From positions 1 through 37,848 of IMG/VR virus record IMGVR_UViG_3300042210_000067: a stretch of DNA of 37,848 nt; one strand, given 5' to 3'. The notes under the pieces are model-generated. The model was not told where the DNA came from. It saw nothing but the letters and a program-made list of their open reading frames with translations, and made no database searches. Numbering within the stretch: position 1 is the stretch's first letter; each line of letters starts with the position of its first letter. The DNA comes from a virus. Its lineage: Duplodnaviria > Caudoviricetes. A program made the translations under genes and the position numbers. This document shows positions 1-37,848 of the stretch, one piece after another.

Positions 1-153
1 TCAGCTTGGTTCCACTCCTGAACCGTTGCAATGCTGACATTGAATAGGGTCATAAGGACAACCTTCTTCTTCCCACTCTTGTTGTGTACGTCCAGTCGCT
101 TTACCTACTCCGGACCCACCACATACGTGGCAAACTTCATTTTCTTCATCCAT
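1..153 (-). CDS. Small (50 aa) DnaJ-type CxxCxGxG zinc-finger protein, not in ORF track
   Basis: Manual translation MDEENEVCHVCGGSGVGKATGRTQQEWEEEGCPYDPIQCQHCNGSGVEPS*; two CxxCxGxG motifs; AAGGA RBS upstream of the ATG at 153. Confidence 0.75.
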   Translation of the reverse strand: MDEENEVCHVCGGSGVGKATGRTQQEWEEEGCPYDPIQCQHCNGSGVEPS

Positions 154-481
154 CTGTCTTTCCTTGAAATTGAGGAAAGCTTTGCTTAGTTAGTACCAAT
201 TCAATCTTAGAATATTTGAGAGCTCTACACAGACTTCCTTACTGCACTTTAACGTCTTAGAACTTATATAACCCGTCTTTAACTTATTTTCTAAACTCAG
301 GTATACTGGATGTTGTCGGACGATTGCGGGACCTCTGAGAACTCACCTTCGAAACGACCAAACTCTGAAACGTGATATCTATCACTAGCTGCACATACTA
401 ACAGAATGCGCAGTTCATCAGCTTACTGTGGTGACCGAGCCTTTGTGTTTACTGGATACAGTTTTCATAAAGGACTAGGTA

Positions 482-1174
482 ATGTGCAGTTCAATTCAAA
501 AATATCTAGATGTACTTAAGGATCATCAGGTCACTACTCATGGGGTGGGGGCTCGGCATAAAGATTTACCCCTGCCAATAGAGGGGGGTAGGTACCTAGA
601 TAACTACACCAAATTAGAACTTTCATTAAGTGACCTTGAATTAGAAAAAGCATTTAACTGCTTACCTCTTCCAAGCCATTGGGCTGAAATCCAGAACCAT
701 ATCGGTGCATTAAAGTTTTTAGAGTTGTGGAGAGGATTAGAAGAACTCCGGACTGGTCATCGGTTACGCATTCAAATTGGTAAGTTGAAGGACAAACACC
801 TGCAGATGACCACTGATGAGTTTGAGCTTTGGCTTGATGCTCAGCGTTTATCTAAGCCATGGTTTGAAGTCTACTATTCGACATCTTCGGAACAATACCG
901 CTTTATATGGAAAACTCTTCACGATGTTGCTTTTTATCCGGGAAGACGAACGCTGCGAGTTTACGTCCCTCTTTTTAATACTTGGAATACGCATTTAAAA
1001 CACATCCTAATGTTCAGCCTTCTTAATGCAGGCGTCCCTAAGTACAAAGTTTCACAACACCTTCTGTTTTGGACTGGCCAAACCGCGTCGCAATCACGCA
1101 TCAACTTAGCTTCAAAGATGATTACTGATTTGAATCCCTCCAATCACAATCAAAAATCAGGCGAAATGGTGTGA
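482..1174 (+). CDS. Putative Mor/C-like late transcription activator
   Basis: LPSHWAEIQNHIGALKFLELW and RVYVP...HILMFSLLNAG segments resemble Mu Mor/C patterns; AAGGA RBS; stop overlaps the terminase small subunit start. Confidence 0.45.
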   Translation: MCSSIQKYLDVLKDHQVTTHGVGARHKDLPLPIEGGRYLDNYTKLELSLSDLELEKAFNCLPLPSHWAEIQNHIGALKFLELWRGLEELRTGHRLRIQIGKLKDKHLQMTTDEFELWLDAQRLSKPWFEVYYSTSSEQYRFIWKTLHDVAFYPGRRTLRVYVPLFNTWNTHLKHILMFSLLNAGVPKYKVSQHLLFWTGQTASQSRINLASKMITDLNPSNHNQKSGEMV

Positions 1175-2139
1175 TGAACGAGCATAAACAGCCAAAGTCC
1201 ATGATTACATTCAAGTGCGCCTCTTGTGATTACACATTCAAGAGCGAAGCATCACGCATTGAAGAAGAACCAAACCGAGCGCATCCGTATCGATATTTCG
1301 CTACTTGCGACAGCTGTCAGCGCGAAGTACAGCAAGTTCCTTGGGAGGTTGGTCAGTTCTGTGCAGTACTGGCAGCGACAGGACCAAGAACAACAGAAGG
1401 TAAAGCTAAATCATCAGCAAATTTGCAGGAAGTGAGCAACAGGGGCGTCAGTCGATTCAACGCACTTAAGCACGGCGCCAACGCAAAAACAGCCTTGTTT
1501 TTCCCTGCTCGCCCTGGCAAATACCCGCAGTGTAAAACCTGCGATGTTGACCATGCCTATTGCGCGACTCAGCCTGCTTGTATCAAACGAACTGAACTGA
1601 TGATGCAGCACCTAATTGCCTTTCAGTCCAATGACCCAACAAAACTCACTGAGCTGCATGCTATCAACCAGGCAAACTTGGCCGCGATATTTCAGGACAT
1701 GATGCAAACCATCGTGTCTGATGGTGTAGCTTTGCGTAATCCCGTTTATGACTTCGATAAAGAAGGTGGTTTCCATATAGGCCAGTACAAAAATGCTCAT
1801 GGCGTACTAGAAACCATTGAGGAAGTGAAAGCTCACCCATTGCTCAAGCCAATGCTTGAGATGCTAAGCAAAAACAACATGTCGATGGCTGACCTCAACA
1901 TGACTCCAAAAGTCCAAGTTGACCACGGCATCGAGATGGGCAAAACGCTGGAACATGAAGATGAAAGAGAATCCGCACTTGAATATCAACGCAAGATGTC
2001 AGAACAAATGGACGGATTACGCGACATGATCTCCCGTTCTAAGCAACGAGTGAGAAGTGACGACATTTTGCTGGAACACAATCAGGAATATTCTGCAGAA
2101 GACGCTGATGTCATTGATGACGAGGTAAATAATGGCTGA
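1174..2139 (+). CDS. Probable terminase small subunit with zinc-binding Cys motifs
   Basis: TGPRTTEGKAKSSAN...NALKHG motif; CxxC pairs; directly upstream of the large terminase. Confidence 0.65.
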   Translation: MNEHKQPKSMITFKCASCDYTFKSEASRIEEEPNRAHPYRYFATCDSCQREVQQVPWEVGQFCAVLAATGPRTTEGKAKSSANLQEVSNRGVSRFNALKHGANAKTALFFPARPGKYPQCKTCDVDHAYCATQPACIKRTELMMQHLIAFQSNDPTKLTELHAINQANLAAIFQDMMQTIVSDGVALRNPVYDFDKEGGFHIGQYKNAHGVLETIEEVKAHPLLKPMLEMLSKNNMSMADLNMTPKVQVDHGIEMGKTLEHEDERESALEYQRKMSEQMDGLRDMISRSKQRVRSDDILLEHNQEYSAEDADVIDDEVNNG

Positions 2140-3730
2140 ACGCGTCACAGCGAAAGAGCGGGTTGAAATCCAGAGCAGAGCTGAAACTGAGATTATGCGA
2201 TATGCCGGAAACCACGGCATGTGGCATAAACATGTTCACAACGTAGAGCTTGACCCAGTCCAGTTGCTCAAAATGGAAGAAATGGATACGCACCAAAATA
2301 CGGTTGATTATAGTTGTCGTCGTACTGGTAAAACTGCCGTCAAAGAAATGTACTTTTTGGAGTACAACGCTATAAACGGCGATCAGGAGGGTGGTATTGT
2401 CGCTCCTCGTGAAGCTCAGTCATTGGTGAATCTTAGTTATCATTTGGATGCAATTCGCCGCTCTGACATTTTGAACGGATACATCGCTTATAAATCGGGA
2501 CGTAAGCAGCTGGCAGACACCTACTACGAATTTGCTAACCGTTCAAAAGCGCGAGCTTACGGCATCATGGCCAACGTCGATGGTGGTGACTTAACCTGGG
2601 CATCATTAGAAGAAGTTGATGATATGGATTCTGATCGTCTTTACGGTCGATTCCTATTGATGATGGGTTCCAATCGCCGCTTAGGCGCAAGTAAAACAGC
2701 CATCAACAAACCACAAATCCGCATTACTGGTGTATTCAAAGGCGCTGACACTCTCAGCGGGTTGATAGATTCTGGTGAGTATAGCTGTCTGCCAACGGTT
2801 GATTGTTACCTTGGCATTGAGCTCGGGATTTTGAATGAAGAATTCATCATGTCGATGCGTAAGCAGCTGCCTGAAGATGAATATATACGTCAACTGCTGT
2901 GCATTAACGTTGCCGCTAAAAACCTGATCTGGGAAAAGTACATTCGCTATGCCATTCAGGTTGGCGTTCGCATTGGTTTGGAACCTGCAGAACCAGAACC
3001 CTACACCGTTTACAAAAAACGTGGCGTTATTTCGTGGGGCTATGACCATACAGGCCATGGTGAAAACCTAGCTTCCTCTCGTTCCTCGTTGGTTATTGAA
3101 GAGCAAATCGGTAACTTCTCGGTCGTTATCTTCGCTAAAACATGGCACCCGGGAACGGATGAGGGGGTTATACGTAAAGATTTGGTCGGATTCTGGCGTT
3201 ACTTTCGCCCGGATTACGCCATCGGTGATGCCTTTGGTATCGGGCTTATCACGCAGGTTAACGATGATCTATTTGCTGAAGGCTTAACGCAAATCGACCG
3301 CAAAAGTATTGGTGGCGGTGAGAGCACGGCCACCACATGGCCAGAATGGGCGTTTTCCCCTTTGCGTTTTGAAGGCATGGCTAAACACCAAATGGCTCAG
3401 TCATTACGTAGCGCATATCACAACCGTCAAATGGTACTTCCTTACGTTGACGATCGGGATACTGACCCCGCATTAGAAGATTACGTCAGCCTGCCAAGGC
3501 AGCTCAAAAACATCAAACCATCACCTGTGAAAGCGGGCAGTTACAGCAGTTATCAGATGGTAAAGAAAGCTCTAGGTGATGACTTATTTGACGCGCACAT
3601 GGCTTCACATTGGGCACTCGTCACTCAAGGCGCCGCGCCAGTACCAAGCATCATCACTATTCACCATAAAACACGCGAACAACTTCTAGGCGCCCCAAGC
3701 GCATTCGATCAGCTAAGGAATTTACGATGA
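2132..3730 (+). CDS. terL: Terminase large subunit
   Basis: Walker A-like RRTGKT, Walker B-like SLEEVD, C-terminal nuclease acidic motifs (GYDHTG, DDLFDA). Confidence 0.88.
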   Translation: MAERVTAKERVEIQSRAETEIMRYAGNHGMWHKHVHNVELDPVQLLKMEEMDTHQNTVDYSCRRTGKTAVKEMYFLEYNAINGDQEGGIVAPREAQSLVNLSYHLDAIRRSDILNGYIAYKSGRKQLADTYYEFANRSKARAYGIMANVDGGDLTWASLEEVDDMDSDRLYGRFLLMMGSNRRLGASKTAINKPQIRITGVFKGADTLSGLIDSGEYSCLPTVDCYLGIELGILNEEFIMSMRKQLPEDEYIRQLLCINVAAKNLIWEKYIRYAIQVGVRIGLEPAEPEPYTVYKKRGVISWGYDHTGHGENLASSRSSLVIEEQIGNFSVVIFAKTWHPGTDEGVIRKDLVGFWRYFRPDYAIGDAFGIGLITQVNDDLFAEGLTQIDRKSIGGGESTATTWPEWAFSPLRFEGMAKHQMAQSLRSAYHNRQMVLPYVDDRDTDPALEDYVSLPRQLKNIKPSPVKAGSYSSYQMVKKALGDDLFDAHMASHWALVTQGAAPVPSIITIHHKTREQLLGAPSAFDQLRNLR

Positions 3731-5103
3731 GCAAGTTCTCCCAAATTTGGGCCATCTTGAGAAATAGACCTCTTCCTTCCGCGCCTAATACATCAGGTAA
3801 CCATCATGGAGAGGCAACAACAGAGAAAGGTCATATTGCTGATCCGGAACGTTCGGTGCAGTACCTTTATGACCAAATGCAAATCGACCCTCAATTAAGA
3901 GCTGCCATCGTAACTATTCGATATATGGATAAGGTTGATCCAAGGGTGAAAAAAATCCACCGTCGTATAGCTCGTGATGCCACCAAAGGCGGTTTGAAAT
4001 TGCATTGGATTGGTAAGGAAAGCCCTCGTATCAACAAACTATGGCAGCAGTTTGTTTTACGTCTGCAGATAAACAACCGTATGAAGCTAATGAGTGATGC
4101 CGCTGGTTTGGCCAAAGAGGGCAACCTTCCTCTGCAATGGATCGTCAATGAATTGCGTCAGGTAACAGGCTCACTGCGTATGCCAACAGAGACCATTATC
4201 CCTATCGTTGACCAAACAGGGCGTTTTAAAGATACCAAGAAAGCGTTTCGTCAGGTTCACCCAGTGACTATGCAAGAGCTGTGTACCTTTCCACTGTGGC
4301 AGCTGACGGTTAGCCGTTTGGACCCTGACAACTTCGATGATATGGGTTGTATGGGGCGCCCATATATGGACGCTTCCCGCGGTATTTGGCAGAAATTGAA
4401 TATGACGGAAGAAGACCTCGTCATTCGTCGTCGCACTCGAGCACCGCAGAAGCTAGCTCACTCACTAGATGGCGCTGACCAAAAGGCTCTGGATGAATAT
4501 CGAGAGCGTGTAGAAGGCGAGTCTGGTGAAATTGCTACCGACTTTTACGGTAACAAACTCAGTGTTACTGCGGTTGGTGGTGATGCTAACCTGGAACAAA
4601 TCGCGGATATCACCTTGTTGATTGATGCTTTCTTCTCGGGCGCTCCAGCTCCAAAAGGTTTGTTTGGTTATGTGGATGACTTAGCTCGTGATGTTCTCGA
4701 AGACTTGAAGCGTGATTATTACGAAGAAATTGATTCATTGCAGGACGCATTGGCTTATGCCTATGAAGATGGTTTTAAGCTGCAGTTATTGTTAGCTGGC
4801 ATTAATCCAGATTCTTATCAGTTCCAGATCCAATTCGCTGAACGTATGACTGACAGCAAAAACCAACGTGCAGATTTGGCTCTTAAATATCAGGCTTTGG
4901 GTATGCCGCGTAAACTTGCTTGGGAAGCAGCTGGTGTTGATACTCAACGAGCTGAGGCAATGCGAGAAGAAGAGGCAAACAGCAATGACCCTTATCCAGA
5001 GCATAACGAACTGGAAGATGAGGAAGACGGAAAACCGAAAGTTAGCATCACGCCAAACAACCAGCCGAAAGGCGAAAGCGCAACTTCAATCAGTAACGGG
5101 TGA
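3727..5103 (+). CDS. Portal protein
   Basis: 458 aa, follows TerL with an ATGA overlap; acidic C-terminal tail typical of portals. Confidence 0.8.
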   Translation: MSKFSQIWAILRNRPLPSAPNTSGNHHGEATTEKGHIADPERSVQYLYDQMQIDPQLRAAIVTIRYMDKVDPRVKKIHRRIARDATKGGLKLHWIGKESPRINKLWQQFVLRLQINNRMKLMSDAAGLAKEGNLPLQWIVNELRQVTGSLRMPTETIIPIVDQTGRFKDTKKAFRQVHPVTMQELCTFPLWQLTVSRLDPDNFDDMGCMGRPYMDASRGIWQKLNMTEEDLVIRRRTRAPQKLAHSLDGADQKALDEYRERVEGESGEIATDFYGNKLSVTAVGGDANLEQIADITLLIDAFFSGAPAPKGLFGYVDDLARDVLEDLKRDYYEEIDSLQDALAYAYEDGFKLQLLLAGINPDSYQFQIQFAERMTDSKNQRADLALKYQALGMPRKLAWEAAGVDTQRAEAMREEEANSNDPYPEHNELEDEEDGKPKVSITPNNQPKGESATSISNG

Positions 5104-6197
5104 ATGCAATGGCCGAGAATGAACGTACTCAGGTAAAAGCCACCATTCGTAGAGCGATGCAGGCAGCAGAACGGGCAACCAATGAACTCGATGCGCAGGC
5201 GATGAGGGAACTGGCAACTCTGTATCAGTCTGCTCTAGTCGAAATTCAATATCTCATTACCAATGCTGCAGATGAACTAGGCATGGTTCGACTTTCCCAG
5301 TTACAGGCTCTTACCACTCAGATTGAAGGCATCCTTAATCAGGTAAATCTAACTCAATCGAACATGGTTGATGGTTATATCGTTGAAGCGGCCAAGAACG
5401 GTGGTAATACGTTTTCAACCACTATCCCTGCAGAGCGAGTTTCGCAGTCTATTGATTCAGCTGTTTTAGCTGTGCGAACTATGCAGCAAAAAGATGGTTT
5501 ACAGCTTAGCGATCGTCTCTGGCGTGTTCATCGCAATGCAAAAGAACAGTTAATTCAGGCTGTAGAACGTGCGGTTATTTTGGGTAACTCTGCAGCTGAT
5601 GCAGCGCAGGAATATCAGCGAAGGGCTGAGGCGGTACCTTCGGAGATTACTCAACAGGCAAACATGGCAAGCAACTCAGCACTCAATAAAAAAATGAAAG
5701 ATGTCCTGATAGATGATCAAGGCGCACCGTATCACCAAATTAAGCGAGTAATGCGTACTGAAATCAACCGAGCTCATGGCATGGCTTTTCAGAATTCAGC
5801 CTTTGAGGATGAGTTTGTTGTGGGTACCAAATTCAAACTTAGCCCTAATCACCCAAGGAGGGATATTTGCGATATGCACGCCAGGGTTAATTTGTATGGC
5901 TTGGGAAAAGGTGTTTATCCGAAAGGGAAAAGCCCATGGCCAGCGCATCCAAATACATTGAGTTATGAACAAGTGGTGTTCATCGATGAAATCACAGAAG
6001 AAGATAGAACCAATACATCAAATCGCGTTGATTGGTTAAAAGGGCAGAGCAGAGACACACAAAAAGCGGTGCTTGGCCATGATAAAAAGGTATCCGCATT
6101 ACATCGGGATATCCTGTCTCAAAATATGATAGCTACGCCTTGGAAGCATGTAGAACCAGCCTTGAAACGTAAGGGTATTGATACAGACAGCCTGTGA
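5100..6197 (+). CDS. Head morphogenesis protein (Mu gpF / SPP1 gp7-like)
   Basis: RVMRTEINRAHG, ICD and PAHPN motifs; position after the portal. Confidence 0.8.
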   Translation: MNAMAENERTQVKATIRRAMQAAERATNELDAQAMRELATLYQSALVEIQYLITNAADELGMVRLSQLQALTTQIEGILNQVNLTQSNMVDGYIVEAAKNGGNTFSTTIPAERVSQSIDSAVLAVRTMQQKDGLQLSDRLWRVHRNAKEQLIQAVERAVILGNSAADAAQEYQRRAEAVPSEITQQANMASNSALNKKMKDVLIDDQGAPYHQIKRVMRTEINRAHGMAFQNSAFEDEFVVGTKFKLSPNHPRRDICDMHARVNLYGLGKGVYPKGKSPWPAHPNTLSYEQVVFIDEITEEDRTNTSNRVDWLKGQSRDTQKAVLGHDKKVSALHRDILSQNMIATPWKHVEPALKRKGIDTDSL

Positions 6198-6290
6198 ATA
6201 ACTTGCCCCCTGTTTTCCACGTAGATTTCCTTATAATGCTTACGTCAGTCAAAAAGTTAGAGACAATCAGTCAGTTGCTAGGGGATTACA

Positions 6291-6491
6291 ATGAGTGTTG
6301 CATCAAATCAAAATCATCAGCTAAACCACACCACTCAACTTGTCAGTAAGGTCACTTGTATTTGTGGTCACTGCATTTGTGATAGCGAAGGTATCATCCG
6401 TTCTCGATGCGTGAAGCTTCATGAAGGTACAGCATTGTGCCGTTGTAAGCGTTGGGTAAAAGTGCCAGTTGTAATCAATACTGAGGATTAA
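6291..6491 (+). CDS. Small Cys-rich zinc-ribbon protein (Mu Com-like)
   Basis: CICGHCIC...CRCKRWVKV; AGGGG RBS; TATAAT at 6232-6237 upstream. Confidence 0.55.
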   Translation: MSVASNQNHQLNHTTQLVSKVTCICGHCICDSEGIIRSRCVKLHEGTALCRCKRWVKVPVVINTED

Positions 6492-6578
6492 TCTAGTTCT
6501 CAAATTTATATTGTTACCATAACAATATGAAACAACACTGTTATTATCTTTTGAGTCTTGTACAAAGGTGACCGAGCC

Positions 6579-7244
6579 ATGAAGAATCAAAAAGGAAATG
6601 CAGTTGTATTTATTGTTGTATTGATATTGATAGTTGCTCCATTTGTTTGGGTTTACAACCGTGCTGGTTGGTGGGGGGTAATACCAGCCGTCATCTGCAC
6701 AATCCTATTTTTGGGGTGGTTAATTAATAAAATCTCTTCACCAAGTAAGAAAGAACGCGAAGAAATAGAAAATCATATTAGGAGAATATTTGAAGGCACT
6801 TATTCTTTTAAGGATAAAAAGAGCATTCAAAAATCATTACCATCTGATTACAAAGCTCCTTTTGGTTCAGCTGCCCAAGTGTACGATTGCATACGATTAT
6901 CATTAACGAGCAAGAAAAGGGATATTGCTGAGCAACGGTTTCAAGATATAGATTTTTTCTTTGGTAACTTTCTTGAATACAAGCATTTGTTTACTAGTGA
7001 GCTTATCGAGTTCATCCAGTTTCAAGTAGATGATGCTAAACACATGTTTGCTAATACGCTATTTATAAATTTAGCAACGCAACATTATGAAAAAGCCCAA
7101 ACATTGAAAACGGTTAAATCCAAAACAAAATATGCACAGATGGCTTTGGATGTTTTAGATGAAGGGATTGCTCATCCAGAAACTGATGAGCAAATGCTAC
7201 GAGGTCATAAAGTACAGATTGAAGAGTACATTCAGTCGTTATAG
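6579..7244 (+). CDS. Moron: membrane-anchored hypothetical protein (two N-terminal TM helices)
   Basis: Two hydrophobic stretches followed by a soluble helical region; AT-rich; AAGGTG RBS before ATG 6579. Confidence 0.7.
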   Translation: MKNQKGNAVVFIVVLILIVAPFVWVYNRAGWWGVIPAVICTILFLGWLINKISSPSKKEREEIENHIRRIFEGTYSFKDKKSIQKSLPSDYKAPFGSAAQVYDCIRLSLTSKKRDIAEQRFQDIDFFFGNFLEYKHLFTSELIEFIQFQVDDAKHMFANTLFINLATQHYEKAQTLKTVKSKTKYAQMALDVLDEGIAHPETDEQMLRGHKVQIEEYIQSL

Positions 7245-7250
7245 TGAAAT

Positions 7251-7622
7251 TTACTTTATGGCTTTTTCAGTTCTAGCTAAGTACTTATCCATTTTTTCAC
7301 AATAGCTGATAGCTTGTTCTGAGCAATATACACATTGGAATGCTAAATCTGCGGCTTGGTAGGCAGGCATTCTGAAGATCACGTCATTTGATTTTTTGAT
7401 GGAGTCTTGCAACTGCTTAGCTTCTTCTCTGAAAGGCGCGGACAACTCAATACACTGTTTTAACTGTTCAGTATCTGCATATTGATATGTTTCAGATTGG
7501 CTGATTCCTTGTTTTTGAAGTGCTTTAAGTTGTATAAATATCAGCATGTTATCTTCATTTGCAAAAGAAATTGATGAGTGAAGCAATCCGAAAGTGAGAA
7601 GTGTATAAACTAGAAATTTCAT
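7251..7622 (-). CDS. Moron: secreted/periplasmic protein with Sec signal peptide and four Cys
   Basis: MKFLVYTLLTFGLLHSSISFA-NED signal; AAGGA RBS before ATG 7622; opposite strand to the virion genes. Confidence 0.7.
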   Translation of the reverse strand: MKFLVYTLLTFGLLHSSISFANEDNMLIFIQLKALQKQGISQSETYQYADTEQLKQCIELSAPFREEAKQLQDSIKKSNDVIFRMPAYQAADLAFQCVYCSEQAISYCEKMDKYLARTEKAIK

Positions 7623-7790
7623 ATTGGTCCTTGAGTTTGAAGCGAATAATTTCCACTGAGTATAAATGCTCAATAATGCGCATAATGTTAGTAATTGCTA
7701 AATGCGAAGTTCGTGAAGTATATGAATCTGCGTGCGGTATCACGAAAATAAAAAATAGAGAATGAATTGGTACTAAAGTACTAGTAACGT

Positions 7791-7810
7791 AACTGGATAT
7801 TTAAACAGTA
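7791..7810. promoter_or_regulatory. Putative LexA (SOS) box
   Basis: AACTGGATATTTAAACAGTA matches CTG(T/G)-N8-ACAG with an AT-rich spacer; 13 bp before the 7824 ATG. Confidence 0.7.
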
Positions 7811-7823
7811 CTTAGGGTGTTAC

Positions 7824-8321
7824 ATGAGTAGACAATATGAAGAAGAATTCATTCCAGCTATGTTTGTGTTGGTTGTTTTAGTTTTTGCCTCTTTCTCCTT
7901 TTTATTAGCAAAATCCTTTGAGGCTCCTTGGGATATTACTTTTTACTTTATGCTTAAATCTTTGTTTATAACGGCAATTTACTGTTTTTATGCATGGGTT
8001 AGGTATCATTTGCTACGGAATGAGTTCCAAACTAATTATGGCTACTACGGTTATACAAAGAGCTGGTATCACTACATACGAATTTGGCCGATAGCTATTT
8101 TATTAATTTTTATCGTTAGCTTTGAAATGCTAGACCACTCTGGAACAGTGACATACTCTGGTTTTTTCGCTAAAGCAAAAACCCCACTCCGTTACTATGA
8201 TGCTGATAAGGCTTGGTATACGTTTTGGTATAGTAAGCTGCTTATTTCCTGTTTAATTTTGATTGGTGGAAACTTAGTTCATCATACTTTAGCTAAATGG
8301 TTTAGAAGCGTATTTGACTAA
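7824..8321 (+). CDS. Moron: about 4-TM integral membrane protein
   Basis: Four hydrophobic/aromatic segments; AT-rich. Confidence 0.7.
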   Translation: MSRQYEEEFIPAMFVLVVLVFASFSFLLAKSFEAPWDITFYFMLKSLFITAIYCFYAWVRYHLLRNEFQTNYGYYGYTKSWYHYIRIWPIAILLIFIVSFEMLDHSGTVTYSGFFAKAKTPLRYYDADKAWYTFWYSKLLISCLILIGGNLVHHTLAKWFRSVFD

Positions 8322-8382
8322 AACTAACTAACCCCTCCAAACGGTTAGATGCTCATTCCAAACTGTCCATAAATGGCGACCG

Positions 8383-8409
8383 AGCCCCTGAACTTTCAGG
8401 GGCTTTTTT
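8383..8409 (+). terminator. Intrinsic terminator-like hairpin
   Basis: AGCCCCTGAA-CT-TTCAGGGGCT followed by a T run. Confidence 0.7.
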
Positions 8410-8432
8410 CGTTTATAGGCAAAGGAAATCTC

Positions 8433-11006
8433 ATGATTAAGTCTCACCTCACGGCTAGTGTTGTACTGGCGCTTTCATCCTCAGCACCCCAAGGTGTGAT
8501 TCATCTACTTTCTGACGCTGTAAAGGTGGATACCTCAAATAAACGCAGTGTCGTCACCATTACCCGAACCGGAAAATTTTGTGACCCACGATACGGTGAG
8601 TTTGAACTGACCCAGCAGATGTTCGATTCCATGATCAAAAACTTCAACGCTGGAGTTTATGGCCAAGAAATCAATATCGATATTGCACATAAGCCAGAAG
8701 ATGGCGCTGGGGCGGTGGTAAGACGTTTATTTACCGACCGTGGACGTTTACGAGCAGAGGTGGAGTGGTACGAACTCGGCATCAACAAAGTCACCAAAGA
8801 CGGTTTCAAATACTTGTCTGCCGAAATACATCCTAATTATGTCAGCAACGAAGCCGGAGAGAACGGCCAGTATCCAGAATTTGGTCCAACGCTCTTAGGG
8901 GCAGGTTTGGTCACCCGACCATGCATTAAGAACCTGGACAAAATCGAACTTAGTGAAGCCAGCCTTCACGAATGCCCTACCTATCTTTCCGAGTCTCTAG
9001 CTAATAAATTTTCTGAGGAACGTCAAACCATGTGGACCCAACTAATTGCGCTGTTTGAAAAGCAGCTGAAAGGTTTAAAGCTATCTGCTGAGCAACACAC
9101 AGCAATGGTTAAATTACTTACTGATTCACTAACTGGTATCAGTGATGAAGCACAAGCAAAGGTGTTAAGCGAACAAATTGAAGGCATTGCCAAGCAGTTG
9201 TCTGAATCGGGCAACTCATCTGTGCCGGTGATTAACCTAAATGGTGGTTCACTAAGCGAAGCTGATGTCGTGCGTATTCTTAGTGAACAAGCAGCTAAGT
9301 CGCTGCAAGCTCAAGCAGACGCAAAACAAAAGCTTGATGCAAAAGTCAAAATCTTTACGGAAGCGATCGATAAAGCCGAAGGCCTTAGCGACGAAGTGAA
9401 GAAAGAACTAAAAGAAACTCAAGACCTGATCACGGTTGAAATGTCTGATGAGCAAGTCACCAAACTGGCTGAAAACCAAATTGCTCATGGCAACCAAAAA
9501 ATGGTTTCTATCCAGCTAAGCGAAATGGGTTTTATGGGTTCACCATCTGGCTCAGTGGCTCAAACTCCAGATCAACAACGCGAAAGCTTGCAGCTACAAG
9601 AACAAATTCACGCCAACCTACGCAACACCAATACCTATGCGCTAGGTCAGTTGCACCTTACTGAAGAGAAGAATTTGCCAGCGTTCTGTCGTCAGGTACT
9701 TGCAGAGTTTGACCGCCAAAACCACCGCCGCATTCATGCTGAACGTCTGGTACTTGCGGGACAAGGTGGCGCTAACGTTATGTCTGATTCTGAATTGCCA
9801 GTATCAGTTCAGCGTGAAGTCATTCGTGAAGCTCTCTCTGATCTCAATGTTCTGCAGCTGGTGCAAACACTGACAGATTTCAGTGCGTCAGCAACCACTC
9901 AAATTCCATACGAAAGCCGTGATGTTTCCGCCATTATGGGTGATGGCATTGTGTTTGAGCACGGTACCATTCCAAAAGTGAAAAACTCACAGCGCATGGA
10001 TTTGGCTTACGTATTGCCAATGAAAGTCGCGTTTGAAGTCTCGAATGAGCTCATGCATTTTTCCAAGTCTTCAGCCATTAACTGGGATGCTTGGGGCCGT
10101 AACGTAGCAACAGCTAGCCGCATCATCAAAGAGATGGTTGCACGTCGCATCGTCAATGCAATGCAACGTGTCGCTGACTCGTACTTAGCTGCAGATGTTA
10201 ACGGTGAAGCAATCACTGCTCAGCTGCAAGATTCGTATGAATTCAAAACAGAACAGTTCCCAGTGGTCGCGCCGCATCAACAATACGATTTGCAAGGCAA
10301 CACTGTGGGTACAACTGAAAACCCACTGGTGCTCACCATTGATGCAACGCAAATCAAGCCATTTGATGGAACAGGCTCTCAGGCCGCAGGCACTTACTAC
10401 ATCGTTACCTCATACAACCTAGGCAAGTTCGTGTTGGTTGATGAATCAGGCGCGTTGAAGTCTGTAACTGCTGGCGCTGCGTCTATCAGCTATAGCTACG
10501 CAACCAACATCGTCAAAGTGGACAGTGATATTCCAGATGGCTTAACGCCAGAGAAGCACTACAACAAATTGTTGCAGGCGATTGGTCGTCGCAAAGCCAT
10601 CATGAAAGATGATCGCTTTATCACTCCTGACTTCCTATTGATGTCACACACCTTGAACGATACCTGTACCAACGCTGAACAGTTCGTCGCATCGATGAAA
10701 CGCAACGGAACAGACACCAATTCACAAGGTGATCTGGAAATGGTGAAAGCGCTACCTGCGTATTCAACTAACGCTCCAGCAACGCATCTGGGCGATGAAC
10801 GTATCATCATGGGCCAAAAAGGCGCGATGGCTTACTCAGTGGTGAAACCATTCACTCTGAGCGACATGCAAGAAGCGCGTGATGCTAATGGTCAGTTGAA
10901 AGGTGGTAAGGAAGCTTACGGTGAAGAGTACAACGCAATTCACTGTCCTAAACCAATTCGTAACCGCTTTACCAGCGTACTGTTCTTCTCAGCGACAGGT
11001 CGATAG
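8433..11006 (+). CDS. Fused prohead protease (Mu gpI-like), scaffold and major capsid protein
   Basis: N-terminal IDIAH, FKYLSAE and GAGLVTRP protease motifs; helical middle region; capsid-sized C-terminal part; AAGGA RBS before ATG 8433. Confidence 0.8.
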   Translation: MIKSHLTASVVLALSSSAPQGVIHLLSDAVKVDTSNKRSVVTITRTGKFCDPRYGEFELTQQMFDSMIKNFNAGVYGQEINIDIAHKPEDGAGAVVRRLFTDRGRLRAEVEWYELGINKVTKDGFKYLSAEIHPNYVSNEAGENGQYPEFGPTLLGAGLVTRPCIKNLDKIELSEASLHECPTYLSESLANKFSEERQTMWTQLIALFEKQLKGLKLSAEQHTAMVKLLTDSLTGISDEAQAKVLSEQIEGIAKQLSESGNSSVPVINLNGGSLSEADVVRILSEQAAKSLQAQADAKQKLDAKVKIFTEAIDKAEGLSDEVKKELKETQDLITVEMSDEQVTKLAENQIAHGNQKMVSIQLSEMGFMGSPSGSVAQTPDQQRESLQLQEQIHANLRNTNTYALGQLHLTEEKNLPAFCRQVLAEFDRQNHRRIHAERLVLAGQGGANVMSDSELPVSVQREVIREALSDLNVLQLVQTLTDFSASATTQIPYESRDVSAIMGDGIVFEHGTIPKVKNSQRMDLAYVLPMKVAFEVSNELMHFSKSSAINWDAWGRNVATASRIIKEMVARRIVNAMQRVADSYLAADVNGEAITAQLQDSYEFKTEQFPVVAPHQQYDLQGNTVGTTENPLVLTIDATQIKPFDGTGSQAAGTYYIVTSYNLGKFVLVDESGALKSVTAGAASISYSYATNIVKVDSDIPDGLTPEKHYNKLLQAIGRRKAIMKDDRFITPDFLLMSHTLNDTCTNAEQFVASMKRNGTDTNSQGDLEMVKALPAYSTNAPATHLGDERIIMGQKGAMAYSVVKPFTLSDMQEARDANGQLKGGKEAYGEEYNAIHCPKPIRNRFTSVLFFSATGR

Positions 11007-11017
11007 AGCGAGCCATT

Positions 11018-11053
11018 GCCCCGTTACTGTAAATACAGTTTCGGGGCCTTTTT
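11018..11053 (+). terminator. Intrinsic terminator after the capsid gene
   Basis: GCCCCG..ACTGTA..TACAGT..CGGGGC followed by TTTTT. Confidence 0.7.
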
Positions 11054-11078
11054 GCTAACCAATTTAAGGTAATAAATC

Positions 11079-11663
11079 ATGCCAATCATGACTGCATACA
11101 CAAACAATTCTAAGCAAGCCGTTAATATCGGTGGCCGCACTGTTCATCCTGGTGAAACTCGTGAAGTAGATGCGCGCTTTGTTCCTGCCGCGGCTCAGGT
11201 TAATCGTGCGATCGTTATTCTCTATATCAACTTCAGCATTACGCCTAAGTACTTTGGGCAAACAGTCGTGCAGCCAAACACTGCAGCACGCTTACCAATT
11301 ATCCATTTTGAAAATCCAAACAAAGCGGATGCCGGTGCATTCCAGGATAAGATTTTCGAAGAACTCCTAACGAAGAAGATTGATGAAATTAAGCCTTTCT
11401 TTTCCGAGTTGACGGATGAAGAACTGGCGCGTTTATCAGAGCTTGAAACGGCTGACCAGAAACGTAAGGGACTACTCAGCGGTATTGATGAAGAGTTGGC
11501 CACACGAAAAGCTGAGCGAGACTTAACGCCTGAAGCTTTCGCCAAAACGCTAGAAGGTAAGGACGAAAGCGAGCTGCAAGTTGAACTGCTCGCAGCGGGT
11601 GACAATGAAATGAAACTCAAAGTTATCCAGGAAGCTTTGTCCAAACTTAAAGAGCAACAGTAA
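11079..11663 (+). CDS. Hypothetical head-associated protein
   Basis: 194 aa ORF with AAGG RBS immediately after the capsid gene. Confidence 0.6.
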   Translation: MPIMTAYTNNSKQAVNIGGRTVHPGETREVDARFVPAAAQVNRAIVILYINFSITPKYFGQTVVQPNTAARLPIIHFENPNKADAGAFQDKIFEELLTKKIDEIKPFFSELTDEELARLSELETADQKRKGLLSGIDEELATRKAERDLTPEAFAKTLEGKDESELQVELLAAGDNEMKLKVIQEALSKLKEQQ

Positions 11664-11676
11664 ATCCGCCAATCAT

Positions 11677-11702
11677 AGCCCGGACTAGCTTCGGGCTTTT
11701 TT
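11677..11702 (+). terminator. Intrinsic terminator
   Basis: AGCCCGGA-loop-TTCGGGCT followed by a T run. Confidence 0.7.
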
Positions 11703-11718
11703 CTTAAGGAGTCTCTAT

Positions 11719-12315
11719 ATGTGGGATACAGTCAAATCGCTAATTGCAGATGCAGCGCCTTTGGTTGGTAGCTTGATTGGTGGTCCAGTAGGTGGCGGTG
11801 TTGGTGCCTTGGTGGCGAATGCTCTAGGGGTGGAACATACTCCGGAAGCGATTGAATCTGAAATCCGCCGCAACCCTGACTCGTTACTCAAGATCACGCA
11901 AATGGAAAGTGAAGAGCGTATTCGATTACGTGAATTAACTTACCAGCAAGCTGAACTCGAAAGTACTGAGCGCAAACTTGCTTTAACCGAGCAGCATAAA
12001 ACCATGCAAGCCGAATTGGCGAGCGACGACGCTTATGTTCGTCGTTGGCGCCCAACATTTGGCTATGCCGTTTGCTTAGCCTGGTCATCATTGTTCTTTG
12101 GTATTTGTCTGCTCATGATCATTCACCCTGAATACACAGAGCAAGCCTTTACTGGAGCTGCAAAACTCACGGGCTTATTCAGTGTGGCGTTAACCGTTCT
12201 CGGGTTGAACATTCACAAACGTTCGCAAGATAAACAAGTCTCCGCAGGTGTGGTGCCAGCAGGCGTGTTAGGGAGTATCGCCTCGACCATTCGCGGAGGT
12301 AGTAATGTCAAATAG
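11719..12315 (+). CDS. Holin (3TM / GTA-holin-like family)
   Basis: N-terminal APLVGSLIGGP, RWRPTFGY motif followed by TM helices and KRSQDK. Confidence 0.75.
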   Translation: MWDTVKSLIADAAPLVGSLIGGPVGGGVGALVANALGVEHTPEAIESEIRRNPDSLLKITQMESEERIRLRELTYQQAELESTERKLALTEQHKTMQAELASDDAYVRRWRPTFGYAVCLAWSSLFFGICLLMIIHPEYTEQAFTGAAKLTGLFSVALTVLGLNIHKRSQDKQVSAGVVPAGVLGSIASTIRGGSNVK

Positions 12316-12610
12316 CCCTGTGTCACAAGGCGAGTTCCACTCTTTCCGTGTTGAAATGCGTGATTACATGAAGCAGCAAACCAACCTAATGAGCCAGATG
12401 GTTGAACTACAAACCAAGCACTCAAATTTGGAAAACCAGTTTGGGCGCTTAGATCGCGATTTCGATAAATTGGAAGAACGAGTAAGACCTTTAGAGCAAG
12501 GACAGAGTGGCACCAATGAAAAGACCAAGTACAACCGTGATCTTATCTGGATACTGCTAGGCATTCTCGGCAGCGTCTGTACTTTCATGTTTAAAAATCA
12601 GGTGGGTTAA
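12305..12610 (+). CDS. Coiled-coil protein with C-terminal TM helix (lysis-region accessory)
   Basis: Heptad-rich region plus a C-terminal hydrophobic helix; overlaps the holin. Confidence 0.55.
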   Translation: MSNSPVSQGEFHSFRVEMRDYMKQQTNLMSQMVELQTKHSNLENQFGRLDRDFDKLEERVRPLEQGQSGTNEKTKYNRDLIWILLGILGSVCTFMFKNQVG

Positions 12611-12612
12611 CC

Positions 12613-13218
12613 ATGCAATTAGCTACGTTAATAGACCGTCTAAAGAAAGCCATGATGGATAGCGCTGAACTTATTGAAGGCACGGAACAACAAATAGTTG
12701 AAACTGCCTTGTCTGATTTCAGCCGCTATCGACCGCATACTAAGGTGGCGACCTTTTCTCTCATGACAAACCAAATGCTCTATTTGGCACCGAGTGACAT
12801 GATTCGAGTTCGAACTGTGTTGTATGGCCAAAGCCAAAGGGCGAAGCAACCTTGGGAACAGGGGTACCCCCGTAACTTACCGCGCTTGTCTGTGATTGAA
12901 AGTGATGAAAACCAGAAGTGGGTGCAACTTTCTCATTACCCGTCTGAATCGGTAGTGATGAGCTGTGGTCGCGACTTCTCATACACCTACTACGGCAGCC
13001 GTAAAATTGTTAACGATGCCATTTCTGTAGATGTTCAAGATGAGTCTCTGCTGCTTCTTCGCTGCATTGCTGAAGCGGTGAAATACATTGCGGTTCATCA
13101 GCTTAATAAAACTGTCTCGGTGCGTAATAGTGTGGGTGGTGAAGCTAAGAACGGAACGCCAGCGGCTATTCATGAGCAGCTGATGACACAGTTTGAACGG
13201 CAGGTGAAAGATGCGTGA
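12613..13218 (+). CDS. Putative head-tail adaptor
   Basis: Position and size only. Confidence 0.5.
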   Translation: MQLATLIDRLKKAMMDSAELIEGTEQQIVETALSDFSRYRPHTKVATFSLMTNQMLYLAPSDMIRVRTVLYGQSQRAKQPWEQGYPRNLPRLSVIESDENQKWVQLSHYPSESVVMSCGRDFSYTYYGSRKIVNDAISVDVQDESLLLLRCIAEAVKYIAVHQLNKTVSVRNSVGGEAKNGTPAAIHEQLMTQFERQVKDA

Positions 13219-13708
13219 GTTAAGTGTTGAGCTACATACGTCAGTGCTTGATGAGGCGTTCAGGTCTGCTCCAGATATTCTAAATAGACATTTGAAAGCC
13301 GGCATTAGTCATGCAGGCTCAATTGTTTCTCGAGCAGCCAAAGAAGAAGCACCAAAAGCTGAAAGCACATTAACTCATTCAATACGCTCCAACGTCGTTG
13401 GCGAACTGCAACGTATGATTACCAGCTCACTGCGCTACAACGCTTTTGTTGCACAGGGAACCGACGCCCAAGGAATGCCACCTGTTCAATCAGTTCTTGA
13501 TTGGGTTCGAGTCAAACGCATTCAGCCCAAACACCCAAAAGCCGATCAACGAGATTTGGCTTTTATAATTGCTCGCTCTATCGCCAAGAACGGCACCCAA
13601 GGCAATGACTTCTACGACCGTGCCGCAGAACAAACTCAAGACCAAGTTGCTGATATTCTCAAGCGCTCGGTAAATGACGGTTTGCGAGCTGCAGGTTTTC
13701 AACTCTAG
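13211..13708 (+). CDS. HK97 gp10-like neck / tail-completion protein
   Basis: APKAESTLTHSI, YNAFVAQGT, IARSIAKNGT motifs. Confidence 0.65.
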   Translation: MRELSVELHTSVLDEAFRSAPDILNRHLKAGISHAGSIVSRAAKEEAPKAESTLTHSIRSNVVGELQRMITSSLRYNAFVAQGTDAQGMPPVQSVLDWVRVKRIQPKHPKADQRDLAFIIARSIAKNGTQGNDFYDRAAEQTQDQVADILKRSVNDGLRAAGFQL

Positions 13709-13717
13709 GAGAGCAAC

Positions 13718-14257
13718 ATGCCACAACCTATGCCCAATGAAATATTGGAAGGCATTAAAAGTGCTTTCGAAACTCGTTATCCAGCTCGCACTGTAACTCG
13801 CAACTGGCAGGATAGAGCCGCATATAAAAACGAAGAGTTAAAGCCTGGCATATTAACGCTGGTTTATTCCGGCGAAAGTCCACTTGGGGATGTGTACAAC
13901 ACCAGAATGAACTTCATGGTGATTGGCCGTATTTACTGTGGAAAAGACGCAGCTGGTATCGATGTTGAAGATGCAGAACTCAATTTCTTAAAAGAGTGGC
14001 GATTGTTTTGTTCCTCGTCGGCCGCAGGCAATATTTCTATCCAGAAAGTGATGACATCGCAGCAACAAGAAAAACCGGATGGTTGGTTTATCTGTGAATG
14101 CGTGGCTGGCCCGTATGACTTTGGCGGTGAGATTGATTGGTTGCCAGAAGGGCCAGAAGAAGTACCGGCTGAAATTCATGTTGGGCTTTCGCCAGATATT
14201 GGCAATGAAGAGAACTATTTTACATTGTCAGATTTGGAGCCAGAAGAGAATGCATGA
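13718..14257 (+). CDS. Putative tail terminator / completion protein
   Basis: Position before the baseplate spike; AGGAG RBS. Confidence 0.5.
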   Translation: MPQPMPNEILEGIKSAFETRYPARTVTRNWQDRAAYKNEELKPGILTLVYSGESPLGDVYNTRMNFMVIGRIYCGKDAAGIDVEDAELNFLKEWRLFCSSSAAGNISIQKVMTSQQQEKPDGWFICECVAGPYDFGGEIDWLPEGPEEVPAEIHVGLSPDIGNEENYFTLSDLEPEENA

Positions 14258-14885
14258 TTTTACTCAGTCTCAACTGGTGCGCTTAATTTCTCAGATGATC
14301 CAAATCGGTACCATCGTAGAAGTTCAGGCTAAACCACTCCGCTATAAAGTTCAGTTCACTTCTGACTTAACTACCAGTTGGATTCCATCAGATGTTGGTC
14401 ATGCCGGTGCGGTGAAAGATTTTGCGCCTCATCAAGAGGGGGAGCTCGTTCTGGTTGTGAAGGAATTCAATACTCAGGGCGGTGTGATTGTTGCCAGCCT
14501 GAACCAGAACTCAAAAGACCAACCGAAAGATGATCTCAATCTGTTCTATCGGGAGTTTCCCGACGGTACTTGGTTGCAGTATGACATGGGCAGTAAAGTT
14601 CTGTCTGGTTTGGTGGCAGGTAAAGTCAATCTCGATGCTGAAATCGAAATTCGATTAGCTTCTCCCAAGATAAAATTGATTGGTGACATCGAGCATGACG
14701 GTAAACAAACCTCTACTGGTGATATCTCGTCATCCGCTGGAAGTATTTCTGCAGCTATGAATGTTTCAGCTGGACAAAATATTTCAGACAGTGTCCGTTC
14801 AATGGCAGAAGACCGAGATATTTACAACAACCATGATCATCAACACGGTGACCCAGTCACGGGTAAAGCCAACCAAAAGCAGTAG
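14250..14885 (+). CDS. Baseplate central spike (P2 gpV-like)
   Basis: MIQIGTIVEV OB-fold start, FPDGTWLQYD, C-terminal HxH metal motif (YNNHDH); start set at ATG 14250. Confidence 0.88.
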   Translation: MHDFTQSQLVRLISQMIQIGTIVEVQAKPLRYKVQFTSDLTTSWIPSDVGHAGAVKDFAPHQEGELVLVVKEFNTQGGVIVASLNQNSKDQPKDDLNLFYREFPDGTWLQYDMGSKVLSGLVAGKVNLDAEIEIRLASPKIKLIGDIEHDGKQTSTGDISSSAGSISAAMNVSAGQNISDSVRSMAEDRDIYNNHDHQHGDPVTGKANQKQ

Positions 14886-14889
14886 GTGA

Positions 14890-15240
14890 ATGATGGCAAC
14901 AGGAATTAATGAAAATACCGGCTTACTGATAACCGATGCGGCAGAACGTAAGCAACGTTTGAATCGTTGTTTTAAAACTCGCAGAGGTTCTTTACCGCTT
15001 AACCGTGCCTATGGTTCAAACTTGCCGGACAGAGTGGATAGAAATATCACGCCCGATTTAGCTATCGATATTTATGCCGACGTAGCTGATGCTATCGCTC
15101 ACCCTCCAAACGGATTCACTGACGAGCTAAAACTAGTGAAAACATGGCTAGAGTACGGAGAAAATGAAGTGACGTTATCTGTGGAAGTAGAGCTACTTTT
15201 TGACGGCTCCATCGAAGAGATTTCGTGGTTAAGCTTGTGA
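14890..15240 (+). CDS. Baseplate wedge protein (P2 gpW / gp25-like)
   Basis: GINENTG, TRRGSLPLNRAYGS motifs. Confidence 0.85.
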   Translation: MMATGINENTGLLITDAAERKQRLNRCFKTRRGSLPLNRAYGSNLPDRVDRNITPDLAIDIYADVADAIAHPPNGFTDELKLVKTWLEYGENEVTLSVEVELLFDGSIEEISWLSL

Positions 15241-16106
15241 ATCAGATTGAAATATCACAACTACCGCCGCCCGAAATTGTGCAGCAGTTGGATGCGTCTA
15301 TTCCTCGTGACCGCATGTTGGCTCGTTTTGCTGAGCTTATGGATACCAATGTACCTAAAGCGGGGGATCCGCTTTATTTTGCGTTTTCGGCAATGGGGGA
15401 AGAAGTCACCCGAGCTCGCCAAGAGTTCCAGGATATTTCATTGGAAAACATGGTGGCCTACGCAACAGGCAACAACTTGCAACGCTTAGCGGATTGGCGC
15501 CCAGTAGAAAAATTCGATACAGAAACGGATGATGAGTTTCGCCGTCGAGTTCAAATGGCTCCAGAAAGCTTCTCAACAGCAGGACCTGATGGCGCTTATA
15601 TTTTCCATGCCTTAGCTGCAGATGAAGATGTTCAGGATGCATACCCTGATAGCCCAGACGGTTTCATCGTCGATTTATACATACTCAGCCGAACGGGTGA
15701 TGGCACAGCACCACAAGCTTTGCTTGATAAGGTAAACAGCTATGTTAGCAAGGACAACCTAAGACCGTTGAACGATAAGCTGACGGTTAAATCCGCAGTC
15801 ATTAAACCTTATGTGATTGAAGTTGAGCTTACGTTGCCGAATGGACCTGGTGAAAGTGAAACTATCACCCAAGCAACCAAACGCCTACAGAGTTTAGTCA
15901 CTGAGACACACGTTCTTGGTGGGCAAGTCTCTCTGTCTTTAATTAACGCTGCAGCTCACGTTCAAAGCGAAGGCTCAGATTCCAATGTGAGTTTTCAACC
16001 CGTCATTGATGTCAATATTCTTCAACCTGCAGCTTCAGTGCTGTGTGCTATGACAGAAGCACCTTACTGCACTGAGATCATCGTTACTCAGGCAGGTGCT
16101 GTGTAA
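15237..16106 (+). CDS. Baseplate protein J
   Basis: ISQLPPPEIV, ETDDEFRRRVQMAPESFSTAGPDGAY, RPLND motifs; GTG start overlaps the upstream stop. Confidence 0.92.
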   Translation: MNQIEISQLPPPEIVQQLDASIPRDRMLARFAELMDTNVPKAGDPLYFAFSAMGEEVTRARQEFQDISLENMVAYATGNNLQRLADWRPVEKFDTETDDEFRRRVQMAPESFSTAGPDGAYIFHALAADEDVQDAYPDSPDGFIVDLYILSRTGDGTAPQALLDKVNSYVSKDNLRPLNDKLTVKSAVIKPYVIEVELTLPNGPGESETITQATKRLQSLVTETHVLGGQVSLSLINAAAHVQSEGSDSNVSFQPVIDVNILQPAASVLCAMTEAPYCTEIIVTQAGAV

Positions 16107-16753
16107 TGGCATCGGTATTCGTTAGCAAACTGCCTCCATCTGCTTCAAAGATGGAACGAGTGATGGAGCAAGTATTCTGGGAAGAACTGGCTCTTATTGA
16201 ACGTGACATTCGCAACTTTTACGACCCGTATCAGTGCCGAGTAGATTTACTCCCGTATTTAGCCTGGGAAATGAGCGTTGACTATTGGGATGAGAATTGG
16301 AGCGAGCAAACCAAGCGCGATGTTATTGCTGCTTCTAACCCGATTCACACCTCCAAAGGGACTCGTTACGCTCTGGATAAAAGCATCGAATCTATTCGAG
16401 ATGATGGTTTGAGAGTCACAGAATGGTTCGATGACGAAGCGAACTTAGCTCCTGGTTTTTTCCGAGTTAACTTGGAGGCTCGTAATTCCGATATTGATGA
16501 GAACACGGTACCGCAAATCTATACGGCAGTGAATAACGCCAAAAATACACGCTCTCACTTAGAGAGTATTTCTATTACCAGTCAAATCCAGAATCCTATC
16601 AATATTGGTGTATTGAGCCGAATGGGCTTAGCGATTCGCTCTGGCCCATGGCGAACCGAAAACATTGTTAGCTCAGTTAATGTTGAGCATGTCAGTTTTG
16701 TTCGCCTTGGTATGATCATTCGATCTGGCGCATTACCCTTGGAGTTAGAATGA
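16106..16753 (+). CDS. Tail/baseplate protein I (P2 gpI-like)
   Basis: LLPYLAWEMSVDYWDENW, HTSKGT, EWF, KNTRSHL motifs. Confidence 0.92.
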   Translation: MASVFVSKLPPSASKMERVMEQVFWEELALIERDIRNFYDPYQCRVDLLPYLAWEMSVDYWDENWSEQTKRDVIAASNPIHTSKGTRYALDKSIESIRDDGLRVTEWFDDEANLAPGFFRVNLEARNSDIDENTVPQIYTAVNNAKNTRSHLESISITSQIQNPINIGVLSRMGLAIRSGPWRTENIVSSVNVEHVSFVRLGMIIRSGALPLELE

Positions 16754-17958
16754 GTATTCCAGAATCTGCGCTGAACTACGGTTCAATTCTCACCTTGCTA
16801 GGTGAGAATGCAGAAGTTAATGGGAAGCTGAATAATAAGTCGATCACCTTTACTCATATTGCTATTGGTGATGGTAACGACCAGTATGTTCAGCCTTCCC
16901 GAACTCAAACGACATTGGTCAATGAAATTACTCGCATCCCAGTTACGGGAATGGAGAAAATTGAACCATCAGAAGAGGGCGGTATCCCTCAGTTAAAAGT
17001 TTGGGCAAAAATTCCAGATAATATCGTTGATGTCGCTGTGCGGGAGTTTGCAGCGATTGCGGTTTATGATGGCAATTCTTACCTCCACGCTGTTGGCAAC
17101 TCGGTTCGTATTCCAATTCTGTCCGGTGTCAACAATGGCGGAGAAGTGAATGATATCTACATCGAGATGACGTTTGCCGTAACGTCGCTGGATCCTATCA
17201 TTCAGATTGACCCAACAATCGTGACAGCCACTCGTAAATATGTGGATGATAAGGATGGCGCCCACGTTGCCGCACCAAATCCACATCCACAGTATCCACT
17301 ATCTTCAAAAGCTCAAGGCTTAGAATACGACCCAGACCGTACTTACTACTGTGGTGACACCTGTTACACCCGAGTAGGAGATAGAACTTATCAGTGGGAA
17401 GCCTACAGTTTAGAGCCGTTCAGTGGTAAAGACCCAAACGACCCATTAAACCGCCGTGCTGGTTGGACAGATGTGACTAAACCGTTCTACTGGAAACCGC
17501 GCTCTTCCAAAGTTTCAGGTGAAACTATGGCGTGGGATAACGATGCAATTCCAGAAAACATGGTACTTGGTATTGGTCAGCAATTACCTGTAGCGGTGTA
17601 TCACTCACTGGCTACTGCAAAGCCTGAATGGATTGATGCAACTGACAACACGCTTATCAATATTCCAGACCGACGGGGGCGCTTTGTTCGTGCTGCCGAT
17701 GGTACAACATGGTTGGCAGGTGAAACACATGAAGATGCAATACGTAATCTCTATGGTTCATTAATTGATATATATTTTGGGCCATCAGTCGGTGCCACTG
17801 GAGTGTTTGAACGAGGATATATTGGGGGAATTAGCTCTGGGACGGAAGGTGGTTCATCTTCGGCTCAACAAGTGGCGTTTGATGCATCTAGAGTGGTCCC
17901 AACAGCGGCCGAAAACCAGCCAAAGGCATATATAGAATGGGTAGGATACGCACTATGA
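16750..17958 (+). CDS. Tail fibre protein
   Basis: P2 gpH-like N-terminus (AIGDGN, IDPTIVTATRKYVD, HVAAPNPHPQY); collar-like IPDRRGRFVR; FDASRVVPTAAENQP C-terminus. Confidence 0.9.
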   Translation: MSIPESALNYGSILTLLGENAEVNGKLNNKSITFTHIAIGDGNDQYVQPSRTQTTLVNEITRIPVTGMEKIEPSEEGGIPQLKVWAKIPDNIVDVAVREFAAIAVYDGNSYLHAVGNSVRIPILSGVNNGGEVNDIYIEMTFAVTSLDPIIQIDPTIVTATRKYVDDKDGAHVAAPNPHPQYPLSSKAQGLEYDPDRTYYCGDTCYTRVGDRTYQWEAYSLEPFSGKDPNDPLNRRAGWTDVTKPFYWKPRSSKVSGETMAWDNDAIPENMVLGIGQQLPVAVYHSLATAKPEWIDATDNTLINIPDRRGRFVRAADGTTWLAGETHEDAIRNLYGSLIDIYFGPSVGATGVFERGYIGGISSGTEGGSSSAQQVAFDASRVVPTAAENQPKAYIEWVGYAL

Positions 17959-18515
17959 TTAACTTTTATTACACCTATACCAAAGAGACTCTGGTTGTTA
18001 ATCAGAAAGGCATCTCTACAACACTTCGTCAGGCGCTTCCTGAATACCCTCGTGATGCATTACTGATTAAACCTCTACCAGAGAAAGAAGGTTTTGTGGT
18101 TCGTGTTTGTAACTTTGAAAACGGACGACCAACCGCTACCGAGTACGTCGCCGACCATCGTGGCAAAACCATCTACAACAAAGCCAAACCGCTTGAATCA
18201 AAACAAGTAAAAGACTTGGGTGAGATAGAAGAAAGTTGGACTCTCACCCAACCACCACACCAATACGTCAATTGGAACACTGAGTTAAACGACTGGCAAG
18301 TAGACGCTCAAGCCAAATACGAAGCTGAAGTTCAGCAAGTCACCAACACTCGCGAAAGTCTTTATGTGCAGATAGTTGATCGCCTGAACAACGAAGCCAA
18401 AATGATTCGCCGTGTGGAAGGTGATGAAACTAAAGCGGCTGAATATGAAGAACAAGCTGATGAGGCTTACTTGAAGATTCGTGCCGATAACCCTTGGCCT
18501 GAATTGCCCGTTTAG
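17955..18515 (+). CDS. Tail fibre assembly chaperone
   Basis: EYVADHRGKTIY motif and C-terminal PWP; ATGA overlap with the fibre gene. Confidence 0.8.
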   Translation: MINFYYTYTKETLVVNQKGISTTLRQALPEYPRDALLIKPLPEKEGFVVRVCNFENGRPTATEYVADHRGKTIYNKAKPLESKQVKDLGEIEESWTLTQPPHQYVNWNTELNDWQVDAQAKYEAEVQQVTNTRESLYVQIVDRLNNEAKMIRRVEGDETKAAEYEEQADEAYLKIRADNPWPELPV

Positions 18516-18604
18516 ATAACCCCCTCCTTTTCACGTCTTTAACCCATAAACTTAAGAAAACAGTGCCGCTGAAGGTGAGTTTCTAACAACAAAGGAACTA
18601 CACC

Positions 18605-19765
18605 ATGACCTTTAAACATGGCATCTTTGGAGTAACCGACAACAGTGGTGTGCGACCAATGCAAATGGCCGACACGTCTTTTGCTGTTGTTGTGGGAACC
18701 GCTCCAGACGCAGATGCAGAAACTTATCCTCTAAACAAACCCGTTCTTGTGGCTGGTAATATTCACAAAATCGCTAAGCTCGATATGGTTGGTAACAACG
18801 CTGGCACACTGCCGGATGCACTGGAAGCCGTCTACGACCAAAAGCGCTGTGCTATTGCGATTATTCGCGTTGAAGAAGGCGTGGATGCTGCGGCTACCAT
18901 CCTTAATATCATTGGCGGTGTTGACCCAGTAACGGGGGCAAAGTCAGGCATTGAAGCCATTCTAGATGTGCAATCCATTACGGGCAAACGTCCTCGTTTA
19001 TTGCATGTGCCTGATTTCTTAAAAGAGCAAGCAGTGCTTACCAAGTTACTACCTATCGCCACTCGATTGCGCTGCAAAGTGTTTGGTGAATGCCCGGGAA
19101 CCACTTACGAAGAAGCGGTGGCTTATCGTCAGTTGTGGGGTGACAAACGTTTAGAGCTATTCTGGCCACGCATGAAAAATGCCGAAGGTCGTTTGGTTCC
19201 GATGAGTTCGTACATGCTCGGTTTGGAAATACAAAAAGACCAGGACCCGAACTACGGCTACAGCGCCTCAACCTCCAACCTAAAAATCAACGGTACCTTG
19301 GGTACTGAAATTCCAATTGATTATGCAGATGGTGATACCAACTGCATGGCGCACTTACTGAACGAAAACCAAATCACCACTGTGATTCTCGATGACGGCT
19401 ACCGTTCTTGGGGCAACTTGAGCTGTAGTGACGATCCTAAATGGCAGTTCAACTCGCATGTGCGTGTCAACGACATGATTCTGGATATGATCACAACCAG
19501 CCTGAAATGGGCGCGTGACCGTAAAATCCTGCGCACTTTCGTGGAAGATGTGACGGACTCCGTGCAGCAAGGTCTTGATGGTGAAACCCGAGCAGGGCAT
19601 TTATACGGTGCAACCGCTTGGGCCGACCCTGATTTAAATCCGCCAGAATCCATTATTGCGGGTAACTTCTATCTGGATTACGACTTCACTCCTCCTGGTA
19701 TCGCTCAAAACATCACGGTCACCAGCCACTTTATTAACGATTACGCCGACGTAATCTTCGAGTAA
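18605..19765 (+). CDS. Tail sheath protein (P2 FI-like)
   Basis: FKHGI, VVGTAPDADAETYPLNKPVL, LNENQITT, GYRSWGN motifs. Confidence 0.93.
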   Translation: MTFKHGIFGVTDNSGVRPMQMADTSFAVVVGTAPDADAETYPLNKPVLVAGNIHKIAKLDMVGNNAGTLPDALEAVYDQKRCAIAIIRVEEGVDAAATILNIIGGVDPVTGAKSGIEAILDVQSITGKRPRLLHVPDFLKEQAVLTKLLPIATRLRCKVFGECPGTTYEEAVAYRQLWGDKRLELFWPRMKNAEGRLVPMSSYMLGLEIQKDQDPNYGYSASTSNLKINGTLGTEIPIDYADGDTNCMAHLLNENQITTVILDDGYRSWGNLSCSDDPKWQFNSHVRVNDMILDMITTSLKWARDRKILRTFVEDVTDSVQQGLDGETRAGHLYGATAWADPDLNPPESIIAGNFYLDYDFTPPGIAQNITVTSHFINDYADVIFE

Positions 19766-19774
19766 GGAATTCCC

Positions 19775-20287
19775 ATGGAACGCAGACCACCAAAAGTGCT
19801 CGCCGATTATGCCTGGTATCAGGACGGCGTTGGCTTACTTGGCTTAGTGTCAAAAGTAAAACTGCCTGCTTTAAACCGAGCGGTGGAAGAATACATTGCT
19901 GGCGGTATGGCTGGTTCAATCAAAATCGATATGGCTGCGGTTGAACCGGAAGATATCGAAATCACCATCGCAGAACTGAATGCAGAAACCATTGCTATGT
20001 ATGGCTTAACCAATGGCTATGAAAAGCCGTTTGTTTTCCGTTCCGCGCTGCAAGGTCAAAATGGTGTTGAAAGTTTTACAGTTAAAGCAACAGGTCGAGT
20101 TTACGGCTTGGATATGGGTGAGATTGAACGTAAAAAACTCTCTGAGATGAACTGCAAAATCACCTGGAACACTTACACCATTCTTTCTAACGGCGTTGAG
20201 CTAGTACACATCGATATTCTTGGCGGTATCGAGCGCGTAGGTGGCGTAGACCTGCGCTCTGGTATCAACAAAGCATTGGGTATTTAG
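19775..20287 (+). CDS. Tail tube protein (P2 FII-like)
   Basis: VKLPAL..EEYIAGGMAG, GGVDL C-terminus. Confidence 0.92.
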   Translation: MERRPPKVLADYAWYQDGVGLLGLVSKVKLPALNRAVEEYIAGGMAGSIKIDMAAVEPEDIEITIAELNAETIAMYGLTNGYEKPFVFRSALQGQNGVESFTVKATGRVYGLDMGEIERKKLSEMNCKITWNTYTILSNGVELVHIDILGGIERVGGVDLRSGINKALGI

Positions 20288-20295
20288 GAGTAACC

Positions 20296-20652
20296 ATGTA
20301 TCAACCAATTAAAATCGCTCTGCAGGTACCACAGAAGCTCGACGGTCAGGAACAAACCGTTTTAACCATGCGACCACCGACAACCAACGATGTCATTCTG
20401 GCGCAGAAGAACAGCCGCTTGGCTCATAACGGTGAATTTTATGATGATAACGCAGAGCATGAAGCGCACTTGTTTGCCAACCTGACGAACACGACCCGCG
20501 AGTTCATTGGTAGCTTAGCGCAATATGACTACCTGCAACTGCAAAAGGCGTATGACTGTTTTTTGCTGCCGATCCAGCAGTATGTCGCCAAGTCTGCATT
20601 GCTATTTCCAAGTTCTGCGGTGGAGTCTCCTTCGAAGAGCTCCGACGATTAA
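20296..20652 (+). CDS. Tail assembly chaperone (gpE-like); -1 frameshift product extends to 20726
   Basis: LTMRPPT..D, LFANL, DYLQLQKAY motifs; TTTTTTG at 20559-20565. Confidence 0.85.
   Translation: MYQPIKIALQVPQKLDGQEQTVLTMRPPTTNDVILAQKNSRLAHNGEFYDDNAEHEAHLFANLTNTTREFIGSLAQYDYLQLQKAYDCFLLPIQQYVAKSALLFPSSAVESPSKSSDD
20559..20565 (+). other. Programmed -1 ribosomal frameshift site (T6G)
   Basis: Same T6G sequence as the P2 E/E' site; -1 frame stays open to TAA at 20724-20726. Confidence 0.8.
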
Positions 20653-20728
20653 CCATAGCGGAGTTATACGACTGGCTCACTGATTGTAAAACAGTGAGCC
20701 AGCTGCAAGACGAAAAAGAGGACTAACA

Positions 20729-22858
20729 ATGGCAGACAACAAAGCATCTGTCGGGATTGGTGTAGAAGCTCGGGTTGACAGGTCTGTCTCCCGAGCTTTT
20801 GACGATCTAGAGCGCCAGAATCAGCGCCTGGGCAAAAGCAATCAACGACTAAAAAACGAGACCACTAAGCTCGGTAGAGAAAATCAACGCACGGGCAGAA
20901 CCGTTACCCGAACAGGTAATGGATTCACCAATGCGGGTAAAAAGATTCGTAAATATACGCAGGATATTGGTTCAGCCATCAAGAAAAGCGACCTTATGCG
21001 TCGCAGTATGGATAAGCTTGATGACGGTCTGGATAGCGTTGGTAACAAATGGACAGCTCTTGCAACAGGCGCTGCAGGTACGGGCTCTGCCGTCGCGGTT
21101 ATGGGGCTGGAAGAACGTTATGAACGTTTAGGTATTCAGGCGGGCAAAACCAAAGATGAAATGGCGACGCTGCGAGCCGAGATGTTTGCCACTTCTCAGC
21201 AAGCGGATGTTCGTGTAGACCAAAGCGAAATGCTTTCTGCAGTCGAAAAGATTGTAGAGAAAACTGGTGATCTCAAATTCGCCCAGGACAACATGGCCAA
21301 CATCGGTCGCGTTATGCAAGCCACTGGTGCCGCGGGTATCGATGTCGGTGAAATGTTTGCGGATATGTCGCAGAAGTTCGGGTTGAAGAATAGCGAAGAT
21401 GTGCTTTCTGCGATCGACACACTAGTCGTCCAGGGTAAAGCCGGTGCATTCACATTGCAGAACTTAGCGGCTGAAGGTGCTTCTGTATCTGCAGCTTATG
21501 CTGCAATGGGAAGAACAGGGCCAAAAGCTGTTCAAGAAATGGGTGCCATGCTGCAAATCTCCCGTATGGGTTCTGGCTCTGCAGCAGAAGCGGCTAGTGC
21601 TATGGAATCTGTTCTGGCAGACATCACTTCCAACTATGAAGACATCGAGAAGCTTGGCATTGAAGTGTTTGATGAAGAAGCGCTAGCGCGAGGGGAAAAG
21701 AAATTCCGCGACCTGCCTTCAATCGTCAAAGAGATCATGGAAGCCACCAATTCCGACATTACCGAATACAGCCAACTGTTTGGTGATGAAGCCATGCGCT
21801 TTATGAAAGTACTCTCCAGTGAAGATGGAAAAGCCTCGTTCGATTCTTTCTTGTCTATCAGTGGCGATGGTACCGCTGTTCTGCAGGACTCTGCTCGAGC
21901 AGCTCAAACCGCGAACGCAGCCATGATGACATTGAAAACCGCATGGATGAGCTTCGCCGATGAAAAACTGGCAGAGCCGATCGCAGGCCTTGCCGATGCA
22001 ATCAACAGCATCGAACCTGAAAACCTCAATAAGGCATTAACCGGTGCAACAGCATTAGCGGGAACACTTGGCGCTGTATGGGCAGGGCGTAAAGCGTACA
22101 AAATGGGTAAAAGCGTGGTTGATTTTGTGCGTGGTCCCAAAGGTGGCGGTGCAGGTGTACCAGGTTTACCAAGCGGTGAAGTGTCTAATGTTTATGTTAC
22201 CAACATGCCATCAGGTGGCTTTAGTGGAGGAATGGAAGGAGGAAGAACGCGCAAGCGCGGTAAACCACGTACTCGTTCTATGCCTGGCAGAACGCTCGGT
22301 AAGCTTGGAGGTTTAACTCGTAAGTTGCCTTATATCGGCGCAGCTCTGGGAGCTCTCGATATTGGCTCAACACTGATGAATGATTCACTCTCAAGCAAAG
22401 AGAAATCTCAGCAGGTCGGTGGAACCGTAGGAAGCATGGGTGGCGCTATGGCGGGCGCGTCTCTTGGTGCTGCAATGGGTTCGTTTGTGCCTGTTATTGG
22501 TACCGCTATCGGCGGTATAGCAGGTGCATTAATTGGCGGTATGGGTGGTGATTCACTAGGTAGTTGGATTGGTGGTCTGTTCGGTTCAGATAGATCCAAA
22601 CCCGGTGACGCTGTGAAAAAAGGCAATGCGCAAAGTGCTCTCCAATTAACTCAAACCGCAAATAGCACAGCAAGAACGCTCAACAGTTCGTCCAATAGCA
22701 ACGCACCGGCACAGATAAACTTCAACCCTGTTTTCCATGTTCAAGGCAACGCCAGCGATGAACAAATCGATAAGCTAGAGAAGATGGTTGTACGAGTAGC
22801 CAAGCAGATGGAAAAACTGAATGTGGGCGGTCGCAATGTACGCTTTGCAGATTCATAA
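20729..22858 (+). CDS. Tail tape measure protein
   Basis: 709 aa, Ala/Gly-rich helical protein after the chaperone; Gly-rich hydrophobic C-terminal repeats. Confidence 0.92.
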   Translation: MADNKASVGIGVEARVDRSVSRAFDDLERQNQRLGKSNQRLKNETTKLGRENQRTGRTVTRTGNGFTNAGKKIRKYTQDIGSAIKKSDLMRRSMDKLDDGLDSVGNKWTALATGAAGTGSAVAVMGLEERYERLGIQAGKTKDEMATLRAEMFATSQQADVRVDQSEMLSAVEKIVEKTGDLKFAQDNMANIGRVMQATGAAGIDVGEMFADMSQKFGLKNSEDVLSAIDTLVVQGKAGAFTLQNLAAEGASVSAAYAAMGRTGPKAVQEMGAMLQISRMGSGSAAEAASAMESVLADITSNYEDIEKLGIEVFDEEALARGEKKFRDLPSIVKEIMEATNSDITEYSQLFGDEAMRFMKVLSSEDGKASFDSFLSISGDGTAVLQDSARAAQTANAAMMTLKTAWMSFADEKLAEPIAGLADAINSIEPENLNKALTGATALAGTLGAVWAGRKAYKMGKSVVDFVRGPKGGGAGVPGLPSGEVSNVYVTNMPSGGFSGGMEGGRTRKRGKPRTRSMPGRTLGKLGGLTRKLPYIGAALGALDIGSTLMNDSLSSKEKSQQVGGTVGSMGGAMAGASLGAAMGSFVPVIGTAIGGIAGALIGGMGGDSLGSWIGGLFGSDRSKPGDAVKKGNAQSALQLTQTANSTARTLNSSSNSNAPAQINFNPVFHVQGNASDEQIDKLEKMVVRVAKQMEKLNVGGRNVRFADS

Positions 22859-22867
22859 GGAGAACCC

Positions 22868-23260
22868 ATGGCAGATGTAATGATGGCACTGGGTGAATAT
22901 CGCTTCAGTATCGATACCGCCGCTCTGCAAAGCATTAGTGAAACCTACGCTTGGCGCTGGGCTGATAAGAATTTGGCTGGTCGAAAACCCCGTTCACAAT
23001 TCATCGGTGGTGACTTGGCCACACTGCGTTTTGAAGGAACCATTTATCCGCATTTCAGAGGTGGCTTAGGGCAAACCGATAAGATGAAAGCGGAAGGAGA
23101 CAAAGGCAAGCCGCTGCGCATGATTGACGGTTTAGGTCGAGACTGGGGCTTATGGACAATGCGAACGCTGGAAGTGAACAAAACCAAACTCTTCACCAAA
23201 GGTGTTGCGCGAAAAATCGAATTCACCATCGAGATCAAAGAGTATCCTGATAAGGAATAG
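22868..23260 (+). CDS. Tail protein (P2 gpU-like)
   Basis: MMALGEYRFS, QFIG, LRFEGTIYP, G..WG.W motifs. Confidence 0.9.
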   Translation: MADVMMALGEYRFSIDTAALQSISETYAWRWADKNLAGRKPRSQFIGGDLATLRFEGTIYPHFRGGLGQTDKMKAEGDKGKPLRMIDGLGRDWGLWTMRTLEVNKTKLFTKGVARKIEFTIEIKEYPDKE

Positions 23261-23262
23261 CC

Positions 23263-23469
23263 ATGACCAAGTACATCACAAAAGAAGGTGACCAAATCGA
23301 TGACATCGCATACCGCTATTACGACGGTATGCCAGGAGCATTTGAAGCCGTACTAAAAGCCAATCGAGGGCTTTCGGCATTGCCTCATCCATTAGCAGCT
23401 GGCGTAGAAATAGAACTGCCTGCTCTCGAGCAACCGGCACAAGAAGAAGAGATCAGCTTATGGGATTGA
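23263..23469 (+). CDS. Tail protein X (LysM-like)
   Basis: TKEGD..D.IAYRYY, VLKANRGL, GVEIELP, terminal LWD. Confidence 0.92.
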   Translation: MTKYITKEGDQIDDIAYRYYDGMPGAFEAVLKANRGLSALPHPLAAGVEIELPALEQPAQEEEISLWD

Positions 23470-24467
23470 ACAACTACAAAATAGTCGCTAACGGTAAAGA
23501 CATAACCCCAACCATTCGCGATTTCTTTGTTCGTCTGGTCATCAATGACGCAGCGGGTATCGATAGCGATAGCTTTGAACTGGTACTAGCAGATGACGGC
23601 AAAATAGCGTTCCCACGCAATGAAGCCACCATGCAAATCTACACAGGGAAAGATGATAAACACTTGGTGTTCAGGGGCAGCTACACCGTTAACTCAGTAA
23701 AACTGCGCAGCCCTGAAAAACAAATTGTGCTCTCTGGCGATGCCGCGAACCTAGGCGGCAGTTTTAAAACTCAGCGTGATTACACCTGGCAAACCACCAC
23801 ACTGAAAACTCTGGTTGAAACCGTGGCACAACGTAACGGCTTAACGCCTTCGGTGTCTGCAGAATATGCCAATACCACAATTGAACACTACATTCAGGCA
23901 GGCCAAAGCGATGCCGATTTAGTGACAGAACTGGCAACCGAGCATGGCGCCACTATGAAAGTGGCCAATAAAAAACTCGTCTTTTTTCCTCGTGGAGATA
24001 ACCAAAGCGTAAGCGGTAAAACCTTACCTGCGGTAGCAGTGCATTTAACCGATGAGACAGAAGCAGAAATCACTCTGGAAGGAACCGGAAAGTTTCAGGC
24101 GGTAGAAGCGTACTGGCAAGCTGTAGCCGAAGGGCAAAAACAAGTTGTGCGGGTGGGGGAAAGTACAGGAAAAGTGAAGAAGCTCAGCAAAGTGTACCCA
24201 ACACAGGCGGCAGCGAAAGCCGCTGCTCAGTCTGCTTTGTATCGAGAGCAGTGTGGTGATTACAAACTCACCTTAGATGAAATGCCATTTATCGCTGGCA
24301 TACAGGCCGAGCGCAACATAGTGCTATCCGGCCATACTCGAAAAGAGTTCAACACTTACTGGATGTGCCAAAGCGTAAGAGAAGTATTATATGAGAACGG
24401 ACATGTGCTAAGCGGGGAGTTTGTTATCCCCAAACAGGATATTGGGGATATACCGAGGTTGGTGTAG
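23460..24467 (+). CDS. Baseplate hub (P2 gpD 'late control D'-like)
   Basis: DAAGIDSDSFELVLAD, QAGQSDADLVTELA motifs; follows gpX. Confidence 0.88.
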   Translation: MGLNNYKIVANGKDITPTIRDFFVRLVINDAAGIDSDSFELVLADDGKIAFPRNEATMQIYTGKDDKHLVFRGSYTVNSVKLRSPEKQIVLSGDAANLGGSFKTQRDYTWQTTTLKTLVETVAQRNGLTPSVSAEYANTTIEHYIQAGQSDADLVTELATEHGATMKVANKKLVFFPRGDNQSVSGKTLPAVAVHLTDETEAEITLEGTGKFQAVEAYWQAVAEGQKQVVRVGESTGKVKKLSKVYPTQAAAKAAAQSALYREQCGDYKLTLDEMPFIAGIQAERNIVLSGHTRKEFNTYWMCQSVREVLYENGHVLSGEFVIPKQDIGDIPRLV

Positions 24468-24479
24468 TGATTTGTAATT

Positions 24480-25385
24480 TTAAAGATAGTTACCAATAAA
24501 CTGTAGAATGAACCCTATGACGATCATTGCCATTGCGATGCGGGTTATTAGTATTTTACGCTTATACGATTTGATTTCTTCTGGCGTTGGATCTTCCACA
24601 GTTAGCGTGGCATTGCCTTCTAAGTAATCTTTTTTGTCTGCGAAATTTATTTCAGCAACGAAAAACCAAAGTAACACAACACCAATGATGTCTAAGGTCA
24701 ACCCTATGACAGATAGATTTGACTTTGTAATAAGGGCAACGAAGAAATTAAATATGTGCGCTATGACTCCCATAAACTCTTGCATAAACACCCCATGTAA
24801 TGTGGATAAATATATAGAAATCAGAATCTTAAAAGTCATGAAAACTAACAGCCAGAATGAAGCACTGATTAAAGCTGCATGTGACATGTTTAAGTTAGTT
24901 ATTTTTTCGTTATTTAAGTCATAGTTTGCTCTTAATGCTACAAGTAAATTTTCAGTTATATATTGACTACTGCTGCTCCCCACATTACCTATTAGGTCGT
25001 TCCAACCTAATAGGTAATGTTTGGTTACTTTGAGTGTTTTCAGAGCCCAAACTCCTGATCTTACGAGTTGTATTAAAGCCAATAAAAATGGCATGAATAA
25101 AATAATATCTACAAAGCTAATGCTATTACTGATTTTTGGCATTAAGGATGAAAAAAAAGCAATTAATGCTGTCACTGCAGCAATATATATCCCTGCTTTA
25201 TTATCGGCACCATCACGTCTAGATTGCTCTTGATCGTATAGCCGCCTAGCCTCTTCTAATACGGTAGCGTCATTTATATCTTTAAGAGATTCACGGATTC
25301 TTATTATATCGGTACTTCGAGAAGCATTTAGGCTCTCTAGGTCACTTTTGTTTTCAAATCTTGGCCAAAACCAGTCGTAGTTCAT
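24480..25385 (-). CDS. Multi-pass membrane protein: N-terminal 3-TM Pycsar-effector-like domain plus C-terminal 2-3 TM domain
   Basis: ADNKA followed by TM1; TM2; NYDLNNEK followed by TM3; then GLTLDIIGVVLL...GFILQ; ATGA overlap with the ATP-grasp stop. The ORF is solid, the family call is an inference. Confidence 0.6.
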   Translation of the reverse strand: MNYDWFWPRFENKSDLESLNASRSTDIIRIRESLKDINDATVLEEARRLYDQEQSRRDGADNKAGIYIAAVTALIAFFSSLMPKISNSISFVDIILFMPFLLALIQLVRSGVWALKTLKVTKHYLLGWNDLIGNVGSSSSQYITENLLVALRANYDLNNEKITNLNMSHAALISASFWLLVFMTFKILISIYLSTLHGVFMQEFMGVIAHIFNFFVALITKSNLSVIGLTLDIIGVVLLWFFVAEINFADKKDYLEGNATLTVEDPTPEEIKSYKRKILITRIAMAMIVIGFILQFIGNYL

Positions 25386-26329
25386 AGCTGTGACTCACCT
25401 ATTTTTAGTAATTCACTTACGATGCTGTTAGCTATAGGAGCTTGCGTTTGGTTTTCTATCCAAGCCCATTGACCATTTGGATTTATTTCAAGGAACCAGT
25501 AGTTATCAGATGTGTCACAAATAAAATCTATTGCTCCAAATCTTAGATTCAACAACTTAGTGAGCTCTATACAACGCTTTTCAATTTCGATTGGCAGTTC
25601 AATAATTTTATGTACTAGTTCGCAGTGACCACCTCTCCTCCAATCAACAACTGTTTCTGCATAATCTTGGGAAAATATCGCCGTAGCAAAAACACTTTCT
25701 CCGACAACCGTTACTCTAACATCATACTTTTTACTTATTTCTTGTTGAAATATCACAGGTGCAGCGCTTAGTGGTTCGGCATCACTTTCTGTCAATTGAT
25801 TAATTCGGTTTGTGAAAATTACTTTTTCTTCTTCGTCTTCAAGTAAGGCTTGTCTCAAAGGTTTTGCTATTAAGCTAATGTTTTGTTCTAAGCTTTTTGC
25901 AGTATCGATATCGTTTGTAATTGTATTTTTGGGAATAGCAAATCCAAGCTGCTTTGCTAATAGCAACTGTTTAGGCTTATCTTCGGCGAGTGTTATATCT
26001 ACAGGAGAACTGAACCATTTATTTTCTAATCGTGCATATATGCTTTTTAAAAAAGCTTGCCATTCTGTACTAACATAAGTGCTTATACCTACATTGTTCG
26101 TTGAAAGCTTAGCTGCTGGTATGCCTGGTCTTCTAAAATAGGCTGCGGAAACCTGTTGTCCGTTTATAGTGCCTATTGACCAGTCATCAATGTGTTCATT
26201 ACCTATTCGGCATTTATATTGATAGATAGTTTCTGTATTTAAACGGAAAAAAGGAATTTTACGTAAACGAAGATCTCTTACTATGTAATCCATAGTGAGA
26301 TCTCTTTGATTTGTAATAAGCAAAATCAT
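25382..26329 (-). CDS. ATP-grasp RiPP macrocyclase (graspetide synthetase, MvdC/MvdD-like)
   Basis: MILLIT..D, FRLNTE, YFRRP, AEDKPKQL, IAKP, PVIFQQEISKKYDVRVTVVG, DWR, FGAIDFI, FLEINPNGQW. Confidence 0.93.
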   Translation of the reverse strand: MILLITNQRDLTMDYIVRDLRLRKIPFFRLNTETIYQYKCRIGNEHIDDWSIGTINGQQVSAAYFRRPGIPAAKLSTNNVGISTYVSTEWQAFLKSIYARLENKWFSSPVDITLAEDKPKQLLLAKQLGFAIPKNTITNDIDTAKSLEQNISLIAKPLRQALLEDEEEKVIFTNRINQLTESDAEPLSAAPVIFQQEISKKYDVRVTVVGESVFATAIFSQDYAETVVDWRRGGHCELVHKIIELPIEIEKRCIELTKLLNLRFGAIDFICDTSDNYWFLEINPNGQWAWIENQTQAPIANSIVSELLKIGESQL

Positions 26330-26349
26330 GTATGTGTCAACTGCCTATA

Positions 26350-26694
26350 TTATAACTCGAATCCATTATCATCAGATTCCATTTGTACATCGGTCTTTGT
26401 CACAAGTTCTGGTAGGCAAGACTTAGTAATGAGACCATCATCATCACTTTCAGGTGATACGAATGTTTTTGTTACCAGCTCTAGAGCGAAATTAGCTTCA
26501 TCGTCAGACTCGGTTTCTGCTTTGGTTTTAGTTACTAGTTCAGCGGTATTTGACATCTCAATTACTGGCTTGCTTGTTTTTTCATCAACCCACATGTCGA
26601 GTTCTTCACAGTAGTGGCCTCCAATAGATGGTCCTGAAGTTCTGGGAACCGCAAAGTTCACCAGAAATGGGGTGTTATCTCTGATTTCTAACAT
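26350..26694 (-). CDS. Multicore graspetide precursor peptide (leader plus three cores)
   Basis: Leader with PFLVNFA; cores ELVTKTKAETESDD, ELVTKTFVSPESDD, ELVTKTDVQMESDD; AAGGA RBS 7 nt before ATG 26694 (alternative ATG 26697); 20 bp upstream of the ATP-grasp gene. Confidence 0.9.
   Translation of the reverse strand: MLEIRDNTPFLVNFAVPRTSGPSIGGHYCEELDMWVDEKTSKPVIEMSNTAELVTKTKAETESDDEANFALELVTKTFVSPESDDDGLITKSCLPELVTKTDVQMESDDNGFEL
26368..26541 (-). repeat. Three peptide-level repeats ELVTKTxxxxESDD (26500-26541, 26440-26481, 26368-26409)
   Basis: Read directly from the translation; codons differ between copies. Confidence 0.95.
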
Positions 26695-26722
26695 CATGCA
26701 TTCCTTAAATATCCAAATCACT

Positions 26723-26751
26723 AGAATGGTTTAACTTTTAATTTCATGCAA
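26723..26751 (-). promoter_or_regulatory. Candidate sigma70 promoter of the graspetide operon
   Basis: TTGCAT-17 bp-CATTCT on the minus strand just upstream of the precursor RBS. Confidence 0.35.
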
Positions 26752-26836
26752 CAAAGTTATAAGCATCTAGTTGTCATATTGATTTTTATGTGATCTACAA
26801 GCATTACCGTTTGCGATAGGCAACTAAAATAATGTC

Positions 26837-26881
26837 TTGATTTCATATTCCTAGTTAAAGATACTGTATGTACATACAGTT
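26837..26881 (+). promoter_or_regulatory. LexA-repressed sigma70 promoter
   Basis: TTGATT (26837-42)-17 bp-GATACT (26860-65), overlapped by the perfect palindrome CTGTATGTACATACAG (26864-79). Confidence 0.85.
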
Positions 26882-26893
26882 GTTTTAGGGGTA

Positions 26894-27073
26894 ATGATGG
26901 AACAGGTTCGAGATACAGAAAAAGAAACGCCAGAGCAGATGGTACTTGCTCTGGCGTTGGAAAAGTTAGCTTGTATTGCTCGTTCTAAAGAGTTTCAGTC
27001 CTTGAGTACATCAAAAGAAGTTTCTATGGCTGAAGATATTTCTTCTTCAGATAAACCAAGCTTCTCCGCTTGA
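26894..27073 (+). CDS. Putative SOS-inducible antirepressor (Tum-like), 59 aa, not in ORF track
   Basis: MMEQVRDTEKETPEQMVLALALEKLACIARSKEFQSLSTSKEVSMAEDISSSDKPSFSA*; AGGGG RBS; LexA box upstream; 3' end overlaps the repressor gene antisense. Confidence 0.6.
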   Translation: MMEQVRDTEKETPEQMVLALALEKLACIARSKEFQSLSTSKEVSMAEDISSSDKPSFSA

Positions 27074-27819
27074 CGGTAAACAGCAGTAATAACACGAGCC
27101 TTTTGGTCTGCGCTTAAATTTTGCTTACTTTCTTCTTCACATTGCTCTACTAGTTTTACGACTGAGCGCATCAAGTCTGTTGCTATTGGTACCGCATAGC
27201 TAGTTCCTTCCCCCATGTATACTCGTGGGTTGTACTGGATTTGCTCAGGAACGACAACTCTGCTGGAAAAGTTGATTAAATGTGAGTCTTCATGAACAAG
27301 AAGCGAATAGGTTCCTAGATGACCTTCTGCAATTTGGTCCAAAACGTCACCAGCTAGCATTTCTGCCAAATATATTTCTCTTTCACTAAAGCTAGCCTTA
27401 AGAACGCTCGCTAGTTCCTCGCTTCCGGGACCAACGAGTACTTGGCATATAGTGTAATCATACCATTTGTCCTTAGATTCATACTGTCCTGGTAGTGATA
27501 GAACCAGTACTGTACGAGCTCCTAGGTTACATATGTAAACCTTCCAATCTTCATCCATAAGCAGCTGATCAACAGTGTCGGCCAGCCTTTCTGCTGACTG
27601 AATGTAATCAACACTATATGGGCTGCCACTTCCAGACAGTAACCAGTTGAGATTTACATTTTCAACACGACGAATGATGTTGAGTATTTCTGGACCAGGA
27701 ATTCTTCCACCAAAAATTGAAGAAATAGACCCGCCAGTGAAACCCAGCGATTTTCCCCAAGGTGTTTGTTTTCTGTCACCTAGAACTAAATTGAGGCGCT
27801 CAACAAAAGAATTGGTCAT
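26995..27819 (-). CDS. Prophage CI-like repressor (N-terminal HTH)
   Basis: FVERL...HTH...VNLNWLLSGSGSPY; divergent from the early operon; no recognisable S24 peptidase motif. Confidence 0.8.
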   Translation of the reverse strand: MTNSFVERLNLVLGDRKQTPWGKSLGFTGGSISSIFGGRIPGPEILNIIRRVENVNLNWLLSGSGSPYSVDYIQSAERLADTVDQLLMDEDWKVYICNLGARTVLVLSLPGQYESKDKWYDYTICQVLVGPGSEELASVLKASFSEREIYLAEMLAGDVLDQIAEGHLGTYSLLVHEDSHLINFSSRVVVPEQIQYNPRVYMGEGTSYAVPIATDLMRSVVKLVEQCEEESKQNLSADQKARVITAVYRQAEKLGLSEEEISSAIETSFDVLKD

Positions 27820-27844
27820 ATTTTCGGTTTTCCGGTCTTGTGTG

Positions 27845-27985
27845 AAACTAAAAAGTGATCTAATATCGTCTACATTGAATACAGTTAAACTAAAAAGTGA
27901 CTTAATTATACAATGTATACACTATAACAACATGCTATCACGGCTCTTGCAGCCTAAAAAGTGATTTGATTATAGGTTTTTAGTT
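27845..27985. promoter_or_regulatory. Putative operator array of the immunity switch
   Basis: AAACTAAAAAGTGA at 27845 and 27887, CTAAAAAGTGA at 27954, inverted partial copy at 27975-27985. Confidence 0.7.
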
Positions 27986-28019
27986 CAACACAAACGACGT
28001 AGGAAGGAGGTTGCTAGCT

Positions 28020-28205
28020 ATGAGCAAACGAAAATCAGATGACAGTGTCATCAGTACCCGAGATCAGGACCTTAAAAATCGTCTACAGCGAATTGTAGAA
28101 ATTGAAGATCGCAATATTGCACAAATGGTTCGGATTATGTTGCGTAAAGCTATTGAAGAAAAAGAGAAGGAGCTTGGTTTAGCACCTTTGGAAAAGGTGG
28201 CTTGA
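28020..28205 (+). CDS. Small ribbon-helix-helix-like regulator in the Cro position
   Basis: SVISTR strand followed by DLKNRLQRIVEIEDRNIAQMVRIMLRKAI; GGAGG RBS. Confidence 0.6.
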   Translation: MSKRKSDDSVISTRDQDLKNRLQRIVEIEDRNIAQMVRIMLRKAIEEKEKELGLAPLEKVA

Positions 28206-28403
28206 TATGTTCGTAAATAATAAAAAACCGCTTACCAACGGCAATCAGTAAGCGGCCAGAGGTCTGTTAAAACAGTCATCTGTAGGGACTCAGAGCGAGG
28301 GTGCAACCTCTATGCTCACGGCTCAAACACCATTTCATCCTTACCGTAGATTGTAGCGCAGCCTTCTGAAAAACAAAACGTATTCGTTTATCAGGAGATT
28401 ACG

Positions 28404-28886
28404 ATGACATCAGTTATTGAAGCGGCTCTTACCTGTGAATTCCCTCAGGTAGTGAATGCCAGCTACAGCACGTTAAAACAATTCAACAACACTGCAGAAC
28501 TTGAACGTCTGCTGGGTAAGCGCCCGGGTGTTCTTCCTAATGAGATCAACCCAAATCAACATGGCCACAAGTTTGGGCTGTTTGACGCTTTACGCCTAAT
28601 GAAGCTAACGGGAGACATTCAAATCCTCCGCTCTATCGCTTCCGAACTTGGCTACTCACTTTATTTCCTCGGTGATTATTCCGGCATTTCTGATGTTGAG
28701 CTGCTGAACAGTTATAGCCAATGGCATGCCGAAATCGGCGATGTAAACCGCGCTATTGCTGACGCATTAGAAGACGGTGATATCGAACAACATGAATTCG
28801 AAAGAATTGAACGTGAATTACGTGAAACGTTTACGGCTGCTTTGGCGCTGTTAGAACGTCTTCGTGCACTAGTTGTAGTGAATTAA
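28404..28886 (+). CDS. Phage regulatory CII-family (186 CII / YmfL-like) protein
   Basis: L.NEINPNQ..HKFGL, LMKLTGD..IL, EIGDV...IADALEDGDIEQHE. Confidence 0.8.
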   Translation: MTSVIEAALTCEFPQVVNASYSTLKQFNNTAELERLLGKRPGVLPNEINPNQHGHKFGLFDALRLMKLTGDIQILRSIASELGYSLYFLGDYSGISDVELLNSYSQWHAEIGDVNRAIADALEDGDIEQHEFERIERELRETFTAALALLERLRALVVVN

Positions 28887-28914
28887 GTAACGGCGAAGCC
28901 AACGGAGGTATGCC

Positions 28915-29616
28915 ATGAATACTTTATCAACTCAAAATCTAAGTTCTTCAATCAATCTGTTTCTGCACTATTTCACTGAGCAGGAAGAGAAAAAACTATT
29001 CAAAACGGTTAAGGAAACACAGGGCATTTATGCGAAGAGGGATTACTACTGGATGCTATTGATGCGTGAAACTGCGATTCGTTTAGGGGTGTTAGCTGGC
29101 CCAGATGCAGGTAAGGCACAACGTCACGATTTGCCTATGATTGGGCTAACGGTTGGTGACGCTGAACGTAGTTTGCAAGAAGGCTATTTGGTTTACGACA
29201 GCATGAACGCTAAGAACCTTAAAAAACACCCGATCGCTTTAAACAAGTCAGCAACCAGCGCGCTAAGACACTTACTTAAAATTCATAAAGAAATGAGCGA
29301 AGGCATCGATTGGGAAACGCCACGACTAGACCGTCCTCTTTTTCTTAGCCGAAACAATCAGGCGATGAGTCGCCGTTCTTTCCAACACCGTTTTACACAG
29401 TGGTGCCGTGTTGCAGAAGTTCCAGCAGGTACACCGCACTGGTTACGCCATTCATGGGCAAAACGCTTTTTAGAACGCACAACGTCACCAGATGCGTTGC
29501 GTAGAGTTCAAGCGGTGCTTGGACACACGAACCTATCTACAACCTCAATCTATACGGCACCTGACCGTGAGTCTCTGGATTCAGCTATGAGAGAGGCAAG
29601 CACATGTTTTCGATAG
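28915..29616 (+). CDS. Tyrosine recombinase, catalytic domain only
   Basis: TAIRLG, HWLRHS, VQAVLGHTNLSTTSIY; only 233 aa. Confidence 0.88.
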   Translation: MNTLSTQNLSSSINLFLHYFTEQEEKKLFKTVKETQGIYAKRDYYWMLLMRETAIRLGVLAGPDAGKAQRHDLPMIGLTVGDAERSLQEGYLVYDSMNAKNLKKHPIALNKSATSALRHLLKIHKEMSEGIDWETPRLDRPLFLSRNNQAMSRRSFQHRFTQWCRVAEVPAGTPHWLRHSWAKRFLERTTSPDALRRVQAVLGHTNLSTTSIYTAPDRESLDSAMREASTCFR

Positions 29617-29804
29617 AAAGTTCAGTAAAGCAGCAATGTGCTGAATCGGTGGTTCGTGGAGATGTTATCAATCTTTTAGGGCATGAATTCTGGGTGGTTG
29701 AAAAGTGCGAAGCACAAGGGCCAAACATGATTGTTAAGTGTGTTGGTGAAGATCCTTTAAGTATCAGTAAAGACAGAGTCGTTTCAGTTCGCTCGTATCG
29801 ATAA
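29604..29804 (+). CDS. Hypothetical phage protein
   Basis: GAGG RBS; overlaps the upstream gene in the early operon. Confidence 0.55.
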   Translation: MFSIESSVKQQCAESVVRGDVINLLGHEFWVVEKCEAQGPNMIVKCVGEDPLSISKDRVVSVRSYR

Positions 29805-29814
29805 GGGGATAAGG

Positions 29815-30129
29815 ATGTATAAGGCTATGGCTAGGTTACAAGAAGCAGCAATGGATATGCGTAGAAAGGCGCTTGCAGCGGCACTACGCAATATCAACTT
29901 GCATGTATTTGGTGGAAGAGCGAATTCAAAACGCTTGGAAGAGTACGTGGCAGAACGGATGAAATTAAGGCCTATCGATATTCGTCTTTGGTGCTCTGGT
30001 GATGGCGTCCCTGAAGCTTATGTTGATGAGTTTTTATCGTTGTTGAATGAGAACTCTGTTTGGCGCAAGCATCAGATTCGCCCATCACAGAAGCTTGTCG
30101 AAGCTTACATGGAGAAGATCTATGCCTAA
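29815..30129 (+). CDS. Hypothetical phage protein (possible HTH)
   Basis: RBS present; IRLWCSGDGVP resembles an HTH end; operon context. Confidence 0.6.
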   Translation: MYKAMARLQEAAMDMRRKALAAALRNINLHVFGGRANSKRLEEYVAERMKLRPIDIRLWCSGDGVPEAYVDEFLSLLNENSVWRKHQIRPSQKLVEAYMEKIYA

Positions 30130-30421
30130 TCAAGTAGCGGCGGCAAAGCTTTCGCCACCAGAACGTGCTTGTTTGTTCAAGCTGGAACAGCAGATGGTGC
30201 GTCAGCAAGGGTTCATTAATCGTCAGGTGTTCATCGATGAACAAGATGCAGTTTTCACTCAGTGGGAGCAAGAAGGCCACATCACACTGGATGAAGACGA
30301 ACTCAAACATTTACCTCAGGAGCAAGTGGAGCAACAGCAACTCACTCATAGCTGCCATTTAAGTGAACAGCTTTGGATTGCTTCAGCTTGTCTGCGTCGG
30401 ATTTATGCGTGTGACTTATAG
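30122..30421 (+). CDS. Hypothetical phage protein
   Basis: GGAG RBS before ATG 30122; overlaps the upstream stop. Confidence 0.6.
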   Translation: MPNQVAAAKLSPPERACLFKLEQQMVRQQGFINRQVFIDEQDAVFTQWEQEGHITLDEDELKHLPQEQVEQQQLTHSCHLSEQLWIASACLRRIYACDL

Positions 30422-30707
30422 CTACAGGGGGTGGCAATGCCCCCTGTGGTATTCCACGCCTGTTTTAACCCGACTGGCCGCGCCTTCCGTGGTGTTAACC
30501 ACATTAGAGCCAGATAAAAAGCAGATGGTGTGGGCGCATATTCAGCAAAACCACCAACCCATTGCCGACCTGTTGAAGTCATCGGAATTTCAACAGGTAA
30601 AACAGAATTTAGAACAATACTTTGGCCCAGTTGCGATTGGGGTAGATTTAAAAGATATCGGAGGCACGCTCTATGGCGTCCGCAGAACAACTAAAACAGA
30701 TCATTGA
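30405..30707 (+). CDS. Hypothetical phage protein
   Basis: ATG 30405 in the long ORF that fills the gap before the primase. Confidence 0.5.
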   Translation: MRVTYSYRGWQCPLWYSTPVLTRLAAPSVVLTTLEPDKKQMVWAHIQQNHQPIADLLKSSEFQQVKQNLEQYFGPVAIGVDLKDIGGTLYGVRRTTKTDH

Positions 30708-33432
30708 TTTACACGAGTTGGCTGATCGTTTGGGTATGGAACGTCCAGACCCTACTGGAAATTATAAGGCTCCTAATCGCCCGGACAAACACCCAAGTGT
30801 CAGCATTTTTGATGCAGCCCAAGCGGGTTACATGATGTGGAAAGACCATACGTCTGGTGAAAAAGGTTCCTGTATTGATTTGGTTATCTATTGTGGCCAA
30901 GCGGTAGATTCCAGCGAGGCTATGCAGTGGCTTCATGCTGAATTCAATATTCCTACTGATAATGCTCCTCAGCAAATTAAGCAGCAAAGTCAGCTTTCTT
31001 GGGTTGCAGAGAAGCAGCTGGCTGTTGCATCGGATGCAAAGGCGTATTTGGTTGATCAACGTGGCATTCCTGCTCCTGTCGTTGAGATGCTTATCAAACG
31101 TGGTGCTATCGGTTTTAGTGACTGGCATAGCCCGAAAAAGAACCCTGGTGAACTTGGTTACGGTGGCCCTGCGGTGACGTTCCCTAGTCGCTGTTTGTTT
31201 ACTAACGAAGTGATGGGGATTGATTTACGTTTTATTGATCCGGCTTTGAATGGTGACAACAAAACCAAAGCTATGGGTGAGAAACGCGGTTATCCATACA
31301 TTCCTGACAAGGTTGCATTAAAACGCGCAAAAACAGTGATTGTGGTTGAGTCTGCTATCAATGCCATTTCTGCGATCGCAGCTTTTGACCCTGAAGGGAA
31401 AGGTAAAGGGTTGTTTACTGCTATTGCAACTCGCGGCTTAGCGGTCGAAGAAATAGATTGGCGCTTTTTAACGGGCAAACGTGTTATTTGTTGTTTCGAT
31501 AATGATGAGCCTATTGCGGACGGACCAAGGAAAGGTCACAGACCTGGGCCAGAAGCCGCTTGGATAGTTCATGAGAAATGTACCGCATTAAACATCCCTT
31601 GTTTCCTTGTTGATCATAAAAATGGTAAGTGGGAAGGGCTTAATGACCTTAACGACTTTTTGAAACAGCACGGACCAAAACTCACCAAATATAACCTTAT
31701 CTACAACTTGGATCAGTGGCTCGTTACTGGGCAAGACGGTGAATTTGAACATGCTAATCACAAGCGTTTACCACTACCCAATCATGACCAACATCTTTAT
31801 TGGACTTACCGAGTAAAACCGGACTTTACCAGTTACCTGAAAGTGGTTACCGACGGGGAAAGTGAGCAGAAAATTCCGCAGGACGTTTGTTCTTTCCGCA
31901 TTGCAGGCTTATCGAAAATTACTATTTCTTCAGCCAGCTCTGCGATGACTGGCGAACCGGATTTACAGCCAACGAAAGTTTACTCTGCAACTATCCAAAC
32001 ACCAGATTCACCTAATGAACTGACTCGTTTTGTACTTAAGCGCGAGCAATTGTACAACATCGACGTTTGGCGTCGTGTTGGCGGTGGTATTTTCAACCCA
32101 GGCAAGTTCACCCGTATGATCTCGATTCTAGAGCGTGCTACTCACATCGGTGAACGTAGTGCTGTGAACTTCGTGGGTTTAGCCTGGCATGATGGCAAAG
32201 CCATCTTAAATGAAGGACCTGATTCTTTCTTCACTGACCCAACTCAGCAGTGTCCTTATCACAACCTGCAATTCCCGTCAGGAACACCAGAACAAGGCCG
32301 TCGAGTTATTGAGGCTTACCATGCAACTTTCAAAAACAATGCCGCTTTGATGCTATTGGTTTGGGGGTTAGGTGCTCATGCCAAAACGTTCTTGGGATTC
32401 TGGCCACACTACATGCTTAACGCTGGTAAAGGGGCGGGTAAATCAACTTTGGTTAAATCATTGGAACGCACTTTGGCGTTTACCATGTTCTCTGGCCAGA
32501 GTTTGAAAACCGAGTTCCGCTTGCTGACATCGATATCGCACACCTCTCACCCAGTCGGCTGGGAAGAGCTTTCAGCTCAGGGGCAAGGTGTTATCGATAA
32601 AGCAGTTGCCATGCTTCAAGAAAGTTACCAGTACACCATCACTCGCCGTGGTACCGATATGACCGAGTTCTTGAGTATCGCGCCTGTTCTACTAGCTGGT
32701 GAGGATGTGCCGGTGCAATCACTACTGGGTAAATTGGTCCGTTCAGATCTAACAGGCCGTAAGGGAGACATGATTCCCGATGAATTGCCTCGTTTCCCTG
32801 TTAAAGACTGGATCAAATATTTGACTTCATACACTCGTCCGCAAATGAAACGTGCCTACCGAGAATGTGTGGATTACCTCTCTAAGCATTGCATGGCAAA
32901 ACCAGATGACAACGGTGCTAACCGTATGCGTGATAACTATGCATGCCTAATGCTGACTTGGCGCCTTCTATGTGAATTCACAGGTGTAGCGAGTAACTAC
33001 GGTGATTTTGTAAAAGACATCGTTACTGAGATGAACACCCATATTCGTGAGACAGAAGCCGAGCGTGAGCCATGGGTTTGGATCATGGAGCTGATTCTAG
33101 GCGAAATGGATGCTGGTCACTTCCGTCATCCATACGCATTTGACTGGGTGGAAGGTGAGCTGTGCTTGTTAGTTCGTACTAGCCACATCATGCAACACAT
33201 CAGCCAAAGCCCAGCATTAAAAGCCAAATTCGATAGTTTGCCAGTGAAGAGCGATCGCATCCTCAAGAAGCAATTGAAAGAAGCCAAAGTAGTTTTGAAA
33301 GATGGACATGAGAAATCTATCAACGGCAAACGCATCGCCAACTTTGTCGCCCTGGGCGTTGAGAACTTGCGAGAGTTCGGTCTGTTCCCAGCCGTTCCAG
33401 ACGACGTTCAAGAGAAAGAAACTAACCAGTAA
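30673..33432 (+). CDS. Primase-helicase replication protein (TOPRIM plus P-loop NTPase)
   Basis: DnaG-like N-terminus (DKHPSVSI, KGSCIDLV); TOPRIM IVVES, FDND, DLND; Walker A GKGAGKST. Confidence 0.85.
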   Translation: MASAEQLKQIIDLHELADRLGMERPDPTGNYKAPNRPDKHPSVSIFDAAQAGYMMWKDHTSGEKGSCIDLVIYCGQAVDSSEAMQWLHAEFNIPTDNAPQQIKQQSQLSWVAEKQLAVASDAKAYLVDQRGIPAPVVEMLIKRGAIGFSDWHSPKKNPGELGYGGPAVTFPSRCLFTNEVMGIDLRFIDPALNGDNKTKAMGEKRGYPYIPDKVALKRAKTVIVVESAINAISAIAAFDPEGKGKGLFTAIATRGLAVEEIDWRFLTGKRVICCFDNDEPIADGPRKGHRPGPEAAWIVHEKCTALNIPCFLVDHKNGKWEGLNDLNDFLKQHGPKLTKYNLIYNLDQWLVTGQDGEFEHANHKRLPLPNHDQHLYWTYRVKPDFTSYLKVVTDGESEQKIPQDVCSFRIAGLSKITISSASSAMTGEPDLQPTKVYSATIQTPDSPNELTRFVLKREQLYNIDVWRRVGGGIFNPGKFTRMISILERATHIGERSAVNFVGLAWHDGKAILNEGPDSFFTDPTQQCPYHNLQFPSGTPEQGRRVIEAYHATFKNNAALMLLVWGLGAHAKTFLGFWPHYMLNAGKGAGKSTLVKSLERTLAFTMFSGQSLKTEFRLLTSISHTSHPVGWEELSAQGQGVIDKAVAMLQESYQYTITRRGTDMTEFLSIAPVLLAGEDVPVQSLLGKLVRSDLTGRKGDMIPDELPRFPVKDWIKYLTSYTRPQMKRAYRECVDYLSKHCMAKPDDNGANRMRDNYACLMLTWRLLCEFTGVASNYGDFVKDIVTEMNTHIRETEAEREPWVWIMELILGEMDAGHFRHPYAFDWVEGELCLLVRTSHIMQHISQSPALKAKFDSLPVKSDRILKKQLKEAKVVLKDGHEKSINGKRIANFVALGVENLREFGLFPAVPDDVQEKETNQ

Positions 33433-33445
33433 GAAAGGAGACAGT

Positions 33446-33751
33446 ATGGATTTATTCGACATTCAGCGCCTAGCTGGTGCAGCGCTAGGGCTAACAGATG
33501 ATGAAACTGATGAAGTCATCGATACAGACGAAGATTTCGATACCCCATTGCTTGAAAAGTTTGGCATTGATTTGGATACCTTTGGAAATGTGGCAGAAGC
33601 CTTATTGCCTTTAACTCCAATGATTTCGTCACCGCTAACAAAAACGGTTTACCACGCTTTTGTTCGTCAGCTTGGTAATGGTGATTGTTTAGCTATTTGT
33701 AAGCGTAAAGCAGAACTACCTAAGCCAAAGGAGGCTGATGCTCATGGCTAA
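33446..33751 (+). CDS. Hypothetical phage protein
   Basis: AAGGAG RBS before ATG 33446. Confidence 0.65.
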   Translation: MDLFDIQRLAGAALGLTDDETDEVIDTDEDFDTPLLEKFGIDLDTFGNVAEALLPLTPMISSPLTKTVYHAFVRQLGNGDCLAICKRKAELPKPKEADAHG

Positions 33752-34049
33752 CCACCAACTCAAAATTAAATCTGAGCATCTGGATGCCATCATCTCTGGA
33801 GTAAAAACCTTTGAGATTCGCAAGAACGACAGGGATTTCAAAGTAGGTGATCGAGTAACGCTAATCGAAGAAGAAGGTAATCGTTATCTGACTATTCGCA
33901 TCAAGTACATCACTAGCTACGCCCAACAAGATGGCTACATTGTTTTTTCCTTCGATTGGATCAGCGGCGGAAAAGTAATAGGAGAAGACAACAGTATGGC
34001 TGTTGGTTGGGTGCCGATGAGCTTCGCTGAACTGAGGGACTTTAATTGA
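33738..34049 (+). CDS. ASCH/PUA-like (DUF3850-type) protein
   Basis: HQLKI....DAIISGVKTFEIRKNDRDFKVGD. Confidence 0.85.
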   Translation: MLMANHQLKIKSEHLDAIISGVKTFEIRKNDRDFKVGDRVTLIEEEGNRYLTIRIKYITSYAQQDGYIVFSFDWISGGKVIGEDNSMAVGWVPMSFAELRDFN

Positions 34050-34315
34050 ATAACTACATCGCAGCTTTTCTCAATGACAACGGCGCGCTTTCGGTATGCA
34101 AGAAATCTGACGAAGTCATCAAGATGGAGCTTGGTTCGTTTTCAAGCTTTGAGAAGGCTGTTGAATCGGCGTGTGATCTATTGGAAAGCCACATTATCGG
34201 TAACGGTGTATTACATCGAGACGCAGGTTTTGGAGGTTTTCTTATTTGTAACGAACAAGAGTTCGAAAAACTAAACAAGGAGGCAGTTGAAAATGCCAAG
34301 AACAAAACCGCTTAA
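34046..34315 (+). CDS. Hypothetical phage protein
   Basis: TTG start overlapping the upstream stop; GAGG RBS. Confidence 0.55.
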   Translation: MNNYIAAFLNDNGALSVCKKSDEVIKMELGSFSSFEKAVESACDLLESHIIGNGVLHRDAGFGGFLICNEQEFEKLNKEAVENAKNKTA

Positions 34316-34538
34316 CCATATCGCAAAACTCATTGCAGAAGTCTACGAAGAAGCTGGTATGGACAAGCCATATATCGAAGGCAAAAAGCACGATATGAGC
34401 AACCACGAGAACAAGTATGAAACGTTGGCCAGCGCCATCAATCTCGATGCAGGCAATCGTAAACGCTTAGCAGCAAAGCTAGGTATCACATCACTGCACT
34501 TAGATGTGACTGTGAAAGTTCTCAATCATCACTGTTAA
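34293..34538 (+). CDS. Hypothetical phage protein (possible HTH)
   Basis: AGGAGG RBS; RKRLAAKLGITS. Confidence 0.6.
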   Translation: MPRTKPLNHIAKLIAEVYEEAGMDKPYIEGKKHDMSNHENKYETLASAINLDAGNRKRLAAKLGITSLHLDVTVKVLNHHC

Positions 34539-34571
34539 TACAAATTGTATAAACCGCAGAAGGTAAAGCAT

Positions 34572-34808
34572 ATGAAAAACCAATTAACAGATTTAAACGA
34601 TCACTTGTTTGCTCAGATAGAACGTTTAGGGGATGAACAGTTAAAAGGAGAGGAATTCGAGAGGGAGGTTGCTCGTTCAAAAGCTATAACTTCTGTCTCT
34701 CAACAGATAGTTAATAATGCTCAACTTGTCCTTGATGGAGCAAAATTTAAAGCTGAGTACGCAGGGAAATACCAGGTACCTATGATGGAGGACAAGCGCA
34801 ATGCCTAA
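34572..34808 (+). CDS. Conserved small phage protein
   Basis: MKNQLTDLNDHLFAQIERL, a pattern I recall preceding phage HNH genes. Confidence 0.7.
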   Translation: MKNQLTDLNDHLFAQIERLGDEQLKGEEFEREVARSKAITSVSQQIVNNAQLVLDGAKFKAEYAGKYQVPMMEDKRNA

Positions 34809-35421
34809 AGGAGTTTGTCACCAATATACGGAAGACCAGAAGAAGTTTTTAAAAGACAATTCGTTACTTCCACGAAAAGAACTCACTGAACAATTCAATT
34901 CTACGTTCGGACTTGAACAAAGTCAGAAAGCGATCGCAGCATACTGCAAGCGTCATGGTTGGTTGACGGGGCGAACCGGTTGCTTTGAAAAAGGTGAGTT
35001 GCCATGGAACACCGGAACCAAAGGATTATGTATACCAAACTCAGGAAGCTTCCAATCAGGTCAGGTACCACACAACAAAAAGCCTGTTGGCCATGAACGT
35101 ATTTGCTCAAAAGATGGTTACATCCTAGTCAACGTAGCGGAACGAAATCCATACACAGGCGCGGATACTCGCTATCGCCCTAAGCACTATGTCATTTGGG
35201 AAAAAGAGAACGGTGAAGTACCTAAAGGAATGATCTTGCGCTTCATTGATGGAGATAAGTTGAACTGCAAATTATCCAATCTTGAATGTGTATCTCAGTC
35301 TGTGAACTTGAGAATGAATCAAAACCGAGTGAACGACTTGCCAAGCGAACTGAAGGAAACCGGACGATTACTATCAAAGCTTGAAGTTGCCACATTTGAA
35401 GCTAGCAACCGAATCAACTGA
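34801..35421 (+). CDS. HNH endonuclease-family protein
   Basis: FEKGELPWNTG repeats; KHYVIWE..NG.VPKG..LRFIDGDKLNCKLSNL. Confidence 0.85.
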   Translation: MPKGVCHQYTEDQKKFLKDNSLLPRKELTEQFNSTFGLEQSQKAIAAYCKRHGWLTGRTGCFEKGELPWNTGTKGLCIPNSGSFQSGQVPHNKKPVGHERICSKDGYILVNVAERNPYTGADTRYRPKHYVIWEKENGEVPKGMILRFIDGDKLNCKLSNLECVSQSVNLRMNQNRVNDLPSELKETGRLLSKLEVATFEASNRIN

Positions 35422-35437
35422 CCAAAAGGAAATGAAT

Positions 35438-35953
35438 ATGTATCTATCAAATTTACAACTCGTAATGATGGCTGAAATTAGCCAGGAAGCATCAACCGGC
35501 TATGACTTATCGAAGTCATTACTTGATAAGGGTTGGAAAGCGTCTCACCAACAGATTTATCGCGATTTGGCCAAACTCCATAAACAGGGTGTTGTGTCAT
35601 TGGAAGAAATTCCTCAGTCAGGTAAACCTGATAAGAAACTCTACTTATTGAACGAAACGGGAAAGAATTTGTTAACGAATGCTTTGGATATCGAACCGTC
35701 AGTTCAGCGCCCTCAGGATGAAGCACTGGTTCATTTATTTCTCGCTAATCGCTACTACTTCGAGCAACTGGATGCGTTATTGCTTCAACAGTTAGACAAC
35801 GCTGTCAAAGAGAATAAAGCCAAACTTCAGCAAGGCGATGTTTTGTCGTCATTAGTTACCAATCGAGAGTGTGAGCGTTTGATGGCTGAACATCATTGGG
35901 TAACTAATGTATTAAATACAATGACATTAGAGGAGCAAACACAGGCAGCATAG
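35438..35953 (+). CDS. AphA-like PadR-family transcription regulator
   Basis: TGYDL, WKASHQQIYRDLAKL, PQSGKPDKKLY closely match Vibrio AphA (TGYDI, WKASHQQVYRELNKM, PQEGKPDRKVY). Confidence 0.88.
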   Translation: MYLSNLQLVMMAEISQEASTGYDLSKSLLDKGWKASHQQIYRDLAKLHKQGVVSLEEIPQSGKPDKKLYLLNETGKNLLTNALDIEPSVQRPQDEALVHLFLANRYYFEQLDALLLQQLDNAVKENKAKLQQGDVLSSLVTNRECERLMAEHHWVTNVLNTMTLEEQTQAA

Positions 35954-36155
35954 GTCCGCAAAACTATGCTCATGGCTCAAACACAACCTATGGGATTCCA
36001 TGGATCGCCCCATAGGTTTTCAAAGCCCTCTTGCGGCAACTTGAGGGCTAAGAATTAACCAGAAGTTATTTAACTATCTGAATTAATTAAGTCTGTTCAT
36101 TTCATCCCATAGGTTCACAGGTTTTTTCGTTCGTCCCTGTGGGTGGAGATCTTTT

Positions 36156-36350
36156 ATGTTAGTGAAACTCAGCACTTGGAGAAAAACACGTTTTTCAGAA
36201 GGTTGTGCTCCAGACGTTCGAATCTGTCGTAGGGAAATCGATTTAGGTACGTTGCCAGGTAAGCGAATAGGTCGCACTTATTATGTGGATATAGATAGAG
36301 AAAAGCAGTCATTCGGGGATCCTTTATTGGATGATTTGATGACGCATTAA
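36156..36350 (+). CDS. xis: Excisionase / recombination directionality factor
   Basis: 64 aa basic winged-helix pattern (LSTW...GTLPGKRIGRTYYV); GGAG RBS; directly upstream of the integrase. Confidence 0.8.
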   Translation: MLVKLSTWRKTRFSEGCAPDVRICRREIDLGTLPGKRIGRTYYVDIDREKQSFGDPLLDDLMTH

Positions 36351-36371
36351 TTATTCATTTATGAGGTGACC

Positions 36372-37553
36372 GTGCCACGTCCTAGAAGTAAAAAATATAG
36401 AGACCTTCCAGAAGGTCTCTATTACTACAACAACAAAGGTTATGTATTTCGACGCATCGATGCGACTTGGAAATCGCTTGGTCATGACAAGTCGAAAGCT
36501 GTGTCTATGGCCAAGCGTTATAACGCCACTTTCAGAGTAGCCAAGAACATTACCCACATTGAAGAAACACCTTCACCGGCTTATATGCGAAAGCAAACTT
36601 TATTCTCTGAATTCCTTGATAGGATTAGTTCAAGATATGAGAGCGAGGAAAGCCCAACTCAGGGAACGTTAAATGATTTCAATAACAAATTGATAAAACT
36701 AAGGTTGATTCTAGGTGGATATGTCGGTGCGGCTATTGGTTTGGATGAAGTAAACCTTGTCCTTAACGAAGTCGCCACGAATAAATCAAATAATGTGTAT
36801 AACCGTTGGCTTTCATTCCTAGAGAAAGTTTTTTCATATGCAGTTGATGAATCAGTCATGATCGATAATCCTGCAAAGCGTAAGAAACGAAAGCCAAAGG
36901 ATAATAAGCAACGTAAAAGGCTCAATCTGGAAGAGTATCATCGGATAAGAGCTATTGCGCCTAGCTGGTTGAAGATAGCTATGGATTTGTCTTTAGAGAC
37001 AACTCACGCAGTTAATGAAATTTGCGCTTTGAAATACTCCGATATTGAGTACTTACCTGAACCAGTTATTGATGGTGATTGGAAGGTCTATGGGTACATT
37101 AAGATCCATCGCCAAAAAGTTCAGAAGCATGAATCGAGTCGTGTCATCATTCCAGTGACAACGTCTCTTTTAAATATTATCGAAGATAGTAAGAAAGATG
37201 GTATCGATTCGCCGTACATTGTTCACAGGCAACCACAACGGCTTTCTAATGATATTAGCCAGAACTGCGACCATATAACTCAAGTCAACCGTAAGTATTT
37301 AAGCCGCCAGTTTTCTAATTACAGGGATATGGCCAAAGTAAAAAAAGACGTACCAAGTACACAGCGCCCAACATTTCACGAAATTCGGAGTTTGAGCATT
37401 CATCTTTACGATGAGTCAGGTTATGACCCACAAATTCGGGCGGCGCACTCTGATGCCAGAAGCACAGAAATCTATAAGGCAGGCCATATTCAATGGGTTA
37501 AAGTGCCACCTGCAGAGTTGGGGATTAGAACACTAAGGGAACATCATGGATAA
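36372..37553 (+). CDS. int: Phage integrase (lambda-type tyrosine recombinase)
   Basis: N-terminal arm-binding PRPR...LPEGLY; PTFHEIRSL; AHSDARSTEIY; GTG start after GAGG. Confidence 0.92.
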   Translation: MPRPRSKKYRDLPEGLYYYNNKGYVFRRIDATWKSLGHDKSKAVSMAKRYNATFRVAKNITHIEETPSPAYMRKQTLFSEFLDRISSRYESEESPTQGTLNDFNNKLIKLRLILGGYVGAAIGLDEVNLVLNEVATNKSNNVYNRWLSFLEKVFSYAVDESVMIDNPAKRKKRKPKDNKQRKRLNLEEYHRIRAIAPSWLKIAMDLSLETTHAVNEICALKYSDIEYLPEPVIDGDWKVYGYIKIHRQKVQKHESSRVIIPVTTSLLNIIEDSKKDGIDSPYIVHRQPQRLSNDISQNCDHITQVNRKYLSRQFSNYRDMAKVKKDVPSTQRPTFHEIRSLSIHLYDESGYDPQIRAAHSDARSTEIYKAGHIQWVKVPPAELGIRTLREHHG

Positions 37554-37848
37554 AGAAGCATTAGCGAATATTAAGACTTTGATAATCGAAAAATCAAAAA
37601 AGCATGGTATCAGCGAAGACGTTGCATCGATTCATGCCGATAACATCATTGAAGAACTGAAGCATCCAGATGGTAGTCCGTCATTTTCAGTGTTGTCCGG
37701 TTTGGTTACGGCATTGATGTTTGATGGTGCCGAGCGTGATGAACAGTTGAAGGATTTGATAGTAACTGTAGGACCTCAAGTTATGCCTTATCTTGATGAA
37801 GAAAAGCAGGCTAAGCTTCAGGCTGCGATCAAAGACTTGGTGCAATAA
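37546..37848 (+). CDS. Hypothetical protein
   Basis: 100 aa ORF overlapping the integrase stop; AAGGG RBS. Confidence 0.6.
   Translation: MDKEALANIKTLIIEKSKKHGISEDVASIHADNIIEELKHPDGSPSFSVLSGLVTALMFDGAERDEQLKDLIVTVGPQVMPYLDEEKQAKLQAAIKDLVQ

Follow-up and report, generated by a model that had tools for sequence, protein, structure and literature searches.

The window, the whole stretch of 37,848 nucleotides analysed here, is an IMG/VR provirus record, whose genes include those for tail sheath, tape measure, primase and integrase. In a slot between a gpD-like tail gene and a regulator region it carries a three-gene cassette, all on the minus strand and antisense to the virion operon, in the order precursor, 20-bp gap, ligase, ATGA overlap and membrane gene. 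The features, in order of position, are:

23460..24467, plus strand: gpD-like tail gene, the left anchor of the slot (PF05954 at E 1.5e-6, below the cut-off; phrog_52, tail, at E 6.6e-81)
24468..26887, no strand: whole insert, lying in the slot past the gpD stop and before the regulator region (GC 0.357)
24480..25385, minus strand: membrane gene, whole, 301 aa, from the open reading frame call
24480..24743, minus strand: fused 2-TM tail (aa about 215-301), 58-64% identical to the proteins P0272 and P0273
24792..25385, minus strand: membrane core (aa 1-198), with a W7-P8 N-terminal arm, a charged helix and three predicted TM helices
25382..26329, minus strand: ATP-grasp graspetide ligase, 315 aa, with a D229-W230-R231 loop and EINPNG
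26350..26694, minus strand: graspetide precursor, 114 aa, a leader and three TKT-x4-ESDD cores; the start is the second of two adjacent ATGs
26368..26400, minus strand: core 3 (T99-D109), from motif count and precursor alignment
26440..26472, minus strand: core 2 (T75-D85), from motif count and precursor alignment
26500..26532, minus strand: core 1 (T55-D65); T55, K56, T57 and E62 are invariant across 21 precursors
26995..27819, minus strand: probable phage repressor, the right anchor of the slot, named by position; an equivalent ORF occurs in relatives

An earlier note, made from the sequence alone, had described three co-oriented, tightly coupled genes that are AT-richer than the tail genes, and this description is borne out, with a GC content of 0.357 for the cassette against 0.478-0.498 for gpD, gpU and the tape measure gene. 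Of the two flanking genes that the note had named, gpD is classed as a tail gene by its PHROGs match. The label 'repressor' for 26995-27819 is taken from position, because this ORF has no HTH match in Pfam or PHROGs and no family match; its equivalent sits at the same position in related prophages and is frameshifted in one of them (L117). A promoter scan returned fewer sites than in shuffled sequences, and none upstream of the precursor.

The gene adjacent to the ligase combines the two hallmarks of a graspetide precursor, repeated Thr/Lys...Glu/Asp cores and a Phhx(1,2)h leader. The leader contains PFL..FA..R, G.Y...W and P, with PFLVNF fitting the Phhx(1,2)h pattern, and is followed by three TKT-x4-ESDD cores; two or more such cores arose in 0 of 100,000 shuffles. 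The peptide has a net charge of -16, and all 21 precursors compared are negatively charged overall. Neither a signal-like hydrophobic stretch nor a GG/GA ahead of core 1 is present, and just 2 of the 21 precursors have GG/GA at this point. In the available parts of Makarova 2022 (PMC8939145) homologous precursors form cluster 13, equivalent to Lee group 5, the thuringinin branch, and the Leptospira precursor of loci L083 and L090 is letter-for-letter the gr_05 entry in the list of that paper. Judged by sequence, the peptide part of the cassette is therefore already catalogued.

The ligase matches the NCBIfam models TIGR04187 (E 1.6e-63), TIGR04185 (2.5e-50) and TIGR04184 (3.7e-47), all under the curated cut-offs, and the macrocyclases AMdnB and CdnC in the PDB (E 1e-32 to 2e-31). 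Side-chain ring formation is established for the graspetide ligase family. D229-W230-R231 and EINPNG are invariant in 50 ligase homologues, so that the protein has the D(F/W)R loop of a graspetide macrocyclase, as described for PsnB in the available part of a preprint. The fold and the loop are common to this ligase and the microviridin enzymes MvdC/MvdD (MdnB/C); membership in the MvdC and MvdD equivalogs proper was rejected, with 171 of 425 and 161 of 475 bits. Where the microviridin systems use two ligases the cassette has a single one; its core motif differs as well, and no ABC transporter is nearby. PADLOC 2.0 holds no model for a graspetide ligase or precursor.

The membrane gene encodes a core of about 200 aa with three helices and an extra two-helix tail, which the earlier note had overlooked. 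The tail is homologous to stand-alone proteins of 84 aa and is missing from the closest cassette homologues (221-233 aa). The predicted model of the membrane protein (pLDDT 82.6) and hydropathy agree on the three core helices. Several comparisons point to the effector PycTM, which disrupts the membrane according to the accessible text of PMC11224242. The PADLOC PycTM model is matched by 32 of 60 family members at E<=0.01 (best 4e-7), and 0 of 60 match PF18967 at the same threshold. Alignment of profiles by hhalign against 13 PF18967 proteins gave a probability of 94.7% (E 6e-8, 143 columns), compared with 1.8% for the reversed control and at most 3.7% for 30 local shuffles, a control that also destroys helical periodicity. 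In the ESM Atlas, structure search returned TM scores of 0.71-0.72 (by query) to clusters in which 27-33% of members are PycTM. Both invariant PycTM lysines align to K63 and K161; the invariant Pro and the N-x-x-F-F loop of PycTM are absent from the cassette family. By profile and model comparison the membrane core is thus a distant homologue of PycTM.

Other searches with the membrane protein gave little. Foldseek found nothing clear in the PDB, VIA-align returned only generic helical bundles (best Z 10.5), a BFVD fold search had no match at E<=0.001, and a PDB sequence search yielded weak claudin matches only. A complex prediction of ligase, precursor and membrane core scored 0.00 and counts neither for nor against an interaction. 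A fused catalytic effector was considered and rejected, because the long C-terminal tails of 28 homologues contain no Pfam enzyme domain; two of these tails carry collagen repeats (Pfam).

Residues conserved at 90% or more in the membrane family are W7, P8, L43, E53, R56, K63, N159 and K161. Every one of them falls within the K/R-rich N-terminus or loop 2, which are predicted to face the cytoplasm, and the region beyond helix 3 is free to vary. Cassette members align to the profile from positions 1-6, spanning the W-P arm, whereas 11 distant homologues align only from positions 32-51, and 10 of the 11 lack a ligase within about 1.5 kb. Since the arm is present in cassette members and falls outside the match in ligase-less relatives, it is a candidate contact for the peptide or the ligase. 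That ten distant membrane homologues stand without a ligase is an observation that runs against the reading preferred below.

The prophage slot is variable, and the cassette in it can be removed as a unit. A contig from run X1, possibly the sample from which the window came, joins position 24467 straight to 26888, and the limits of the insert, 24468-26887, are defined by this junction. Eight related prophages, found via gpD at 67-98% identity, all lack the cassette (0/8). Their slots hold a KAP NTPase in L113 and L118 (PADLOC PDC-S20, E about 1e-83), genes of no assigned function in L116, L117 and L119, and only a small HTH-like ORF in L120; the slot of L115 is empty. PADLOC matched 2 of the 6 slot ORFs scanned, a set from which the L116 ORF was left out. 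In keeping with the remark in the earlier note that moron slots often hold defence genes, two of the eight relatives thus have a defence candidate here. The same slot can also hold a non-defence gene, a member of the sialate-esterase family (PF03629) in L114, which does not favour the reading given below. A variant from run X8 retains the cassette, and 6 of the 9 ligase and precursor substitutions among those listed are synonymous (188 further entries).

Homologous loci were compared in the best 80 of 119 genome loci. In 76 of these 80 the gene immediately after the ligase is a membrane homologue, by a profile seeded from 20 sequences of which 18 belong to the same 80-locus set. Of the remaining four, L047 has no membrane gene, that of L081 is broken, and L072 and L074 stop at a contig edge; the genomes of L047 and L074 contain no membrane-gene match. 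The core motif was found upstream of the ligase in 74 of 78 loci assessed. The ligase and the membrane protein co-diverge: their pairwise identities correlate with a Spearman coefficient of 0.75 over 77 loci, and 50 of the 77 share the same nearest neighbour. In L047, L074 and L081 the ligase and precursor are accompanied by no membrane gene or by a broken one, and all strong membrane-gene matches that could be assessed adjoin a ligase. Retention of the membrane gene beside ligase homologues, which the earlier note had set as a test of its reading, is thus borne out by the neighbourhood survey.

At E<=1e-30 the membrane family comprises 240 representatives, a number that rises to 2,898 at E<=0.001. 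Its distribution is sporadic, with strong matches in 2 of 401 genomes in a phylum sample and 3 of 401 in a family sample, the centre genome being counted in each. A DNA search located the cassette in 2 of 5,426 E. coli genomes; among phage records it occurs in 2 of 50,697, and IMG/VR contributes 7 loci, with the complete trio in 4. The cassette is accordingly mainly an island gene and seldom a prophage gene. The note had suggested a search for enrichment both in prophages and in defence islands: by these phage and IMG/VR counts prophage copies are rare, and enrichment in islands is seen above controls, albeit depending on the filter applied.

The surroundings of the cassette were surveyed with Pfam (E<=1e-5) for 192 neighbours at 30 loci, made up of one prophage and 29 of the 80 genome loci; the 51 beyond this survey are mostly alphaproteobacterial. 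By reading of the Pfam output, named defence systems are near 12 of the 30 loci. Gabija is directly downstream of the cassette in 5 of the 30, and further named neighbours are Shedu, Wadjet, TIR plus caspase, AbiG, type III and type ISP restriction and GmrSD. Looser defence-type domains were noted near 11 further loci, and 7 of the 30 lack a defence-type neighbour. Many copies have integrases, relaxases, Tn7 or ICE genes in their flanks. ABC transporters, C39 peptidases and HlyD are absent (0 among the 192 neighbours of the 30 loci, with genes in trans still possible). Homologous clusters are thus free of dedicated exporters and leader peptidases in this set, in line with what the note would expect of a defence unit.

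For a controlled comparison we used regions of 11.5 kb located 65-90 kb away on the same contigs, which are not matched for being mobile DNA. Four of the 20 control regions (L109-L112) were left out and the test set was reduced to the 16 matching genomes. The Pfam control had been run at E<=1e-12 and the test set at 1e-5; because these thresholds differ, the Pfam control was kept out of the statistics, which rest on PADLOC at one threshold for both sets. At E<=1e-20, genes judged to be full-length defence genes were present in 9 of 16 cassette flanks compared with 2 of 16 controls (p=0.023), or, counted by protein, in 20 of 114 versus 3 of 134. Omission of L003, whose Cas8/5 fusion we take to indicate a CRISPR-associated transposon, leaves 8 of 16 cassette flanks (p=0.054). 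When all PADLOC hits are counted, the figures are 10 of 16 and 6 of 16 (p=0.29); the filter, which was set after seeing the output, removed RecBD, two ABC ATPases, RsmA and a sigma-54 activator. The defence enrichment is therefore modest and depends on the filter. Many kinds of cargo gather in mobile islands. The two E. coli copies sit in relaxase-bearing islands, each 18 bp downstream of hxsA of the hxs operon. HXS is a validated anti-phage system according to the available text of PMC13128918, the main text of which does not mention ATP-grasp.

Among the closest described systems is the catalogued one. As set out in the accessible parts of PMC8939145, the membrane family termed cluster 18 has 198 occurrences, is specific to these loci, which are without known transporters, and is guessed to serve in peptide transport; from branch and context the cassette membrane gene probably belongs to it. 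OEP-5-1, a group 5 graspetide of Vibrio sp. JCM 18905, has been produced heterologously (review PMC7327761, in the passage available); group 5 or cluster 13 and the cassette have in common the multi-core precursor family, the ligase branch and a membrane gene without transporters. Our description departs from that of clusters 13 and 18 in the relation to PycTM and the association with defence, where transport was proposed, and in the extra fused 2-TM tail of the window's copy. The words 'phage' and 'defense' are missing from the main text of PMC8939145.

With Pycsar (PycC and PycTM, PF18967) the cassette shares a three-helix membrane fold, the aligned K63 and K161 and tight coupling to an enzyme gene. 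It differs in that there is no cyclase, the partners being a peptide ligase and a precursor, and in that the membrane protein has an added N-terminal W-P arm. The PycTM-fold effector is thus present as a distant homologue only. A search of the cassette and its scanned flanks gave no PycC match, the adjacent gene being the ATP-grasp ligase, and membership in Pycsar was rejected, as none of the 60 members matches PF18967 and no PycC is adjacent. Moreover, among 13 PF18967 loci viewed above the cut-off, just 2 have a cyclase-like neighbour, as judged by sequence reading, so the PycTM fold does not imply defence. To Panoptes/PanDA the likeness is in the proposed logic only, that a membrane effector is kept inactive by a constitutive product until phage takes this product away (available parts of PMC13712596 and PMC13640721); those systems use cyclic nucleotides and 2TM-beta or CARF-TM effectors, and no homology is claimed. 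Lanthiphages and HXS resemble the cassette in having a post-translationally modified product in defence islands, hxs adjoining two E. coli copies, but their chemistry is different (lanthionine and radical SAM, respectively) and their abstracts describe no PycTM-like partner.

The literature search, thin in its coverage of subscription journals, returned no described defence system composed of a graspetide and a membrane effector. The term 'grasp' is absent from the main texts of PMC13069673, its preprint, PMC9122126 and DefensePredictor, the supplements of which might list the operon. The newness claimed in the note for a candidate anti-phage system consequently holds in part: no graspetide defence has been described in the texts found, but the cassette as such had been catalogued as cluster 13 or group 5.

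Because its genes travel together across bacteria, often beside anti-phage genes, the three-gene unit is likely to be a phage defence rather than a secreted inhibitor; an anti-phage role of any kind has, in our estimate, somewhat better than even odds. We propose that the stapled peptide is retained inside the cell, where it holds back an effector that disrupts membranes, a reading to which we assign a probability of roughly 0.45. By stapling the three acidic precursor repeats the ligase would form rings; the modified peptide would presumably remain in the cytoplasm, where it may bind and restrain the PycTM-like membrane protein in a Panoptes-like direction. Phage infection might then remove or alter the peptide, the phage protease suggested in the earlier note being one hypothetical trigger, and the freed membrane protein would injure the inner membrane so that infection is aborted. 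The restraining direction is weakly suggested by the occurrence of ligase and precursor without an intact membrane gene, given that cassette-type membrane genes, as far as they could be assessed, all stand beside a ligase. Put more boldly, and more tentatively, the immune signal could be a side-chain-stapled ribosomal peptide, with a Pycsar-type effector rewired via its N-terminal arm and gated by an infection-reporting graspetide.

An ordinary secreted graspetide, exported or scaffolded by the membrane protein and serving extracellularly to inhibit proteases or to signal, is an unlikely alternative. It draws on the accessible text of PMC8939145, in which the membrane family is found where known transporters are missing, on a 2026 preprint on a Porphyromonas ICE, by whose available text functionally characterised graspetides are protease inhibitors, and on the lack of any other exporter nearby. 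Yet the core has three TM helices, no transporter family was matched by any of 60 family members, and the homology of the core is to PycTM. Neither the dedicated exporter or leader peptidase nor the GG or signal leader of a secreted RiPP was detected, and the surroundings are rich in defence genes. These same islands (9/16 vs 2/16; hxs in E. coli) would also suit an anti-phage peptide that inhibits directly, either by blocking a phage protease or by mimicking nucleic acid, with the membrane protein anchoring or activating the ligase, or a peptide that switches the effector on. Lanthiphages (preprint) and HXS (PMC13128918) provide precedents, as do partner-dependent graspetide synthetases (PMC13097080), each as far as the available text extends, and the uniformly negative charge of the precursors is compatible with it. 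A direct inhibitor, however, would not need a partner of PycTM fold, and the heterologous production of OEP-5-1 (PMC7327761) speaks against this version, though the passage does not give the gene set used; we regard it as rather improbable.

Of comparably low probability is a cassette that has nothing to do with phage, either an addiction or stress module made of a peptide antitoxin and a membrane toxin, or neutral island cargo lying beside defence genes. The mobility genes around many copies, the sporadic distribution (one of the two strong matches in the phylum sample is the centre genome) and controls unmatched for mobile DNA all fit such a module. Its position directly upstream of Gabija and directly downstream of hxs, at the loci counted above, and a slot shared with KAP NTPases argue against it. 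An anti-phage function is thus a good and cheap hypothesis, on account of the PycTM homology, the controlled but modest enrichment and the common prophage slot. The defence interpretation of the earlier note is accordingly supported in part, by coupling, retention, islands, slot and PycTM homology, and is limited in that the cassette had been catalogued already and is rare in prophages.

Work on graspetides treats them as secreted inhibitors of proteases. If the cassette does protect against phage, it would provide a function for the thuringinin branch, to which Makarova Table S1 (PMC8939145) assigns 281 ligase rows, add peptides to the ligands of a nucleotide-signalling effector fold and name a defence system whose ligase and precursor have no PADLOC 2.0 model. 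At 2.4 kb, and with natural copies in E. coli, the cassette is well suited to standard phage panels.

The cassette of graspetide precursor, ATP-grasp ligase and PycTM-like membrane gene recurs beside genes of defence type. Two E. coli genomes carry an HXS anti-phage operon followed, after 18 bp and on the same strand, by the cassette, and the whole may be transcribed as a single unit:

L152, 11552-17073, HXS operon and cassette, both on the same strand
L153, 6552-12073, HXS operon and cassette, both on the same strand

At locus L003 (4692-8517), cas8/5f-cas7f-cas6f adjoins the cassette, a layout typical of type I-F3 CRISPR-associated transposons. In an unrelated provirus (L001, 5729-7561) the trio is also inserted, antisense, amid virion and tail-fibre genes, and in the Leptospira phages L083, L085 and L090 it is adjoined by an HTH gene.

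Most of the PF18967 (PycTM) genes sampled (L121-L130) are either solitary or part of fusions with other domains, and have no evident cyclase, which suggests that the family has roles beyond Pycsar. Among the cassette membrane proteins P0147, P0179, P0199, P0154 and P0137, the C-terminal tails differ: one type consists of collagen repeats (Pfam), another resembles an OmpA-like domain by eye, and a 170-aa domain, likewise recognized by eye, recurs in Alphaproteobacteria.

In the related prophage L114, whose gpD is 97% identical, the slot between the gpD-like gene and the probable repressor is filled by a sialate O-acetylesterase-family lipoprotein-like gene (7165-7923). To the right of the slot, the window carries two genes shared with relatives, the ORF with L113, L114, L115 and L117 and the short recombinase with the relatives viewed, as well as a further recombinase:

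26894-27073, +, 59-aa ORF, antisense to the probable repressor and overlapping its 3' end
28915-29616, short gene for a tyrosine recombinase of 233 aa, following cII
36366-37553, integrase, the window's other tyrosine recombinase

The head genes of the window flank another AT-rich stretch (6291-8321, GC 0.34-0.36), possibly another moron slot, in which two of the three small genes have TM or signal-like starts:

6558-7244, +, small unknown gene
7251-7673, -, small unknown gene
7824-8321, +, small unknown gene
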